Source of the DNA: Torpedo marmorata
Lineage: Eukaryota
NCBI GenBank assembly: GCA_977017645.1
Contig: OZ360225.1
Coordinates: 53,692,001-53,756,000, forward strand
Reading direction: 5' to 3'
DNA: 64,000 nt
How positions within the stretch are numbered: position 1 is the first letter of the stretch; each line of letters begins with the position of its first letter. The notes under the pieces were generated by a model, which had not been told where the DNA came from, made no database searches, and was given only the letters and a program-made list of their open reading frames with translations. Position numbers and translations under genes: made by a program. Below are positions 1 through 64,000 of the stretch, piece by piece.

Positions 1-692
1 AAAATTACTTATAATTTACGTAATAAATATCAATTTTTCTTAAAAATTTGGAGCCCATATATGAAAGTTGTTGGTTTAAGGATTTGAAGATCTCTGGGTA
101 TCGGATCTACTGGCATGCCTGACCTCCACAATAGAATTAGTTTATAGATGTATGTTTTTTAGATTGGCATCCTCCTTACTCTATCTTTTTCTTTCTTTTT
201 TTTTTCTTTCTCTATTTTTATTTTATATATTTTTTTTTTATTAGATTAGTGGGGTTGGGAGGGTTGGGGTGGGGAGGGTGGGTGAAAATGTATCACAAAT
301 ATTTTGATAATTTCATATTTTATTTTAAATTACTTATAATTTACGTAATAAATATCATTTCTTTTTTAAAAATTTGGAGCCCATATATGGAAGCTGTTGG
401 TTTAAGGATCTGAAGATCTCTGGACATCGGATCTACTGGCTACCTGACCTCCATAATAGAATTAGTCCATAGATGTATTTCTTTTTTTAGATTGACATTC
501 TCCTTACTCTATCTTTTTCTTTCTTTTCTTTTATTTTATTTTATATTTTTATTTTATTAGATTAGTGGGGTTGGGAGGGTTGGGGAGGGGAGGGTGGGGG
601 GGGTGAAAATGTATCACAAATATTTTGATAATTTCATATTTTATTTTATGTATTCTGTGATTTAAAATTTTAAATAAAATATTTTTTTTAAA
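1..692 (+). mobile_element. Two tandem 3' ends of an AT-rich L1-clade LINE
   Basis: Both copies (1-~326 and ~327-692) encode the ORF2 C-terminus (KITYNLRNKY..FLKIWSPYM..VGLRI*), followed by a T-rich then G-rich 3'UTR. Same family as 37826-38414, 46681-49060 and 53539-57982. Confidence 0.85.
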
Positions 693-694
693 AA

Positions 695-945
695 GGGCAG
701 CATGGTTGGCATAGCGGTTAGCGCCACGCCTTTACAGCACCAGCGATCGGGACTGGGGTTCGAATCCCGCGCTGTCTGTAAGGAGTTTGAACGTTTTCCC
801 CGTGTCTGCATGGGTTTTCCCCGGGGGCTCCGGTTTCCTCCCACCATTCAAAATGTACCGGGAGTGTAGGTGAATTGGGTGTAAATTTGGCGGCACGGAC
901 TCATGGGCTGAAATGGCTGTTACCGCGCTGTATGTCTATATTTAA
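695..945 (+). mobile_element. tRNA-derived V-SINE (HE1-like)
   Basis: tRNA-like head with B box ggttcgaatccc, followed by the V-domain core ggagtttg..ccccgtgtctgc.tgggttt.cccggg.gctccggtttcctccc. Confidence 0.8.
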
Positions 946-1286
946 AATTTGCTATAATTAGTATGCTAGAATTTATTATGTATCTGGACAGGTCTCACAG
1001 TTGAAAATAACCAAAAGGAATTTATGATGCTTCAAATTTTAATTCTAATCATTTGTTTACTGGATGTGGGTAACCTCATTTGATGTGCATCCAGTTCATC
1101 AGTAAAGGTATCCATTTTACTCCTTGTGGTAATGGTATGTCAGATTGGAAATAATAGATTTGAATCAAGATGAAATTAAAGTTCAGCGTGAGGGAGTGCA
1201 CATTGTCATTGGGATGTGACATTAATCCAAGAGCCCAAATACATGTATCCATTTAGGTGGAAATTAATAATCTTCTGCACTATTTT

Positions 1287-1308
1287 TTATTTCCAATATT
1301 TTTATTAA

Positions 1309-1373
<65 letters not shown>

Positions 1374-2533
1374 TGCTCATACATAGGTAACCATATATAT
1401 CCAACAAAGTAAATATATATTAACAAATGGCTGTAAACAACCTATGAAAGAGACAAAAAAATATGAAAAAAAAACTACTCTAATAATCTAACCCCTCCCT
1501 TGTGAAGTTATGATTAAACATATATGTTCCACTAATGTATGAAAGAAAAAGCAACCAAACCATAAAATGGGATCCAATAATCTTATAAATTCTGATAATA
1601 ATTAAGGAAAGGACCCATGTTTAGAAAATTAAGGTTCATTTCATTAGTAGAGCATCTGATTTTTTTCCAGAGTCAAGCGTGCCATCACATCAGATAACCT
1701 TTGAGTATGTGTAGGAGGGACAGCATCCTTCCATCTCATAAGTATAGCTCTTCTGGCAATAAGGAGAGCAAAGGCAACTACATGGGATTGTAGCCTAGAT
1801 AAATTTAAATCAGCTGACTTACTTATTCCAAATAGGACTAGAAAAGGGTTAGAAGCCAAATTAATATTAAGAACTAAAGACAAGGTACGGAAAATACTTT
1901 CCCAATAATTGGAAAGCCAGGAACATGGCCAAAACATATGAAATAATGTACCTTCTTCAGTCTTACATCTATCACATTTTGATGAGAAATTAGAATAAAA
2001 TTTAGCCAATTGAACTTTGGAATAGTGAGCTCGATGTACTACTTTAAATTGCAATAATGAATGTCGGGCGCATAGAGAAGATGAATTAACCAATTTCAAG
2101 ATAGAATCCCATGTAGCATCAGAAAATTCTTGTTGAAAATCTTGCTCCCATAGTTTTTTAGTCTTGTCTAGGGAATTACCACTAGACATCAATAATAACT
2201 CATTAAAAACTGATAACAACTTTTTAGTATTCGGTTTAAGATTATAAATCGTCTCTATCATCTTTAATTCCAAATCTTGAGGAAGTTTTAATACCAAGGA
2301 ATTTTAAAAACTTCTAATCTGTAAATATCTAAAAAAATGATGTTTAGTTATTTTAAATTTAGAAGATAATTGTTCAAAAGAGGCCAAATTTTGGTCAATA
2401 AAGAGATTTTGAAAAGATTGGATACCAAACTTTGACCATCGGCAAAAACCAAAATCTTGTACCGAAGGTAAAAAAAAAAAGGTATTAGCTAAAAGGGGAC
2501 TGATTAATAAAAATCTATGGCATCCAAAATGTT
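1287..2533 (-). mobile_element. 5'-truncated L1-clade LINE (ORF2 C-terminal part, second L1 subfamily)
   Basis: ORF 1644-2297 has the zinc-knuckle region CDRCK..GTLFHMFWPC and ends IARRAIL..WK...LEK. 14-bp TSD ttctgcactatttt at 1273-1286 and 2534-2547. Confidence 0.85.
1313..1372. repeat. (TA)n microsatellite
   Basis: Perfect TA run inside the L1 3'UTR. Confidence 0.95.
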
Positions 2534-2604
2534 TTCTGCACTATTTTGAAGAAAAGTAGGACATTCTCCTCACTAAGGCAAAAATGGTCTATTTATTAAA
2601 TTTT

Positions 2605-2828
2605 TATTACATTTAACCATACAGAGCGGTAACAGGCCATTCTGGCCCACGAGCCCGTTCCGCCCAATTACACCCAATTGACCTACAATCCCTGTACGTT
2701 TTTGAAGGGTGGGAGGAAACCGGAGCACCCGGAGGAAACCCACGTACACACAGGGAGAGCGTACAAAACCCTTACAGACAGTGCCGGATTCAATCCCGGG
2801 TCGCTGGCACTGTAACAACGTTACACTG
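2605..2828 (-). mobile_element. V-SINE (HE1-like)
   Basis: Reverse complement of the V-domain: gggaggaaaccggagcacccggaggaaacccacg. Confidence 0.8.
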
Positions 2829-3179
2829 TTGTTTATAGGAGCTGCACAGATTAGTTGCATTGTTTCCTGCATTACAACAAAAATCACACTTCAGCTTAAT
2901 AACTTAAGTTAGCTGGAATATATTTGGGATGCCCTGCATTCATGAAAGTGTTGACATAAATGCAAACCTTTCTTCTATTAAAAATGAGTTGGTTGCACCT
3001 CTTCTGTACCCTTCCCAATGTAAATGGCAAGTGTGAATATTCTAAATAATAATTGAATTTATCAGTAGCAAACACTACAGTTGATTTGTGGATTTATGAA
3101 ATCAATAATCAAAATAATTTTTGTTTATACACTTTCCTATTTTACCGAGGCCAATTGCTAATAAGATAAGAGAATACAT

Positions 3180-4295
3180 TAGAGAATGAAGGGAGATTTG
3201 ACAGAGGTATTAAAATTATGAAAGGTATGGATAGGGTAAATGCCAACAGGCTTTTCCACTGAGATTGGGTGAGTCAAGAACTAGAGGACATGGGTTTAGT
3301 ATGAAAGGTGAAATGTTTCCAGGGAACATTAGGGGTAACTTCTTCTCTCAGAGGGTGGTGAGAGTATGGAATGAGCAGCCAGTGGATGTGGGTTCAATTT
3401 GACATTTAAGAGAAGGTTGGATGGGTTAAAAAAAATGGCTGCGCTGCCAGAGCTGCTCTAATGGCTGCGCTGCTGCTGGTCCGGACCCGGAGAGAAGGGG
3501 GAGCATAGACACAGCGCTCCCCCGAAGGGTCCTACCAGCCAGTCCGACTGCTATCGGTTTTGTACAGGCTTTAAACGCCCTGCTAAAGGAGCCGATGGTG
3601 TTTTATTTAAATTCCTGTGACCACTTGGTCTGGGCCCAAGTTGGCAGTGCCTGTGTTTAGCAGCGGCCTCGAGGGGTTGCAGACTCCGGGGATCAGCGGA
3701 CTGGCGCAGGGCACCAGTAATGGGAGAACACCACCCATTGAGAAGGAGAAGCAGAGGAGACAACCCTAAGGATCGTGACCACGGTGGCGGACCAGCGAGG
3801 GGATCTGCGGCTGAAGGACACACACAGGCGGCCAGCAGTCAGCATCTTGCGGGTGAGGAACCCACACAGGCTGCGGGCTGCTGGCAACTTGAGGTTGGAG
3901 ATTTGGAACTGGACTCGGGTTGCCGATGTTTTGAATTGAAATGGGGTCTTGTGCAGCTGCAGAGGCTGCAGGGGTGCGGGAGGCGATTCATGGATGCTCA
4001 GTGACTCTGAGGGGGTTCTCTTTTGCTTCTCTTTCTCTAACTGTTCTGGGTACCTGGCAATGCTAATGCGAAGCTTTGTCTGCCTTATTGCAAGCTAAAG
4101 GCAATTTTGTGTAATATGACATTGCTGTTTTATTACATGACAATAAATAGTATCTGACATGGATGAGATGGGAATGGAGGGTTATGGTCCTGGTGCAGGT
4201 CGATGGGACTAGGCGGAGTAAATAGATCGGCATGGACTAGAGGGCCCAAACAGTTAGTGTCTGTGCTGTAGTGTTCTATGATTCTATGGTTCTAA
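3180..4295 (+). mobile_element. CR1 LINE 3' end, split by an insertion at 3432-4155
   Basis: Degenerate RMKGDL.EV.KIMKG.DRV...RTRGH...RGNFFSQRVV.VWN, resuming at 4156 with MEGYG..AGRWD* and a (ttctatg)n tail. Confidence 0.8.
3432..4155 (+). mobile_element. Non-coding GC-rich non-autonomous retroelement, copy 1 of 3
   Basis: Homologous to 26070-26965 (+) and 41833-42639 (-). Starts aaaatggc.gcgctgccagagctgct and ends catgacaataaa. Confidence 0.75.
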
Positions 4296-4455
4296 GCAGT
4301 TTACTTTTAACTGCAGTCAGTTATATGTGTGAGGCAAGACAATTATATTGAATATCAAAAGTTGGATGAATCTGGAATTGAAGTGAAGTTGACATAGCCT
4401 ATTAGATCACAGACTTAAATTATGATACATGCAATTTTCATTCTATAGATGGCAT

Positions 4456-4810
4456 TGTAGCACGGCGCTACGGCTATAGCTCTGCGCGTCGAGTTGGTTG
4501 TTGCTGTAGTTCTGGAGCTCAAGAGGGAGATACACACCCTCCGAGCGTCAAGACAGAACTGCCTATTCTGCCGACGGCTCTGCCTTTTATAGGCGGGCCG
4601 AGCCTGACTGCTGCGTCACTGATGGGGTGTGGCCTAAGGCGCGACACCCAGGATTGGTCGGGCCACGATCCATCCTTAGGGATTGGCCCGTTCCCTCCTT
4701 GCCGTTGTGGCCTATGAGAACGGACCGTCCGAATCACGTGCCACCTGCGCGATCGCCGTGTTCGACCACGGCTCCGTGTCGGACTGCGGAGTAGGTCGCG
4801 GGCCGCTACA
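4456..4810 (-). repeat. Gypsy 3' LTR
   Basis: Direct repeat of 8556-8912, about 92% identical by eye. Preceded on the minus strand by the polypurine tract ggggtggggggggg (~4814-4827). Confidence 0.95.
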
Positions 4811-7760
4811 CGACCCCCCCCCACCCCAGTACCGGCGATCTGTGCGGTGGCCTTGTCCTTGGGAGGCCGACCCCTGCGGCGTGGTATAGGGTAAGTGACC
4901 GGTTGGCCAGGGTCCAGGTGTGCTGGCTTGAGTCCGTCAACCGCGACCGTTTCCTCCCTGCTGCCAACATCTATGACACAAATGGAGCCGTTGTATTTGA
5001 TAACCCGGTACGGCCCTTCGTACGGTCGTTGGAGTGGTGGCTGATGTGCCCCATGCCTTACAAACACATGCCTGCAGTCCTTCAAGTTCCTTGGAATGTA
5101 GGTTTTAGGCTGGCCGTGCGCCTTGGGCTGTGCCGGGGCCAGCGTACCCAGTCGTTGCCGCAGACGAGTCAGGGCTACTGCTGGAGTGTCCTCCGTGTTC
5201 CAGGCATCGGCCAGGAATTCACCTAGGATGACCAGGGGTGCGCCATAGACCATCTCCGCTGCAGACACGTTTAAATCGTCTTTGGGCATGGTGTGGATGC
5301 CCTGGAGAACCCAAGGCAGTTCATCAGCCCAGTGCGGTCCTGTGACCCGAGCCATGAGGGCCGCCTTGAGGTGCTTACGGAACCTCTCCACCAACCCGTT
5401 GGCCTGAGGATGGTATGCCGTAGTATGATGGAGTTGTGTTCCCTGGGTGTTGGCCAAGACCGCCCAAAGGCTGGAGGTGAACTGGGCACCTCTGTCCGAC
5501 GTAAGGTGCTCAGGGACTCCAAACCGCGCCACCCAGGTGTTTAGCAAGGCCCTGGCACACGACTCTGCGGATGTTTCCACAAGCAGGACTGCTTCCGGCC
5601 ACCTAGTCAGACGATCCATCATGGTCAATAGGTATCGAGCACCTCTTGATACTGGCAGTGGGCCTACAATGTCCACATGCACGTGGCTGAACCTCCGTCG
5701 TGCCGGTTCGAATGACTGGAGAGGGGCTTTAATGTGCGTCTGCACCTTTGACGCCTGGCAATGTGTGCAGGTCTTGGCCCACTGACTAACCTCCTTACGG
5801 AGACCATGCCATACGAACCGGCTGGCCACCATCTTAACCGTGGTTCTGATGGCTGGGTGCGCCAGGTTGTGGATCGTGTCAAAAACCCGTTTTCTCCACG
5901 CTGCGGGTGTGACGGGTCTAGGCGTACCAGTCGAGGTGTCGCACAAAAGCATCTGCCTTCCTGGGCCGATGCGAACGTCCTCCAGAAGGAGACCGGTTAC
6001 CGCCGTCCGGTATGCAGATATGCCGAGGTCTGCTCGTTGTGCCTCAGCCAGGGCTGCGTAGTCGATGCCTGGGGCGAGGGCGTGTATTTCCAGTATGGCT
6101 GGCCGAGATAGCACATCAGCCACCACATTCAACTTCCCGGCAATGTGTGCTATATCCGTGGAGAACTCGGACACGTAGGACAGGTGCCTTTGCTGCCTGG
6201 CTGACCATGGGTCCGACACTTTGCCGAAAGCAAAAGTGAGCGGCTTGTGGTCCGTGAATATTTTGAACCTCCTGCCCTCCAGGAAGTATCGGAAATGTCG
6301 GACCGCCAGGTATAGAGCTAAGAGCTCCCGATCAAAGGCACTATACTTGAGCTCTGGTGGGCGGAGGTGCTTGCTGAAAAAGGCCAGCGGCTGCCATTAT
6401 CCAGCGATCAGCTGCTCAAGTACTCCCCCGACCGCTGTGTTGGAGGCGTCCACAGTGAGGGCTGTCGGGGCATCTGTCCTAGGATGCACCAGAAGGGTGG
6501 CATTTGCCAGGGCATCTTTGGCGGTTTGGAAAGCCTCTGATACCTCCTGCGTCCATTTGATTTCCTTCTTTAGGCCTGCCATGAGGGAGAATAAGGGCCG
6601 CATGATGCCAGCTGCTGTCGGTATGAAACGATGATAAATGTTAATCATATCAACAAACTCCTGCAGGCCCTTTATCATTGCGGGCTTTGCAAATGACCAG
6701 ATGGCCTCCATCTTTTCGGGCAGTGGCCTTGCCCCATCCCTGTTAATACGGTGCCCCAGGAAATCGATGTACTCCCACCCGAACTGGCACTTGGCAGGGT
6801 TGATTATCAACCCGAACTCCTTCAGGCGGGTGCACACCTGTCTTATATGGATGGCATGTTCAGCACGATTGCGGCTGGCTATCATTATGTCGTCCAAATA
6901 AATGAAGGTGAACTTGAGATCCCGGCCCACTGCGTCCATCAACCTCTGGAAGGTTAGAGCTGCATTCTTCAGGCAGAATGGCATTCGAAGAAACTCAAAC
7001 AGACCAAAGGGGGTGATAATGGCAGTCTTGGCGATGTCTTCCGGCTGGACCGGGATCTGGTGATAGCCCTTAACGAGGTCCACCTTTGAGAATATCCGTG
7101 CCCCCTGTAGGTTAGCGGTGAAGTCCTGGATGTGGGGCACCGGATATCTGTCCGATGTGGCGGTAAAACCCGCATGGTCTCCAGCTTCCTGCTGCCTTGG
7201 GCACCATGTGGAGTGGGGAGGCCCAGGGGCTGTCAGAACGCCGCACAATGCCCAGCTCTTCCATCTTCCGGAACTCTTCTTTGGCGAGATTGAGCTTCTC
7301 GGGAGGAAGGTGGCACACCCTGGCGTGAAGGGGAGGTCCTGCCTAGGTTCCGCCGAGGAAAAATGTGGTGTCGTAATGGCAGGGAATTCGGCCCTAATCC
7401 GTGCCATCTCATTGTCCGTAGCTGCTACCGAGTGCAGACAGGGGGCAGTGAGCTCAGTCCCACTCAGGGAAAGAGTCTGAAAAGTTGTGGCATGCACCAA
7501 TCTTCGCCCCTTAATGTCCACTAGTAGGGAATTGGCCCTAAGGAAATCCGCGCCCAGGAGCGGCTGCCGCACCGCCACCAGCGTGAACTTCCAGGTAAAA
7601 TGATTATCCCCAAAGTGGAGGGGGATGGTGCGGGTGCCAAAAGTGCGAATATCTGAATTATTGGCCGCTCTCAGTCCCTGTCCAATCCTGTTGCTGCGGA
7701 TGTCGGAGCTGGAAGGGGGAAAAACACTGACTTAAGCCCCAGTATCGACCAGGAACCAGC
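4811..7760 (-). pseudogene. Gypsy pol (protease, RT, RNase H, integrase), frameshifted
   Basis: Protease FLVDTGA; RT WASPLHMVPK, FSKVDLVKGYHQIP, YLDD; RNase H TVDAS; integrase HPAIRTT..CTHCQ, HVDIVGPL, SDRGAQFTS, NGLVER, and GPY motif. Confidence 0.92.
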
Positions 7761-7820
7761 GGCCCGACAGGGTGTCCTGTACATGGAGTAGGTTGTGATG
7801 CAGGCCGACCGCCGCAACCA

Positions 7821-8513
7821 TCAACGGCGGCCGGCGCTGGTGTTTCCCTGAAGCGCACAGGGGGAACGGCATCGACGGGCCTCGGAACCCCACCGCTGGT
7901 GGTAGAAACAGAACTCCTGACCAGTGGGCTCCATCGGTTGGCGGGTCAACTGTTCGGGGGACCACCTACTCGTTCGCCACGGACGAGACGTGGACACTTG
8001 CTCCATTGTCGCACAGTCGTCTTTCTTCGCTGCCCAGAGCTCGTCCGCTCTGGCAGCTACCTTCCTGGGGTCGCTGAAATCCTCTTCCGCGAGCAACAGT
8101 CGGATGTCCTCTGGCAATCGCTCCAGGAAGACCTGCTCGAACAGCAGGCAAGGTCTGTGGCCATCCTTTAAGGCGAGCATGTCGCTCATGAGGGCGGAAG
8201 GGGCCCTGTCCCCCAAACCGTCCATATGCAACAATCGGGCCGCCCGCTCTTGCCTCGAGAGCCCGAAAGTGCAGGACAACAGCTCCTTGATGGCCACATA
8301 CCTCCCCTGCTCTGGAGGACGCCGCAGGAAGTCCATAATCCTAGCCGCCGTCTCCTGCTCGAGGGCGCTTGCCACGTGGTAATAGCGGGTGGTGTCATCA
8401 GAGATCCTTCGAAGGGTGAACTGTGCTTCGGCTTGCTCGAATCATACCAGCGGCTGCGATATCCAGAAGCTCGGCAGCTTCAACAAAACCATGTTGATTG
8501 AAGACTGTTCCAT
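7821..8513 (-). pseudogene. Gypsy gag
   Basis: ORF 7821-8375 with LFEQVFLERLPEDIR and the terminal knuckle CFYHQRWG.EARRC.SPC. The N-terminal part (KLPSFWISQP..WFEQAEAQF) lies in another frame. Confidence 0.8.
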
Positions 8514-8541
8514 CTTCAGGTCCAAATTGCCGTTTGGACCA

Positions 8542-8554
8542 GTCGGGGTCACCA
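8542..8554 (-). promoter_or_regulatory. Primer-binding site, tRNA-Trp type
   Basis: Minus strand TGGTGACCCCGAC lies 1 nt after the 5' LTR and matches the recalled tRNA-Trp 3' end. Confidence 0.8.
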
Positions 8555-8555
8555 C

Positions 8556-8912
8556 TGTAGCGCGTTGCTATGGCTATAGCTCTGCGCGTCGAGTTGGTCA
8601 TCGCTCTAGTTCTGGAGCTCAAGAGGGAGATGCACACCCTCGGAGCGTCAAGACAGAACTTCCTATTCTGCCGTCGGCTCTGCCTTTTATAGGCAGGCCG
8701 AGCCTGACTGCTGCGTCACTGATGGGGTGTGGCCTAAGGCACGACGCCCAGGATTGGTCGGGCCACGATCCATCCTTAGGGATTGGCCCGTTCCCTCCTT
8801 GCCGTTGTGGCCTATGGGAACGGGCCGTCCGAATCACGTGCTGCCTGCGCGATTGCCGTGTTCGAACACGGTTCCCTGTGTCGGCCTGCGGAGTAGGTCA
8901 CAGGCCGCTACA
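8556..8912 (-). repeat. Gypsy 5' LTR
   Basis: Direct repeat of 4456-4810; TATAAAAG on the minus strand. Confidence 0.95.
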
Positions 8913-9743
8913 GCATTCTAATAATTATGTCATTAGTCTTGGACAGTTTTTTGTGCAAAGAATATTCATGCTTGATTAGGCTCAATGGTTTAAAGGAAAA
9001 GAATAAACTTGTCACCCACGCTGGAATTTATGTTTGTGATTTGAAAGAGTCTTACAAAAGAGCAAAATCATGATTATAAGTTAAGCCAGAAGATTTGCAT
9101 TTTACCATCTGAAAAATTATCATAGAAAAGTCTGTGAATGGTTCTGCTTTGAAATTCTAGTCCATTTAACATCACTAAAAAACCATCAAGAAGTTCCTTG
9201 AGCAGCTGGAGGTGAAACATGATGATGAGGTCTCAAACAACCATCTCACCATGGACTTAATTATTGTCATAGGAATAGGTGGTAACCCCTTCTCCTCTCT
9301 AAGCCTCAGGATGCTGTCTGGGGGTCTCTCAGGAAAAAGAGGATAATATTATGAGCAAGTCACACATTTTCGATGAAATGAACAATATATATCCTATGAC
9401 ATATAAATAATGCATTTATTGGGAAGCTAATAATGCATATTTTATCATGAATACATGTAACATGCTATAACAGTTACTAATATATTCTAAAACACAGCAC
9501 TAAGATAGTGCAGTAATAATGTATGTAATGTCAACATGGGCAAGTTGGGCCGAAGGGCCTGCTGCCACACTGTATGACTCTAATTGTGCATTATCATTGT
9601 TTTATGGTATTTTTCTGGAATTTGGACATCACAAGCAAGACCAGCAATTGCTATTCAGCTCTAATTGCTCTTGAAAAGGATTTTGTGGGTTTCCAAATGC
9701 CTGCTGACCTGGTCCTTACAGGTGGTAGCAGTTGCATATTGGG

Positions 9744-10518
9744 TATAGTGACTTCAATCCAACAAATAGTCACTTGGAGGCTAGGTGAGACATTTGTTCT
9801 TGACGCGTTTCAATTAATTTACTAACAAGAATCAGAATCAGAATCAGAATCAGAATTTATTGTCATGAACAAGTCATGAAATTCGGTGTTTTGCGGCAGC
9901 ATCATAGTGTAATTAACATTCATATTAACCATCTTACGACATTACTATAAAAAATTATAAACAATAGTGCACGAAAAGTAAGGCAGTGTCTTTGGTTCAT
10001 TGATTGTCTAATAGGTTCAAAAAACTTTATTTACACACATAACTTGTAGCAATCTCAATGACTTAAATATCTTCTTTAAACAAAATATAAACATTTCTTG
10101 ATAACGATGCTTAATAAATTCCTTTAAACAATTCCTTTAAGCGATTCCTTTAACATTCATTTAAACGTCCTTTCAATGGTTCCTTTAAACGTCTTTTAAA
10201 CAGTCAATGAAAGATATAACGTTCTCACTCACCCTCCTCTGTCGCCATATTCTAATACAACCTCCTCTCCCCCCGATTCGCGCATGCTCAATGCTCATAC
10301 TCAACCGAGCATACTCCACCGCGCATACCGCCGTCACTTCCCAACTGCGCATGCTCCAGCCTCTTCCCCACTGCGCATGCGCCCTCAGCACTCCCGCGCA
10401 TGCGCAGAGTACTCAATAGGCCTAGCATGGCCTACTAATCTCCGTAAATCCTCCGCAACCCGCTGAGACAATCGGAACGCGGCAATAAAGATAAGTAACT
10501 AAGCCTTCGGCTCTTACA
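9744..10518 (-). mobile_element. Solo LTR related to the BEL/Pao LTRs at 43282 and 50824
   Basis: Reverse-complement homologue (TGTAAGAGCC...GTCACTATA). 5-bp TSD TTGGG at 9739-9743 and 10519-10523. Interrupted by a Rex tail. Confidence 0.9.
9829..10005 (-). mobile_element. Rex/Babar LINE extreme 3' end
   Basis: (gaatca)n tail plus tttattgtcatgaacaagtcatg, matching the ends of 20374-21555, 39617-40473 and 61294-62043. Confidence 0.85.
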
Positions 10519-11319
10519 TTGGGTATGGCTAGTTGTGTAGCCTGGGTGAGTAAGTGCAGTGAATTCTGCAGATAGTACATATGGCAGCCAAGGAGAGCAA
10601 GTGAACGGGGACAGAAACAGTCACGTGGGCTGCCTTGCCCTGGATGGTGTTGAGCTTATTGAGAGTTGCGAGAGTTGCACACATGTAAGCAAGTGAAGTA
10701 TATTCTGTCACACTCCTGACTTGTGCCTTATGGATGGTAATAAGGTTTGGGGAATTTGAGAGTGACTCACACCAGCCTCTAACCTTCCCTTTTATCTACA
10801 CTGAGGTGTTGTCTGTGAATAATGCATGTATATAACAATCATACGACAAATCTTAACAAGCGCACTTAATAATTTTAAACTACTTATTCCATGTCCAATT
10901 AATAACATTCAACTGGCTTTTCTCTGCTTGAGTTATTGATTCTGTCTTCACTGGAATATTTATCCTTTTACATAAATTGCACATGCATAAGTTTATCAAA
11001 ATACAATAAAAATGCAATTTAACCATGATATCTCATCTATTTAAGTCTTGTTGAATTCAATAACCTTGACTCTTGGAGTGCTCTGGGACTCCTGTCATTG
11101 AGAAGTACCAAAGTATGCACTTAAATGTTACCACCGTGAAAGGATAAATGTGTTTGGGAGCTTAACTACATCACTGTTCATTTTGCATTGCCAAACAGAA
11201 TGGGTAATTTCATGTGCCTAATTTAATATTCTATTAGAATCCAGAGCCATCCTCTCCTCACATACAACTGGGGCTCATCCTTCTGTTTTACCATCAGGAG
11301 AAAGTAACATTGCAAAAAA

Positions 11320-11655
11320 CAACAACTGGAGGAACTCAGCGGGTCAAGCATTATCTGTGGAGGGAAATTAATTGTTGACATTATTGGTCGAGACCCTGCT
11401 TCAGAACTGAGAGTGGAGAGAGAAGGTAGCCAGCTTAAAGCAAAAATGGGGAGGGTTGAGACAGGGGCCAGTTGGTGATAGGTGGGCTAAGGAGGAGTGA
11501 AGGTTGACCAGTAAATGGACCCAGGTGGGGCAGGGGGAGACACAGTTTTTAATGTTGGCAAATCCTTTCTCCCCACAGATGCTGCTCAATCCACTGAGCT
11601 TTTTCAGCGGTTTATTTTTTGCTCCAGGTTCCAGCGTCTGCAGTCTCTTGTGTCT
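11320..11655. mobile_element. Fold-back element related to the Penelope terminus
   Basis: Degenerate inverted arms ctggaggaactcagc / ctgagctttttcagc and the tail cagcgtctgcagtctcttgtgtct. Confidence 0.6.
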
Positions 11656-12054
11656 TCAGGATTGTAGTGTTCACTGGAATTTCGAACATCCAGGACTGGG
11701 AGAAACTTGGTAAAATCTTATGCCATGAAATTAATTGAGTTTTCATACAGCATACTGTACAGACTGGAAAAGACATTATTAGTGGGGCCAGACACCACTT
11801 TATGGCACATGCTCCAGCAACTTTGAACTAATGTCCATTCTTCCTCTGATCACCAACAATTGTCATTCATGATTAAAATAACAAAAGATACTGATAAAGT
11901 TGCCTTCACAAACTCATAATGTCCCAAGGTGTCTTTCAGACAGTGATGATTAGTCACTGTTGTAATCAAGGAAATTTGACAGGGAATTTGTACACAGCAA
12001 GCTGCCAGAAACAACAATGCAATAATGAACAGACAGTCAATGTTTAATGTTGTT

Positions 12055-12365
12055 GATTAAGGAATAATTAATGTCAGGACACCAGGGATAATAACATTGG
12101 AGTTTTTGACATATTGTTAAAGTTGTTCAGAAATTGAATCACAAATTGCTTTTGTGTGTCATATATTTCAATTTTAATGGAAAATAACGTACAAAGGAAA
12201 ATTAGGAACCAAGATAGATTTTTGAATTGTTGGGGAAATAAACTTATGGGGAACAGGCAGGTAGGGGAAGTTGAGTCCATGGCTCGATCAGCCATGCTCT
12301 TATTGAATGTCGCAGCAGGCTCAACTGGCCGGATGGCCGACTCCTGCTCCTATTTCTTACGCTCA
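12055..12365 (+). repeat. 311-bp direct repeat, left copy, flanking the HERO element
   Basis: Colinear with 15975-16285; about 11 substitutions counted and no indels. Includes a CR1 3' tail fragment. Confidence 0.95.
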
Positions 12366-15300
12366 GGTATGTTATGTAGGACTAGATGTTAATATCCCTT
12401 ATTGCACTCCTGAGACTTGCTGCCTGGACTCTGCGGGGTAGCCAAGTGAGTGGTGGCATCTTCTGGGTTAGCAAGTGGGCCCCCTCATTCCTCAGTGTTT
12501 CGCTGATAGATCCACGACATCTCCGGAGGGTTCAGCAGTGAATCCCGGCGTCCCGGGCTCACCCCCTAGATGCCATTCACTCACTTGGGTGCCCAGGTGA
12601 AATCCTTTCTCCTCATCCAAAGCCACTGACTACCCTTTTCAGCAGCTCTGGAGAGATCTTTAACTGCTTGTCGGTGTATCTTTCCTCACACTCCCAACTC
12701 CCGGAGTAGCCTTGATGTTGATGTGGCTACAAATCCTCTGCAGCCTACTTCAACCGGTCAGACCCTTGCCTTCCAGCCACGTTGCTGCACATCAGCTGCA
12801 AGCTCAGCGTACCTCAGTTTCTTGAGCTCAGAGGCCTCCTCCACTGCATCCTCCCAGAGCACTGTAAGCTCGATGATATAAACGAGATGGAGTGAGGCCG
12901 ACCACAGCACAAGGTCTGGTCTGAGGTTGGTTTCCACGATTTCATTTGGGAAGCAGAGCCTCTGGCCTAAGTCTGCCGCCATCTTCCAATCACGTACCCC
13001 GCCTAGCCGTCCGGAGTCTGATCTTGATGTGGCGATTCCGGCTTGACCCTCACCTTCCCGGACAAATGCTGTTAACGGGCAGCGGGATGAAGGGGGAGGT
13101 AGAGCGTTAACACTCGTCCGCCGATTTTCCAGCACTGCTGCAAGACACCGTAGCACCTGGTTGTGACGCCAGGTGTATCGGCCTTAAATGAGGCTGGTCT
13201 TGCAGCCCACCAAAATGTGTTTTAGTGTTGCTGAAGTCGGGCAGAGGGAGCATGTGGGGTCCTCTCCTGGCTGAGATTCATGGCAGATGGCAAGACATCA
13301 TATGCAGCCCTGATTGTGAAGCTTGCTCTGAATGTCTCCATCTCCCACAGCTCTTTCCAGGAGATCTTCCTTTTCTCCACTCCCTCCCATCTCGTCCATT
13401 GCCCTTGCTTTGCCTGAGTGATGGCCTTTGCGTACCTTGCTGCCTCCTCCTGCCGATGTATTTCCTGCGTCACAAGCCTGCATCTCTGAGACGGAGCAGC
13501 CTTGTTCCAGGCTGGTGTACTGGCCCCAAGACCAAGACTGTTCCTCCCTTGCTGCACTTGGCCCACGATGTCCCTGTGCTTGAGTGCCGCCTTTACTTGC
13601 TTAGTTGCTTCTGATGGAATCCATTTCCTCCCAGTATCCAGGATGACGGCAGCTTGAGCTACAAATGGATCACTCGCCTCTGTTAACATCATCTCCAGTC
13701 TTACTTTGGCACACTTATACTCCTCTGAAAGACTGGAAATGGGTAGCTCCAGGACTCCTTTGCCGTAGAGCCCTACGCTGCTGAGGCATCTGGGAAGACC
13801 AAGCCACTTCCTTATGTACGAGTTGATCAGTCTCTCCAGCTTTTCCATGCTCGAGACTGGAACTTCATACAGGGTTAGTGGCCACATGAGGAGTGGAAAG
13901 AGCCCAAACTACATACACCAGAGCTTCAACTTGCCAGGTAGTGTGGATCTGTCGATGCTCTCAAGGCCACTGACAGCATCCTTCCTGAGCTGATGTACCT
14001 GCTCTGTATCTTTGAGGGATGCGTTATACCACCGACCTAAGCTTTTCACTGGTTTCTCGAAGACTGTTGTAATCGTCTCATCGCCCATGTAGAAGCGTTG
14101 ATCTACCAGCTTCCCCTTAACGATGGAGATATTTCTGGACTTGCTCAGCTTGATCTTCATCTGAACCTGCTCGATGTTCTCTTGAAGCTTCCTCAACAGG
14201 CATACAGTACAAGCCTTGGTTGTGGTCAGTGTGGTGAGATCATTCATATATACTCTGATAGGCGGCAGCCTCAAGCCAGATCTTATGCACTGCCCTCCAA
14301 CCCCCCATCGAGATGCTCTAATGATCACCTCCATGGCCATGGTGAAGGCTAGCGGGGAGATGGTACAACTGGCCATAATTCCCACCTCCAGATGTTGCCA
14401 CGCTGTGGTGTAGTCTGCTGTTGTCAAACATATCTGCACGTCCTGGAAGTAGGCCTTAACAAGGCTTGTGAGGGCCACTGGGACCCTGAAGAAGTCGAAA
14501 GCAGTCCAGAGGAGGTTATGAGGGACCGAGCCGAAGGCGTTGGCGAGGTCCAGGAACACCACATGAAGATCTGTTCCCTCCTTCTTGGCGACCTGGATCT
14601 GATGCCAGATAGTGCAAGCATGTTCCAGACAGCCAGAGAAGCCCGAGATCCCTGCTTTCTGGATTGGTGTATCAATCAGATGGTTTCTTTGCAGATAACT
14701 TGACAGCCTATGAGCCACCACACTAAAGAAGATTTTGCCCTCAACGTTCAGGAGATTGATCTGGCAGAATTGGTTGATTTCTGATTAACCCTTTTCCTTT
14801 GGGATCAGGATTCCTCCCGCTCTCCGCCAGGATGTTGGTATCTCCTGGTTACGCCATACCACCTGCATTAGCCTCCTGAGGAACCGCAGGACACCTGGTG
14901 CATTTTTGTAGAGCCTGTCTGGCACTCCATTGGGATCTGGGGCTGATGCAGCCCTTGCTCTATGCACAATTTTCTCCACCTCGCTCCATCTAGGTGGGCT
15001 GATATCAAGTTGGTGTTCCGGTGGATGTATTGGTGGCATGTCAGGTGGGATAGTGATCTCTTCATGGCATCGGTTGTCTGTGTGGAGCTTTTCCAGGTGT
15101 TTTTCCAGTTCTGCCCTTGACACTGAGAGACTTCCACTCTTCTCCCCTGTAAAGAGACCCTTCACAAACTTGAAGGGATCTTTATAGAAGCTTGTACTTG
15201 TCCGCTCCTTCTTCCTGCGCTTCCTTACCAGGTTCTCAGCTCTCCTCAGTGTCGCAAGCCTGCTCCGGATATCTGATTGCAACAGGTTTATGCCTTCCTT

Positions 15301-15974
15301 CTCCTCCTCTGTGGCCTTCCTCCATTGTTTCTTCAGCTGCCTCCTCTCTCTAACCAGACGATCTATCTCCTTCTGTCTCCTGGACTTAGTGGGGATCGTT
15401 GGTGTAGTCTTCTTCCTCTCTTGCACTCCAAAACGTTCCGCCCCATAGCTATAGATTAATTCCCCCATTCTTTCCAACTTCTTCATGGTGTTGCCTCTGA
15501 GCGTCTCTAAGGTGTTGCAGAGGTAAGCATTGACCTCCCCCCACATTGCCTTCTCGCAGGAGTTTGGCCACTTGATCAACGACTTTCGCCCCTGCATCTT
15601 CTTTTTCCGTTGCCGGTCGAAATGGGCTGGATTAGGGTTGTTCTCCTATGCCTTGCTCTTCCTCCGCTGGAACAGGGGTATTGATGTCATGCAGACTTTG
15701 GGTTTTGTCCTGCTGCTGAACTTCAGTCGACTGACTCGACCTGCTTCTCAAAAAGTAGCTGTCGATGCGAGGTCCCTGTTGCCCCTTCTTCAGGCATCCT
15801 TTCCTGCCCTGATGTATTTTCAGGCCTCTAGTGGAAGTAACCTTTGCCAAGCCACGTATGCAACTCTGGAGCTTGTGTCCTGCTGCTGCTGTTGCAGTCT
15901 CAGGTAGGCTGATCATCCAACTCATTGTCTGTTCCATTCCTGTGTCAGTTACCGGGTTATCTGCTGATGAGTCA
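12366..15974 (-). mobile_element. HERO-like (R2 superfamily) non-LTR retrotransposon with restriction-like endonuclease, decayed
   Basis: N-terminal GLKIHQGRKGC; RT motifs QKAGISGFSGCLEH, VFLDLANAFGSVPH, GIM.SCTISP; endonuclease WRHNQVL, LRPDLVLWS..IIELTV.WE, KKLRY, VEVGCRGFV. Several stops and frameshifts. Confidence 0.88.
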
Positions 15975-16285
15975 GATTAAGGAATAATTAATGTCAGGAC
16001 ACCAGGGATAATGAAATTGGAGTTTTTGACATATTGTCAAAGTTGTTCAGAAATTGAATCACAAATTGCTTTTGTGTGTCATATATTTCAATCTTAATGG
16101 ATAATAACGTACAAAGGAAAATTAGGAACCAAGATAGATTTTTGAATAGTAGGGGAAATAAATTTATGGGGAATAGGCAGGTAGGGGAAGTTGAGTCCAT
16201 GGCTCGATCAGCCATGCTCTTATTGAATGACGCAGCAGGCTCAACTGGCCGGATGGCCAACTCCTGCTCCTATTTCTTACGCTCA
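15975..16285 (+). repeat. 311-bp direct repeat, right copy
   Basis: Colinear with 12055-12365. Confidence 0.95.
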
Positions 16286-16449
16286 TATGTTAATGTGAGT
16301 TGTACAGAAGTGCTCATTTTCCTTCTTGGTTGTCCTTGCATCTGAGGCCAAACACATGGAGGAATTGAGTGGTGGCATGCAACATCGCTTCTGGAATTTG
16401 TGTGCATGCATGTAAGGCCTGCATCACCTGTGGGCCATTCAAACAGAGG

Positions 16450-16645
16450 CAGATTCAGATTACAGATTTATTGTCAGAGTACATACATGACATCACATAC
16501 CACCCTGAGATTCTTTTTCCTGCGGGCAAGGCAGAATTACCACTTATTGGTAGTGCAAAAAAAACTGTAAACAGCATATACATGTGAACAAATAAAGAAC
16601 CGTAAACAGATAACGAATGTAAACAAACCGACTGTGCAATTCAGA
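16450..16645 (-). mobile_element. 3' tail of a Rex/CR1-group retroelement
   Basis: (cagatt)n plus tttattgtca resembles the Rex-type tails in this window. Confidence 0.5.
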
Positions 16646-16649
16646 GTCC

Positions 16650-18004
16650 AAGCGGTTGTGGGATGGGCTCACCATTACTTAAAGAGGATCTTCACAAACA
16701 GATCCCAGCCCATGAAGTACAACAGAAGGAACCACCTCTGTCCCCTTTAAGTTAAAGTACAGCATGGCCTCCCAGAACTTCCTGTCCTCTATCATGGAGG
16801 TCTTAGAAGACAACAAGCAGGAGAGTCTGGACCAGCCAATTATCCTGAGGGAGCTGACGGACTCCATCAATTCCTTTGGGTCAAGTAAAACTTCCAGAAG
16901 TGATGGCTTACTGGCTTAGTCGTACACGGCTCTGTGGGACTGGGTGGGCCCAGATCTGCTGGGAGTATGCGATGCTATGCTCCTGGCAAACAGCAAGTCA
17001 GAATCTATGTGGAAAGGCATCATCACCCTCATCTTCAAACAGAAGGGGGAGAAGGAATTGAAGACCCATATCACTGTTAAGTGTTGCTACAAAATCCTGC
17101 CTAAGGCCATCACTAATCAGATCCATTCAGACGAAACCCGTACTGTTCTGGGCAGGAAAATCGCTGACAGCCTCACGCCAAAAAACGAGGGCAATGGTGT
17201 ACCCAATGTGGCCCTGATCCTGATGACCACCTTCAAGTGTCGTAGAACCAAAGTACAAGGGCACCGTGCTGCTGTGTGCTGAGTTTCTACCTGTCCTAGA
17301 CATTGTGAAGGATGGGCATGGTCTCGTTGCCTCACAATATCCCAGTCAGATGGAATTGCCACACTACCTATGCTTTGTGGAAAGGTTGTTCCAGACAAAC
17401 ACCTTTGATCATGAGTTCATCAGGCAGCGATCAGCACGGAATATCCTGCAGACACTGAGAGACAAAGACTCGATGGATACTGTGGGGTGGTTCCCTGAGC
17501 CGACCGTCCAGATCATCTGGCAGAATGCCTCATTGCCATTGCTCACAAACAAGCACCAGGACTTAGCCTGGTTGGCAGTTAGAGGAGTCCTCTCTGTACA
17601 ATCAGAACATCATCCACAACACACATTGTCCCTGAGATGACTGAGATGGAGTGGAGACAGTCGCCCACCTCTTTGCAAAATGCGATTTCACTAAAAGTGT
17701 GTGGAGAAGAATGCAAGGTCCTTGTCACGGTTCATCCCCAGCTGCAATGTGACAGAGGACTCTGATTTAAGGGCTGTTCCTCGGAATGCCTGCAAAGACT
17801 GGAATCCAGAGCTGCTGAAAGGTCATCAACTCAATGAAAGACAGCCTTTGGTCTGCCCGTTGGTCTTTTTTGTTGGTCTTTCAGCACAATGCGATGTCAG
17901 TGAGGGAATGCAGCCAACTGACACATTCCAGGCTGCAGGAGTACATGCTGAGGGGCTCACTGAGGCTTGGCGCAGCCAACATGAGGGCATTGTGGGGAAG
18001 GACC
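16650..18004 (+). mobile_element. Decayed Tx1/L1-clade LINE; its 3'UTR resumes at 23040-23280
   Basis: RT pieces LDQPI.L.EL, KGIITLIFKQKG, YKIL.KAI.N; C-terminal HQDLAWLAVRGVL and ETVAHLFAKC. Interrupted by the Gypsy element at 18005. Confidence 0.75.
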
Positions 18005-18114
18005 TGTAATGATAGCGCGCTAGTGATAATCCTGACCTCTAGAGGGAGTCGGAGATTAGTTGTTGCAGATTCAAAATGGATGCCTCCACGAGGTCGTGAG
18101 TGAGTACTATAGCT

Positions 18115-18735
18115 TTCTTTTTAAAATATTTTTATTGAGTTTCAACAATAAACATGTATACAGAGTAACAAATTAAGAAAAACATTCAAAAAATCAACTG
18201 GTATTCATACATGTATATATATTAAAAAAAACTAGGTAAATTGTCGTAACTAAATTCTGAATATAGGTTAAAACTCTAGTTCCGTATAATTATCTTAAAA
18301 AAATAACAATTAAAAATAAAATAAAAAGAAAGAAAAAAAAGACAAAAAATAAGAAAAAAAACACTAATAACTAATCTATTCTCACCCCTCCTTCTAAGCA
18401 AGGTTACCTTGATGTTGGAAAAAAGAAGGAAAAGAACAAAAAAAGGTATGGATCCTGTAGCAAACTCCAAGCATCGGACAGAGACTCCTCGGGATAGTCA
18501 GTTTTGTTAATTCTTCCAATCATGATAATATTCAATGAATGGCCCCCAGATCTTTAAAAATTGAAACTATCTATCTTTAATATTATATCTAATTTTCTCC
18601 AAACTCAGAAAGGACATTACATCTAGTAACCACTGTCTATGTGTTGGTGATAATTCATCTTTCCATTTCAATAAAATTGCTCGTCTGGCAATCAACGTAG
18701 AAAAAGCTAAAACTTTTTCCTGTGATGCAGACAAA
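18115..18735 (-). mobile_element. L1 3' fragment inserted in the Gypsy 5' LTR
   Basis: IARRAILLKWKD..LEKIRY; 12-bp TSD agtactatagct at 18103-18114 and 18736-18747. Confidence 0.9.
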
Positions 18736-18894
18736 AGTACTATAGCTAATAAAATATAGTTGTTATAAAAGAACCAAAGTTTCTTTATTACAATAAAAGA
18801 AACATCATATCGTACCAGGAGTGGAAGAAACAGCAGGAGTGGAAGAAACACCAGGAGTGTGCAGAGTGAGAATCAGTCGATAGCAGCAGAAAAC

Positions 18895-20373
18895 ATGGAG
18901 AGTGTAAAGGCTCCTGATGCTGTAAATAGGACTGGAAATTTTGACCATGAGTGGAGGTTGTTCAAACAACGATTTATGCTGTACCTGCAAGCCATTGGAC
19001 TCGATAGCAAACCGGATGCATGGAAGATTGCACTGCTACTTACCGTGGTGGGACCTCAAGCACTAGAGGTTTTCAACACATTTGTTTTTGCCGAGGCAGC
19101 TGACCATGGCAAGTTCGACAAGGTTATCGAAATGTTTGATGAACACTGTTCACCAAAGAAAAATGAAACGTTCGAGAAGTACGTGTTTCGCTCATGCACG
19201 CAGCTGCAGGGAGAAAGCTTTGATACTTTCTTAACGGACTTGAAATTAAAAGCAAGAACATGTAATTTTAGACCGCTGCAAGATTCAATGATCCGTGATC
19301 AAATTGTGTTCGGGATTATTGATAAGAAAGTGAGAGAGAGGTTGCTGCGAGAGACAGAGCTTACCTTAGCTGGAGCTGTGAAAATATGCCACGCAAGTGA
19401 AATAACTCTACAGCACGCAAAAAAGTTCAGTGATAGTGCAAATGCCAGTGAAAATGAAGGCATAGTCGTAGCCACAGTGTCTGGACACACAAATAAACAA
19501 AGACCGAGACTTAGGAAACAACAAAAAGATGGAGAGACATTCAATTGTAAATGATGTGGCACTCAACATGCACTAAAACAATGCCCAGCCTATGGAAAAG
19601 TCTGTAATAAGTGCAAAGAGCAGAATCATTACGCAAAGCAATGTTTTTCCAAAGGGAAATAAAACAGAAGTGAAAGCTTGCACACTATACACTGTATACA
19701 CTATAAAATAAACTGCTCTCAGTGATGCACTCTTTGTTGGCATGGTAGTGCAGAAAGACTATAAACCAAGAGACACTGAACAGCCAAGTGTGAACAGAGT
19801 CGAGCAGGATAAGAGGACTGTGTCATTGCATACAAATGGAACAAATATTCCTTTCAAGCTGGACACATGGGCAAAGGTCAATTTGATCTGTGAGCGGGAC
19901 ATCAGGGCAATGAAGTTAAAGCCATACATCCATGCAAATCCTGTACAGCTCAAAGCCTGCAATGGACACAGCATCGACACGAAAGGTACATGTAAACTCA
20001 AGGTGAAAGTTAAAGATAAAGAGCACCACCTCAGGTTCACAATAGTCCCAGATGGACATGAATCACTGCTTGGTGACAAAGCATGTGAAAACATAAGCCT
20101 AGTCAAGAGGGTGTACACACCAGGGAAACTTATTGTGTTAGCTGATGCATTATCCAGGGCAACGACGCAGAGTGAAGCACACAATGAGAGTTCCACAGAG
20201 ACAGATGTGAATCTCCACGTGAACCTGATCACTGAATCTCTTCCCATATCTGACATGAAATCCAAGCAGATCGCAGCTAAAACAGAAAAGGACACAGTTC
20301 TACAGAAGGTCATCAAGAATCTGAATGAAGGATGGCCTAGAGGTGAATGTCAGCAATACTACAACATCAGAGC
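18895..20373 (+). pseudogene. Gypsy gag, protease and RNase H tail
   Basis: gag WRLFKQRF..IRDQIVFGI; double knuckle CK*CGTQH..CPAYGKVCNKC..NHYAKQC; protease KLDT(W)A; direct junction LVKRV|YTPGK..ADALSR. Confidence 0.85.
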
Positions 20374-21555
20374 TCAGAATCAGAATTTAGAATTTATTGT
20401 CATGAACAAGTCATGACATTCAGTGTTTTGCGGCAGCATCATAGTGCAAACATTCATATTATAACTATCTTACAACATTACTATAAAAAAATATAAATAA
20501 TAGTGCACGAAAAGTAAGGCAGTGTCTTTGGTTCATTGATTATTCAGGAATCTGATGGCAGCGGGGAAGAAGCTGTTCTTGTGCCATTGAGTGCTCGACT
20601 TTAGGCTTCTGTACCTTTTTCCCGATGGAAGCAGAGTGAAGAGGGCATGGCCTGGGTGGTGGGGGACTTTGAGGATAGAGGCTGCTTTTTTAAAACACAG
20701 CCTCATGTAGATGTCCTCGATGGAGTGAAGTTTGGTGCCTGTGATGTCACAATCCAAGTTAACAACCCTCTGGAGTTTACTCTTGTCCTGAGAGTTGGCG
20801 CCTCCATACCAGGCAGTGATGCAACAAGCCAGAATGCTCTCCACGGTACACCTGCAGATGTTTTCGAGAGTCTTGGGTGACATACTGAATCTCCTCAGAC
20901 ACCTCACAAAGTATAGCCGCTGGGGAGCCTTCTTTGTGATTGCATCAAGTGGATGCTCCAGGACAGATCCTCGGAGAAGTTGACACCCAGCAATTTGAAG
21001 TTCTTGACCCTCTCCACGACTGAGCCCTCGATGAGGACTGGGTCGTGTTCCCCTGACTTCCTCCTGAAGTCCACAATCATTTCCTTGGTTTTGCTGACGT
21101 TGAGCGCAAGGTTGTTGTCATTACACCATTCAACGAGCTGATCTATCTCCCTCCTGTACGCTTCCTCATTGCCATTTGTGATTCTTCCGACAACTGTGGT
21201 GTCATCGGCAAACTTGTAGATGGCATTGGAATTGTGCCTGGCCACACAGTCATGGGTGTATAACGAGTAGAGCAGTGGGCTAACCACGCATCCTTGGGGT
21301 GCGCCTGTGTTGATAATCAGTGAGGAGGAGACGTTGTTTCCAATTCATACCGACTGTGGTCTTCCGATGAGAAAGTCAAGGATCCAGTTGCAGAGGGGGG
21401 TACAGAGGCCTAGAGCTTGTAGCTTCTTGACCATCACTGAGGGAATAATGGTATTGAAGACCGAGCTGTAGTCGATGAAGAGCAGCCGTATGTATGAATT
21501 GTTGTTTTCGAGGTGATCCAGAGCTGAGTGGAGAGCCAGCGATATTGAATCTGCT
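20374..21555 (-). mobile_element. Rex/Babar LINE, 5'-truncated RT
   Basis: [54 protein letters not shown]; (gaatca)n tail. Confidence 0.9.
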
Positions 21556-21589
21556 GTGGAGCAATGCAATATCGGTGAGTTAAAGATAA

Positions 21590-22548
21590 ACACAGCTGAG
21601 CTGAGTGTTGTCAATGGGCTTCTACTCAGAGAGAGCAGAATTGTCATTCCTCAATCACTGCGACAAGAGATGCTGAAAAGGGTGCACGAGATGCACCTTG
21701 AAATGGAAAAATTCAAGAGGAGGGCCAGAATTGCTGTTTATTGGCCAGGGGTAAGCGCTGACATTGACAGGATGGTTTCAAGCTGTGAGACCTGTTTGAA
21801 GCATCACACAAAGCAAACAAAGGAACCCATGATCATAACTGACTTACCAGCAGAACCATGGCAGAAAGTTGGGACTGATCTTATCCACATGGATGGAAAT
21901 AATTACTTACTGGTTATTGATTATCTATTGAACTATCTGGAGATTGCGTTGCTTCTTAACATGTCTACTGCTTGTGTGATCAAATATATGAAATCGATCT
22001 TTGCAAGACATGGAATTCCTCAAATTGTCTACAGTGACAATGGACCATGCTACAGTTGTAGAGAATTCCAGAACTTTGCAGAAGAATATGATTTTCGACA
22101 TGTGACTTCAAGTCCTCTGCATCCACAGTCAAACGGTAAAGCAGAGAAAGGAGTTCACATAGTTAAACAGTTGCTCAAGAAAGCATAAGACAGTGGCTCA
22201 GACCCGTATCTAGCTCTATTGAGTTACAGAGCTTCACCACTTGAACATGGCATGTCACCCGCTGAGCTTCTGATGGGACGTAGACTATGTCCCACACTTC
22301 CCTACTCTGCAGACCCAAACAAGACCAGAGATGTCGAAGATGTCGAACCGAAACAAAAGCATCTGCAATGGAGAAAAAAAGCAAACTATGACAAGTCAGC
22401 AAGAAGCTTAGGTCCACTGGCACAACATGACACAGTGAGACTCAAAGATTCCAACACTTGGGACAAAAAGTACACTGTTCTGGAGGAAGTAAATCCAAGA
22501 TCCTACACTGTCAGAACAGAGGATGGTCAAATACTGAGGAGGAATTGA
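21590..22548 (+). pseudogene. Gypsy integrase
   Basis: [70 protein letters not shown]. Confidence 0.9.
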
Positions 22549-23472
22549 AGGAGCCTGCTGAAAACACACTGCAAGAACAGATAAATGCAGAAGATTCAGC
22601 CTGCACAGCAACAGAAGAAACACCACCAGTGCTAGACAGTAGTGGACCAGCAGAGCCGACACAAGCACCTGTGTTAAGAAGATCCACACACGCTATCAAA
22701 GCACCTGACAAACTGAATCTCCAAAAGGAAAAGAACTGCACATTTAAAAAGTTTGTGCTGCTGATGTTTGTGTTTACATTTGTGTTGAACTTTAAATTTA
22801 AATGAATACTGTATTAGTGTGTCATGTTTTTAGATTAAACATCTCAAGGAAAGGGGATATAATGATAGAGTGCTAGTGATAATCCAGACCACTAGAGGGA
22901 GTCGGAGACGAGTTGTTGCAGCTTGGAGTAGATTCAAAATGGATGCCTCCACGAGGTCGTGAGTGAGTACTATAGCTAATAACATATAGTTGTTATCAAA
23001 GAACCCAAGTTTCTTTATTACAATAAAAGAAACATCACAGGACCTTCTGTTACCGGGCATTGAGAGGCTAAGACCAAGGGGAGGTCCCTCAAACAACAGA
23101 AGGGGGAGTAACGACAAGGTGCCATAGTGATGACAATAGTGCTAAATAGAGAATGAATGTAAGAATGTACAGTGATGGAAATGTATGGATATGACACAAA
23201 GGATGTGAAAAGACTTTGAACAGTTTTCTTTTTTGTAAATAATTTATCGTGAATAAAGTTTATTTTTGGGAATAAATGTTTGGTCTGCCTGTTGGTCGAC
23301 CTGTGCAATGAAATGTCCACAAGCAAATGCTGCCGACTGACACATCCCAGGCTGCAAGAGTACATGCCAAAGGATACAGTGAAGCTTGGTATCACCACCA
23401 CAAATGTTTGGGAGAGAAGGACTCCAATCTAAGGTCCTGCTGCCTCTGGACATGAATGGACTAGATCTAGTG

Positions 23473-24744
23473 TAGGGGTCTCCAGAGTGGTCGATGTCGA
23501 CCCCTGAGGGTCAATGGGACTATCCAAGGGGTCGATAAATGCCAGGGGGTCGAAAGGGGTCCATAAACACCAGGGAGTCGATTGAACTTTTGGGGTCGAA
23601 AGAATTGTAGAGCCTGAGGTCCCCGCTCCTGCCCGGGAGCCCAAGGTCCCCGCTCCTGCCCGGGAGCCCGACGTCCCCGCTCCTGCCGGGAGCCCAAGGT
23701 CCCCGCTCCTGCCTGGGAGCCCGACGTCCTCGCTCCTGCCGGGAGCCCGAGGTCCCCGCTCCTGCCTGGGAGCCCGATGTCCCTGCTCCTGCCGGGAGCC
23801 CGAGGTCCCCGCTCCTGCCTGGGAGCCCGATGTCCCTGCTCCTGCCGGGAGCCCGAGGTCCCGGCTCCTGCTGGGAGCCCAATGTCCCTGCTCCTGCCGG
23901 GAGCCCGAGGTCCCGGCTCCTGCCCGGGAGCCTGACGTCCCTGCTCCTGCCGGGAGCCCGAGGTCCCCGCTCCTGCTGGGAGCCCAATGTCCCTGCTCCT
24001 GCCGGGAGCCCGAGGTCCCCGCTCCTGCCCGGGAGCCCGACGTCCCCGCTCCTGCCGGGAGCCCAATGTCCCTGCTCCTGCCGGGAGCCCGAGGTCCCCG
24101 CTCCTGCCGGGAGCCCAATGTCCCCGCTCCTGCTGGGAGCCCAACGTCCCTGCTCCTGCCGGGAGCCCGAGGTCCCCGCTCCTGCCCGGGAGCCCGAGGT
24201 CCCTGCTCCTGCCCGGGAGCCCGACGTCCCCGCTCCTGCCGGGAGCCCGAGGTCCCCGCTCCTGCCGGGAGCCCGAGGTCCCCGCTCCTGCCCGGGAGCC
24301 CGACGTCCCCGCTCCTGCCGGGAGCCCGAGGTACCCGCTCCTGCCGGGAGCCCGACGCAACTTCTTCAATGCGGATGGCACCGCACCCGATGTTGAGAAT
24401 GGAGTCGCCGTCGCCGATGCTGAAGACTTGGACCCAGCTCCGTTGGCATCTTCCCGGCCGGAAGCAAAGGTTTTTTTTTTACTGTTATTGTAATCACTTA
24501 CTTGCTTAATTTACAGATTTGTTACTTGGTGATTGGAGTGTTGTAATAAAGTTTGGGTTGTTGCTGGGAGGCCCAGACACCATGCATATGGTCTGCAGTT
24601 TCCCTCACTAATGCATATGGAAACTGCACGTCTACTTAATTATTGTTATTTATTTATTTTATTTTTTTGTACATGCTTGGGGGTCTATGAGGGATCAAGG
24701 ATTCCATGAAGCGGTTGATGGTCTAAAAAGTTTGGGGACCCCTG
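23473..24744. mobile_element. hAT (Charlie-like) non-autonomous DNA transposon containing a minisatellite
   Basis: TIRs taggggtctcca / tggggacccctg; 8-bp TSD ATCTAGTG at 23465-23472 and 24745-24752. Confidence 0.85.
23611..24358. repeat. GC-rich minisatellite, 26/27-bp unit
   Basis: About 28 copies of gggagcccgaggtccccgctcctgcc(c) with variant units. Confidence 0.95.
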
Positions 24745-25349
24745 ATCTAGTGTAACAGCCTCTCAAACACTTGATGCGTGTATTGTTCGAAAATGCCTTG
24801 AGTGACATGGTGCTGCCTAAGTAGAATGTATTGGTTTGACGGCATAACAAACGTACTGATTTGATGTCACTTCTAGCTCTCCCTTGGTTCTCTCCATCCC
24901 TGCCCTCCACTGTCCCACCACCTGATATCTCCTACCATCCAACCCTACCATCCCACTGTTAACTCGTTTTTAGCATCAGCCAAACCCCAACACCCTGTCA
25001 ATCACCCAACATGGCCCCTCGTTTAAAATTGACGAACCCACTTTTAATCCTAGATCATCCCCTCCTTCCAATTCCAGATCTTCACCTCTCTTCCCACACC
25101 TCAGCCTCCAAATCACCCGATTTCCTTCAGTCACTGTGCAGTGGGAGAACACGCAAATGAAAGGCCTTTCTTCATGCAAGGCCCAAACATCAGTCAGTAA
25201 AGTACAATGCATTGGGCCTAGAATGCTTTTGAATTTCCCACTGACACACCTTTCCACAGGTTTGCTTGCCCATTACACAATGGCAAGCTAATCTGCCCAA
25301 ACCGGCACCCTTCAATTTCTTATCAAGAATATTTTTGTAGGATTGAACT

Positions 25350-25555
25350 AAGAGAAGCTGGAGGAACTCAATGAGTCAGGCTGCATCCATGGAGAGAAAT
25401 GATGAGTCAACATTTCGGATCAGGACTGTCTCAACAAAGGATACCAACCTGTAACATTGACTGACCATTTCACTCCATGGATGCTGCCTGGCCCATTACA
25501 TCCCTCCAGCTTCTCATTGTTCACTCAGGATTCCAGCATCGGCAGTTTTTGTGAT
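25350..25555. mobile_element. Fold-back element related to the Penelope terminus
   Basis: Inverted arms gagaagctggagg..gcatccatggag / ctccatggatgc..cctccagcttctc. Confidence 0.65.
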
Positions 25556-25921
25556 TCTCTATTATTTGAAATAAACTTGTGAGAACAGACTACCTCTCAG
25601 TTCAATACCATCAAAAAGCACCTCCTACCATCCCACAGAACTGCCAAGCTTTATATTACCCACAACATTCTAACTCCGAGGCAAGTGCGAACAGCTGGGC
25701 TACCTATGCAGCATACTGAAGCGAATGAAAATGTCCCAAGCCACTTCATAGTAATGTAATGAGACAAAAGTTGACTCAAAGCCAAAGAAGGTTCCTTAAG
25801 GATAGATGCCCAAAGCTTGATGAAAATAAGTATGTGTTAGAGAGCATCTTAGATAAGAAATGATTGGGAAAGAAGAAGAAGATTTTATCTGATGAACTCT
25901 CTCGTATAAGCAACATTCATT

Positions 25922-26068
25922 TTGTCTCCCCTCCCTGTCTCTGTAACCCCCTCCAGTCCCCTGCACCCCTCCCTGTCTCTGTAACCCCCTCCAGTCCCCT
26001 GCACCCCTCCCTGTCTCTGTAACCCCGCCTCCGGTCCCCTACACCCCTCCCTGTCTCTGTAACCCCCA
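25922..26068. repeat. About 37-bp tandem repeat, ~4 copies
   Basis: ccctccctgtctctgtaaccccctccagtcccctgca repeated. Confidence 0.9.
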
Positions 26069-26069
26069 A

Positions 26070-26965
26070 CCGGACCCTACCGAACCGGATCCTCTTGTTG
26101 GAACGGCGGCGCTGCCGGAGCCGCTGCCGCTGGTGCGGACCCGCGGGGAGCGTGGGAGCGGAGATACAGTGCTCCCGCGGGGTGTAACCGCCCAGTTGAC
26201 TGCCGTCGGTTCCGCACGGGCTTTGAACGGCCCGTTAAAGGAGCCGACGGTGGTTTTATTTAAGATCCCGCGACCGCGGGGTCTGCGCCCAAGATGGCAG
26301 CGCCTTTTAACCAGCAGCAGCCACGAGGGGCTGCAGATTCCGGGGAAGCGGAGGACTGGAGCAGGGCACCAGAGGACGGGAAGATCGCCCCCCATCTGAG
26401 GAGGAGAATCGCAGGAGACGACCCACAGGACGGTGACCACGGCGGCGGACCGGTGAGGGGATCTGAGGCTGAAGGACCAGTGCACGCGGCCGGCTGTTGG
26501 TGACTCGAGGCAAGGAACCACGGAGGCTGTGGGCTGCTGGAGACTGCTGTCGGGGGACTCACGCCGGGCTGCGGACTGCTGGAGGCTGGCTCGAACTGGC
26601 TGGAGGAGTACCAGGTATCGGAACCGGGATGCGAGGGGGTGCCAAGGGCGACCTGACCGTGTTGGAGGTTCGGATCTGGAGCTCGGGATGCCGATGGATT
26701 GGACTGGACTCTGTGTGGCTGCGGAGGCTGTGGAAGCGCTGGAGGCGAATCTATGGACACTTGGTGACTCTGGGGGAACTCTCTTTTGCTTCTCTTTCTC
26801 TGACTGTGAGGAATGTTAGAGCCGCTTAGGCAATTTCTGCCGGTGGCGAATCTGTCTGCCTTGCAGCAGGCAAAAAGAAATTTCATGGAATATGACACTG
26901 TCTTATTACTATGACAATAAATTGAATCTTGAATCTTGAATCTTGAATCTTGAATCTTGAATCTT
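26070..26965 (+). mobile_element. Non-coding GC-rich non-autonomous retroelement, copy 2
   Basis: Homologous to 3432-4155; ends atgacaataaa(ttgaatc)n. Confidence 0.8.
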
Positions 26966-27460
26966 TTAATTAAGATACTACCATCTGGGCATCAGGAAAA
27001 CAAGAAGTACTAAATTGTTATTTTACCTCAGGGTATGAATCAGTTAATGATGATGGCAATAAAGTCTAACCCTTTGCCTATGCTCCACTCCTCGCCATGA
27101 CTCCCAGTGATACTTTGAACTTGACAATGGTTCTTCCCTTTGACCTAGAAGGAAGTCGCAGAGGGAGAGCTGCAGATAAGGCCATAGGAGGTCATCACAA
27201 TAGAACTGTGCCAGTCCCCTGCTGAGTCTCTGGAATGGATGGGTTGGCACTGTGAGGTAGATGAGGAATTGGGAGAGATTTGCAGTCAGGTTGGAGAGGG
27301 GAGGGACAAGAGCAGGGCTAAATTGCACTGTGGATCTTCAAAAACCAACCCCTCTTGGGCCATTATTGAATCATGTTTAGAAGTTAGGCAGCCGTATCAC
27401 CCATTGATGAATACCTCAGTCCCTGCAGAAGCCCATTCCCTCACTTATTACCTTGTAACC

Positions 27461-27684
27461 CAGCCATTCTCAACCTTTTTTTTGCTATGGCCCACCCAGG
27501 ACTATGCTCAAAGTTTATGGGCCCCCTTCCCTGTGAAGTGGTCATGTTTTGGTTTCTTCCATACTTCTCTCCTACCGACTACGTAAAAAACATTAAAAAT
27601 ATTTATGTTGCATGAGGTGAAAAGAAAACAAGGCTTTTACTTAAGTGTGCTGTGGTCCCCAGGGGCCCCCGTTGAGAATGGCTG
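27461..27684. mobile_element. Short hAT-type MITE
   Basis: Perfect 14-bp TIRs cagccattctcaac / gttgagaatggctg; imperfect 8-bp TSD ttgtaacc / cagtaacc. Confidence 0.8.
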
Positions 27685-28789
27685 CAGTAACCTATTCTTT
27701 TTCACGTGCCTAACTATATGCCAGTTCTCTTCCCACCTACCTACGTAAGGGATATTTCATAACAACTATTTAACTAACAAACCATTGTATTTTTTAAATG
27801 TTGGAGGAAATTAGAGCACGCAGAGAAAGACCATCCTATCACAGAAAGAACTTGCAAACTCCACATGCTCAGCACCAGCAGTCAGGATTGAACCAGTGTC
27901 ACTGGAGCTGCACTGCCTGCTGCACCAGAGTGCCTCTGCATTAGGAAAGCAAAATGAAATGAAAGCACATAGTTTGCTGATCCTGAAGCACAAACATGTC
28001 ATTCAAAATATGTAGAGCCACCCCAACTCAAGAGGCCAAATGGCCTCCTTCTGTCCTGCATCCTCCATGTGATTCCAATGGACAATGGACCCAGCTGCCC
28101 TGAAGTGCAAGTAACAGACTTTCACTAAGATTGTGGCTGGTCTGCAACCTGAGACTCCATTCACCACCCACTATCATCACAGACACTCCTTGGTGACAGA
28201 ATATTTAGGGTCAGATTTACTTAAAGGCTCATTCTGAAAGATGACTCGTCTGGTCAAAAGAAGCAAGTTAAAATGATATCAAACAAGAGGGCAGTTGATC
28301 TGAGGAAGTAAATTATTGCCCTGTTAAGAGTTCCACCAGATTAAAATCTTTCATCAATCTATCTCCATTCATAAAAAATAAAAATCCAACCATATGCTGG
28401 AAATCTGAAATAAAAACAAAGTTTGCCAGAAGCACTGTAGAAACATCCTCTCTTTATATTTAATGCCTGTGTCAATGTGAAGTGGCAATATTATCTAAAT
28501 GCCAATTTTACTTCCCATCCCAAGTCAAATTTGGAGTGGCACAACGTCCTTTTGGAAAAAAAGAACCCATCTCCTTCTTTGTCAGCTGTCTCAAATTGAC
28601 TGCCTCGCATTGAATTCGATTAAGGATAGATTGCTGATTTTAATGAGTCAGGTACAAAATAAAGAACATATCATTTTGTTTGCAGCTGAGTCTTCAAAAG
28701 CAACAGAGTTAGAGGCTGACTTGGAGAATGGGAGTGGCCGATATAACTATTTCTTAGTTGACCAACATAATGGGTTCCTCAGAATCATA

Positions 28790-29900
28790 GCATAACAGCA
28801 GGGAAACTGACCAGTTGGCCCATCATGTCTACTCCAACCTCCAACTATTTAATTCATTCATTGTTATTTTTATATCCTGCCCACATTCTCACCTGCTCCT
28901 CACAGATTCTACTCCTCAGCTACACACTAGGGACAACTTACAGTGGCCCATTAACCTTCACATCTTTGGGATATGGGAGGAAACCGGAGCACCCTGGAAA
29001 AACCCACACAATCACAGGCAGAATGTGTACATTTCACACAGACAGGAGAGTGAAAGGCTAGCGTTGCCAAGATAACAACCTCTCTTTCAGCATCGATAAG
29101 GAGATGACCATTGACTTCGGGAGAGGGGGAAGAAACCTCACCTTTGTCCACATCAATGAAAAGAATAGATAGCTTCAAGTTCATAGGAATAAAAATCTTC
29201 AATGACCTGACCTGGACCCACCACGTTGACATGTTGGTCAGGAAAGTACAGCAATGCATCTTCTTTGTTGGATGATGAAGGAAGTTCAGCGTGTCCCTCA
29301 GCAACTTCACAGGTGCACCTTTAAAAGCATACTTACTGGATGCATCACAACGTGGTATGGGAGCTACTCTGCTCAAGATTACAAGAAACTGCCGAAGGGA
29401 GTGGTTGCAGTTCAGAACATTATGTAAACTTCCCTCACATCCATGGACTATCTACATCTCCCATTGCCTAGGAAAGACAGCCAACACACTGAAGGACCCA
29501 TCACATCCCAGACACACATTCTTCTCCCTCCTCCAATCAGGGAGAAGGCTCAAGAGTGTGAAAGCACACACTAACAGGCTTCCTCCCCACAGCCATCATC
29601 TCCTGAATGAACACCAATAACAGTGCTGGTGTGCTGCCATTGTTTTGTAATAAATGATCTTATAATCTTTCCCTCATTGATTTTATCTTCATTGTAATTG
29701 TATATTTTATAGTTGTGCTCTTGTTCTTCTATATGATTGAATGAATGATAGAGTTAACCTGTTAGACTGCTCACAGAAGAACACTTTTTGCTGTACTAGG
29801 TATGTGTCAAATACACTTAAACATAAACCTGAGGTCATGTTTGAACTCAGGTCTTTGGCACTCTGAGGCATCCACGCTCCAAGTTACGCTACTATGCTTT
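28790..29900. mobile_element. Old V-SINE (minus) interrupted by a decayed Rex-like LINE (plus, ~29065-29830)
   Basis: V-domain tgggaggaaaccggagcaccc; Rex-like peptides EMTIDF, FKFIGI.I.NDLTWT.H, KDPSHP.HTFFSLLQSGRR. The SINE head resumes near 29830. Confidence 0.65.
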
Positions 29901-30416
29901 CCGTACCATGAGGTTTGTCATTCCACAACATCAACAAGTAAGTTGCCCTGCACACTGGGCACTGTTTTAGAAAAAGCTATTAACACATCAATCCAAGGAA
30001 ACATGTTTTACCAACTTTCAGAGGGGGTGCATACATTGAAAGTATAAAATGGAAAATTATTGAACTGGATTAATATTCAATTATGTTTGGGTGGAAGATT
30101 TTGTTGCTTAGTTACATGCTCTTGTTAATAAATCCCATTCCAAGGACAATGCTGGCAAAATTACCATTCGTTATAAAAAGGGGAAAATGGCTGTTAGATT
30201 GATCATCCAGGATAATCCAATCTGACGACATTTGAGATGGAACTTTTATTGATGGAGATGGCCAGTGGGGGCATTTTTGAGAATTAAACATTATGATTTG
30301 GACAGACAATGATAATTAATGTGATTTAATGCAGGACCTAAGAAATGGAACTGCCCAGCTATCCAAAATGGCCCAAGCATGATTTTCCTGGGAACTAAAT
30401 AAGACCAAACAAGTTT

Positions 30417-30635
30417 AAACACAGAAATGCTGGAGGAACTCAGCAGGTCTCTCAATATCCATAGGAAGTAAAAAATATGTAACTGACCCTCCCTTGAAGA
30501 AGGGCTCAGGCCCAAAATGTCGAATATACAGTATATCTTTATCTTGTAAGGACGTCTCGAGACCTTCTGAGTTCCTCCAGCATTTCTGTGTTTTCACTAC
30601 AATCGCAGCGTCTGCAGACTTTCATGTTTCACTCC
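30417..30635 (+). mobile_element. Fold-back element with degenerate hammerhead motif
   Basis: 27-bp perfect inverted arms at 30417-30443 and 30567-30593; the loop has ttgaaga-a-gggctcaggccc-aaaatgtc. Confidence 0.75.
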
Positions 30636-30989
30636 AAGCAAATTTAATCCTTTTTATTTGATCAGGTGTGCCGGAATTATTTCTGCTTAATCTTCCCTGA
30701 TAGTTAGCTTTACTCTGAAGGCAATAGGGGTTGAATTTTCTTCGGAAGCAAGAGGTGAGTGAGTCCTGTACAGAGAAAGCAGTGGGCAATCTCCTACACC
30801 TCTCCTACACTTCATCCTCTGCCGGATCCACGCATTCAACCACAGATTCTATGCACACCTGGCATCCATCAATGATCAGAAGCTCACGTCCCTGGACACT
30901 GCCACCTCGGGGAAGCCCCACGTGGGTCTCCACTTTGGCCCTGGCGGTTTACAGGACGAAGCTCCTGACACGGGTCTCCATCTTGGCCT

Positions 30990-31300
30990 CGGTGACCTAC
31001 AGGATCGAGCCTCCGACATGAACTTTCACCCTGAAGCCGCCGGCCCACAGGACCGGGCTTCACACGCGGGTCTCCATTTCAGCCCCGGCGACCGATAGGA
31101 TCGAGCCTCCGACATGAACTTTTACCCTGAACTCAGCGACCTACAGAACCGAGCTTCAGATGCGGGTCTCCATTTCAGCCCTGGCGACCGACAGGATCGA
31201 GCCTCCGACATGAACTTTTACCCTGAACTCAGCGACCTACAGAACCGAGCTTCAGACACGGGTCTCCACCTTGGCCCCTTCGACCTTCAGGACCGAGCCA
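30990..31300 (+). repeat. 96-bp coding tandem repeat in the Penelope N-terminal region
   Basis: gacatgaactt recurs with ATG at 31018, 31114 and 31210; unit MNFYPELSDLQNRASDAGLHFSPGDRQDRASD. Confidence 0.85.
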
Positions 31301-33829
31301 CGGTTGCGAACTCCCACCCTGGCTCAGGGAGCGCACGGGCCAGTCTCTCTCCACCCTCTGACTTTCCCAACCCTCCCCATCTTCCCTTGGACCCTTCCTA
31401 CCCTCCACCTCCTGATCCACCCCATCCTCCTCCCCTCCCCTACACCCTCCACCCCATTGAACCTCCCTCTAACCCCTGCCTAATCTTCACCATCCCCTCC
31501 GACCTTCCCCTCTCGGAGACTGAACGCTCTGTCCTCAGTAGAGGCCTCACCTTTGTCCCCCTTCGCCCAAACCTTAACGAGTACCGCGCATGCCATGATG
31601 TTGAACTCTTCTTCCGTCGGCTCCGTCTCCATGCTTACTTCCACAACCATGATTCTCCACCCCCCACTACTGATCTCTTCTCCCACTTTAAAACGTCTTC
31701 TTCCTCCTGGACACCTCGTTCTGGTCATCTACCTGCTCTGGACCTTTATATTTCCAACTGCCGCCGTGACATCAACCGTATCGACTTCACTACACCCCTC
31801 ACTCATTCCAATCTCACCCCCTCGGAACGCCTGGCCCTCCACTCTCTCCGCACCAATCCGAACTTCACCCTCAAACCTGCAGACAAGGGTGGCGCTGTTG
31901 TGGTCTGGCACACTGACCTCTATCTGGCTGAAGCCAGACGACAACTCTCAGACACCTCCTCTTACTTACCCCTCCAACAGGACCCCACGAAAACTCATCA
32001 AACCACTGTATCATATACCATCTCTGAACTCATCACTTCCGGTCACCTCCCTGGCACGGCCTCCAACCTTATTGTTTCCCAACCCCGTACCGCCCATTTC
32101 TACCTCCTACCCAAGATCCACAAACTCAATTGTCCCAGCAGACCCATCGTGTCCGCATGCTCCTGCCCCACCGAATTGGTCTCCGCTTACCTCGACTCTG
32201 TTTTGCCCCCCTTGGTCAAGTCCCTCCTCACCTACATCCAGGACACTTCACATGCCCTCAATCACTTCAATAACTTCCAGTTCCCTGAACTCAATCGCCT
32301 CATGTTTACCATGGAAATTCAATCCCTATACACTTCCATTCCCCATACTGAAGGCCTCAAAACCCTTTGTTTCTTTCTGGACAATAGAACCAACCAGTCC
32401 CCCTCCACCACCAGCCTCCTCCGGCTGGCAGAACTTGACCTCACCCTCAATAATTTCTCCTTTGACTCATCCCACTTTCTCCAGGTTAAAGGGGTAGCCA
32501 TGGGTACCTGCATGGGCCCCAACTTTGCCTGTCTTTTTGTTGGCTAAATAGAGCAATCCATGCTACAAGCCTACACAGGCAAGGCCCCTCAACTCTTCCT
32601 CCGCTACATTGATGACTACTTTGGTGCTGCCTCATGTACCCATGATGAGCTCGTTGACTTCATCCACTTTGCTGCCAACTTCTACCCCAACCTCAAATTC
32701 ACTTGGTCCATCTCTAGCAACACTCTCCCTTGCTTCGATCTCTCCATCTCCATTTCAAGAGACAAACTCTTGACAGACATCTATAAATCCACCAACTCCC
32801 ACAGCTACCTCGACTACACCTCTTCCCACCCTGTCCCCTGTAGGATTCCATTCCATTCTCTCAATTCATCCATCTCTGTCGCATCTGCACTCAGGATGAG
32901 GACTTCCATGTCAGATCATCAGAGATGTCCTCCTTCTTCAAACAATGTGGCTTTCCCTCTACCACCATCAATTCGGCACTCATCCACATATCCTCCATTA
33001 CCCGCACATCTGCCCTGGCCCCCTCCGCCCCCACACGCAACTAGGATTCCCCTTGTCCTCACCTACCACCCCACCAGCCTCCGTATCCAACACATCCTCC
33101 TCTGCCATTTCCGCCACCTACTACGTGATCCCACCACTAGACACATATTCCCCTCTACTCCCCTCTCCGCCTTCCGCAGGGACCTCTCCCTCCATGACTC
33201 CCTTGTCCACTCTTCTCTCCCCACCAATCGTCCCCTTGGGACCTACCCCTGTGACCGCAGGAGATGCTCCACTTGCGCCCACACCTCCTCCCTCACCACC
33301 ATTCGGGGCCCCAAACAGTCCTTTCAAGTGAAGCAACATTTCACTTGTGAATATGCAGGGGTCATCTACTGCATCCGGTGCTCCCGCTGTGGTCTCCTCT
33401 ACATCGGAGAGACTGGTAGCAGACTGGGAGATCGCTTTGTTGAGCACCTCGGCTCTGTTCGCCGCAATACGTGGATCTCCCAGTGGCCACCCATTTCAAT
33501 TCTCCATCCCATTCCCTTGCTGACATGTCTGTCCATGGTCTCATGTACTGCCAGACTGAGACCACCCGTAAATTGGAGCAACAACACCTCATCTTCTGAC
33601 TGGGCACCGTCCAACCGGACGGCATTAATATCGACTTCTCTGGCTTTCATTAAACCCCCCCCCCCCACCCCCCGTCATCTCTCCTTTCCCTGTCTCCTTT
33701 CACACAGACATGATAAATTCTCACCTAGTCCCTTATCACATCCAATTAACACCTTTTGTTGGTCTGGATTCCTCCCCCATTGTTTGAATTCTGAGACTTT
33801 CTGATATATCCTGCTTCTGCCTTTTCTGA

Positions 33830-33870
33830 TTTTTCCTTGAAGAAGAGCTCAGGCCCGAAACGTCGGCAAT
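33830..33870 (+). ncRNA. Putative minimal hammerhead ribozyme in the Penelope 3' terminal repeat
   Basis: (T)TGAAGA - stem II-like gagctcaggccc - GAAAC GTC. Penelope-like elements are known to carry minimal hammerheads. The core has U instead of C at position 3. Confidence 0.55.
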
Positions 33871-34884
33871 ATATCTTTGTCCCCTATAGATGCTGAAAAG
33901 ACCGGCTGAGTTCCTCCAGCATTTTGTTGTGTTTACTACAATAACAGCGCCTGCAGCCTATCGTGTTCCAATCTGCCACTTTGGTTGACTGCCTGGTTTT
34001 AATGTGACTTGTTCACTGCCAGCCTGAAGTAGTATCCCAATGATCTGGAGCCTGGGGATCAGACAGGGAGGCACCCTTATATTACACCACTGCAGAAACA
34101 AGTTAAAAATTTGTCAAATATCCAGGAAGTGACAGAAAACATTGTGTTGGAGGGGCAGCCAGCTCATTTACTGTCTCCATAGTAGTAAGGATATCACATG
34201 TGTCATTATGACTCCAAACTACAAGCAACTGTGCTGCAAATGTTTGCCAATCCTTCACCACCTTTTCTTGACTGCAGCTGATCTCTTTAATTGGCACTGA
34301 ACATGGCTGCCTCTGCCAAAGTTAGGTGGGCAGTATCAAGACTTGACAATGATTGGCCAAGGGTCAGGCATGGAAACTTAAATGCCCTGTTAGACCCTCT
34401 CCCCATTGTTGAGTGCCAAATGTTCCCAATTACATTTTACTGGGAGATCGGGCCTTGTAAAGTCCAGGTGACATTTCACAAAGGCAAGATCATAAGTAGA
34501 AGGTAAGTACTGCATCATGATGCCAGCATGGAAACGAAGCAAAAAAGAAACCATAAGCAATTCAGACACATTTTTAGGAGTTTATACTTTTCACTGTCCC
34601 TCTCCAGCTGTGTCCGTATATGCCAACATAATGTCGGAAGTCAGAATTGATTCAAGGCTCCAACTCCAATTGAAAGTATCTTTGAGAGATGTCGTCATGT
34701 GGCTTCCAACCAGGCCACTATTGGTCAACCATCAAATGACAACTGGACGGAGAAGATACTGTCCCCTGATTGGGTTATCCTTGGCTATCAATATAGTCAT
34801 ATTTTATCCCCTATTTCCAAAAGTGAGAACTAATGACTTTTTTCCCAGCATTATCCTTGGAATTAAACTTCAATTCTAGGACCA

Positions 34885-35500
34885 AAACTGCTGGAGGAAC
34901 TCAGAGGCGGTGACAGCATCCTTGGAGGGAAATGGACAGCTCACATTGCTTCCACCTTCACTCTCCTGCTGCTGTCCCCAAATCCAACCCTCCTGCTCCC
35001 CCGCCTGGTTCTGCCTGTCCACAATATTTGATCCCACCTCAGTCCACCTATCGCCAACCGACCCAACCCCCCTATCCTCATTTAGACGACCTGTCTTCCC
35101 TCTCCTCTGTCATGTCGACTGTCCATTTCCCTCCATGAATGCTGCCTGGCCCACTGAGTTCCTCCAGCAGTTTGTTTTCTGCTCTAGGTCCCAGCATCTG
35201 CAGTCTCTTGTGCCTTCAACTCATGGAGATTCCAGGACAATCTCAGAGAATTGACATAATACCCCTCTGTGATTCATGACCAGATGTGGTATGGATGAGG
35301 GGAAGTGACTGCCCAGTTCCTATTACCTGCAGCTCGTGCTCACCACCACCCCCCACCCCCCCCCCATCCCTTTTATCTGGGCTTCTGCTCTCTTTTGTGC
35401 TTGTCCCGGTGAAGGGTTATGGCCCAAAACGTCGACTGTCTATTCCCAACCCTGGATGCTGCCTGACCTGTTGAGTTCCTCCAGCATTTGGAATGTTGCT
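34885..35500 (+). mobile_element. Two Penelope-terminus-derived elements
   Basis: ctgctggaggaactcag..ctgagttcctccagcag, and gtgaagggttatggcccaaaacgtc..gatgctgcctgacctgttgagttcctccagc. Confidence 0.6.
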
Positions 35501-36015
35501 CACGTTTGTTTGCCTCCTCACTCAAGCTTTCATATTTCCCATATGGCTCTAAAATGAGATCTGATTTCCATGAAAATCATCTAAGCCAAACCCTGATTGA
35601 CAGATTCCCTTTAAACCTTGATCTTCTGCTGAGGCAGATAAGAGAATTCTTGTGACAAATGGCAGGTGGGTACAAAAATAGGTGCTTCACTACATGCAGA
35701 AGATCCTGACCAAAGTGAAGCTGAAGAGCAAGAGATTTATTCATTTGTTCACTAAATGTGTATGTTAGTAAAATTGTAGCAACACATCCAATTTCCACGG
35801 CATGATGAATTCACAGTTCCTTAACCATTTTACTCAGGATTTCCATCGCAAGAAGCGTGGAACAAGGCAGTTCACACAATCAGTTCTGAGTCCACAACAT
35901 TTGTATCACGAAGTATTTGCAAGAAGCTACATAATTCGGAAAAGACTACATGGCTAGTTTTCCTAAATTATTTGCGTATAAACACACATCTTTGATGTCA
36001 CTGATTCTGAAGTCG

Positions 36016-36017
<2 letters not shown>

Positions 36018-36085
<68 letters not shown>

Positions 36086-36433
36086 ATGTGCGCACGCACA
36101 CGCATGTGCATGTGTGCATGAATGTGTGTGTGTGCATGCATGCGTACATGCGCATGTGTGTGTGTATGTGTGTGTGTTCACATGTCCACGCGCGCACGCG
36201 TGCATGTGTGCATGAATGTCTGTGTGTGTGCGTGTCTGTGTGCATGCACGTGTGTGTGTACATGTGCGCACGCGCACACATGTGCATGTGTGCATGTGTG
36301 CATGAGTGTGTGTGTGCATGCATTCGTGCATGCGCATGTGTGTGTGTTCACATGTCCACGCGCGCACATGTGTGCGTATGTTCATGAATGTCTGTGTGCG
36401 TGCGTGTCTGTGTGCGTACGTGTCTGTGTGCAT

Positions 36434-36483
<50 letters not shown>
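36018..36483. repeat. (GT)n compound purine-pyrimidine microsatellite
   Basis: Pure GT runs flanking a degenerate gtgcat/gcac-rich core. Confidence 0.95.
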
Positions 36484-36484
<1 letters not shown>

Positions 36485-36799
36485 GTCATGGTTTAAAAAA
36501 TGTGAACAGTAACAGGCAAGGATATACCTGTACCTGCGAGCTTGACAAGAAAATAAGTACGAAAATACGCATCAATGAAATATGTGACCATCATTGTGGA
36601 CTTAACACTCTCTTGTAGTTTATATGCTTTTATTGCTTGGAGGGGACCTTGTTATTTTGGAATATTTATTTTATGTTAAATGACAGTCCACTCTTCGATG
36701 AGTCGTTAATGTTAAATCCCATATCGCAGGGAGGATGGATTATTCAGTCTGCCTCATGATGTGATCTCATCCAACCTCTGTACTTCAAATATAGCTTCT

Positions 36800-37010
36800 T
36801 ACATAGAACATAGAACTGTACAGCACAGGAACAGGCCCTTCAGCCCACAATGTCTGTCCCAAACACAATGCCAAATTAAAACAAATCTCTGCTGCTTGCA
36901 CATGATCCATATCCCTCTAATCCCTAATCATGTATACTGTATGTTTAAATGCCTTTTAAATCCTACTGACATATCTGCTTCTGCCACCACCACTGCCAAC
37001 TTATTGAAGC
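36800..37010 (-). mobile_element. CR1 3' end; further pieces at 38482-38720, 43026-43281 and ~51406-51440
   Basis: (catagaa)n tail and acaggcccttcagcccac. Later pieces continue the CR1 ORF2 (LARLHLDYCVQ..LERVQ in 43026-43281). Confidence 0.7.
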
Positions 37011-38481
37011 TGTTATGGACCATGACTGACCATTTGGACTGCGGACAGTCAGCAGGAAGAATGAAGTCTTTTGGAGTACACACTGGGACCAGGTACTGAA
37101 AGAGTTAACTTGCCCAGTACTGGGTGTGCTCACAGAGAGAGACACATAGAGAGAGAGACAGGCTGTGGAAAGATACTTTGTTGCAATTTTGCAAAAGCAG
37201 ATGCAAACCTCTGAAAAAAACATTCAGTTTTGGAGTTGCAAGAGGCTGGAACAACACAGCCAAATCCATGCTTGTGCATTCCAGGGAGAAAGGCTGGGAG
37301 AATAGCACATGACCTCCTGTATCAGCAAAATCCTGATTTAAAGCAACTTTCATTGAGTACAGGCGTAAGATCAGCGAGACAGGCTGTGAGATCCAAGTAT
37401 ATGCCTCAATCAAAACTGATTTGGAACAGCAATCCTCGTGTACCTAACAAAAGGCAAAGTCATCAGAAGGATAAAGCAGGCCAAGCATTCGTAAGCTTAA
37501 ACAGTCATTGTCTCTCTCTCCAACGTTCATTAACAAGTCCATCGTGCCAGCACACAGAGCTGAATTTGGACCCTGAACATAGAGAGTGATTTTTGTGGAC
37601 TGTATTTTTGGGACTGACTTACTTTTATGACTGACCTGCGGTTTTGGGGAAGGTTTTTCCATTTTTACATGAGGGTTGGGCACAGACTGTAATGGTCTGG
37701 GCTTTACACACACACACACTCACGCACCCTTGAGATAAGAATAGTGTTTATAGATGTTTATAGTGGGGTTAATTGTTAAGAAATTATATGTTTAATTGTC
37801 TTTAATATTAAAGTATTAAAAATTACATTCCCAATGGACCCTATGATATTTATTTTTGGAGATATTAAAAGAGTTAGTATTAAGATGAAATTAAATATGT
37901 ATCAAATAGAATTTCTGAGAATTGCTTTAGCGGTATCTATGAAATGTATTGCTATTACTTGGAAATCCGACGTAGATTTAGGGTTAGAAAGATGGCATGC
38001 AGAACTTCGTTCATGTATACCACTTGAAAAAATTACTTATAATTTACGTAATAAGTATAATTTTTTTTTGAAAATATGGAGCCCATATATGAAGGTTGTT
38101 GGTTTAAGGATTTGAAGATCTCTGGACATTGGATCTGACTAGCAAACCTATCCTCCATAATAAAATTAGTTATAGGTGTAATTTTTTTAGACTGACATTT
38201 TCCTTATTCTATCTTTTTCTTTTTTTTTCCTTTTTTCTTTCTTTCTTTTTATTTTAGTAGATTAGAAGGGGTGGGAGGGTTAGGGAGGGATGGGAGGGAG
38301 GGAGGGTGAAAATGTATCACATGTATTTTGATAATTTTATATTTTACCTTATGTATTTTGTGATTTAAAAATTTTTAAATAAAATATTTTTTAAAAAAAT
38401 AAAATAAAAAAATAAATATATATTTCAATTTTACCCCTTTTGCATTGCATCTTCTGTCTTTGCTGGTTTGAATTTGTAACA
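37011..38481 (+). mobile_element. Solo LTR (~880 bp excluding the L1 insert), copy 1
   Basis: TGTTA...TAACA ends; homologous to 58285-62703 (opposite orientation); imperfect 4-bp TSD aagc / aagg. Confidence 0.75.
37826..38414 (+). mobile_element. L1 3' fragment
   Basis: ORF 37834-38115 matches the C-terminus of 53792-55204; G-rich 3'UTR and A-rich tail. Confidence 0.9.
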
Positions 38482-38719
38482 AAGGCATCCACCACTCTCC
38501 ATGTAGAAGCTTGCCTCCTGCCTCTACATCACCTTTAATCTATCCCCGTCCTCCCCACTCACCTTAAACACAGGTCCTCTGGTGTTTGACATTTTTACCA
38601 TGGAAAAAGATTCTGACAGTCTACCCGACCTATGCTCCCATAACTTTATAAACTTCTATCAGATCTCCCTTCAGCCTTCAATGCTCCAGATAAAACAATC
38701 CAGGCAGCAGACCACAATG

Positions 38720-39399
38720 CCAGATCCAGCTCCAACAGAGTCATCAAGTTTTCAGGTGGCACAAGTGTAATTGGCCTCATCATCAACAACAATGAGTCGC
38801 ACTACAGAGAAGAAGTGGAAAATCTTGTGAAATGGTGCGAGAGTAACAACCTGAGTCTCAACGTGGACAAGACAAAGGAGATGATCATGGACTTCAGGAG
38901 GACCAGGAACGACCACCCTCCACTACACATTAATAACTCGATAGTGGAGAGAGTGGAGAGTACCAAGTTACTCAGAGTCCACTTAACAAGTGACCTATCC
39001 TGGACACACAACATCTCCTCACTTGTCAGGAAGACTGAAGTGGGCAAGGCTACTGGCCGCCATCATGCCAACTTTCTACAGGAGCTCTACTAAGCGTGTC
39101 CTGGCCGGCTGCAACACAGTGTGGTTCGGTTGCTGGAGAGAAGTGGATCGGAGGCCAATCCACAGGACTATAACAGTGGTAGAGAGGATCACTGGGGTCT
39201 CCCTCCCCCCCATCGATGTGATCTACCGGGATCGTTGTCTAAAGAGGGCACGCAAAATCGATGAGGGCTCCTACCACCCCACAAACAGCATCTTTCAGCT
39301 GCTCCCGTCGGGAAAGGGATACAGGAGTATCAGAGCCAGCACCACCAGGCTGAGAAACAGCTTCTTCCCACAGGCAGTGAGAATGCTGCATAACTAAAT
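38720..39399 (+). mobile_element. Rex/Babar LINE subfamily 2; its 3'UTR resumes at 42797-43025
   Basis: WCESNNLSLNVDKTKEMIMDFRR, LLPSGKGYRSI..RLRNSFFPQAVR; (aacttg)n tail at ~43003-43025. Confidence 0.85.
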
Positions 39400-39616
39400 C
39401 GGGGGTGACCAAACTTGCTTAACTTGCTTAAAAAGAGCCACATACGATAAACTTCAGATGTTTGAGAGCCGCAAGACATGAAAAAATATTACACGCATGT
39501 TTTTACTCTTACATGCATATTTTGTTACAAAAAATTATATAAAGATTAATTTATATAAATATTATATAATATAAATATTTATATATAATGTAATATAAAT
39601 CTATAAATATTATGGC

Positions 39617-40473
39617 TGTGTGGCCAGACACAATTCCAATGCTATCTACAAATTTGCCGATGACACCACGGTCGTCGGCAGAATCACAAACGGCAACGAG
39701 GAAGAGTACAGGAGAGAGATAGATCAGCTCGTTGAATGGTGTAACGACAACAACCTTGAGCTCAACATCAGCAAAACCAAGGAGATAATTGTGGACTTCA
39801 GGAGAAACTCAGGAGAACACAATCCAATCCTCATCGAGGGCTCAGTAGTGGAGAGGGTTAAGAACTTCAAATTCCTGGATGTCAACATCTCCGAGGATCT
39901 GTCCTGGAGCCTCCATGTTGATGCAATCATGAAGAAGGCTCGTCAGTGGCTATACTTTGTGAGGTGTCTGAGGAGATTCGGTATGTCACCGAAGACTCTC
40001 GTAAACTTCTACAGGTGTACCGTGGAAAGCATTCTGGCCGGTTGTCTCACTGTCTGATACGGAGGTGCCAAAGCTTAGGACAAGAAAAAACTCCAGAGGT
40101 TTGTTAACTTGGCCTGCAACATCATGGGCACCAGACTTTACTCCGAGGACTTCTACAAGAGGTGGTGTCTTAAGAAAGCCGCCTCTATCCTCAAGGACCC
40201 CCACCACCCAGGCCATGCCCTATTCACTCTGCTACTATCGGGAAATAGGTACAGGAGCCCAAAGACAAGCACTCAACGGCACAAGGACAGCTTCTTCCCC
40301 GCTGCCATCAGATTCCTGAATAATCAATGAACCAAAGATACTGCCTTACTTTTCGTGCACTATTATTTATATATTTTTGTAAGGTGCTTTATATGAATGT
40401 TTGCACTGTGATGCTGCCGCAAAACAACAAATTTCTTGACTTGTTCATGACAATAAATTCTGATTCTGATTCT
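39617..40473 (+). mobile_element. Rex/Babar LINE 3' part
   Basis: KFADDTTVVGRIT..SFFPAAIRFLNNQ*; (ttctga)n tail. Confidence 0.9.
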
Positions 40474-40564
40474 GAAGAAATACATGTACGTAATAATATT
40501 TATCCATGTCTGCAGTTTTTAAACTGCTAATTTTTATTAGTTTCAGTAATCAAAAAGTACACGT

Positions 40565-41832
40565 ATCGTATATACTCGTGTAATAGTCGAATTTTGTTGA
40601 CCAATTTTTTAAAATTTTTTTAATATTTTTATTGTTTAACATATAAACAAACATACAAGAAAAAAAAGAAAACATATAATCATACAAATTCAAAGGTTAA
40701 ACAAGCAAATTAAACTACATTAACCAGTTCCCAAGTTTAAATATAGAACAAGTTATGAATATGTTATAAATTCATGTTAAAACTCATATTCCAAATAATT
40801 GACTAAAATATAAGATTTTAAAAAATTTTTTTAAAAAAATGTCTAAAAGCTAATTCTAATCTAACCCCTCCCTCCATAAAAGGTTACCTTTATAACAAAG
40901 AAAAAAGAGAAAATGGATCAGATAGCGACCTCCAGACCTCGGACAGAGAATCCTCGGAACATTCACGTTTACTAATTCTTCCAATCATGATAGTATTCTA
41001 TAAATGGGCCCCATATCTTTAGAAATTGAAACTTTCTATCTTTAATATTATATCTAATTTTCTCCAAGCTCAGATAAGACATTACATCCTGCAACCACTG
41101 TCTATGTATCGGTGATGAATCATCTTTCCATTTCAATAAAATTGCTCGTCTGGCTATCAACGTGGAAAAAGTTAGAACTTTCTCCTGAGATGCAGACAGA
41201 AGTAAATTAGGTTCACGTGTAAACCAAACAAAGCAATTAACGGACATGGTTCTATTTTAATCTTAAAAATCATCGATAAAGTTTGAAAAATATCTTTCCA
41301 AAATCTCTCTAAATTTGGGCATTCCCAATACATATGAATCAGTGAGGCTTCAAAAATTTTACACTTCTCACATGTTGACCAATTTTTAGGGTAACATTTA
41401 GGGGGTCGACTATTACACGCATACTACTTTTGATCACGGTAAGTACCTGCGTCGTTTGAGGTGTCGGGAGCTTGGATGGGTGGGCGGGCGGCCGAGACCG
41501 GGTGGTAAGTCTGAGTTCGAAGGAGCTCTGATGAGCGGGTGGTCGGTGTCTCGGCGCGAGTCCGCAGTCGGAGCGTCAGGAGCTCGGATGGTCACGCAGG
41601 TGGCCGGGACCGGGTGGTAAGTCCAAGTTCTGTGCTTCGGGAGCTCGGATGGGTGGGTGGCCAAGGCCTAGGCGAGAGTCCCTGGTCGGGGCGTTGGGAG
41701 CTCCGGTGGGCGGATGGCTGGGGTCTAGACGGGAGTCTGCGGTTGAGGTGTCAGGAGCTCCGGAGGGCGGGCGGCCGGGGCCAAAAATAGGGGGTTCAAC
41801 TTTGACATGGTATCAACTATTACACGAGTATA
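40565..41832. mobile_element. Tc2/pogo-like MITE
   Basis: Inverted ends cgtatatactcgtgtaatagtcga / tcaactattacacgagtatat. The right end is interrupted by the insertion at 41833. Confidence 0.6.
40610..41372 (-). mobile_element. L1 3' fragment
   Basis: IARRAILLKWKD..LEKIRYNIKDR; 15-bp TSD tgttgaccaattttt at 40595-40609 and 41373-41387. Confidence 0.9.
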
Positions 41833-42639
41833 TTCAAGATTCAATTTATTGTCATGTAATAAAGACAGTGCAATATATTACATGAAATTTGTTTTCGACT
41901 GCCGTAAGGCAGACAGACTCACCATCGGCAGCAATTGCCTGAAATGCCTTCTACAGACAGAGAAAGAGAAGCAAAAGGGAATCTCCTCAGAGTCACCGAG
42001 TGTCCGTGGATTTGCCTCCAGTGCTTCCACAGCCTCCGCAGCCACACAGAGTCCAGTCCAAATCATCAGCAACCCGAGCTCCAGATCCGAACCTCCGACA
42101 CAATCAGGAACCCTTCAGTGCCTTCGGCACTCTCTCTCATCCCAGTTCCGATACCTGGTACCCCTTCAGCCAGTCTTGAGCCAGTCTCCAGCAGTCTGCA
42201 GCCCAGTGTGAATCCGTCGACCGCAGTCGCCAGCAGCCCGCAGACTGCATGGGTTATCCGCCTTGCGTCGCCAACAGCCCGCTGCCTGTGTGTCCTTCAG
42301 CCTCAGAGCCCCTCACTGGTCCGCCGCCGTGGTCACCGTCCCGTGGGTTGTCTCCTCTGCTTCTTCTTCTCAAACGGGGGTTGTTCTCCCTGTTTTCTGG
42401 TGCCCTGCGCCAGACTCTGCTTCGCCAGATTCTGCAACCCACCGTGGCACCGCCATCTTGGATGCAGACCCCACTGTCGCAGAGTCGGTTCCATTATCAG
42501 GCCGTTTAAACCCTGTACGGAGCTGACAGCAGTCGGACTGGGCAGTTGGACCCCGCGGGAGCGCTGTAACTCCACTCCCCGCTGTTCCGCACTAGTTGCA
42601 GCGCTGCCATTACAGCAGCTCTGGCAGCGCCGCCATTTT
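41833..42639 (-). mobile_element. Non-coding GC-rich non-autonomous retroelement, copy 3
   Basis: Minus strand starts AAAATGGCGGCGCTGCCAGAGCTGCT and ends catgacaataaattgaatcttgaa. Confidence 0.8.
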
Positions 42640-44332
42640 ACCGATAATAGCTGGTATACATACTAAATATTTTCAATAGCAAGCCATGCCCACTAAAACT
42701 ACCATTGTGAGCACCGGCTCATACGATTCCTGTCTCAGCCAACATATTTCTATGAGCCGCATATTATGTCAAGGGGCCACAATTTGGCTACCCCTGAACT
42801 AAATGAACTGCTCACACTAACCATACAAGACTCTATAATTTATTAAACAATATATATATTTTTTTATTTATGTATATTTATCCTGCATATGTATTGCTTG
42901 TCTGTATGTGTGGTATGTCTGGTTGTGTGTTTGCATATTTTGCACCGAGGACCAGAAAAAGCTTTTTCATTGAGTTGTACATGTGCAATTGGATGATAAA
43001 TAAACTTGAATTTGAACTTGAACTTAAATCTCTCCTGTACCCTTTCCAAAGCCTCCGTGTCCTTCTTGCAACAGGGTATTGCACACAATAATCCAAGTGC
43101 AGCCTTGCCAAAGTTTTATATAGCTGCAACATGAGTTCCTTACCCTTATACCTAATGCCCTGGCCAATGACAAAAAGCTCGCCATATGCCTTCTTTGCAA
43201 CTCTATCTATCATCTATGGACTTGGACACCCAGTTTCCTCTGCACATCAAGGCTGTTAAGAGTCCGGCCCTTAACTGTATCTGTAAGAGCTGTAAACTTA
43301 ATTACTTACCTTGGTCGCGGCGCTCCGATGGTCTCGGCGGGTTACGGAGGAGTCGCGGTGTTTGGTAGGCCGTGCTAGGCCTATTTAGTACTCTGCGCAT
43401 GCACGGGAGTGCCGATGGGCGCATGCGCAGTTGGAAATTGACGGCAGTGTGCGCGGTGGAGTGTGCGCGGTGGAGTATGTACGGTGGAGAATGCGCGGTG
43501 GAATATGCACATTAAGCATGTGCGAATCGGGAAAAAGAATAGAAAAAGATGGCGGCTTAGAGGAGGGTGAGTGAGATCGCCATATCTTTTATTGATCGTT
43601 TCATTGATGGTTTAAAGTCTTTAATGTCATTTCATTGAACATCTAAATACAGTCAAAGGAATCGTTTAAAGGAATTTATTAAACATCGTTATCAAGAACT
43701 GTTTATATTTCGTTTAAAGAAGATATTTAAGTCATTGAAGATTGCTGCAAGTCACGTGTGTAAATAAAGTTTTTTGAACATATCGGACTTTGTTAGTAAA
43801 TTAATTGAAACGCGTCAAGAACAAGTATTTCACCTAGCCTCCAAGTGACTATTTGTTGGATTGAAGTCACTGTATAATTAGTCAATAAAAGTGGTTATTT
43901 GGAACAGAAAATTGAAGGAAAGAAGATAGAATAATCTCTCCGTGCTTTGGACTGATATTTAAATTAAAATGGTGGCCATCTTGGAGATGCCTCGAGTTGG
44001 GGGCAGTTTGTAATCCACATCCATCTGCCATGAGTAACAGCCAGAGAGGGATTTAAAGCTTCAAATCTTATTGTAAAGTGTACTATAAATATGTTGGAGA
44101 AACCATTTTTGGAAAATCAGTGATATTATAGACGGATGTTGTGGTTGAAACTCGTTTGTGAATAGCAGCACATTACAGTCATCTGAAGTGGTAGGCATAA
44201 GTCTGTGGACTCCTTCTGTGTATCTTTGGCAAGTTAGAACACAGATTGGATTTGCTGCCACTGGTCCATTGGGGACTGTTGATTTGGCTAGTGTTGTGGA
44301 TGCTTAAAGGACAGTGGAACAAGACGAGTAAA

Positions 44333-46680
44333 ATGGCCGCAGCAGCCTTTGATTCAGCAGCCACTGATGTATCAGCAGCTGACGCAGCAACCGCTGATGT
44401 TGCTGTTAAGTACCAATATATTGAAGACATGAAGGTTGCGGATATTAAAAAAGAATTGAAGCGACTGAAACAAGATATAAGTGGAAAGAAAAAGGTTCTC
44501 ATCGCAAGATTGAAGCTGGCAAGGAAGAAGAGGCAGCTTTGTTAGATGAACAAGAAGATAACGTGGAAATGGCTGAAATTGTGTCACCAAATGAAGAGGA
44601 TGAAGAAAATGAAGAGGATGAAGATGCAAAGGATGTACAATTCGAATTGGAGAAGGAGGTAAGTAAGAAGATAACATATGACCTGCAGGATGAAATACAA
44701 GCAAGTGACAGTGTCTCAAATGCTGAAAGCAGGAGAAGCAAAAGAAGTTCTTGTTCGAGCTCCAGAGTTTCTCGTACTTCAAGTTCTGCATCGTCACGTA
44801 CAAAGATTGATGTTTACTTGGCCGCTCTTCTTGCACAACAAAAAACGCTTAAGGATAAACTTATTTTAGAACAAAATGAGGAGCAGCTAAAGGAGCAGAT
44901 AAGACAAAATGAGGAGCAGCTAAAGGATCAGATAAGACAAAAGGAGGAGCAGCTAAGAAAAAATGAGGAGCAGCTAAAGGAGCAGAAAAGACAAAATGAG
45001 GAGCAGCTAAAGGAGCAGGTAAGACAAAATGAGGAGCAGCTAAAGGAGCAGGTAAGACAAAATGAGGAGTAGATAAGGCAAGAGAAGGAGCAGCTAAGGC
45101 AGATAAAGGAACAGCAGGAGCTGGAAGTAAACATTACTATTGCCAAGGCAAAAAAGAAAGCAATAGAATGTTCAATGGTATCTGGTGCTGGAAGGAAATT
45201 ATCTCAAGTGTCTGATAACAAAAGGTCATATTTAAAAAAAGAGTCACAAGAAAAGAAACCAACCATAAGGGTAGATATTTTAGCACCAAGGGTACAAGAC
45301 TTGCAAATACAAGGGCAAATCCTTCAAGAGCATATTGGTATCGAGTCACATGTACCAGTGGTAACATCTGAAGACATAGCTGCGGCTTGGGTTCGGTCAA
45401 ACGATGCAGCTTCATTGTTATTTGAGTCAAGCATCAGAAATATGGAAGCAGCTACACCAGTGAGGTTTCCAGATACATTACCTGTAACAAGAGGCAGTGA
45501 ACAGAGCAATGTATTGTCATCCAAGGGAAGACAAAATGAAATTGCTGCATCATTGTTTCAGTTACAGTCTCTCTCTTCTTTACCCAAGAAAGAGATACAA
45601 ACTTTTGATGGTGATCCACTTCAGTACCAATCATTTATGAGATCTTTCAAACGCAATATTGAAAATAAATGCCAAGATCATGATGAATGTCTTTATTATT
45701 TGGAAATGTTCACAAAGGGACACCCAAAAGAACTTGTAAAGAGTTGTCAACATATGTCTTCAGTAAGAGCATTGGACAGAGCAAAGGCTTTACTAGATCA
45801 ACATTTTGGCAACAAGCATTGAATTGCTTTAGCTTATATGTATAAAGCTCTTAAATAGACATCAATAAAATAGAATGATGTAAAGGCTCTACAAGAATAT
45901 ACTCTATTTTTAAGAGGATGTTTTAATGCCATGGAAGATATCGATAATATTTGTGAGCTTGAAGTTCCTGGTAATATGCGAATCATCTTAGAAAAATTAC
46001 CTTACATTTTGTGGGATAGATGGAGAAATTTGGCTTGTGATTTACAAGAAAATTATGGTCGAAGAGCTACCTTAAAGGATTTGGTAAATTTTCTTGAACG
46101 ACAGGTGTACATTGAAACAGATCCAATATATGGAAATACCAGAGACAATTCAATGGGCAAAGATGTAAGGAGGTCTAACTCACAGCCTAGTCCGAAATTG
46201 AAAAGGAGTATTTTTGCTACTAATATGTCAATTATAAATAAAGAAAAAGACAAAGCAAATAAGGAAAAAGAAAGTTTGCCTGATGAAAAGAGTTGTTTGT
46301 TCTGTAAAGTTGGACATGCCCTGGAAATGTTTTTACGATTGGAAAAGAAGCAACATATTGAGAAGATCGCTTTCTTAAAGGAAAATGGAATATGTTTTAG
46401 CTGTCTGTGTAAAGGGCACATTAGTAAAAACTGCAAAAAGTGAATTAATTGTAACATATGTAAGTTGAAACATCCTAGAATGTTGCATTTCCATCAAAGA
46501 AACAAGGAAATGGAAAAGGAGCAAACAGAAACAAAGGAAATATCAGAAAACAATGTTATAACCTCAGTTCAGACAAGTAGTCTTACCGGGGCCGGTATAG
46601 ATAACTGAAAACTTTCAATACTGCCTGTACAAGTCAAGACCAAGAAAGGGGATGCAATAGTACATACATAAGCATTTCTC
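44333..46680 (+). pseudogene. BEL gag and start of protease (SAP-like domain, coiled-coil repeats, DUF1759-like region, Cys/His knuckles)
   Basis: MKVADIKKELKRLKQDISGKKKVLIARLK; LPKKEIQTFDGDPLQYQSF; CLFC..H; CFSCLCKGHISKNC; CNICKLKHP.MLH; ILPVQVK...AFL. One frameshift and about 7 stops. Confidence 0.85.
44868..45115 (+). repeat. 33-bp coding tandem repeat (QNEEQLKEQIR)n
   Basis: caaaatgaggagcagctaaaggagcagataaga, about 7 copies, in frame in gag. Confidence 0.9.
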
Positions 46681-49060
46681 TTTTTTTAAAAAATATTTTA
46701 TTTAAATTTTTTAAATCACAGAATACATAAAATAAAATGCAAAATTATCAAAATACATGTGATACATTTTCACCTGCCCTCCCTCCCCTCCCTAACCCTC
46801 CCACNNNNNNNNNNNNNNNNNNNNNNNNNNNNNNNNNNNNNNNNNNNNNNNNNNNNNNNNNNNNNNNNNNNNNNNNNNNNNNNNNNNNNNNNNNNNNNNN
46901 NNNNNNNNNNNNNNNNNNNNNNNNNNNNNNNNNNNNNNNNNNNNNNNNNNNNNNNNNNNNNNNNNNNNNNNNNNNNNAGAACAACTATAGACTAATTTTA
47001 TTGTGGAAGATAGGTTCACCAGTCAGATCTGATATCCAGAGAACTTCAAATCCTTAAATCAACAGTATTTATATATGGGCTCCATATTTTCAAAAAAAAA
47101 TGATATTTATACGTAAATTATAAGTAATTTTTTTCAAGTGGTATACATGAATGAAGTTCTGCATGCCATCTTTCTAACCCTAAACCTACATCAGATTTCC
47201 AAGTAGTAGCAATACATTTCTTTGAAACAGCTAAAGCAATTCGCAAAAATTCTATTTGATACATATTTAATTTCATCTTAATACTAATTCTTATAATATC
47301 TCCAAACAAAAATATCATAGGGTCCATTGGAAGTGTAATACTTAATACTTTATCTTAAAAAAATTTAAATTTCAACCAAAAATCATATATCTTTGGACAG
47401 AACCATGTAGAATGTACAAAAGAACCTTCCTCTCTATTACATCTAAAACATAAACCTGATAATGTTGAATTAAATTTCTTTAATTTTTTAGGCATTAAAT
47501 ATAATTGATGAAAAAAATTATATTACACTAATCTATATCTAACCTTAATAATCTTCGTCATACTTAGTTTACATAATTCTTTCCAATGTTCTGCATCTAT
47601 TGTTACATTCAGATCTGATTCCCATTTTAATCTTGATTTGTGAATTCCTAATTTAGACATTTTCCTCTGTAACAATCTATACATTTGAGAAATAAATTTA
47701 TTTACACCTCCATTAGTAACTAATAATTCCAGTTCACTCTGTCTTGGTAAAGTCAAACTATAACCCAACTTTACAACTAAAAATGCTCTAATTTGATCAT
47801 AAGCAAAAAGTGTTTTGTTTAATACATTAAACTTTTCTTTCATTCTTTGAAAAGTAATAAATTTACCAGCTTCAAAATAATCATTTATTTTCTTAATTCC
47901 CTTTTGGAACCAAATTTTAAATAATTGATTATCAACAGTAAATGGAATAAGTTTATTTTGATATAAAGGCATTTTTCAAGAAATTGACCCTTTCCCTCCT
48001 ATCTCCCTATCTACTCTATTCCATATTTCTAACAAATGTCTAAAAATAGGAGAATTCTTCCCTCTTGTTAATAATAATTTAGAATTCCATTTATAAATAA
48101 CTTCTTCTTTCAAATCTTCTCCTATATTATTTAGTTCTATTCTAATCCAAGCAGAAGATTTTCCTAAATCAAACATTTCATTAACAAATTTTAATTGAGC
48201 TGCTTTATAATAATTTTGAAAATTAGGAAGTTGTAAACCACCCATTTCATAATTCCAAGTTAATTTCTCCATACCTACTCTAGCCAACTTTCCTTTCCAC
48301 AAAAACTTCCTAATAATTAAATTTAAATCCTTAAAGAATTTTGGAGGAATTTCATAAGGAATTGATTGAAAAAGATATTGAATTATTGGAAAGACATTCA
48401 TTTTAATACAGTTTACCCTTAATATTAAAGTTATAGGTAAATCCTTCCAACTTTCTAAATCTTTTTTAATTTTCATAAATAATGGTAAATAATTTAATTT
48501 ATATAAATTAGCTAATTTTGTATCAATCTTTATTCCCAAATATTTAATTCCTTCCTTTGACCATTTAAATTGTGTAATTTCTTTACATTTACTATAATCC
48601 CCTTGTGTCAACGCCATAATTTCACTTTTATCAGAATTAATCTTATAACCAGATATCTCCCCATATTCTTTCAATAAAACATTCAATTGTATTAAAGAAG
48701 TAATGGGTTTTGTCATATAAATCAATACATCATCTACAAATAAACTAATTTTATGCTCTTCTTTTCCAACTTTAATACCTGCAATCTTAGTATCTTGTCT
48801 AATTAATTCTGCCAAAGGTTCTATTGCTAAAATAAACAATGCAGGCGACAAAGGGCATCCTTGTCTAGTTGACCTTGTCAAAGAAAATTTTGAAGAAATT
48901 TGTCCATTTGTCACCACTCTGGCAAATGGTTCTTTATATATAGTTTTAATCCAATTAATAAATGTAGTTCCAAAACCAAATTTCCCCAATACCTTAAATA
49001 AATAATTCCACTGTAATCTGTCAAAAGCCTTTTCAGCATCTAATGTTAATACTAATGATA
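46681..49060 (-). mobile_element. 5'-truncated L1 inserted into the BEL protease
   Basis: [18 protein letters not shown](V)DD through to the C-terminus and 3'UTR. No TSD seen. Confidence 0.9.
46805..46977. other. Assembly gap (N run)
   Basis: Run of n inside the L1 3'UTR. Confidence 1.
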
Positions 49061-49068
49061 GACATCAT

Positions 49069-50394
49069 TTGTCTTATCTGTGGAAGGTTTATTTACCTGG
49101 AATTAATTCTGAGATAGAAATGCTGATTGGTTCAGATGTGCCAAAGGTTTTGGAACCACTAGAAGTAATACAGAGTAGAAGGAATGGACCTTACGCTGTT
49201 AGAACCAAGCTTGGTTGGACGATCAATGGACCTTTGGAAAGAAATAATGATATTGCTCAGGAACAGTTAGCGATAAATATTAATAGGATTTCGGTTGTAA
49301 AAGTTGATGAGTTAAGCGAAGAGCAAAAGACTGTGAATAAGAAAATCACTTTTGAAGAAAAGAAAACAGATCAATGTGAAAATAAATCAAGGGTATTTAA
49401 AATAACATTGAAGGAATTATTTTCATCAGAAATGAATGAAAATGAAGTATTAGAAGATGTTGCAAATACTATTGATTATTCATGTGGAATTGAATCAGAT
49501 ACAGGAATAAAACAAGTGACTGAAAAAAAATCTGAAAGTAGATTTTGTAGTTCAGAGGTTACAACAGACAAAGTCAATGAAGAAATATTGCAATATGATG
49601 TAAAACTGGAGAACGCAAGAAAGTTTGCTGATGGAATAAACAAGAATGTGAATGATAATTTAATGCAATTGAATTCAGAAAACAAAATGTTGAAAGGGGA
49701 ATTGAAAATATTAGATAATCATGAAAACAGTAAACAGAAAGATTTAATTGTAAGTAAAATTCGCAAAGTCAGAAAGTGGAAGAAAAGAATAACTGCTGAA
49801 GAAATGAATACAGTTATTGAGGAAAGAGATTCAGCATTATCAAAATGTAAAAGGTTGGAGGAAGAGATTAATATTTTGAAAGAGAACAAGTTATTGGTTA
49901 ATAACACAAAACAGTTGACTATAGAAAACAATCAAGAATGTAAATTGAATGTTCAGCTACTAACAATGCAGAAAGAAAGTGATATTGCATTGCAGAAATG
50001 TAACAAGCAAGATGAAGAAATTAAAAATTTTCAAGTTTACCACAGCAGGGTTGACAATAGAAATATCAATGTATCACATGATATTTTCACTTCAGATCAA
50101 GTTATTAATTTCTCGGAAGGAACTGAGACTGAATTGAAAGTTGCAAATTTGGATTTGGAATTGCAGGAAAAGGCAATAGAAACCAGAGTGGTTAAAGAGA
50201 CTCATTTATTAAAATCGAGAGGATCAGATAAATATTCAAATTTTAGTTCTAAGAGTTTAAATTCTTCACATGAGAAGTGGAATGATGAAGAAAGGAATAA
50301 AGTGAAACGACATGCTGAAGAAGTGCCTCATGTTAAATTCAAAAGAAAAACTGTATCTATTTTGTCTGAGGAAGATTTGAGGTTTACTGGTTGA
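49069..50394 (+). CDS. Chimeric 441-codon ORF: BEL protease C-terminus fused to a non-RT coiled-coil region
   Basis: [37 protein letters not shown] is BEL protease. The rest is K/E/N-rich and lacks RT motifs. The same frame continues through stops into the integrase tail GDIVIIVND..PRN..RPINKVCLL (to ~50615). Confidence 0.7.
49735..50202 (+). pseudogene. MIPOL1: Captured MIPOL1-like coding fragments inside the BEL element
   Basis: [54 protein letters not shown] matches my recollection of human MIPOL1 [72 protein letters not shown] matches LELQEKETEAKIAEKT. Not verified by search. Confidence 0.78.
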
Positions 50395-51554
50395 CGTTTT
50401 AACTCAAAGATTCTGGAGATAAAAGAACTTTGAGGAGACATTGTAATTATTGTGAACGATTCAACTCCAAGAAACTCCTAGTTACTTTGAAAAATTATAG
50501 AGACTATTGAGGACAAAAGTGGACTTGTGTGTCAAGTTTGAATTAAATCTAAGACTGGCTTTCTAAATCGACCTATTAACAAGGTCTGCCTTCTGATGGA
50601 GACGGAGGAACTTTGATAAATACAAACTGACTTTATTTGTTGTTGTATACTTCACAGGTTACAGACTTTTGTTGATTCAGAGTTATGGTAAACTCTGGTC
50701 TTATGGAGAAAGAAGAAAGAGGATTTGTATATTGTTTGAATGTTATATGGTTATTGTTATTTATAATTGATTGTGCAATTATTATTTAAGACATTGCGTC
50801 TAATTATAATAATTAGGGGCCGGTGTAAGAGCCGTAAACCTAATTACTTACCTTGATCGCGGCTCTCCGATGGTCTTGGCGGGTTACGGAGGAGTCACAC
50901 TGTTTGGTAGGCCATGCTAGGCCTATTTAATACTCTGCGCATGCGCTAGAGTGCCGACGGGCTCATGCGCAGTTGGGAATTGACGGCAGTGTGCACGGTG
51001 GAGAGTGCGCGGTGGAGTATGCGCGGTGGAGTATGCGCATTGAGCATGCGCGAAGCGGGAAAAAGAATAGAAATAGATGGCGGCTTAGCGGAGGGTGAGT
51101 GAGATCGCCATATCTTTTATTGACCATTTCATTGATGGTTTAAAGTCTTTAAAGTCATTTCATTGAACATCTAAATACAGTCAAAGGAATCATTTAAAGG
51201 AATTTATTAAACATCGTTATCAAGAACTGTTTATATTTCGTTTAAAGAAGATACTTAAGTCATTGAAGATTGCTGCACGTCACATGTGTAAATAAAGTTT
51301 TTGAACATATCGGACTTTGTTAGTAAATTAATTGAAACACGTCAAAAACAAGTGTCTCACCTAGCCTCCAAGTGACTATTGTTGGATTGAAGTCACTATA
51401 GTATCCTTTCCCTTTACATCTAACCTCGCAAATTGTAAAGGCTCCTTGTTGCATCATTGATTTTAACCAAATTCTTTGTTTCTGATCAATGCTTTGTAGT
51501 TGATGCACATTTGTGGAACTGATCATAATGTATAACAATTCATATTTATTCAAG

Positions 51555-51770
51555 TAAAAACACAAAAATGCTGGAGGAACTCAGCAGGACTTGCGGCATC
51601 CATAGAAGGTAAAAATATATAACTGACCCTACCTTGAAGAAGGCCTAAGGCCTGAAACGATGGTTATATATCTTTATCTCCTATGGAAGCTGTGTAATCT
51701 GCTGAGTTCCTCCAGCATTTTTGTGTTTTTACTACAATTATAGCATTGCAGACTTTCGTGTTTCACCTCA
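51555..51770 (+). mobile_element. Fold-back element with hammerhead-like core
   Basis: Long inverted arms gtaaaaacacaaaaatgctggaggaactcagcag / ctgctgagttcctccagcatttttgtgtttttac; loop ttgaaga-aggcctaaggcct-gaaac at 51634-51658. A shorter relative lies at ~51965-52135. Confidence 0.75.
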
Positions 51771-53538
51771 TTTTTATTCAATGCGCTTAGGTATTTCAGT
51801 AAAACATTTCAAAGAGCTCATGACAGTATAATACTAGCCGAGAAGATGTTAGGACTTGGGACAATTTTAAGGAAGATCTTAAAGAAGGTGGAGAGGCATA
51901 AAATATAGGAAAGGTGTTTTCGAGTTTTGGATATAGATATGTGAAGGCACAACTGCCGGGGTGTAGAAACTCAGCAGGTCATGCAACATCCATAGGAAGT
52001 AAAGGGTACCCATTGTTTCAGGCCAGGCCCAAAACGTTGGTTACCCTTTACTCCCTATGGATGCTGAGTGACCTGCTAAGTTTCTCCAGCATATTTATGT
52101 AGTGCACTCGAGCCCAATATCTGCAGATTTTCTTGCTTAACTGCCAGTGGTGGAGCAGTTTAATAAAGGCTTCACAAGAGGAAGTAGAGGTGGTCCTGTA
52201 GAAGGGGATGGGGCAAGTAAAATGGGAAAAGGGTGAAGCAAGTGTGGTAGTTGGATTCTGAACACAGAAGAACCCAAGGTTGAGTTGGGGTAATCCTGTC
52301 AAATGAAATGGTTTGTCTCATGGTTACTTACCATTTCCAAATTGGTAACCAGGTTCCGACAAAAGAGTCCTCCTTCTGATATCAAACCGAGAAGCCGAAC
52401 AACATCAGAGAAGAGCTATAGACTTCTTTCTGGTGTTTCCAGATTATTAAGCCTCATCCAACAGCTACAAACAAATAGTATTGATGGTTGTGCAATCAGT
52501 CTGTATGCACTTTAGCTTTCTGACATTGCCCTCATGCCTATACATATATAAAAATAAGTATTAATCAGTTAACCAGCACTTCAGGATGTCCTGAGATCGG
52601 GGAAAGGTGCTACACAAATGTGAGATTTTTGGTGGGTAACTACTGTCGCAAATAATAATTCATCATTTTCTTCCATTGCCTTGGATGTGTAACGAAGTGT
52701 CTTTTGAAGCTGGATCCCCAATAATGTCATTCTCTGTCAGAAAGCAGGCCCGTAAATTCTCAGTCCTGAGCCAATTCAACATCAGTGGTCATCACAAGTG
52801 ATTCTGCCCATTCCTATTGACATCTCAGTAGCCATGGTCTCTGCCTCTTAAGGAGGCAATGCTGTCTTATCCTCATTATATATCCGATGATGTTTAGTGT
52901 TGTGCTGAATGCTTTGAACCAGAAACTACAGACCTTAGAATATTGTGTAGAGAACAAATGGAAGTTCTGTAGCTTTATCTCCTTTATATATTGTGCATAA
53001 AACAGGCCAATTTCTCCACCTAAGTGCCATGATATAAGAATAATTACCTTCATGCTGTGCTTATAAAGTCAAACCCAATTAGTACCATTCACTTATCAAG
53101 CTAATGATCTCCCATGAGTCCTGAGGAAGTGTATCATTTCGTAGATTTGGAAAAAGTTACCTGAAACCTGATGGAACTTAATACTGGAGCCATGGTCTCC
53201 ACAACCACATCCCACAGTGTGGTGTACCTGAGCAGTAATATCCTGGTGTAGAAGGATCCAAGTGTTGGCCCATCAAAGCTGAGCAGGGATTCTGACTGTT
53301 AAAACGAGTACAATGAAAACAAAGAAGAGTCAGCAATGAAGAATGGGCAGTGGGCTCTGCAGCAGTCACACTCAATGAATGGCTTATAGTTTGGGTTAAA
53401 GTTCCTCTAATGTTAGAGCCAGCAGATCTTCATCAGAGGAAGGGAGGAGACTGGAGGAGAATGGATAAGGCTGCAAAGGGAGATGTGGTTAGCAAGTTGG
53501 CATGAACACAAGAAATATTTTGAAATGCAATCACTGTT

Positions 53539-56500
53539 TTTTTTGGGGTTTTTTTATATTTTATTTACATTTTTAAATCACACAATACACAATTCAAAAT
53601 ATATAGTTTCCAAAATACAAGTGATATAAATTTCCTCCCCCCAAACCCTCCCACCCCTCCCTAACCCCCCCAACCCCACTAATCTAAAAAAAAAGAAAAA
53701 GAAAAGTAGATTAATAGTGAGGAGAGAACCATCTAAAAACTTATTTTATCCTGGAGGTTAAACTCGCCAATAGACCTGATTTCTAGAGATTTCAGATCCT
53801 TAAACCCATGACTCTCATGTATGGGCTCCAAATTTTTAAAAAAGAATGATATTTATTACGTAAATTATAAGTAATTTTTTCCAAAGGAATACACGAACGA
53901 AGTTCTGCATGCCATCTATCTAAATTTAAATCTAAATCTGATTTCCAAGTGATAGCAATACATTTTTTTGAAACAGCTAAAGCAATACGCAAAAATTCTA
54001 CCTGATACATATTCAATCTATTCCTAATACTAAATTTTCTAATATCTCCAAATAAAAATATCATAGGATCCATTGGAAACATAACATTAAAAACTCTCTC
54101 TAAAAAATTCTTAACTTTAAGCCAAAAATCTTGAATCTTTGGACATAACCATGTAGAATGAACAAAATAACCTACTTCATTCTTACATCTAAAACACAAA
54201 TCCGACAATGTCGGATTAAATTTCTTTAATTTTTTTGGTGTTAAATATAATTGATGAAAAAAATTATATTGTACTAATCTGTACCTGACATTAATAACTT
54301 TAGTCATACTTAACTTACATAAATCTTCCCAATGTATTTGAGCTATATTAATATTTAAATCTAATTCCCATTTTAATCTTGATTTATGTAATCCTACTTT
54401 AGGCATTTTTCTCTGAAATAATTTATACATTTGAGAAATAAACTTGTTAACATTTGCTTTAGTAATTAATAATTCTAACTCATTATACCTTGGAGCAATC
54501 AAATTTTCTCCTAATTTCTCAACCAAAAAAGCGTTAACCTGATAATAAGCTAACCATGTATTATCTAATACATCAAATTTTTCTTTCAATCTTTGAAACG
54601 TAACAAATCTTCCAGCCTCAAAACAATCTTTAAAATTTTTAATACCTTTTTGAAACCATGCTTTCAATAACCGATTATTCATAGTAAATAATAAAAGTGG
54701 ATTTTGATATAATGGCATATTTAAAGAAATTAATCCTTTCCCACCTATTTCTTTATCTACCTGTGTCCATACTTCCAATAAATGTTTAATAATCGGTGAA
54801 TTTTTCTTTTTAACTAATAATAATTTAGAATTCCACTTGTAAATAATATCCTCTTTATAATTTTCTCCTATATTATTTAATTCTATATTAACCCAAGCAG
54901 AAGTTTTAGCTAAATCAAAAAATTCATTAACAAATTTTAATTGAGCTGCTTTATAATAATATTGAAAGTTAGGGAGCTGCATTCCTCCCATCTCATAATT
55001 CCATGTTAACTTCTCCATACTCACTCTTGCTAACTTCTCTTTCCATAAAAATTTCCTAATTATAAATTTTAAATCTTTAAAAAAAATTTTTGGAATTCCA
55101 AAAGGAATTGATTGAAAAAGATATTGAATTCTTAGAAAAATATTCATCTTGATACAATTTACTCTCCCCATTAAAGTTATAGGCAAATCTTTCCAATTTT
55201 CCAAATCTTTCTTTATTTTCGTAAATAAAGGTACATAATTTAATTTATATAAATTTTATAATTTTGTATCCACTTTAACTCCCAAATATTTAATTCCTTC
55301 TTTTGCCCACTTAAATTCCGTAACTTCTCTACACCTAGTATAATCACCTTGAGATAAAGCCATTATTTCACTTTTATCCGCATTAATTTTTTATCCAGAT
55401 ATTTCACCATATTCTGTTAATATAATAGCTAAATGTTGAAGTGATAAAACTGATTTCGTCATGTATATTAGTACATCATCTGCAAACAAACTAATCTTAT
55501 GCTCTTCCATACCGACTTTAATCCCTACTATATTAGGATCTGTCCTGATCAATTCAGCTAAAGGTTCTATTGCCAAAACAAATAAAGCTGGTGATAAAGG
55601 ACAACCCTGTCTTGTAGAACGCGTTAAAGAAAATTTTGGCGATATTTGTCCATTTGTAATTACTTTAGCTGTAGGTTCCTTATATATAGTTTTAATCCAA
55701 TTTATAAAAGTATTCCCAAAACCAAATTTCTCTAACACCTTAAATAAAAAATTCCATTCTTATCTATCAAAAGCCTTTTCTGCATCCAACGTTACCACCA
55801 ATGGTAAATCTTGTTTCTTTTTATGAAAATTAATTAAACTTAATAATCTAGCTATATTATCTTTAGAATATCTATTTTTAATAAAACCAGCTTGATCTGG
55901 ATGTATCAAATTTGGTAAATATTTAGCTATTCTATTAGCCAAAATTTTTGCCATAATCTTATAATCTACATTTAATAAAGAAATAGGTCTATATGACTCA
56001 GTTTTTAATACATCTCTATCTTTCTTTGGTATAACTGTAATAATAGCATTCAAAAATGTTTTTGGTAATAAATGAGTTTCCGTAATCTGATTCAATACTT
56101 CCATATATAGAGGTATCAATAAATCTTTAAATTCTTTATAAAATTCTACTGGAAATCCATCATCACCAGGGGATTTACCACTTTTTAACATCGATAATAC
56201 TTCATTAACTTCTCTCATCGTAAAAGGTAAATCCAAAAACTTTTTATTCTGAATATTTAATTTAGGTAAAGTAATTCTAGACAAAAATCTATTAATTTTC
56301 AAATCATCCTGAACAACCTGAGATCTATATAAATTCTGATAATAATCTTTAAAAGATTCATTTATTTCTTGAGGTTTATAAGTTATTTCACCAGTATTTT
56401 TTTTCTTTATAGCATTTATAGTTTTAGAAACTTGTTCCTTTTTCAATTGCCATGCTAAAACCTTGTGAGCCTTTTCTCCTAATTCATAATATCTTTGTTT

Positions 56501-57982
56501 CATTCTCTCTATTAATTTTTCCGTTTTATACGTTTGTAATAAATTATAATGTAACTTTTTCCTCATTAAACGATTTCTCTTACGAATTGATTTATTTCTC
56601 TGTAAATCTTTTTCCATAATCTCAATCTCTTTCTCTAATTTTTCTGCTTCTTTCAAATAATCTTTTTTAATTTTTGCCGAATAACTTATTATCAAACCTC
56701 TAAGATAAGCCTTTAAAGTTTCCCAAATTATAAATTTATCATTAATTGATTGATCATTTATCCTCAAAAATTCTTGAATTTCCCTTCTCATATATTCACA
56801 AAAATCTGTCCTTTTCAATAAAGATGAATCAAATCTCCAATTAAATATAGTTTTCTCCTTTTCTGGAATTACACATGTCATTAACAAAGGTGAATGATCT
56901 GAAATTATTCTCGCTTTATATGATACCTGTGATATTCTATCTTGAATTTGCGAAGATATTAAAAACAAATCTATCCTAGAGTATGAATCATGTCTAAAAG
57001 AATAAAAAGAATAATCTTTCTCTCTAGGATTCAATTTCCTCCAAATATCTATTAAATTCAAATCTTTCATCAAATTTATAATTCTTTTAACTATTTTAGG
57101 CCTAACAGACGATCTAGAAGTCCTATCCATTATTGAATCTAGACAACAATTAAAATCCCCCCCAATTAAAATATTATCCTTAGCATCTGATAAATGTAGA
57201 AATGCATCTTGAATAAATTGTTCATCATCTGGATTTGAAACATATAAATTCATAAGAGTCCAAAATTCGGAATAAATCTGACAATTAACCCAAACATATC
57301 TACCTGCCACATCTACTACTACCGATTGTATTTTAAAAGGTAATTTCTTATTAACTAAAATTGCAACCCCTCTAGCTTTAGAGTTAAATGTTGAAGCTAC
57401 AACATGTCCAACCCAATCTCTTTTTAATTTTTGATGTTCAACCTCTGTTAAATGAGTTTCCTGTAAAAAAGCTATATCTACTTTCAACTTTTTCATATAT
57501 GCCGAAGTTCTTTTCCTCTTTATTGGATTATTAAGCCCATTTATATTAATACTTACTAAATTTATACTTCTAGAATCCATCATAATCACATTGTAATCTT
57601 TCTCTGTCTATCATGTCCATTAGCGTTCCCCTCCTAAATTGCATTTTAATTATTCTCTCCTCAAATGAAATAAAAGAAAAAAAGAAAAATAAGAAAAACC
57701 CCTTTAGAAAAAACACAGATAACTCAGTGTTACCCCCCTCCATTGTTTGAGTAGCAGCTTTCGCCGCTAAGGTGGTGATTGGTTCGGAAGAAGTACCAAT
57801 ATGTCCACCCCTCCCCCCAACAGATCAATATAAATCCATACAATATAGATTCAATTAACTCCTCCCAAATCCAGTTCTCCTTGTTCTCCTTCGACTTGAA
57901 CTAAAATATTTTCTTCTCTTGACGCAGCCAACGGTAGCACCACTTGACCTTGCTGATTTTCTTGGTTTTGCTCTTGCTGCTG
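53539..57982 (-). mobile_element. L1-clade LINE with near-complete ORF2 (APE endonuclease, RT, C-terminal domain)
   Basis: SININGLNNPIKR, FLQETH, GGDFN, SRIDLFL, SDHSP; [36 protein letters not shown]. One stop (~55760) and one frameshift (~55390). 17-bp TSD gaaatgcaatcactgtt at 53522-53538 and 57983-57999. Confidence 0.95.
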
Positions 57983-58426
57983 GAAATGCAATCACTGTTG
58001 AATGAACAGAACACAAACTCATGGGGAAACATAGTTGTCAGGTCAGGTCAAGTTTATTGTCATATGATTGTACAAGTACAACCTGACGAAACAGCGTTCT
58101 CCGGTCCTCAGTGGGAAACATGCAGACACACAACCAGATATAACACACATACAAACAATACATGTGCAGGACAAGTATTTCATCTATACAAACAAATAAA
58201 TAAATATTGTTTCATGAACATGAGAGTCTCGGATGTTTAGTGTGAGCAGTTCCTTTGATCATTCAGCATTCTCACTGCCCGTGGTGTTACAAAATCAAAC
58301 CAGCAATGACAGAAGACGCAATGCAAAAGGGGTAAAATTGAAATTTATATTATTAAACACAATTAAACATATAATTTCACAACAAGTAACCCCACTATAA
58401 ATGTCTATAAACACTATTCTTATCTA

Positions 58427-61237
58427 TATAACCATATAACATATAACATATAACCATATAACAATTACAGCACGGAAACAGGCCATTAGGCCCTTCCAGT
58501 CCGCACCGAACCAAAACATTCCTATCTAGTCCCACCTCCCTGCACCTTGCCCATAACCCTCCACTTCCCTCACATCCATATACTTGTCCAACTTTTTCTT
58601 AAATACTAAAATTGACTCTGCCGCCACTACTTCTCCCGGAAGCTCATTCCACACAGCTACCACTCTCTGAGTAAAGAAGTTCCCCCTCATGTTACCTCTA
58701 AACCTCTGCCCCTTAACTCTTAGCTCATGTCCTCTTGTTTCAATCTCTCCTATTCTTAATGGAAATAGTCTATCCACATCCACTCTGTCTATCCCTTTCA
58801 TAATTTTAAATACCTCTATCAAATCCCCTCTCAACCTTCTACGCTCCAAAGAATAAAGACCTAATCTGCTCAATCTCTCCTTGTACTCTAAATTCTTAAA
58901 CCCAGGTAACATTCTGGTAAACCTTCTCTGCACTCTCTCCAATTTGTTGATATCCTTCCTATAATTTGGCGACCAGAACTGCACACAGAACTCTAAATTA
59001 GGCCGCACCAAAGCCTTATATAATCTCAACATCACTTCCCAACTCCTATATTCTATGCATTGATTGATGAAGGCCAGCATACTAAAAGCCTTCTTCACCA
59101 CCCTATTCACATGAGTTTCCACCTTCAGGGAACGATGCACCGTTATTCCTAAATCTTTCTGCTCTTCTGTATTCATCAATGCTCTCCCATTTACTACATA
59201 TGTCCTGTTCTGATTCTTCTTTCCAAAATGAAGCACCTCACACTTATCAGCATTAAACTCCATCTGCCATTTTTCAGCCCACTTTTCTAAGCAGCCCAAA
59301 TCCTTCTGCAATCCTTGAAAACCTTCTTCATTATCCACTATTCCACCTATCTTGGTATCATCTGCATATTTACTAATCCAGTTTACCACCCCATCATCTA
59401 GATCATTGATATATATAACAAACAACAATGGGCCCAATACAGATCCCTGAGGCACACCGCTTGTCACGGGCTTCCAACCTGACAAACAATTATCCACTAC
59501 CACTCTCTGGCCTCTCCCCTCCAGCCAATGTTCAATCCATTTGACTACCTCAGAATCTATTCCTAAAGACTGCACCTTCCTCACTAACCTTCCATTCGGA
59601 ACCTTATCAAAGGCCTTACTGAAGTCCATATAGACAACATCCACTGCACTACCCTCATCCACAGTCCTAGTCACCTCTTCAAAAAATTCAATCAGATTGG
59701 TCAAACAGGACCTTCCGCTCACAAATCCGTGTTGAGAGTTCCCGATCAGACCCTGCCTATCCAGATATTTATAAGTCCTATCTCTGAGAACTTTCTCCAT
59801 TAATTTACCTACCACAGACGTCAAACTTACAGGCCGATAATTGCCAGGCTTCCTCCTTGAACCCTTTTTAAATAACGGAACCACATGCGCAATACGCCAA
59901 TCCTCCGGCACTATCCCCGTCTCTAATGACATTTGGAAAATCGCCGTCAGAGCCTCTGCTATTTCTTCTCTTACTTCTCTCAAGGTCCTGGGGAAGATCC
60001 CATCGGGTCCTGGAGACTTATCCACCTTTATATTCCTCAAAAGCCCTAACACTACATCTTTCGTAATCCCTATATTCTCCATATTTACCCCATTAGCTTT
60101 GTTTATCTGGCATATATCAATATCCTTCTCCTTGGTGAATACCGAAGAAAAAAAAAAACTGTTCAATATCTCCCCCATTTCTCTAGGCTCCACACACAGT
60201 TTTCCGTTCTGATTCTCTAAGGGACCAATTTTGTCCCTTGCTTTCCTCTTACCATTAACGTATTTGTAAAAACCTTTTGGATTAACCTTCACCCTGCTTG
60301 CTATAGTCTCTTCATACCTTCTTTTTGCTATCCTAATTCCTCTCTTAAGATTCTTTTTACATTCAATGTATTTTACAAACATCTCCTTATTTCCATGCTT
60401 CTTATACTTAATATACGCCTCCCTTTTTTTCCGAACCAAGTTTCCAATATTCCTCGAGAACCACGGCTCCCTCAAACCTTTTGCCCCTCCTTTTAACCTA
60501 ACAGGAACATAAATCTTTTGCACTCTCAAAATCTGATCTTTAAAAGACTTCCATCTCTCTACAACATCCTGCCCATAAAACAAATTGTCCCAATGCACAC
60601 CCTCTAAGTCCTTTCGCATCCCCTCAAATCTAGCTTTTCCCCAATCAAAAACCTCAACCCTTGGCCCTGACTTATCTCTTTCCATAATGACATTGAAGCT
60701 GATAGCATTATGATCACTGGACCCGAAATGCTCGCCAACACAAACCTCCGTCACTTGACCTATCTCATTTGCTAACAGTAGATCTAACACGGCTCCTTCT
60801 CTGGTCGGTACCTCTACATATTGTTGTAAAAAACTCTCCTGCACACATTTCACAAATTCCAACCCATCCAGCCCTTTCACAGAATCGGTCTCCCAATCTA
60901 TATGTGGAAAATTAAAATCTCCCACAATCACAACCCTGTGCTTATCACAATTATCCACTATCTCCCTACAGATATGTTCCTCCAGGACTCGGTCCCCTCC
61001 GGGTGGTCTATAATACACCCCTACAAGTGTAACTTCTCCTGTCCCACTCCTCAGTTCTACCCAAACAGCCTCCGTGGACAAGCCCTCTAATCTATCCTGC
61101 CTAAGCACCGCTGTAATATTCTCCCTGACAAGCAATGCAACACCACCTCCTCTTGCTCCTCCGGCTCTATCACACCTAAAGCAACGAAACCCAGGGATAT
61201 TCAACTGCCAATCACATCCCTCCTGCAACCATGTCTC
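58427..61237 (-). mobile_element. Young 5'-truncated CR1 LINE with uninterrupted ORF2 (partial endonuclease plus RT)
   Basis: About 900 codons without a stop: ETWL, GVYYRPP, GDFNFP, SDHN, KSPGPDG, YRPVSLTS, DFSKAFD, GVPQGSVLGP, KYADD. (taaccata)n tail; probable TSD atcta. Confidence 0.95.
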
Positions 61238-61293
61238 ATCTAAAAGGTGTGTGTGTGTAAAGCCCAGACCATTATAGTCTGTGCCCAACCCTT

Positions 61294-62043
61294 TGGTGTA
61301 ATGACAACAACCTTGAGCTCAACGTCAGCAAAACCAAGGAGATGATTGTGGACTTCAGGAGGAAGTCAGGGGAACACAACCCAGTCCTCATCGAGGGCTC
61401 AGTCGTGGAGAGGGTCAAGAACTTCAAATTCCTGGGTGTCAACATCTCCGAGGATCTGTCCTGGAGCATCCACGTGGATGCAATCACAAAGAAGGCTCGT
61501 CAGCGGCTATACTTTGTGAGGCGATTGCGGAGATTCGGTATGTCGCCAAAGACTCTCGTGAACTTCTACAGGTGTACTGTGGAGAGCATTCTAGCTGGTT
61601 GCATCACTGCCTGGTATGGTGGCGCCAACTCCCAGGACAAGAGCAAACTCCAGAAGGTTGTTAACTCGGCCTGTGACATCACAGGCACCAAACTTCACTC
61701 CATCGAGGACATCTACATGAGGCGATGTCTTAATAAAGCAGCCTCTATCCTCAAGGACCCCCACCACCCAGGCCATGCCCTCTTCACGCTGCTTCCATCG
61801 GGGAAAAGGTACAGGAGCCTAAAGACGAGCACTCAACGGCACAAGGTCAGCTTCTTCCCCACTGCCATCAGATTCCTGAACAATCAATGAACCAAAGACA
61901 CTAGTGCACTATTGTTTATAATTTTTTTTATATAGTAATGTCGTTAGAATGGTTAATATGAATGTTAATTGCACTATGATGCTGCCGCAAAGCACCGAAT
62001 TTCATGACTTGTTCATGACAATAAATTCTGATTCTGATTCTGA
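61294..62043 (+). mobile_element. Rex/Babar LINE 3' part
   Basis: ORF 61342-61890 is homologous to 39620-40330; (ttctga)n tail. Confidence 0.9.
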
Positions 62044-63104
62044 AATGGAAAAACTTTCCCCAAAAGCCCCAGGTCAGTCATAAAAAACAAGTCAGTCAAA
62101 AAAAAGAATAATACAGTCCACAAAATTCACTCTCTAAGTTCAGGTTTCAAATTCAGCTCTGTATCTGGTAGAAGTACTTCTAAATGAATGTTGGAGAGAG
62201 ACAATGACTGTTGATGCTTACAAATACTTGTTTTTCTTCTCTGATGACGTTCCCTTCTTGTGTTTTCATAAGGATTGCGAGTTTAGATCAGTATACCACT
62301 GATTAAGGCGTGTGCTTGGATCTCACAGCTAGTCTCGCTGATCTCACGCCTGTTCTCCACAGAAGTTGCTTTACCTCAGAATTTCTCTGAGACAGGAGGC
62401 CATGTGCTATCCTGCCAGTCTTTTCTCTGGGATGCACAAGCCTGGATTTGGCTGTGTTCTCTAGCCTTTGCAACTCCCAACTGTCTGCTTTTTGCAGAGG
62501 TCTGCACCTGCTTTTGCAAAAGTGCAACAAAGTATCTTTTCCACAGTCTGTCTCTCTCTCTGCTCTCTCTCTCTCTCTCTCTGGGTACACCAAGTCCTGG
62601 GAAAGTTAACTCTTTCAGTACCTGGCCCCAGTGTATACTCCAAAATACTTCATCCTTCCTGCTGACCGTCCGCAGTCCAAATGGTCAGTCATGGTCCATA
62701 ACAGTGGGAAGAAGCTATTCCTCAACCTGGTAGTGCTGACTCTGATACTCCTGTATCTCTTCCCCAAAGGAAGCAGCTGAAAGATGTTGTGTGCGGGGTG
62801 GAAGGGGTACTCAATGATTTTGTGCGCCCTCTTCAGACAACGATCCCGGTAGGTGGGTGGGGGGGTGGAATGGAGACTCCAGTGATCCTCTCTGCCACAC
62901 TTATGGTCCTGTGGATTGACGTCCGATCCATTTCTCTATAGCAACCGTTCTACACTGTGATACAGCCGGCCAGGACGCTCTTGATAGAGCTCCTATAGAA
63001 GGTTGACATAATAGTGGCCGGTAGCCTTGCCCGCTCCAGTCTTCTCAGGAAGAGCAGTCACTGTTACGCCTTCCTGACAAGTGAGGAGATTTGAGTGTCC
63101 ACTA

Positions 63105-63430
63105 ATAGAGGAACTGCCTCACAACTCCAATGACCCGGGATTAATTGTGAGCTCCAGTGCTGTCTGGGTGGAGTCTGTACATTCTCCCTGTGATCACGAG
63201 GGTTTCCTCTGGGTGCTCTGGTTTCCTTCTAAATCACAAAGACGTGTGGGTTGGTAATTGGCCACTGTAAATTTCCCCTAGTGCATCAGTGAGGAGGAGG
63301 CCAAAGAGGGTCATTGATGGGAATAATGGGATAATAAAATAGGTTCAGGTAAGATTAATATGAACATGGATGGTTGATAGTTAGCACAGACTCAGTGGGC
63401 CGAAGGGCCAAACCATGGTGTTTAACTCTA
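63105..63430 (+). mobile_element. V-SINE with CR1-like tail
   Basis: V-domain ggagtctgtacattctccctgtg..gggtttcctctgggtgctctggtttcct and tail gggccgaagggcc. A partial duplicate lies at ~63470-63600. Confidence 0.75.
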
Positions 63431-64000
63431 TGCCTCTAGGATACAAAGATGTTCATATTCCTTGGTAAAGTGGCCACTGTAAGTTACCCCTAGAGCATTG
63501 GTGAGTGGTAGAGGTGAGATGAGTTGATAGAAATATGGGAAGGATAAAATTGGATGACTGTAGTATAAGAGTTAAATGAGTGTTTAAGAGTCAGTGTTGA
63601 AGTCGACCCGCGCTGTAATAAATTAAACAACAGCAGAACCAAGAGCGTACAATCACTTCTTTATTGTATTATGCTAGCGGGAGTAAGGGGTACAAAGAAT
63701 GAGTAGACTGTGTCATTTGTTCCCTGCACTGAGCCTCACTCAGAGTACACAGCATCCTTGTACAACATATATAGTCCTTCAGACAGATGCCTACGTGCAG
63801 TTTTACATGTTTTTACTATTGGCAATCTAATGGTTTTGCTACTTCTGTCCTTCGCAGCTGCTTCTGTCCTTCACAGTTTCTGTGATTTACAACCCAGAAA
63901 CTTTTTGATACGCCATATCTCTTACTTAATACTCCCATCCCATTCCAGTCAAACTATGCTTTGCAGTTGTGGACTGCCTAATCTACTAAGCCATTAACTC

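Follow-up and report, generated by a model that had tools for sequence, protein, structure and literature searches.

The 64,000-nt stretch of Torpedo marmorata DNA analyzed here (GenBank assembly GCA_977017645.1, contig OZ360225.1, positions 53,692,001 to 53,756,000 of the forward strand; hereafter the window) contains a decayed, non-autonomous copy of a BEL/Pao retrotransposon in which pieces of host genes stand in place of reverse transcriptase (RT), RNase H and integrase. The frame that follows Gag and protease consists of in-frame, intron-free pieces of BRCA1, MIPOL1 and Elongin A (ELOA), the family numbers thousands of copies, and selection preserved the open frame, not the protein sequence of the cargo. 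The joint reading that we consider probable is that these pieces were captured by template switching, with a likely circular RNA as the source of MIPOL1, that the element was mobilized in trans by a helper, and that its frame was kept for translation rather than for the protein.

The whole element extends from 43281 to 51400 in window positions, on the forward strand. It carries paired LTRs (5′ LTR, 43281–43874; 3′ LTR, 50824–51400), which differ at 37 mismatches over 577 aligned bases (6.4%), and is flanked by a 5-bp target-site duplication of the BEL/Pao (Belpaoviridae) type, GTATC, at 43276–43280 and 51401–51405, in agreement with a preliminary description of this DNA, made from the sequence alone. 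The gag and protease named in that description are both present, in damaged form. Gag (44333–46443), comprising a SAP domain (PF02037, E = 2.8e-7), a glutamate/glutamine repeat, a DUF1759-like core (PF03564, under the cut-off) and zinc knuckles, is broken by stops and a frameshift. The end of gag and the start of the protease occupy 46444–46679; the protease is split by a 2.4-kb LINE fragment on the reverse strand (46680–49053; RT, PF00078, E = 3e-26), and ~230 nt including the catalytic motif are gone. This LINE fragment is a later insertion, private to the window copy and absent from other family copies. The 3′ part of the protease (49054–49325) reaches the cargo junction; gag and protease of the window match autonomous BEL copies, which carry PF05380, at 85–87% nucleotide identity, and the match stops at 49326. 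In family copy L082, BEL-type Gag (DUF1759 region, Cys-His knuckles) and protease share one frame, a natural frame of 1,211 codons that runs from gag through all three cargo pieces and in which PF03564 scored 23.1 bits (E = 8e-5), just below the cut-off of 25.4. A purine-rich tract ahead of the 3′ LTR (50811–50823) is, judged by its sequence, likely the polypurine tract.

The frame from 49069 to 50391 comprises 441 codons. It gave no Pfam family at E ≤ 1, so that by profile search the post-protease frame is without RT, RNase H and integrase, as had been noticed from the letters, and window positions 49326–50433 gave no match to the autonomous helper element. Past the protease, the frame runs into a BRCA1 fragment (49322–49752) of two spliced exons from the region past the RING domain, 88% and 80% identical in nucleotides to host exons on C61. 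There follow MIPOL1 exons d (3′ part), e and f, spliced (49740–50045; 90, 87 and 86% to host exons on C40), then a scrambled junction (50045–50046) at which the donor of exon f is joined to the acceptor of upstream exon a, a back-splice signature, then MIPOL1 exons a and b (50046–50202) with an 81-nt in-frame lineage deletion, and finally an ELOA fragment of two exons (50190–50411; 84% and 91% to host exons on C41). Each donor corresponds to one multi-exon host locus, on C61, C40 and C41, respectively, and probes from non-captured parts of MIPOL1 and BRCA1 gave one genomic match apiece. A second Elongin A-like locus, on C25, was ruled out as the donor.

Protein searches support these assignments. 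The best match of the MIPOL1 piece was MIPOL1 of Narcine bancroftii (E = 2e-34, 70% identity), followed by other rays and sharks, and all 109 matches were named MIPOL1 or carried the same two Pfam families, one of them under an unrelated JGI label. The BRCA1 piece matched Narcine at 80% (E = 1e-74; 7 of 7 matches were BRCA1), and the Elongin A piece matched PDB 8oev_M (E = 7.7e-40), with PF06881 scoring 59 bits in older copy L081 against a cut-off of 29.8. None of the matches in the MIPOL1 and BRCA1 searches, which were weak and length-limited for this purpose, was a fusion protein of the family. The MIPOL1 homology proposed in the preliminary description is therefore real, but exons d-e-f make up only the middle third, with BRCA1 before them and scrambled MIPOL1 and Elongin A after them.

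An older subfamily, A, was found by searching the 6.2-Gb genome with Narcine MIPOL1, and the BRCA1 and Elongin A calls were made by translating subfamily A copies and then searching with the translations. Subfamily A is much nearer host MIPOL1, and in it residues 437–553 are followed directly by residues 295–385. The fullest copy, L077, holds four BRCA1 exons, parts of six MIPOL1 exons and five ELOA exons, in the order protease, pre-RT stub, BRCA1, MIPOL1 d-e-f then a-b plus ~20 nt of c (the sixth MIPOL1 exon, a stub read by eye), ELOA, later insertions and the 3′ end; its 14 aligned exons are 91–98% identical in nucleotides to the host, with exact splice junctions and no introns. The window copy has shortened versions of the exons (78–91% per exon), and mapping of the host exon junctions, as had been proposed, joined exons d, e and f across 49740–50045 without an intron at 86–90%. 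The BC-box, or Pfam Elongin_A, part is kept in the older subfamily, as is the segment just ahead of it, and is lost from the window copy. Exon skipping was rejected as the source of ELOA exon loss, which occurred by microhomology deletion. The internal ORF between both LTRs is thus replaced by intron-free host exons, as in LTR-mediated retrocopies. The host mRNA capture first suggested holds insofar as spliced host RNA lies in the Gag-protease frame of a non-autonomous family, but it involved three genes, and the MIPOL1 source was likely circular. Host exons equal the Narcine proteins at 354 of 391 residues; where the two differ, A copies have the host state ~20 times and the Narcine state ~11, so that the capture is old and probably took place after, but close to, the host/Narcine split.

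To estimate family size, the derived junction was searched as a degenerate 22-mer, which gave 6,681 exact matches and 17,340 with at most one mismatch, against 0 and 2 for reversed controls; matches to the older junction numbered 560. The search for further copies thus returned a family of at least ~17,900 junction-bearing members. A Poisson reading of the exact and one-mismatch counts would give ~33,000, a value that subfamily variants could distort. A helper RNase H 22-mer gave 3,031 matches (two mismatches) and may miss other helper subfamilies; by these counts the junction-carrying family exceeds helper RNase H matches ~six to one, and the lineage without the BC-box region exceeds the lineage with it ~30 to 1. 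In numbers, the derived subfamilies overtook both A and the helper. Candidate counts from the first look (35,164; 57,434; 6,618) were not taken as copy numbers, and neither were extrapolations from regional stretches, since 200 kb on three other contigs held no copy. The MIPOL1 gene at first seemed a preferred target, with 5 copies in its 324 kb; the flanking 200 kb, with 2, had a similar density, and the idea was rejected. The positional sample came from the exact pattern matches alone (6,681 of 17,340), and a subfamily may be unsampled.

In a tree, 61 natural copies form a ladder that starts at A, passes intermediates and arrives at the window's group and younger groups, the cargo shrinking stepwise along it; 7 of 59 copies were omitted from the tree for large insertions or short cover, and L182 is misaligned in it. 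LTR pairs differ by 4–12% in two A copies, 2–6% in six derived copies and 0–2.4% in six helper copies, and autonomous helper copies with frames of 2,018–2,134 codons and identical LTR pairs exist in the genome. Dispersed copies with their own target-site duplications and common switch points indicate secondary retrotransposition. At synonymous sites, derived-family gag differs from the helper by 0.05 and derived cargo differs from the host by 0.15–0.20, while A and B differ by 0.30 in gag-protease and by 0.13–0.16 in the cargo. Since the gag and cargo divergences disagree, backbone and cargo have different histories, and we infer recombination with the helper. No ages in years are given because the available shark mutation rate is per generation (7e-10; PMC10587355).

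The 3′ end of the frame differs from the preliminary description, in which the frame continued through decay stops into the integrase tail. The window copy closes at a stop at 50392–50394, common to 6 of 29 copies of its group, the column being open in the other 23. The fused frame of the derived family closes at 50431–50433, in integrase's own stop region, and this stop is found in every listed copy that reads through the column in frame. The short-tail subfamily uses integrase's own stop here, a deletion having joined ELOA to the final integrase codons. The integrase C-terminal tail of the window (50434–50619) lies past the family-wide stop, is missing from the short-tail subfamily and was likely regained from the helper. 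Of 17 copies read of subfamily A, the oldest, 14 pass from ELOA to integrase out of the integrase frame, 2 have lost the junction to another insertion and 1 is in frame. In the helper, 198 nt separate the stop from the LTR.

Selection on the frame was assessed separately from selection on residues. Along the spreading lineage the cargo acquired 170 substitutions and no stop in 365 columns, against 10.6 stops expected (P = 2.5e-5) and 12.4 in simulation (0 of 1,000 runs stop-free); among private post-insertion changes in the same copies, 20 of 345 are stops. Twelve non-splice lineage events (three capture junctions and nine deletions) are in frame in most of the copies carrying them, for which the probability at one chance in three each is ~2e-6, versus 35 of 146 private indels in frame. 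Because there is no fixed internal stop and the lineage deletions are in frame, translation in the progenitors is supported; it had been proposed earlier from the frame at both junctions, an argument that is wrong at the 3′ side. Shared stops and frameshifts are confined to the last ~30 codons. The ELOA y1–y3 junction is out of frame in 5 of 7 B2 copies and 2 of 3 B0 copies, and a shared stop near the 3′ end occurs in 3 of 3 B0 copies and 6 of 9 B4 copies. Other apparent frameshifts, each in 3–6 copies, are scattered across subfamilies, and a −10/+2 pair in 33–34 copies lies at the local-alignment end; we read both as probable recurrent slippage or alignment artefacts.

Residues of the cargo, in contrast, changed as expected without constraint. 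From host to window group, dN/dS, calculated with the commonest codon per column and as a yardstick only, was 0.75 (0.50–1.12) without and 1.06 (0.75–1.59) with transition weight. Amino-acid changes numbered 110, versus the 115 predicted by a neutral null that has the observed mutation spectrum (P = 0.18), their BLOSUM scores match the neutral null with no conservative bias, and none of the 110 introduced a proline (0.8 expected). The same counting gave dN/dS of 0.32–0.59 for gag core, zinc knuckle and protease (A vs B or helper), and the method therefore detects constraint where it is expected; the B lineage's own Gag has gathered too few changes since the presumed backbone exchange to enter this comparison. 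Positive selection on MIPOL1 was rejected, since the value of 2.0 (one subfamily, kappa 3) lies inside the neutral private-change control of 1.0–2.0. Of the two properties that the preliminary description had proposed to check, the continuous ORF was thus found, in L082, but dN/dS near 1 gave no residue constraint.

The scrambled MIPOL1 junction bears on the nature of the captured RNA. The element joins the end of host exon f (GT donor) base-exactly to the start of exon a (AG acceptor), which lies 206 kb upstream of exon f in the host, and the junction is present in 23 of 28 older-subfamily loci (≤3 mismatches). Exons a–f total 780 nt, a multiple of three that is open in frame, and are flanked by introns of 50 and 62 kb; the element holds ~590 nt of this putative circle. 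MIPOL1 sequence from outside exons a–f was not found in element copies, the upstream exon and the C-terminal part giving single genomic matches (one of these two probe searches ran with a stricter prefilter). Because the junction is of the back-splice type, the MIPOL1 source was likely a circular RNA, not a linear mRNA, and a back-spliced 780-nt circle is the simplest source. Exonic MIPOL1 circRNAs are tabulated in mouse, and a MIPOL1 circRNA in human, the passages concerned giving no exon make-up (PMC9888537, PMC8176118, PMC8783515).

A linear source of the scrambled order, by trans-splicing, transient host exon duplication or an RT jump at a 3-nt microhomology, would leave the rest of the model the same and appears unlikely. 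The f-a junction shares 3 nt of microhomology, the end of exon f and the exon preceding a having AG and the next base in common, but a microhomology jump onto both splice sites is expected by chance at only ~5e-4 (of 6,577 backward jumps that keep the frame and have ≥3 nt microhomology, 3 link an exon end to an exon start). Host MIPOL1 has no second exon a, the exon occurring once in a 323-kb region without N, and a linear transcript agrees poorly with the confinement of captured MIPOL1 to exons a–f and with the tabulated MIPOL1 circRNAs. In its favor, the ~590 nt captured are less than one round of a 780-nt circle and so hold no rolling-circle repeat that would prove circularity, and Dong et al. 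noted other routes to non-colinear junctions (PMC4897178). A fortuitous coiled-coil match, pol sequence that has diverged, or chimeric assembly is an explanation of negligible probability, given 91–98% nucleotide identity to 14 host exons with exact splice junctions, thousands of dispersed copies and coverage of the stretch by contigs of four public runs, some bridging the junctions.

The kept frame could also be taken to mean that the chimera is a working accessory protein, comparable to v-onc or retroviral accessory proteins: the MIPOL1 coiled coil might, for example, serve as a spacer in assembly, or the Elongin A BC-box might bring in Elongin B/C against a host restriction factor. We hold this to be quite unlikely. 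Besides strict maintenance of the frame, it draws on retention of the Elongin_A Pfam region and the preceding segment in the older subfamily, on the absence of new prolines and on a MIPOL1 d-e-f core that, apart from its trimmed 5′ edge, lost a single codon by lineage deletion, and neutral residue change may be compatible with a function needing only length, charge or coiled-coil character. Against it stand dN/dS intervals that span 1, neutral BLOSUM scores, a MIPOL1 value within the range of its neutral control and the ~30 to 1 predominance of the lineage lacking the BC-box. In a fuller version, to which we give equally little credence, the BRCA1-circMIPOL1-Elongin A chimera would be a new accessory protein, partly from a translated circular-RNA frame, that is freed by the element protease and confers an advantage over the helper, initially through an Elongin B/C-binding box and later as a coiled-coil spacer; if true, a functional transduction of the gag-onc kind would have become fixed in a vertebrate germline in tens of thousands of copies. 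Very improbable, in our view, is that the host sequence acts as an RNA-level shield, small RNAs against the element also striking BRCA1, ELOA and MIPOL1, so that silencing would be weaker. Important housekeeping or germline roles are established for two of the three donors, maize offers an analogy in its gene capture with epigenetic conflict, and the family exceeds helper matches ~six to one. However, the abundant subfamilies are ~16% diverged from host exons, the near-identical subfamily is rare (560), the kept reading frame would be left unexplained, and non-autonomous elements often outnumber helpers without cargo (PMC5131818).

In the template-switch reading that we favor, RT would have moved among co-packaged RNAs from BEL to ELOA, the MIPOL1 circle, BRCA1 and back to BEL, in one or several rounds. 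Similarity at the switch points, read by eye with no shuffle control, is 6 of 7 nt for BRCA1-MIPOL1 and 6 nt for MIPOL1-ELOA; at the BEL-BRCA1 switch point, divergence between the helper and the oldest backbone blurs the comparison. An autonomous BEL family of the same genome likely moved the element in trans, backbone would have been exchanged with this helper, and only variants whose translation nearly reached the 3′ end would have spread. If the frame closed after the protease, ~1.6 kb of RNA would go untranslated and likely provoke nonsense-mediated decay, which is the likely reason for the open frame; translation-coupled packaging would fit equally. The ~1.1 kb of cargo persists, although pure filler could have been lost.

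Acutely transforming retroviruses are replication-defective and helper-dependent, with spliced host sequence, fused to gag, in place of pol, and v-onc proteins are selected for function. The comparison with oncogene transduction drawn in the preliminary description is apt in structure, host sequence being in frame with gag in a helper-dependent genome, but not in function, as the cargo residues change neutrally and show no selection for a function of the captured protein. Defective interfering RNAs of poliovirus and mouse hepatitis virus must stay in frame, and for them translation matters and the product does not. The BEL/Pao family resembles them as a helper-dependent genome shrinking by in-frame deletions; unlike these RNA viruses in culture, it is a germline retrotransposon recorded in the genome. 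LTR-mediated retrocopies show microsimilarity at switch points, multi-gene chimeras and further rounds as non-autonomous elements (PMC5131818). Those of animals, such as mosquito BEL18_AG and the mouse four-gene 'Super', likewise have the internal ORF replaced by spliced mRNA pieces, but are young or low-copy, with loss-of-function changes in 14 of 21 older ones (PMC5131818), whereas the BEL/Pao cargo is ~16% diverged and its lineage is in frame and outnumbers its helper. Maize Bs1, an LTR element with partial exonic sequence of three parental genes, shares with the family the number of parental genes, common switch points and secondary retrotransposition (PMC5131818); it has 1–5 copies, unlike the ≥17,900 of the BEL/Pao family, which differs also in its vertebrate host, back-splice junction and measurable frame-only selection. 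The mouse circRFWD2 pseudogenes (33 high-confidence copies, LTR association with MMERVK10C-int) similarly combine a non-colinear exon-exon junction, sequence confined to the exons of the circle and an LTR association; their mechanism was left open and the main text describes no fusion frame (PMC4897178). The BEL/Pao junction, in contrast, lies within a complete LTR-to-LTR element, in a Gag-protease frame, between two other captured genes and at >500 times the copy number.

The mechanism is thus known already from LTR gene capture, maize Bs1 and circRNA retrocopies; neither the scale seen here nor selection on the frame alone turned up in the literature searched, nor did the three-gene family itself, subscription journals and Repbase being outside the scope of that search. 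The family would be a fossil record of a likely circular RNA copied by an LTR-element RT, with the whole carrier intact, a mechanism left open by Dong et al. (PMC4897178). It is a case of vertebrate gene capture that led to a dominant repeat family, not a few dead retrocopies, with BRCA1, MIPOL1 and ELOA pieces at ≥17,900 sites, which, were every copy full length, would amount to up to ~100 Mb, an upper-end figure. It also provides a natural experiment in which open-frame selection is separable from protein-sequence selection over thousands of copies. In this lineage, annotation, read mapping and circRNA calling for BRCA1, MIPOL1 and ELOA will be prone to error because of these copies.

Among 20 public runs listed for the scrambled-junction stretch, none was recorded as RNA, and element copies share the same junction; cover in run X3, which was only guessed to be RNA, was not accepted as expression. 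Contigs of all four public runs compared, labeled as four other organisms from four studies, cover the stretch in 30, 30, 30 and 27 of 30 bins, the scrambled junction being bridged by contigs of X3 and X4 and the other three junctions by those of X6. This cover hints at sharing with relatives, the labels being coded and host DNA in those samples possible.

Three codons were common to the cargo-bearing element (window 43281-51400) and Narcine bancroftii BRCA1 and were absent from the present host BRCA1 exon (G000:C61 near 25488540); an earlier version of this host gene therefore survives in the element. No Pfam match to RING was obtained in the Narcine BRCA1 protein model (P0111). Residues 1–185 at the N-terminus of this model, which we take to resemble retroelement Gag, are possibly an annotation error. 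For the Elongin A piece, a further multi-exon Elongin A-like locus was located at G000:C25:175318134-175337048 and was rejected as the source of the cargo.

In one older-subfamily copy (G000:C42:9563886-9564965), the scrambled junction, at which the exon f donor is joined to the upstream exon a acceptor, lies within a stretch of MIPOL1 sequence that is repeated in tandem with a 405-nt period. Because this period is shorter than the 780-nt putative circular RNA of exons a–f, the tandem likely arose by later duplication rather than by rolling-circle copying.

Around the donor gene MIPOL1, 524 kb sampled at G000:C40:63.9-65.1 Mb contained seven copies of the cargo-bearing family, five of them within MIPOL1 introns, whereas 200 kb sampled from three further contigs contained none. 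The density of the family is thus regional. The autonomous BEL family, the presumed helper, was active very recently, since in some of its copies (L146, L148) the two LTRs are identical and the frames are open.

Among the public sequencing runs with contigs covering the stretch, summed contig depth in X3 at window 50662-50830, just 5′ of the 3′ LTR, was several-fold to more than tenfold above that of the cargo, and hardly any such excess was seen in X2 and X4. The excess in X3 could reflect 3′-biased RNA, X3 being only guessed to be RNA, or another family with the same end.

A minus-strand LTR at window 9744-10518 belongs to the same BEL group as the element and is more distant, sharing 76% identity with the LTR of the element along most of its length. 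Two minus-strand LINE fragments, at window 46680-49053 and ~53500-58000, were ~83% alike, and members of their family also lie next to or within several further BEL copies.
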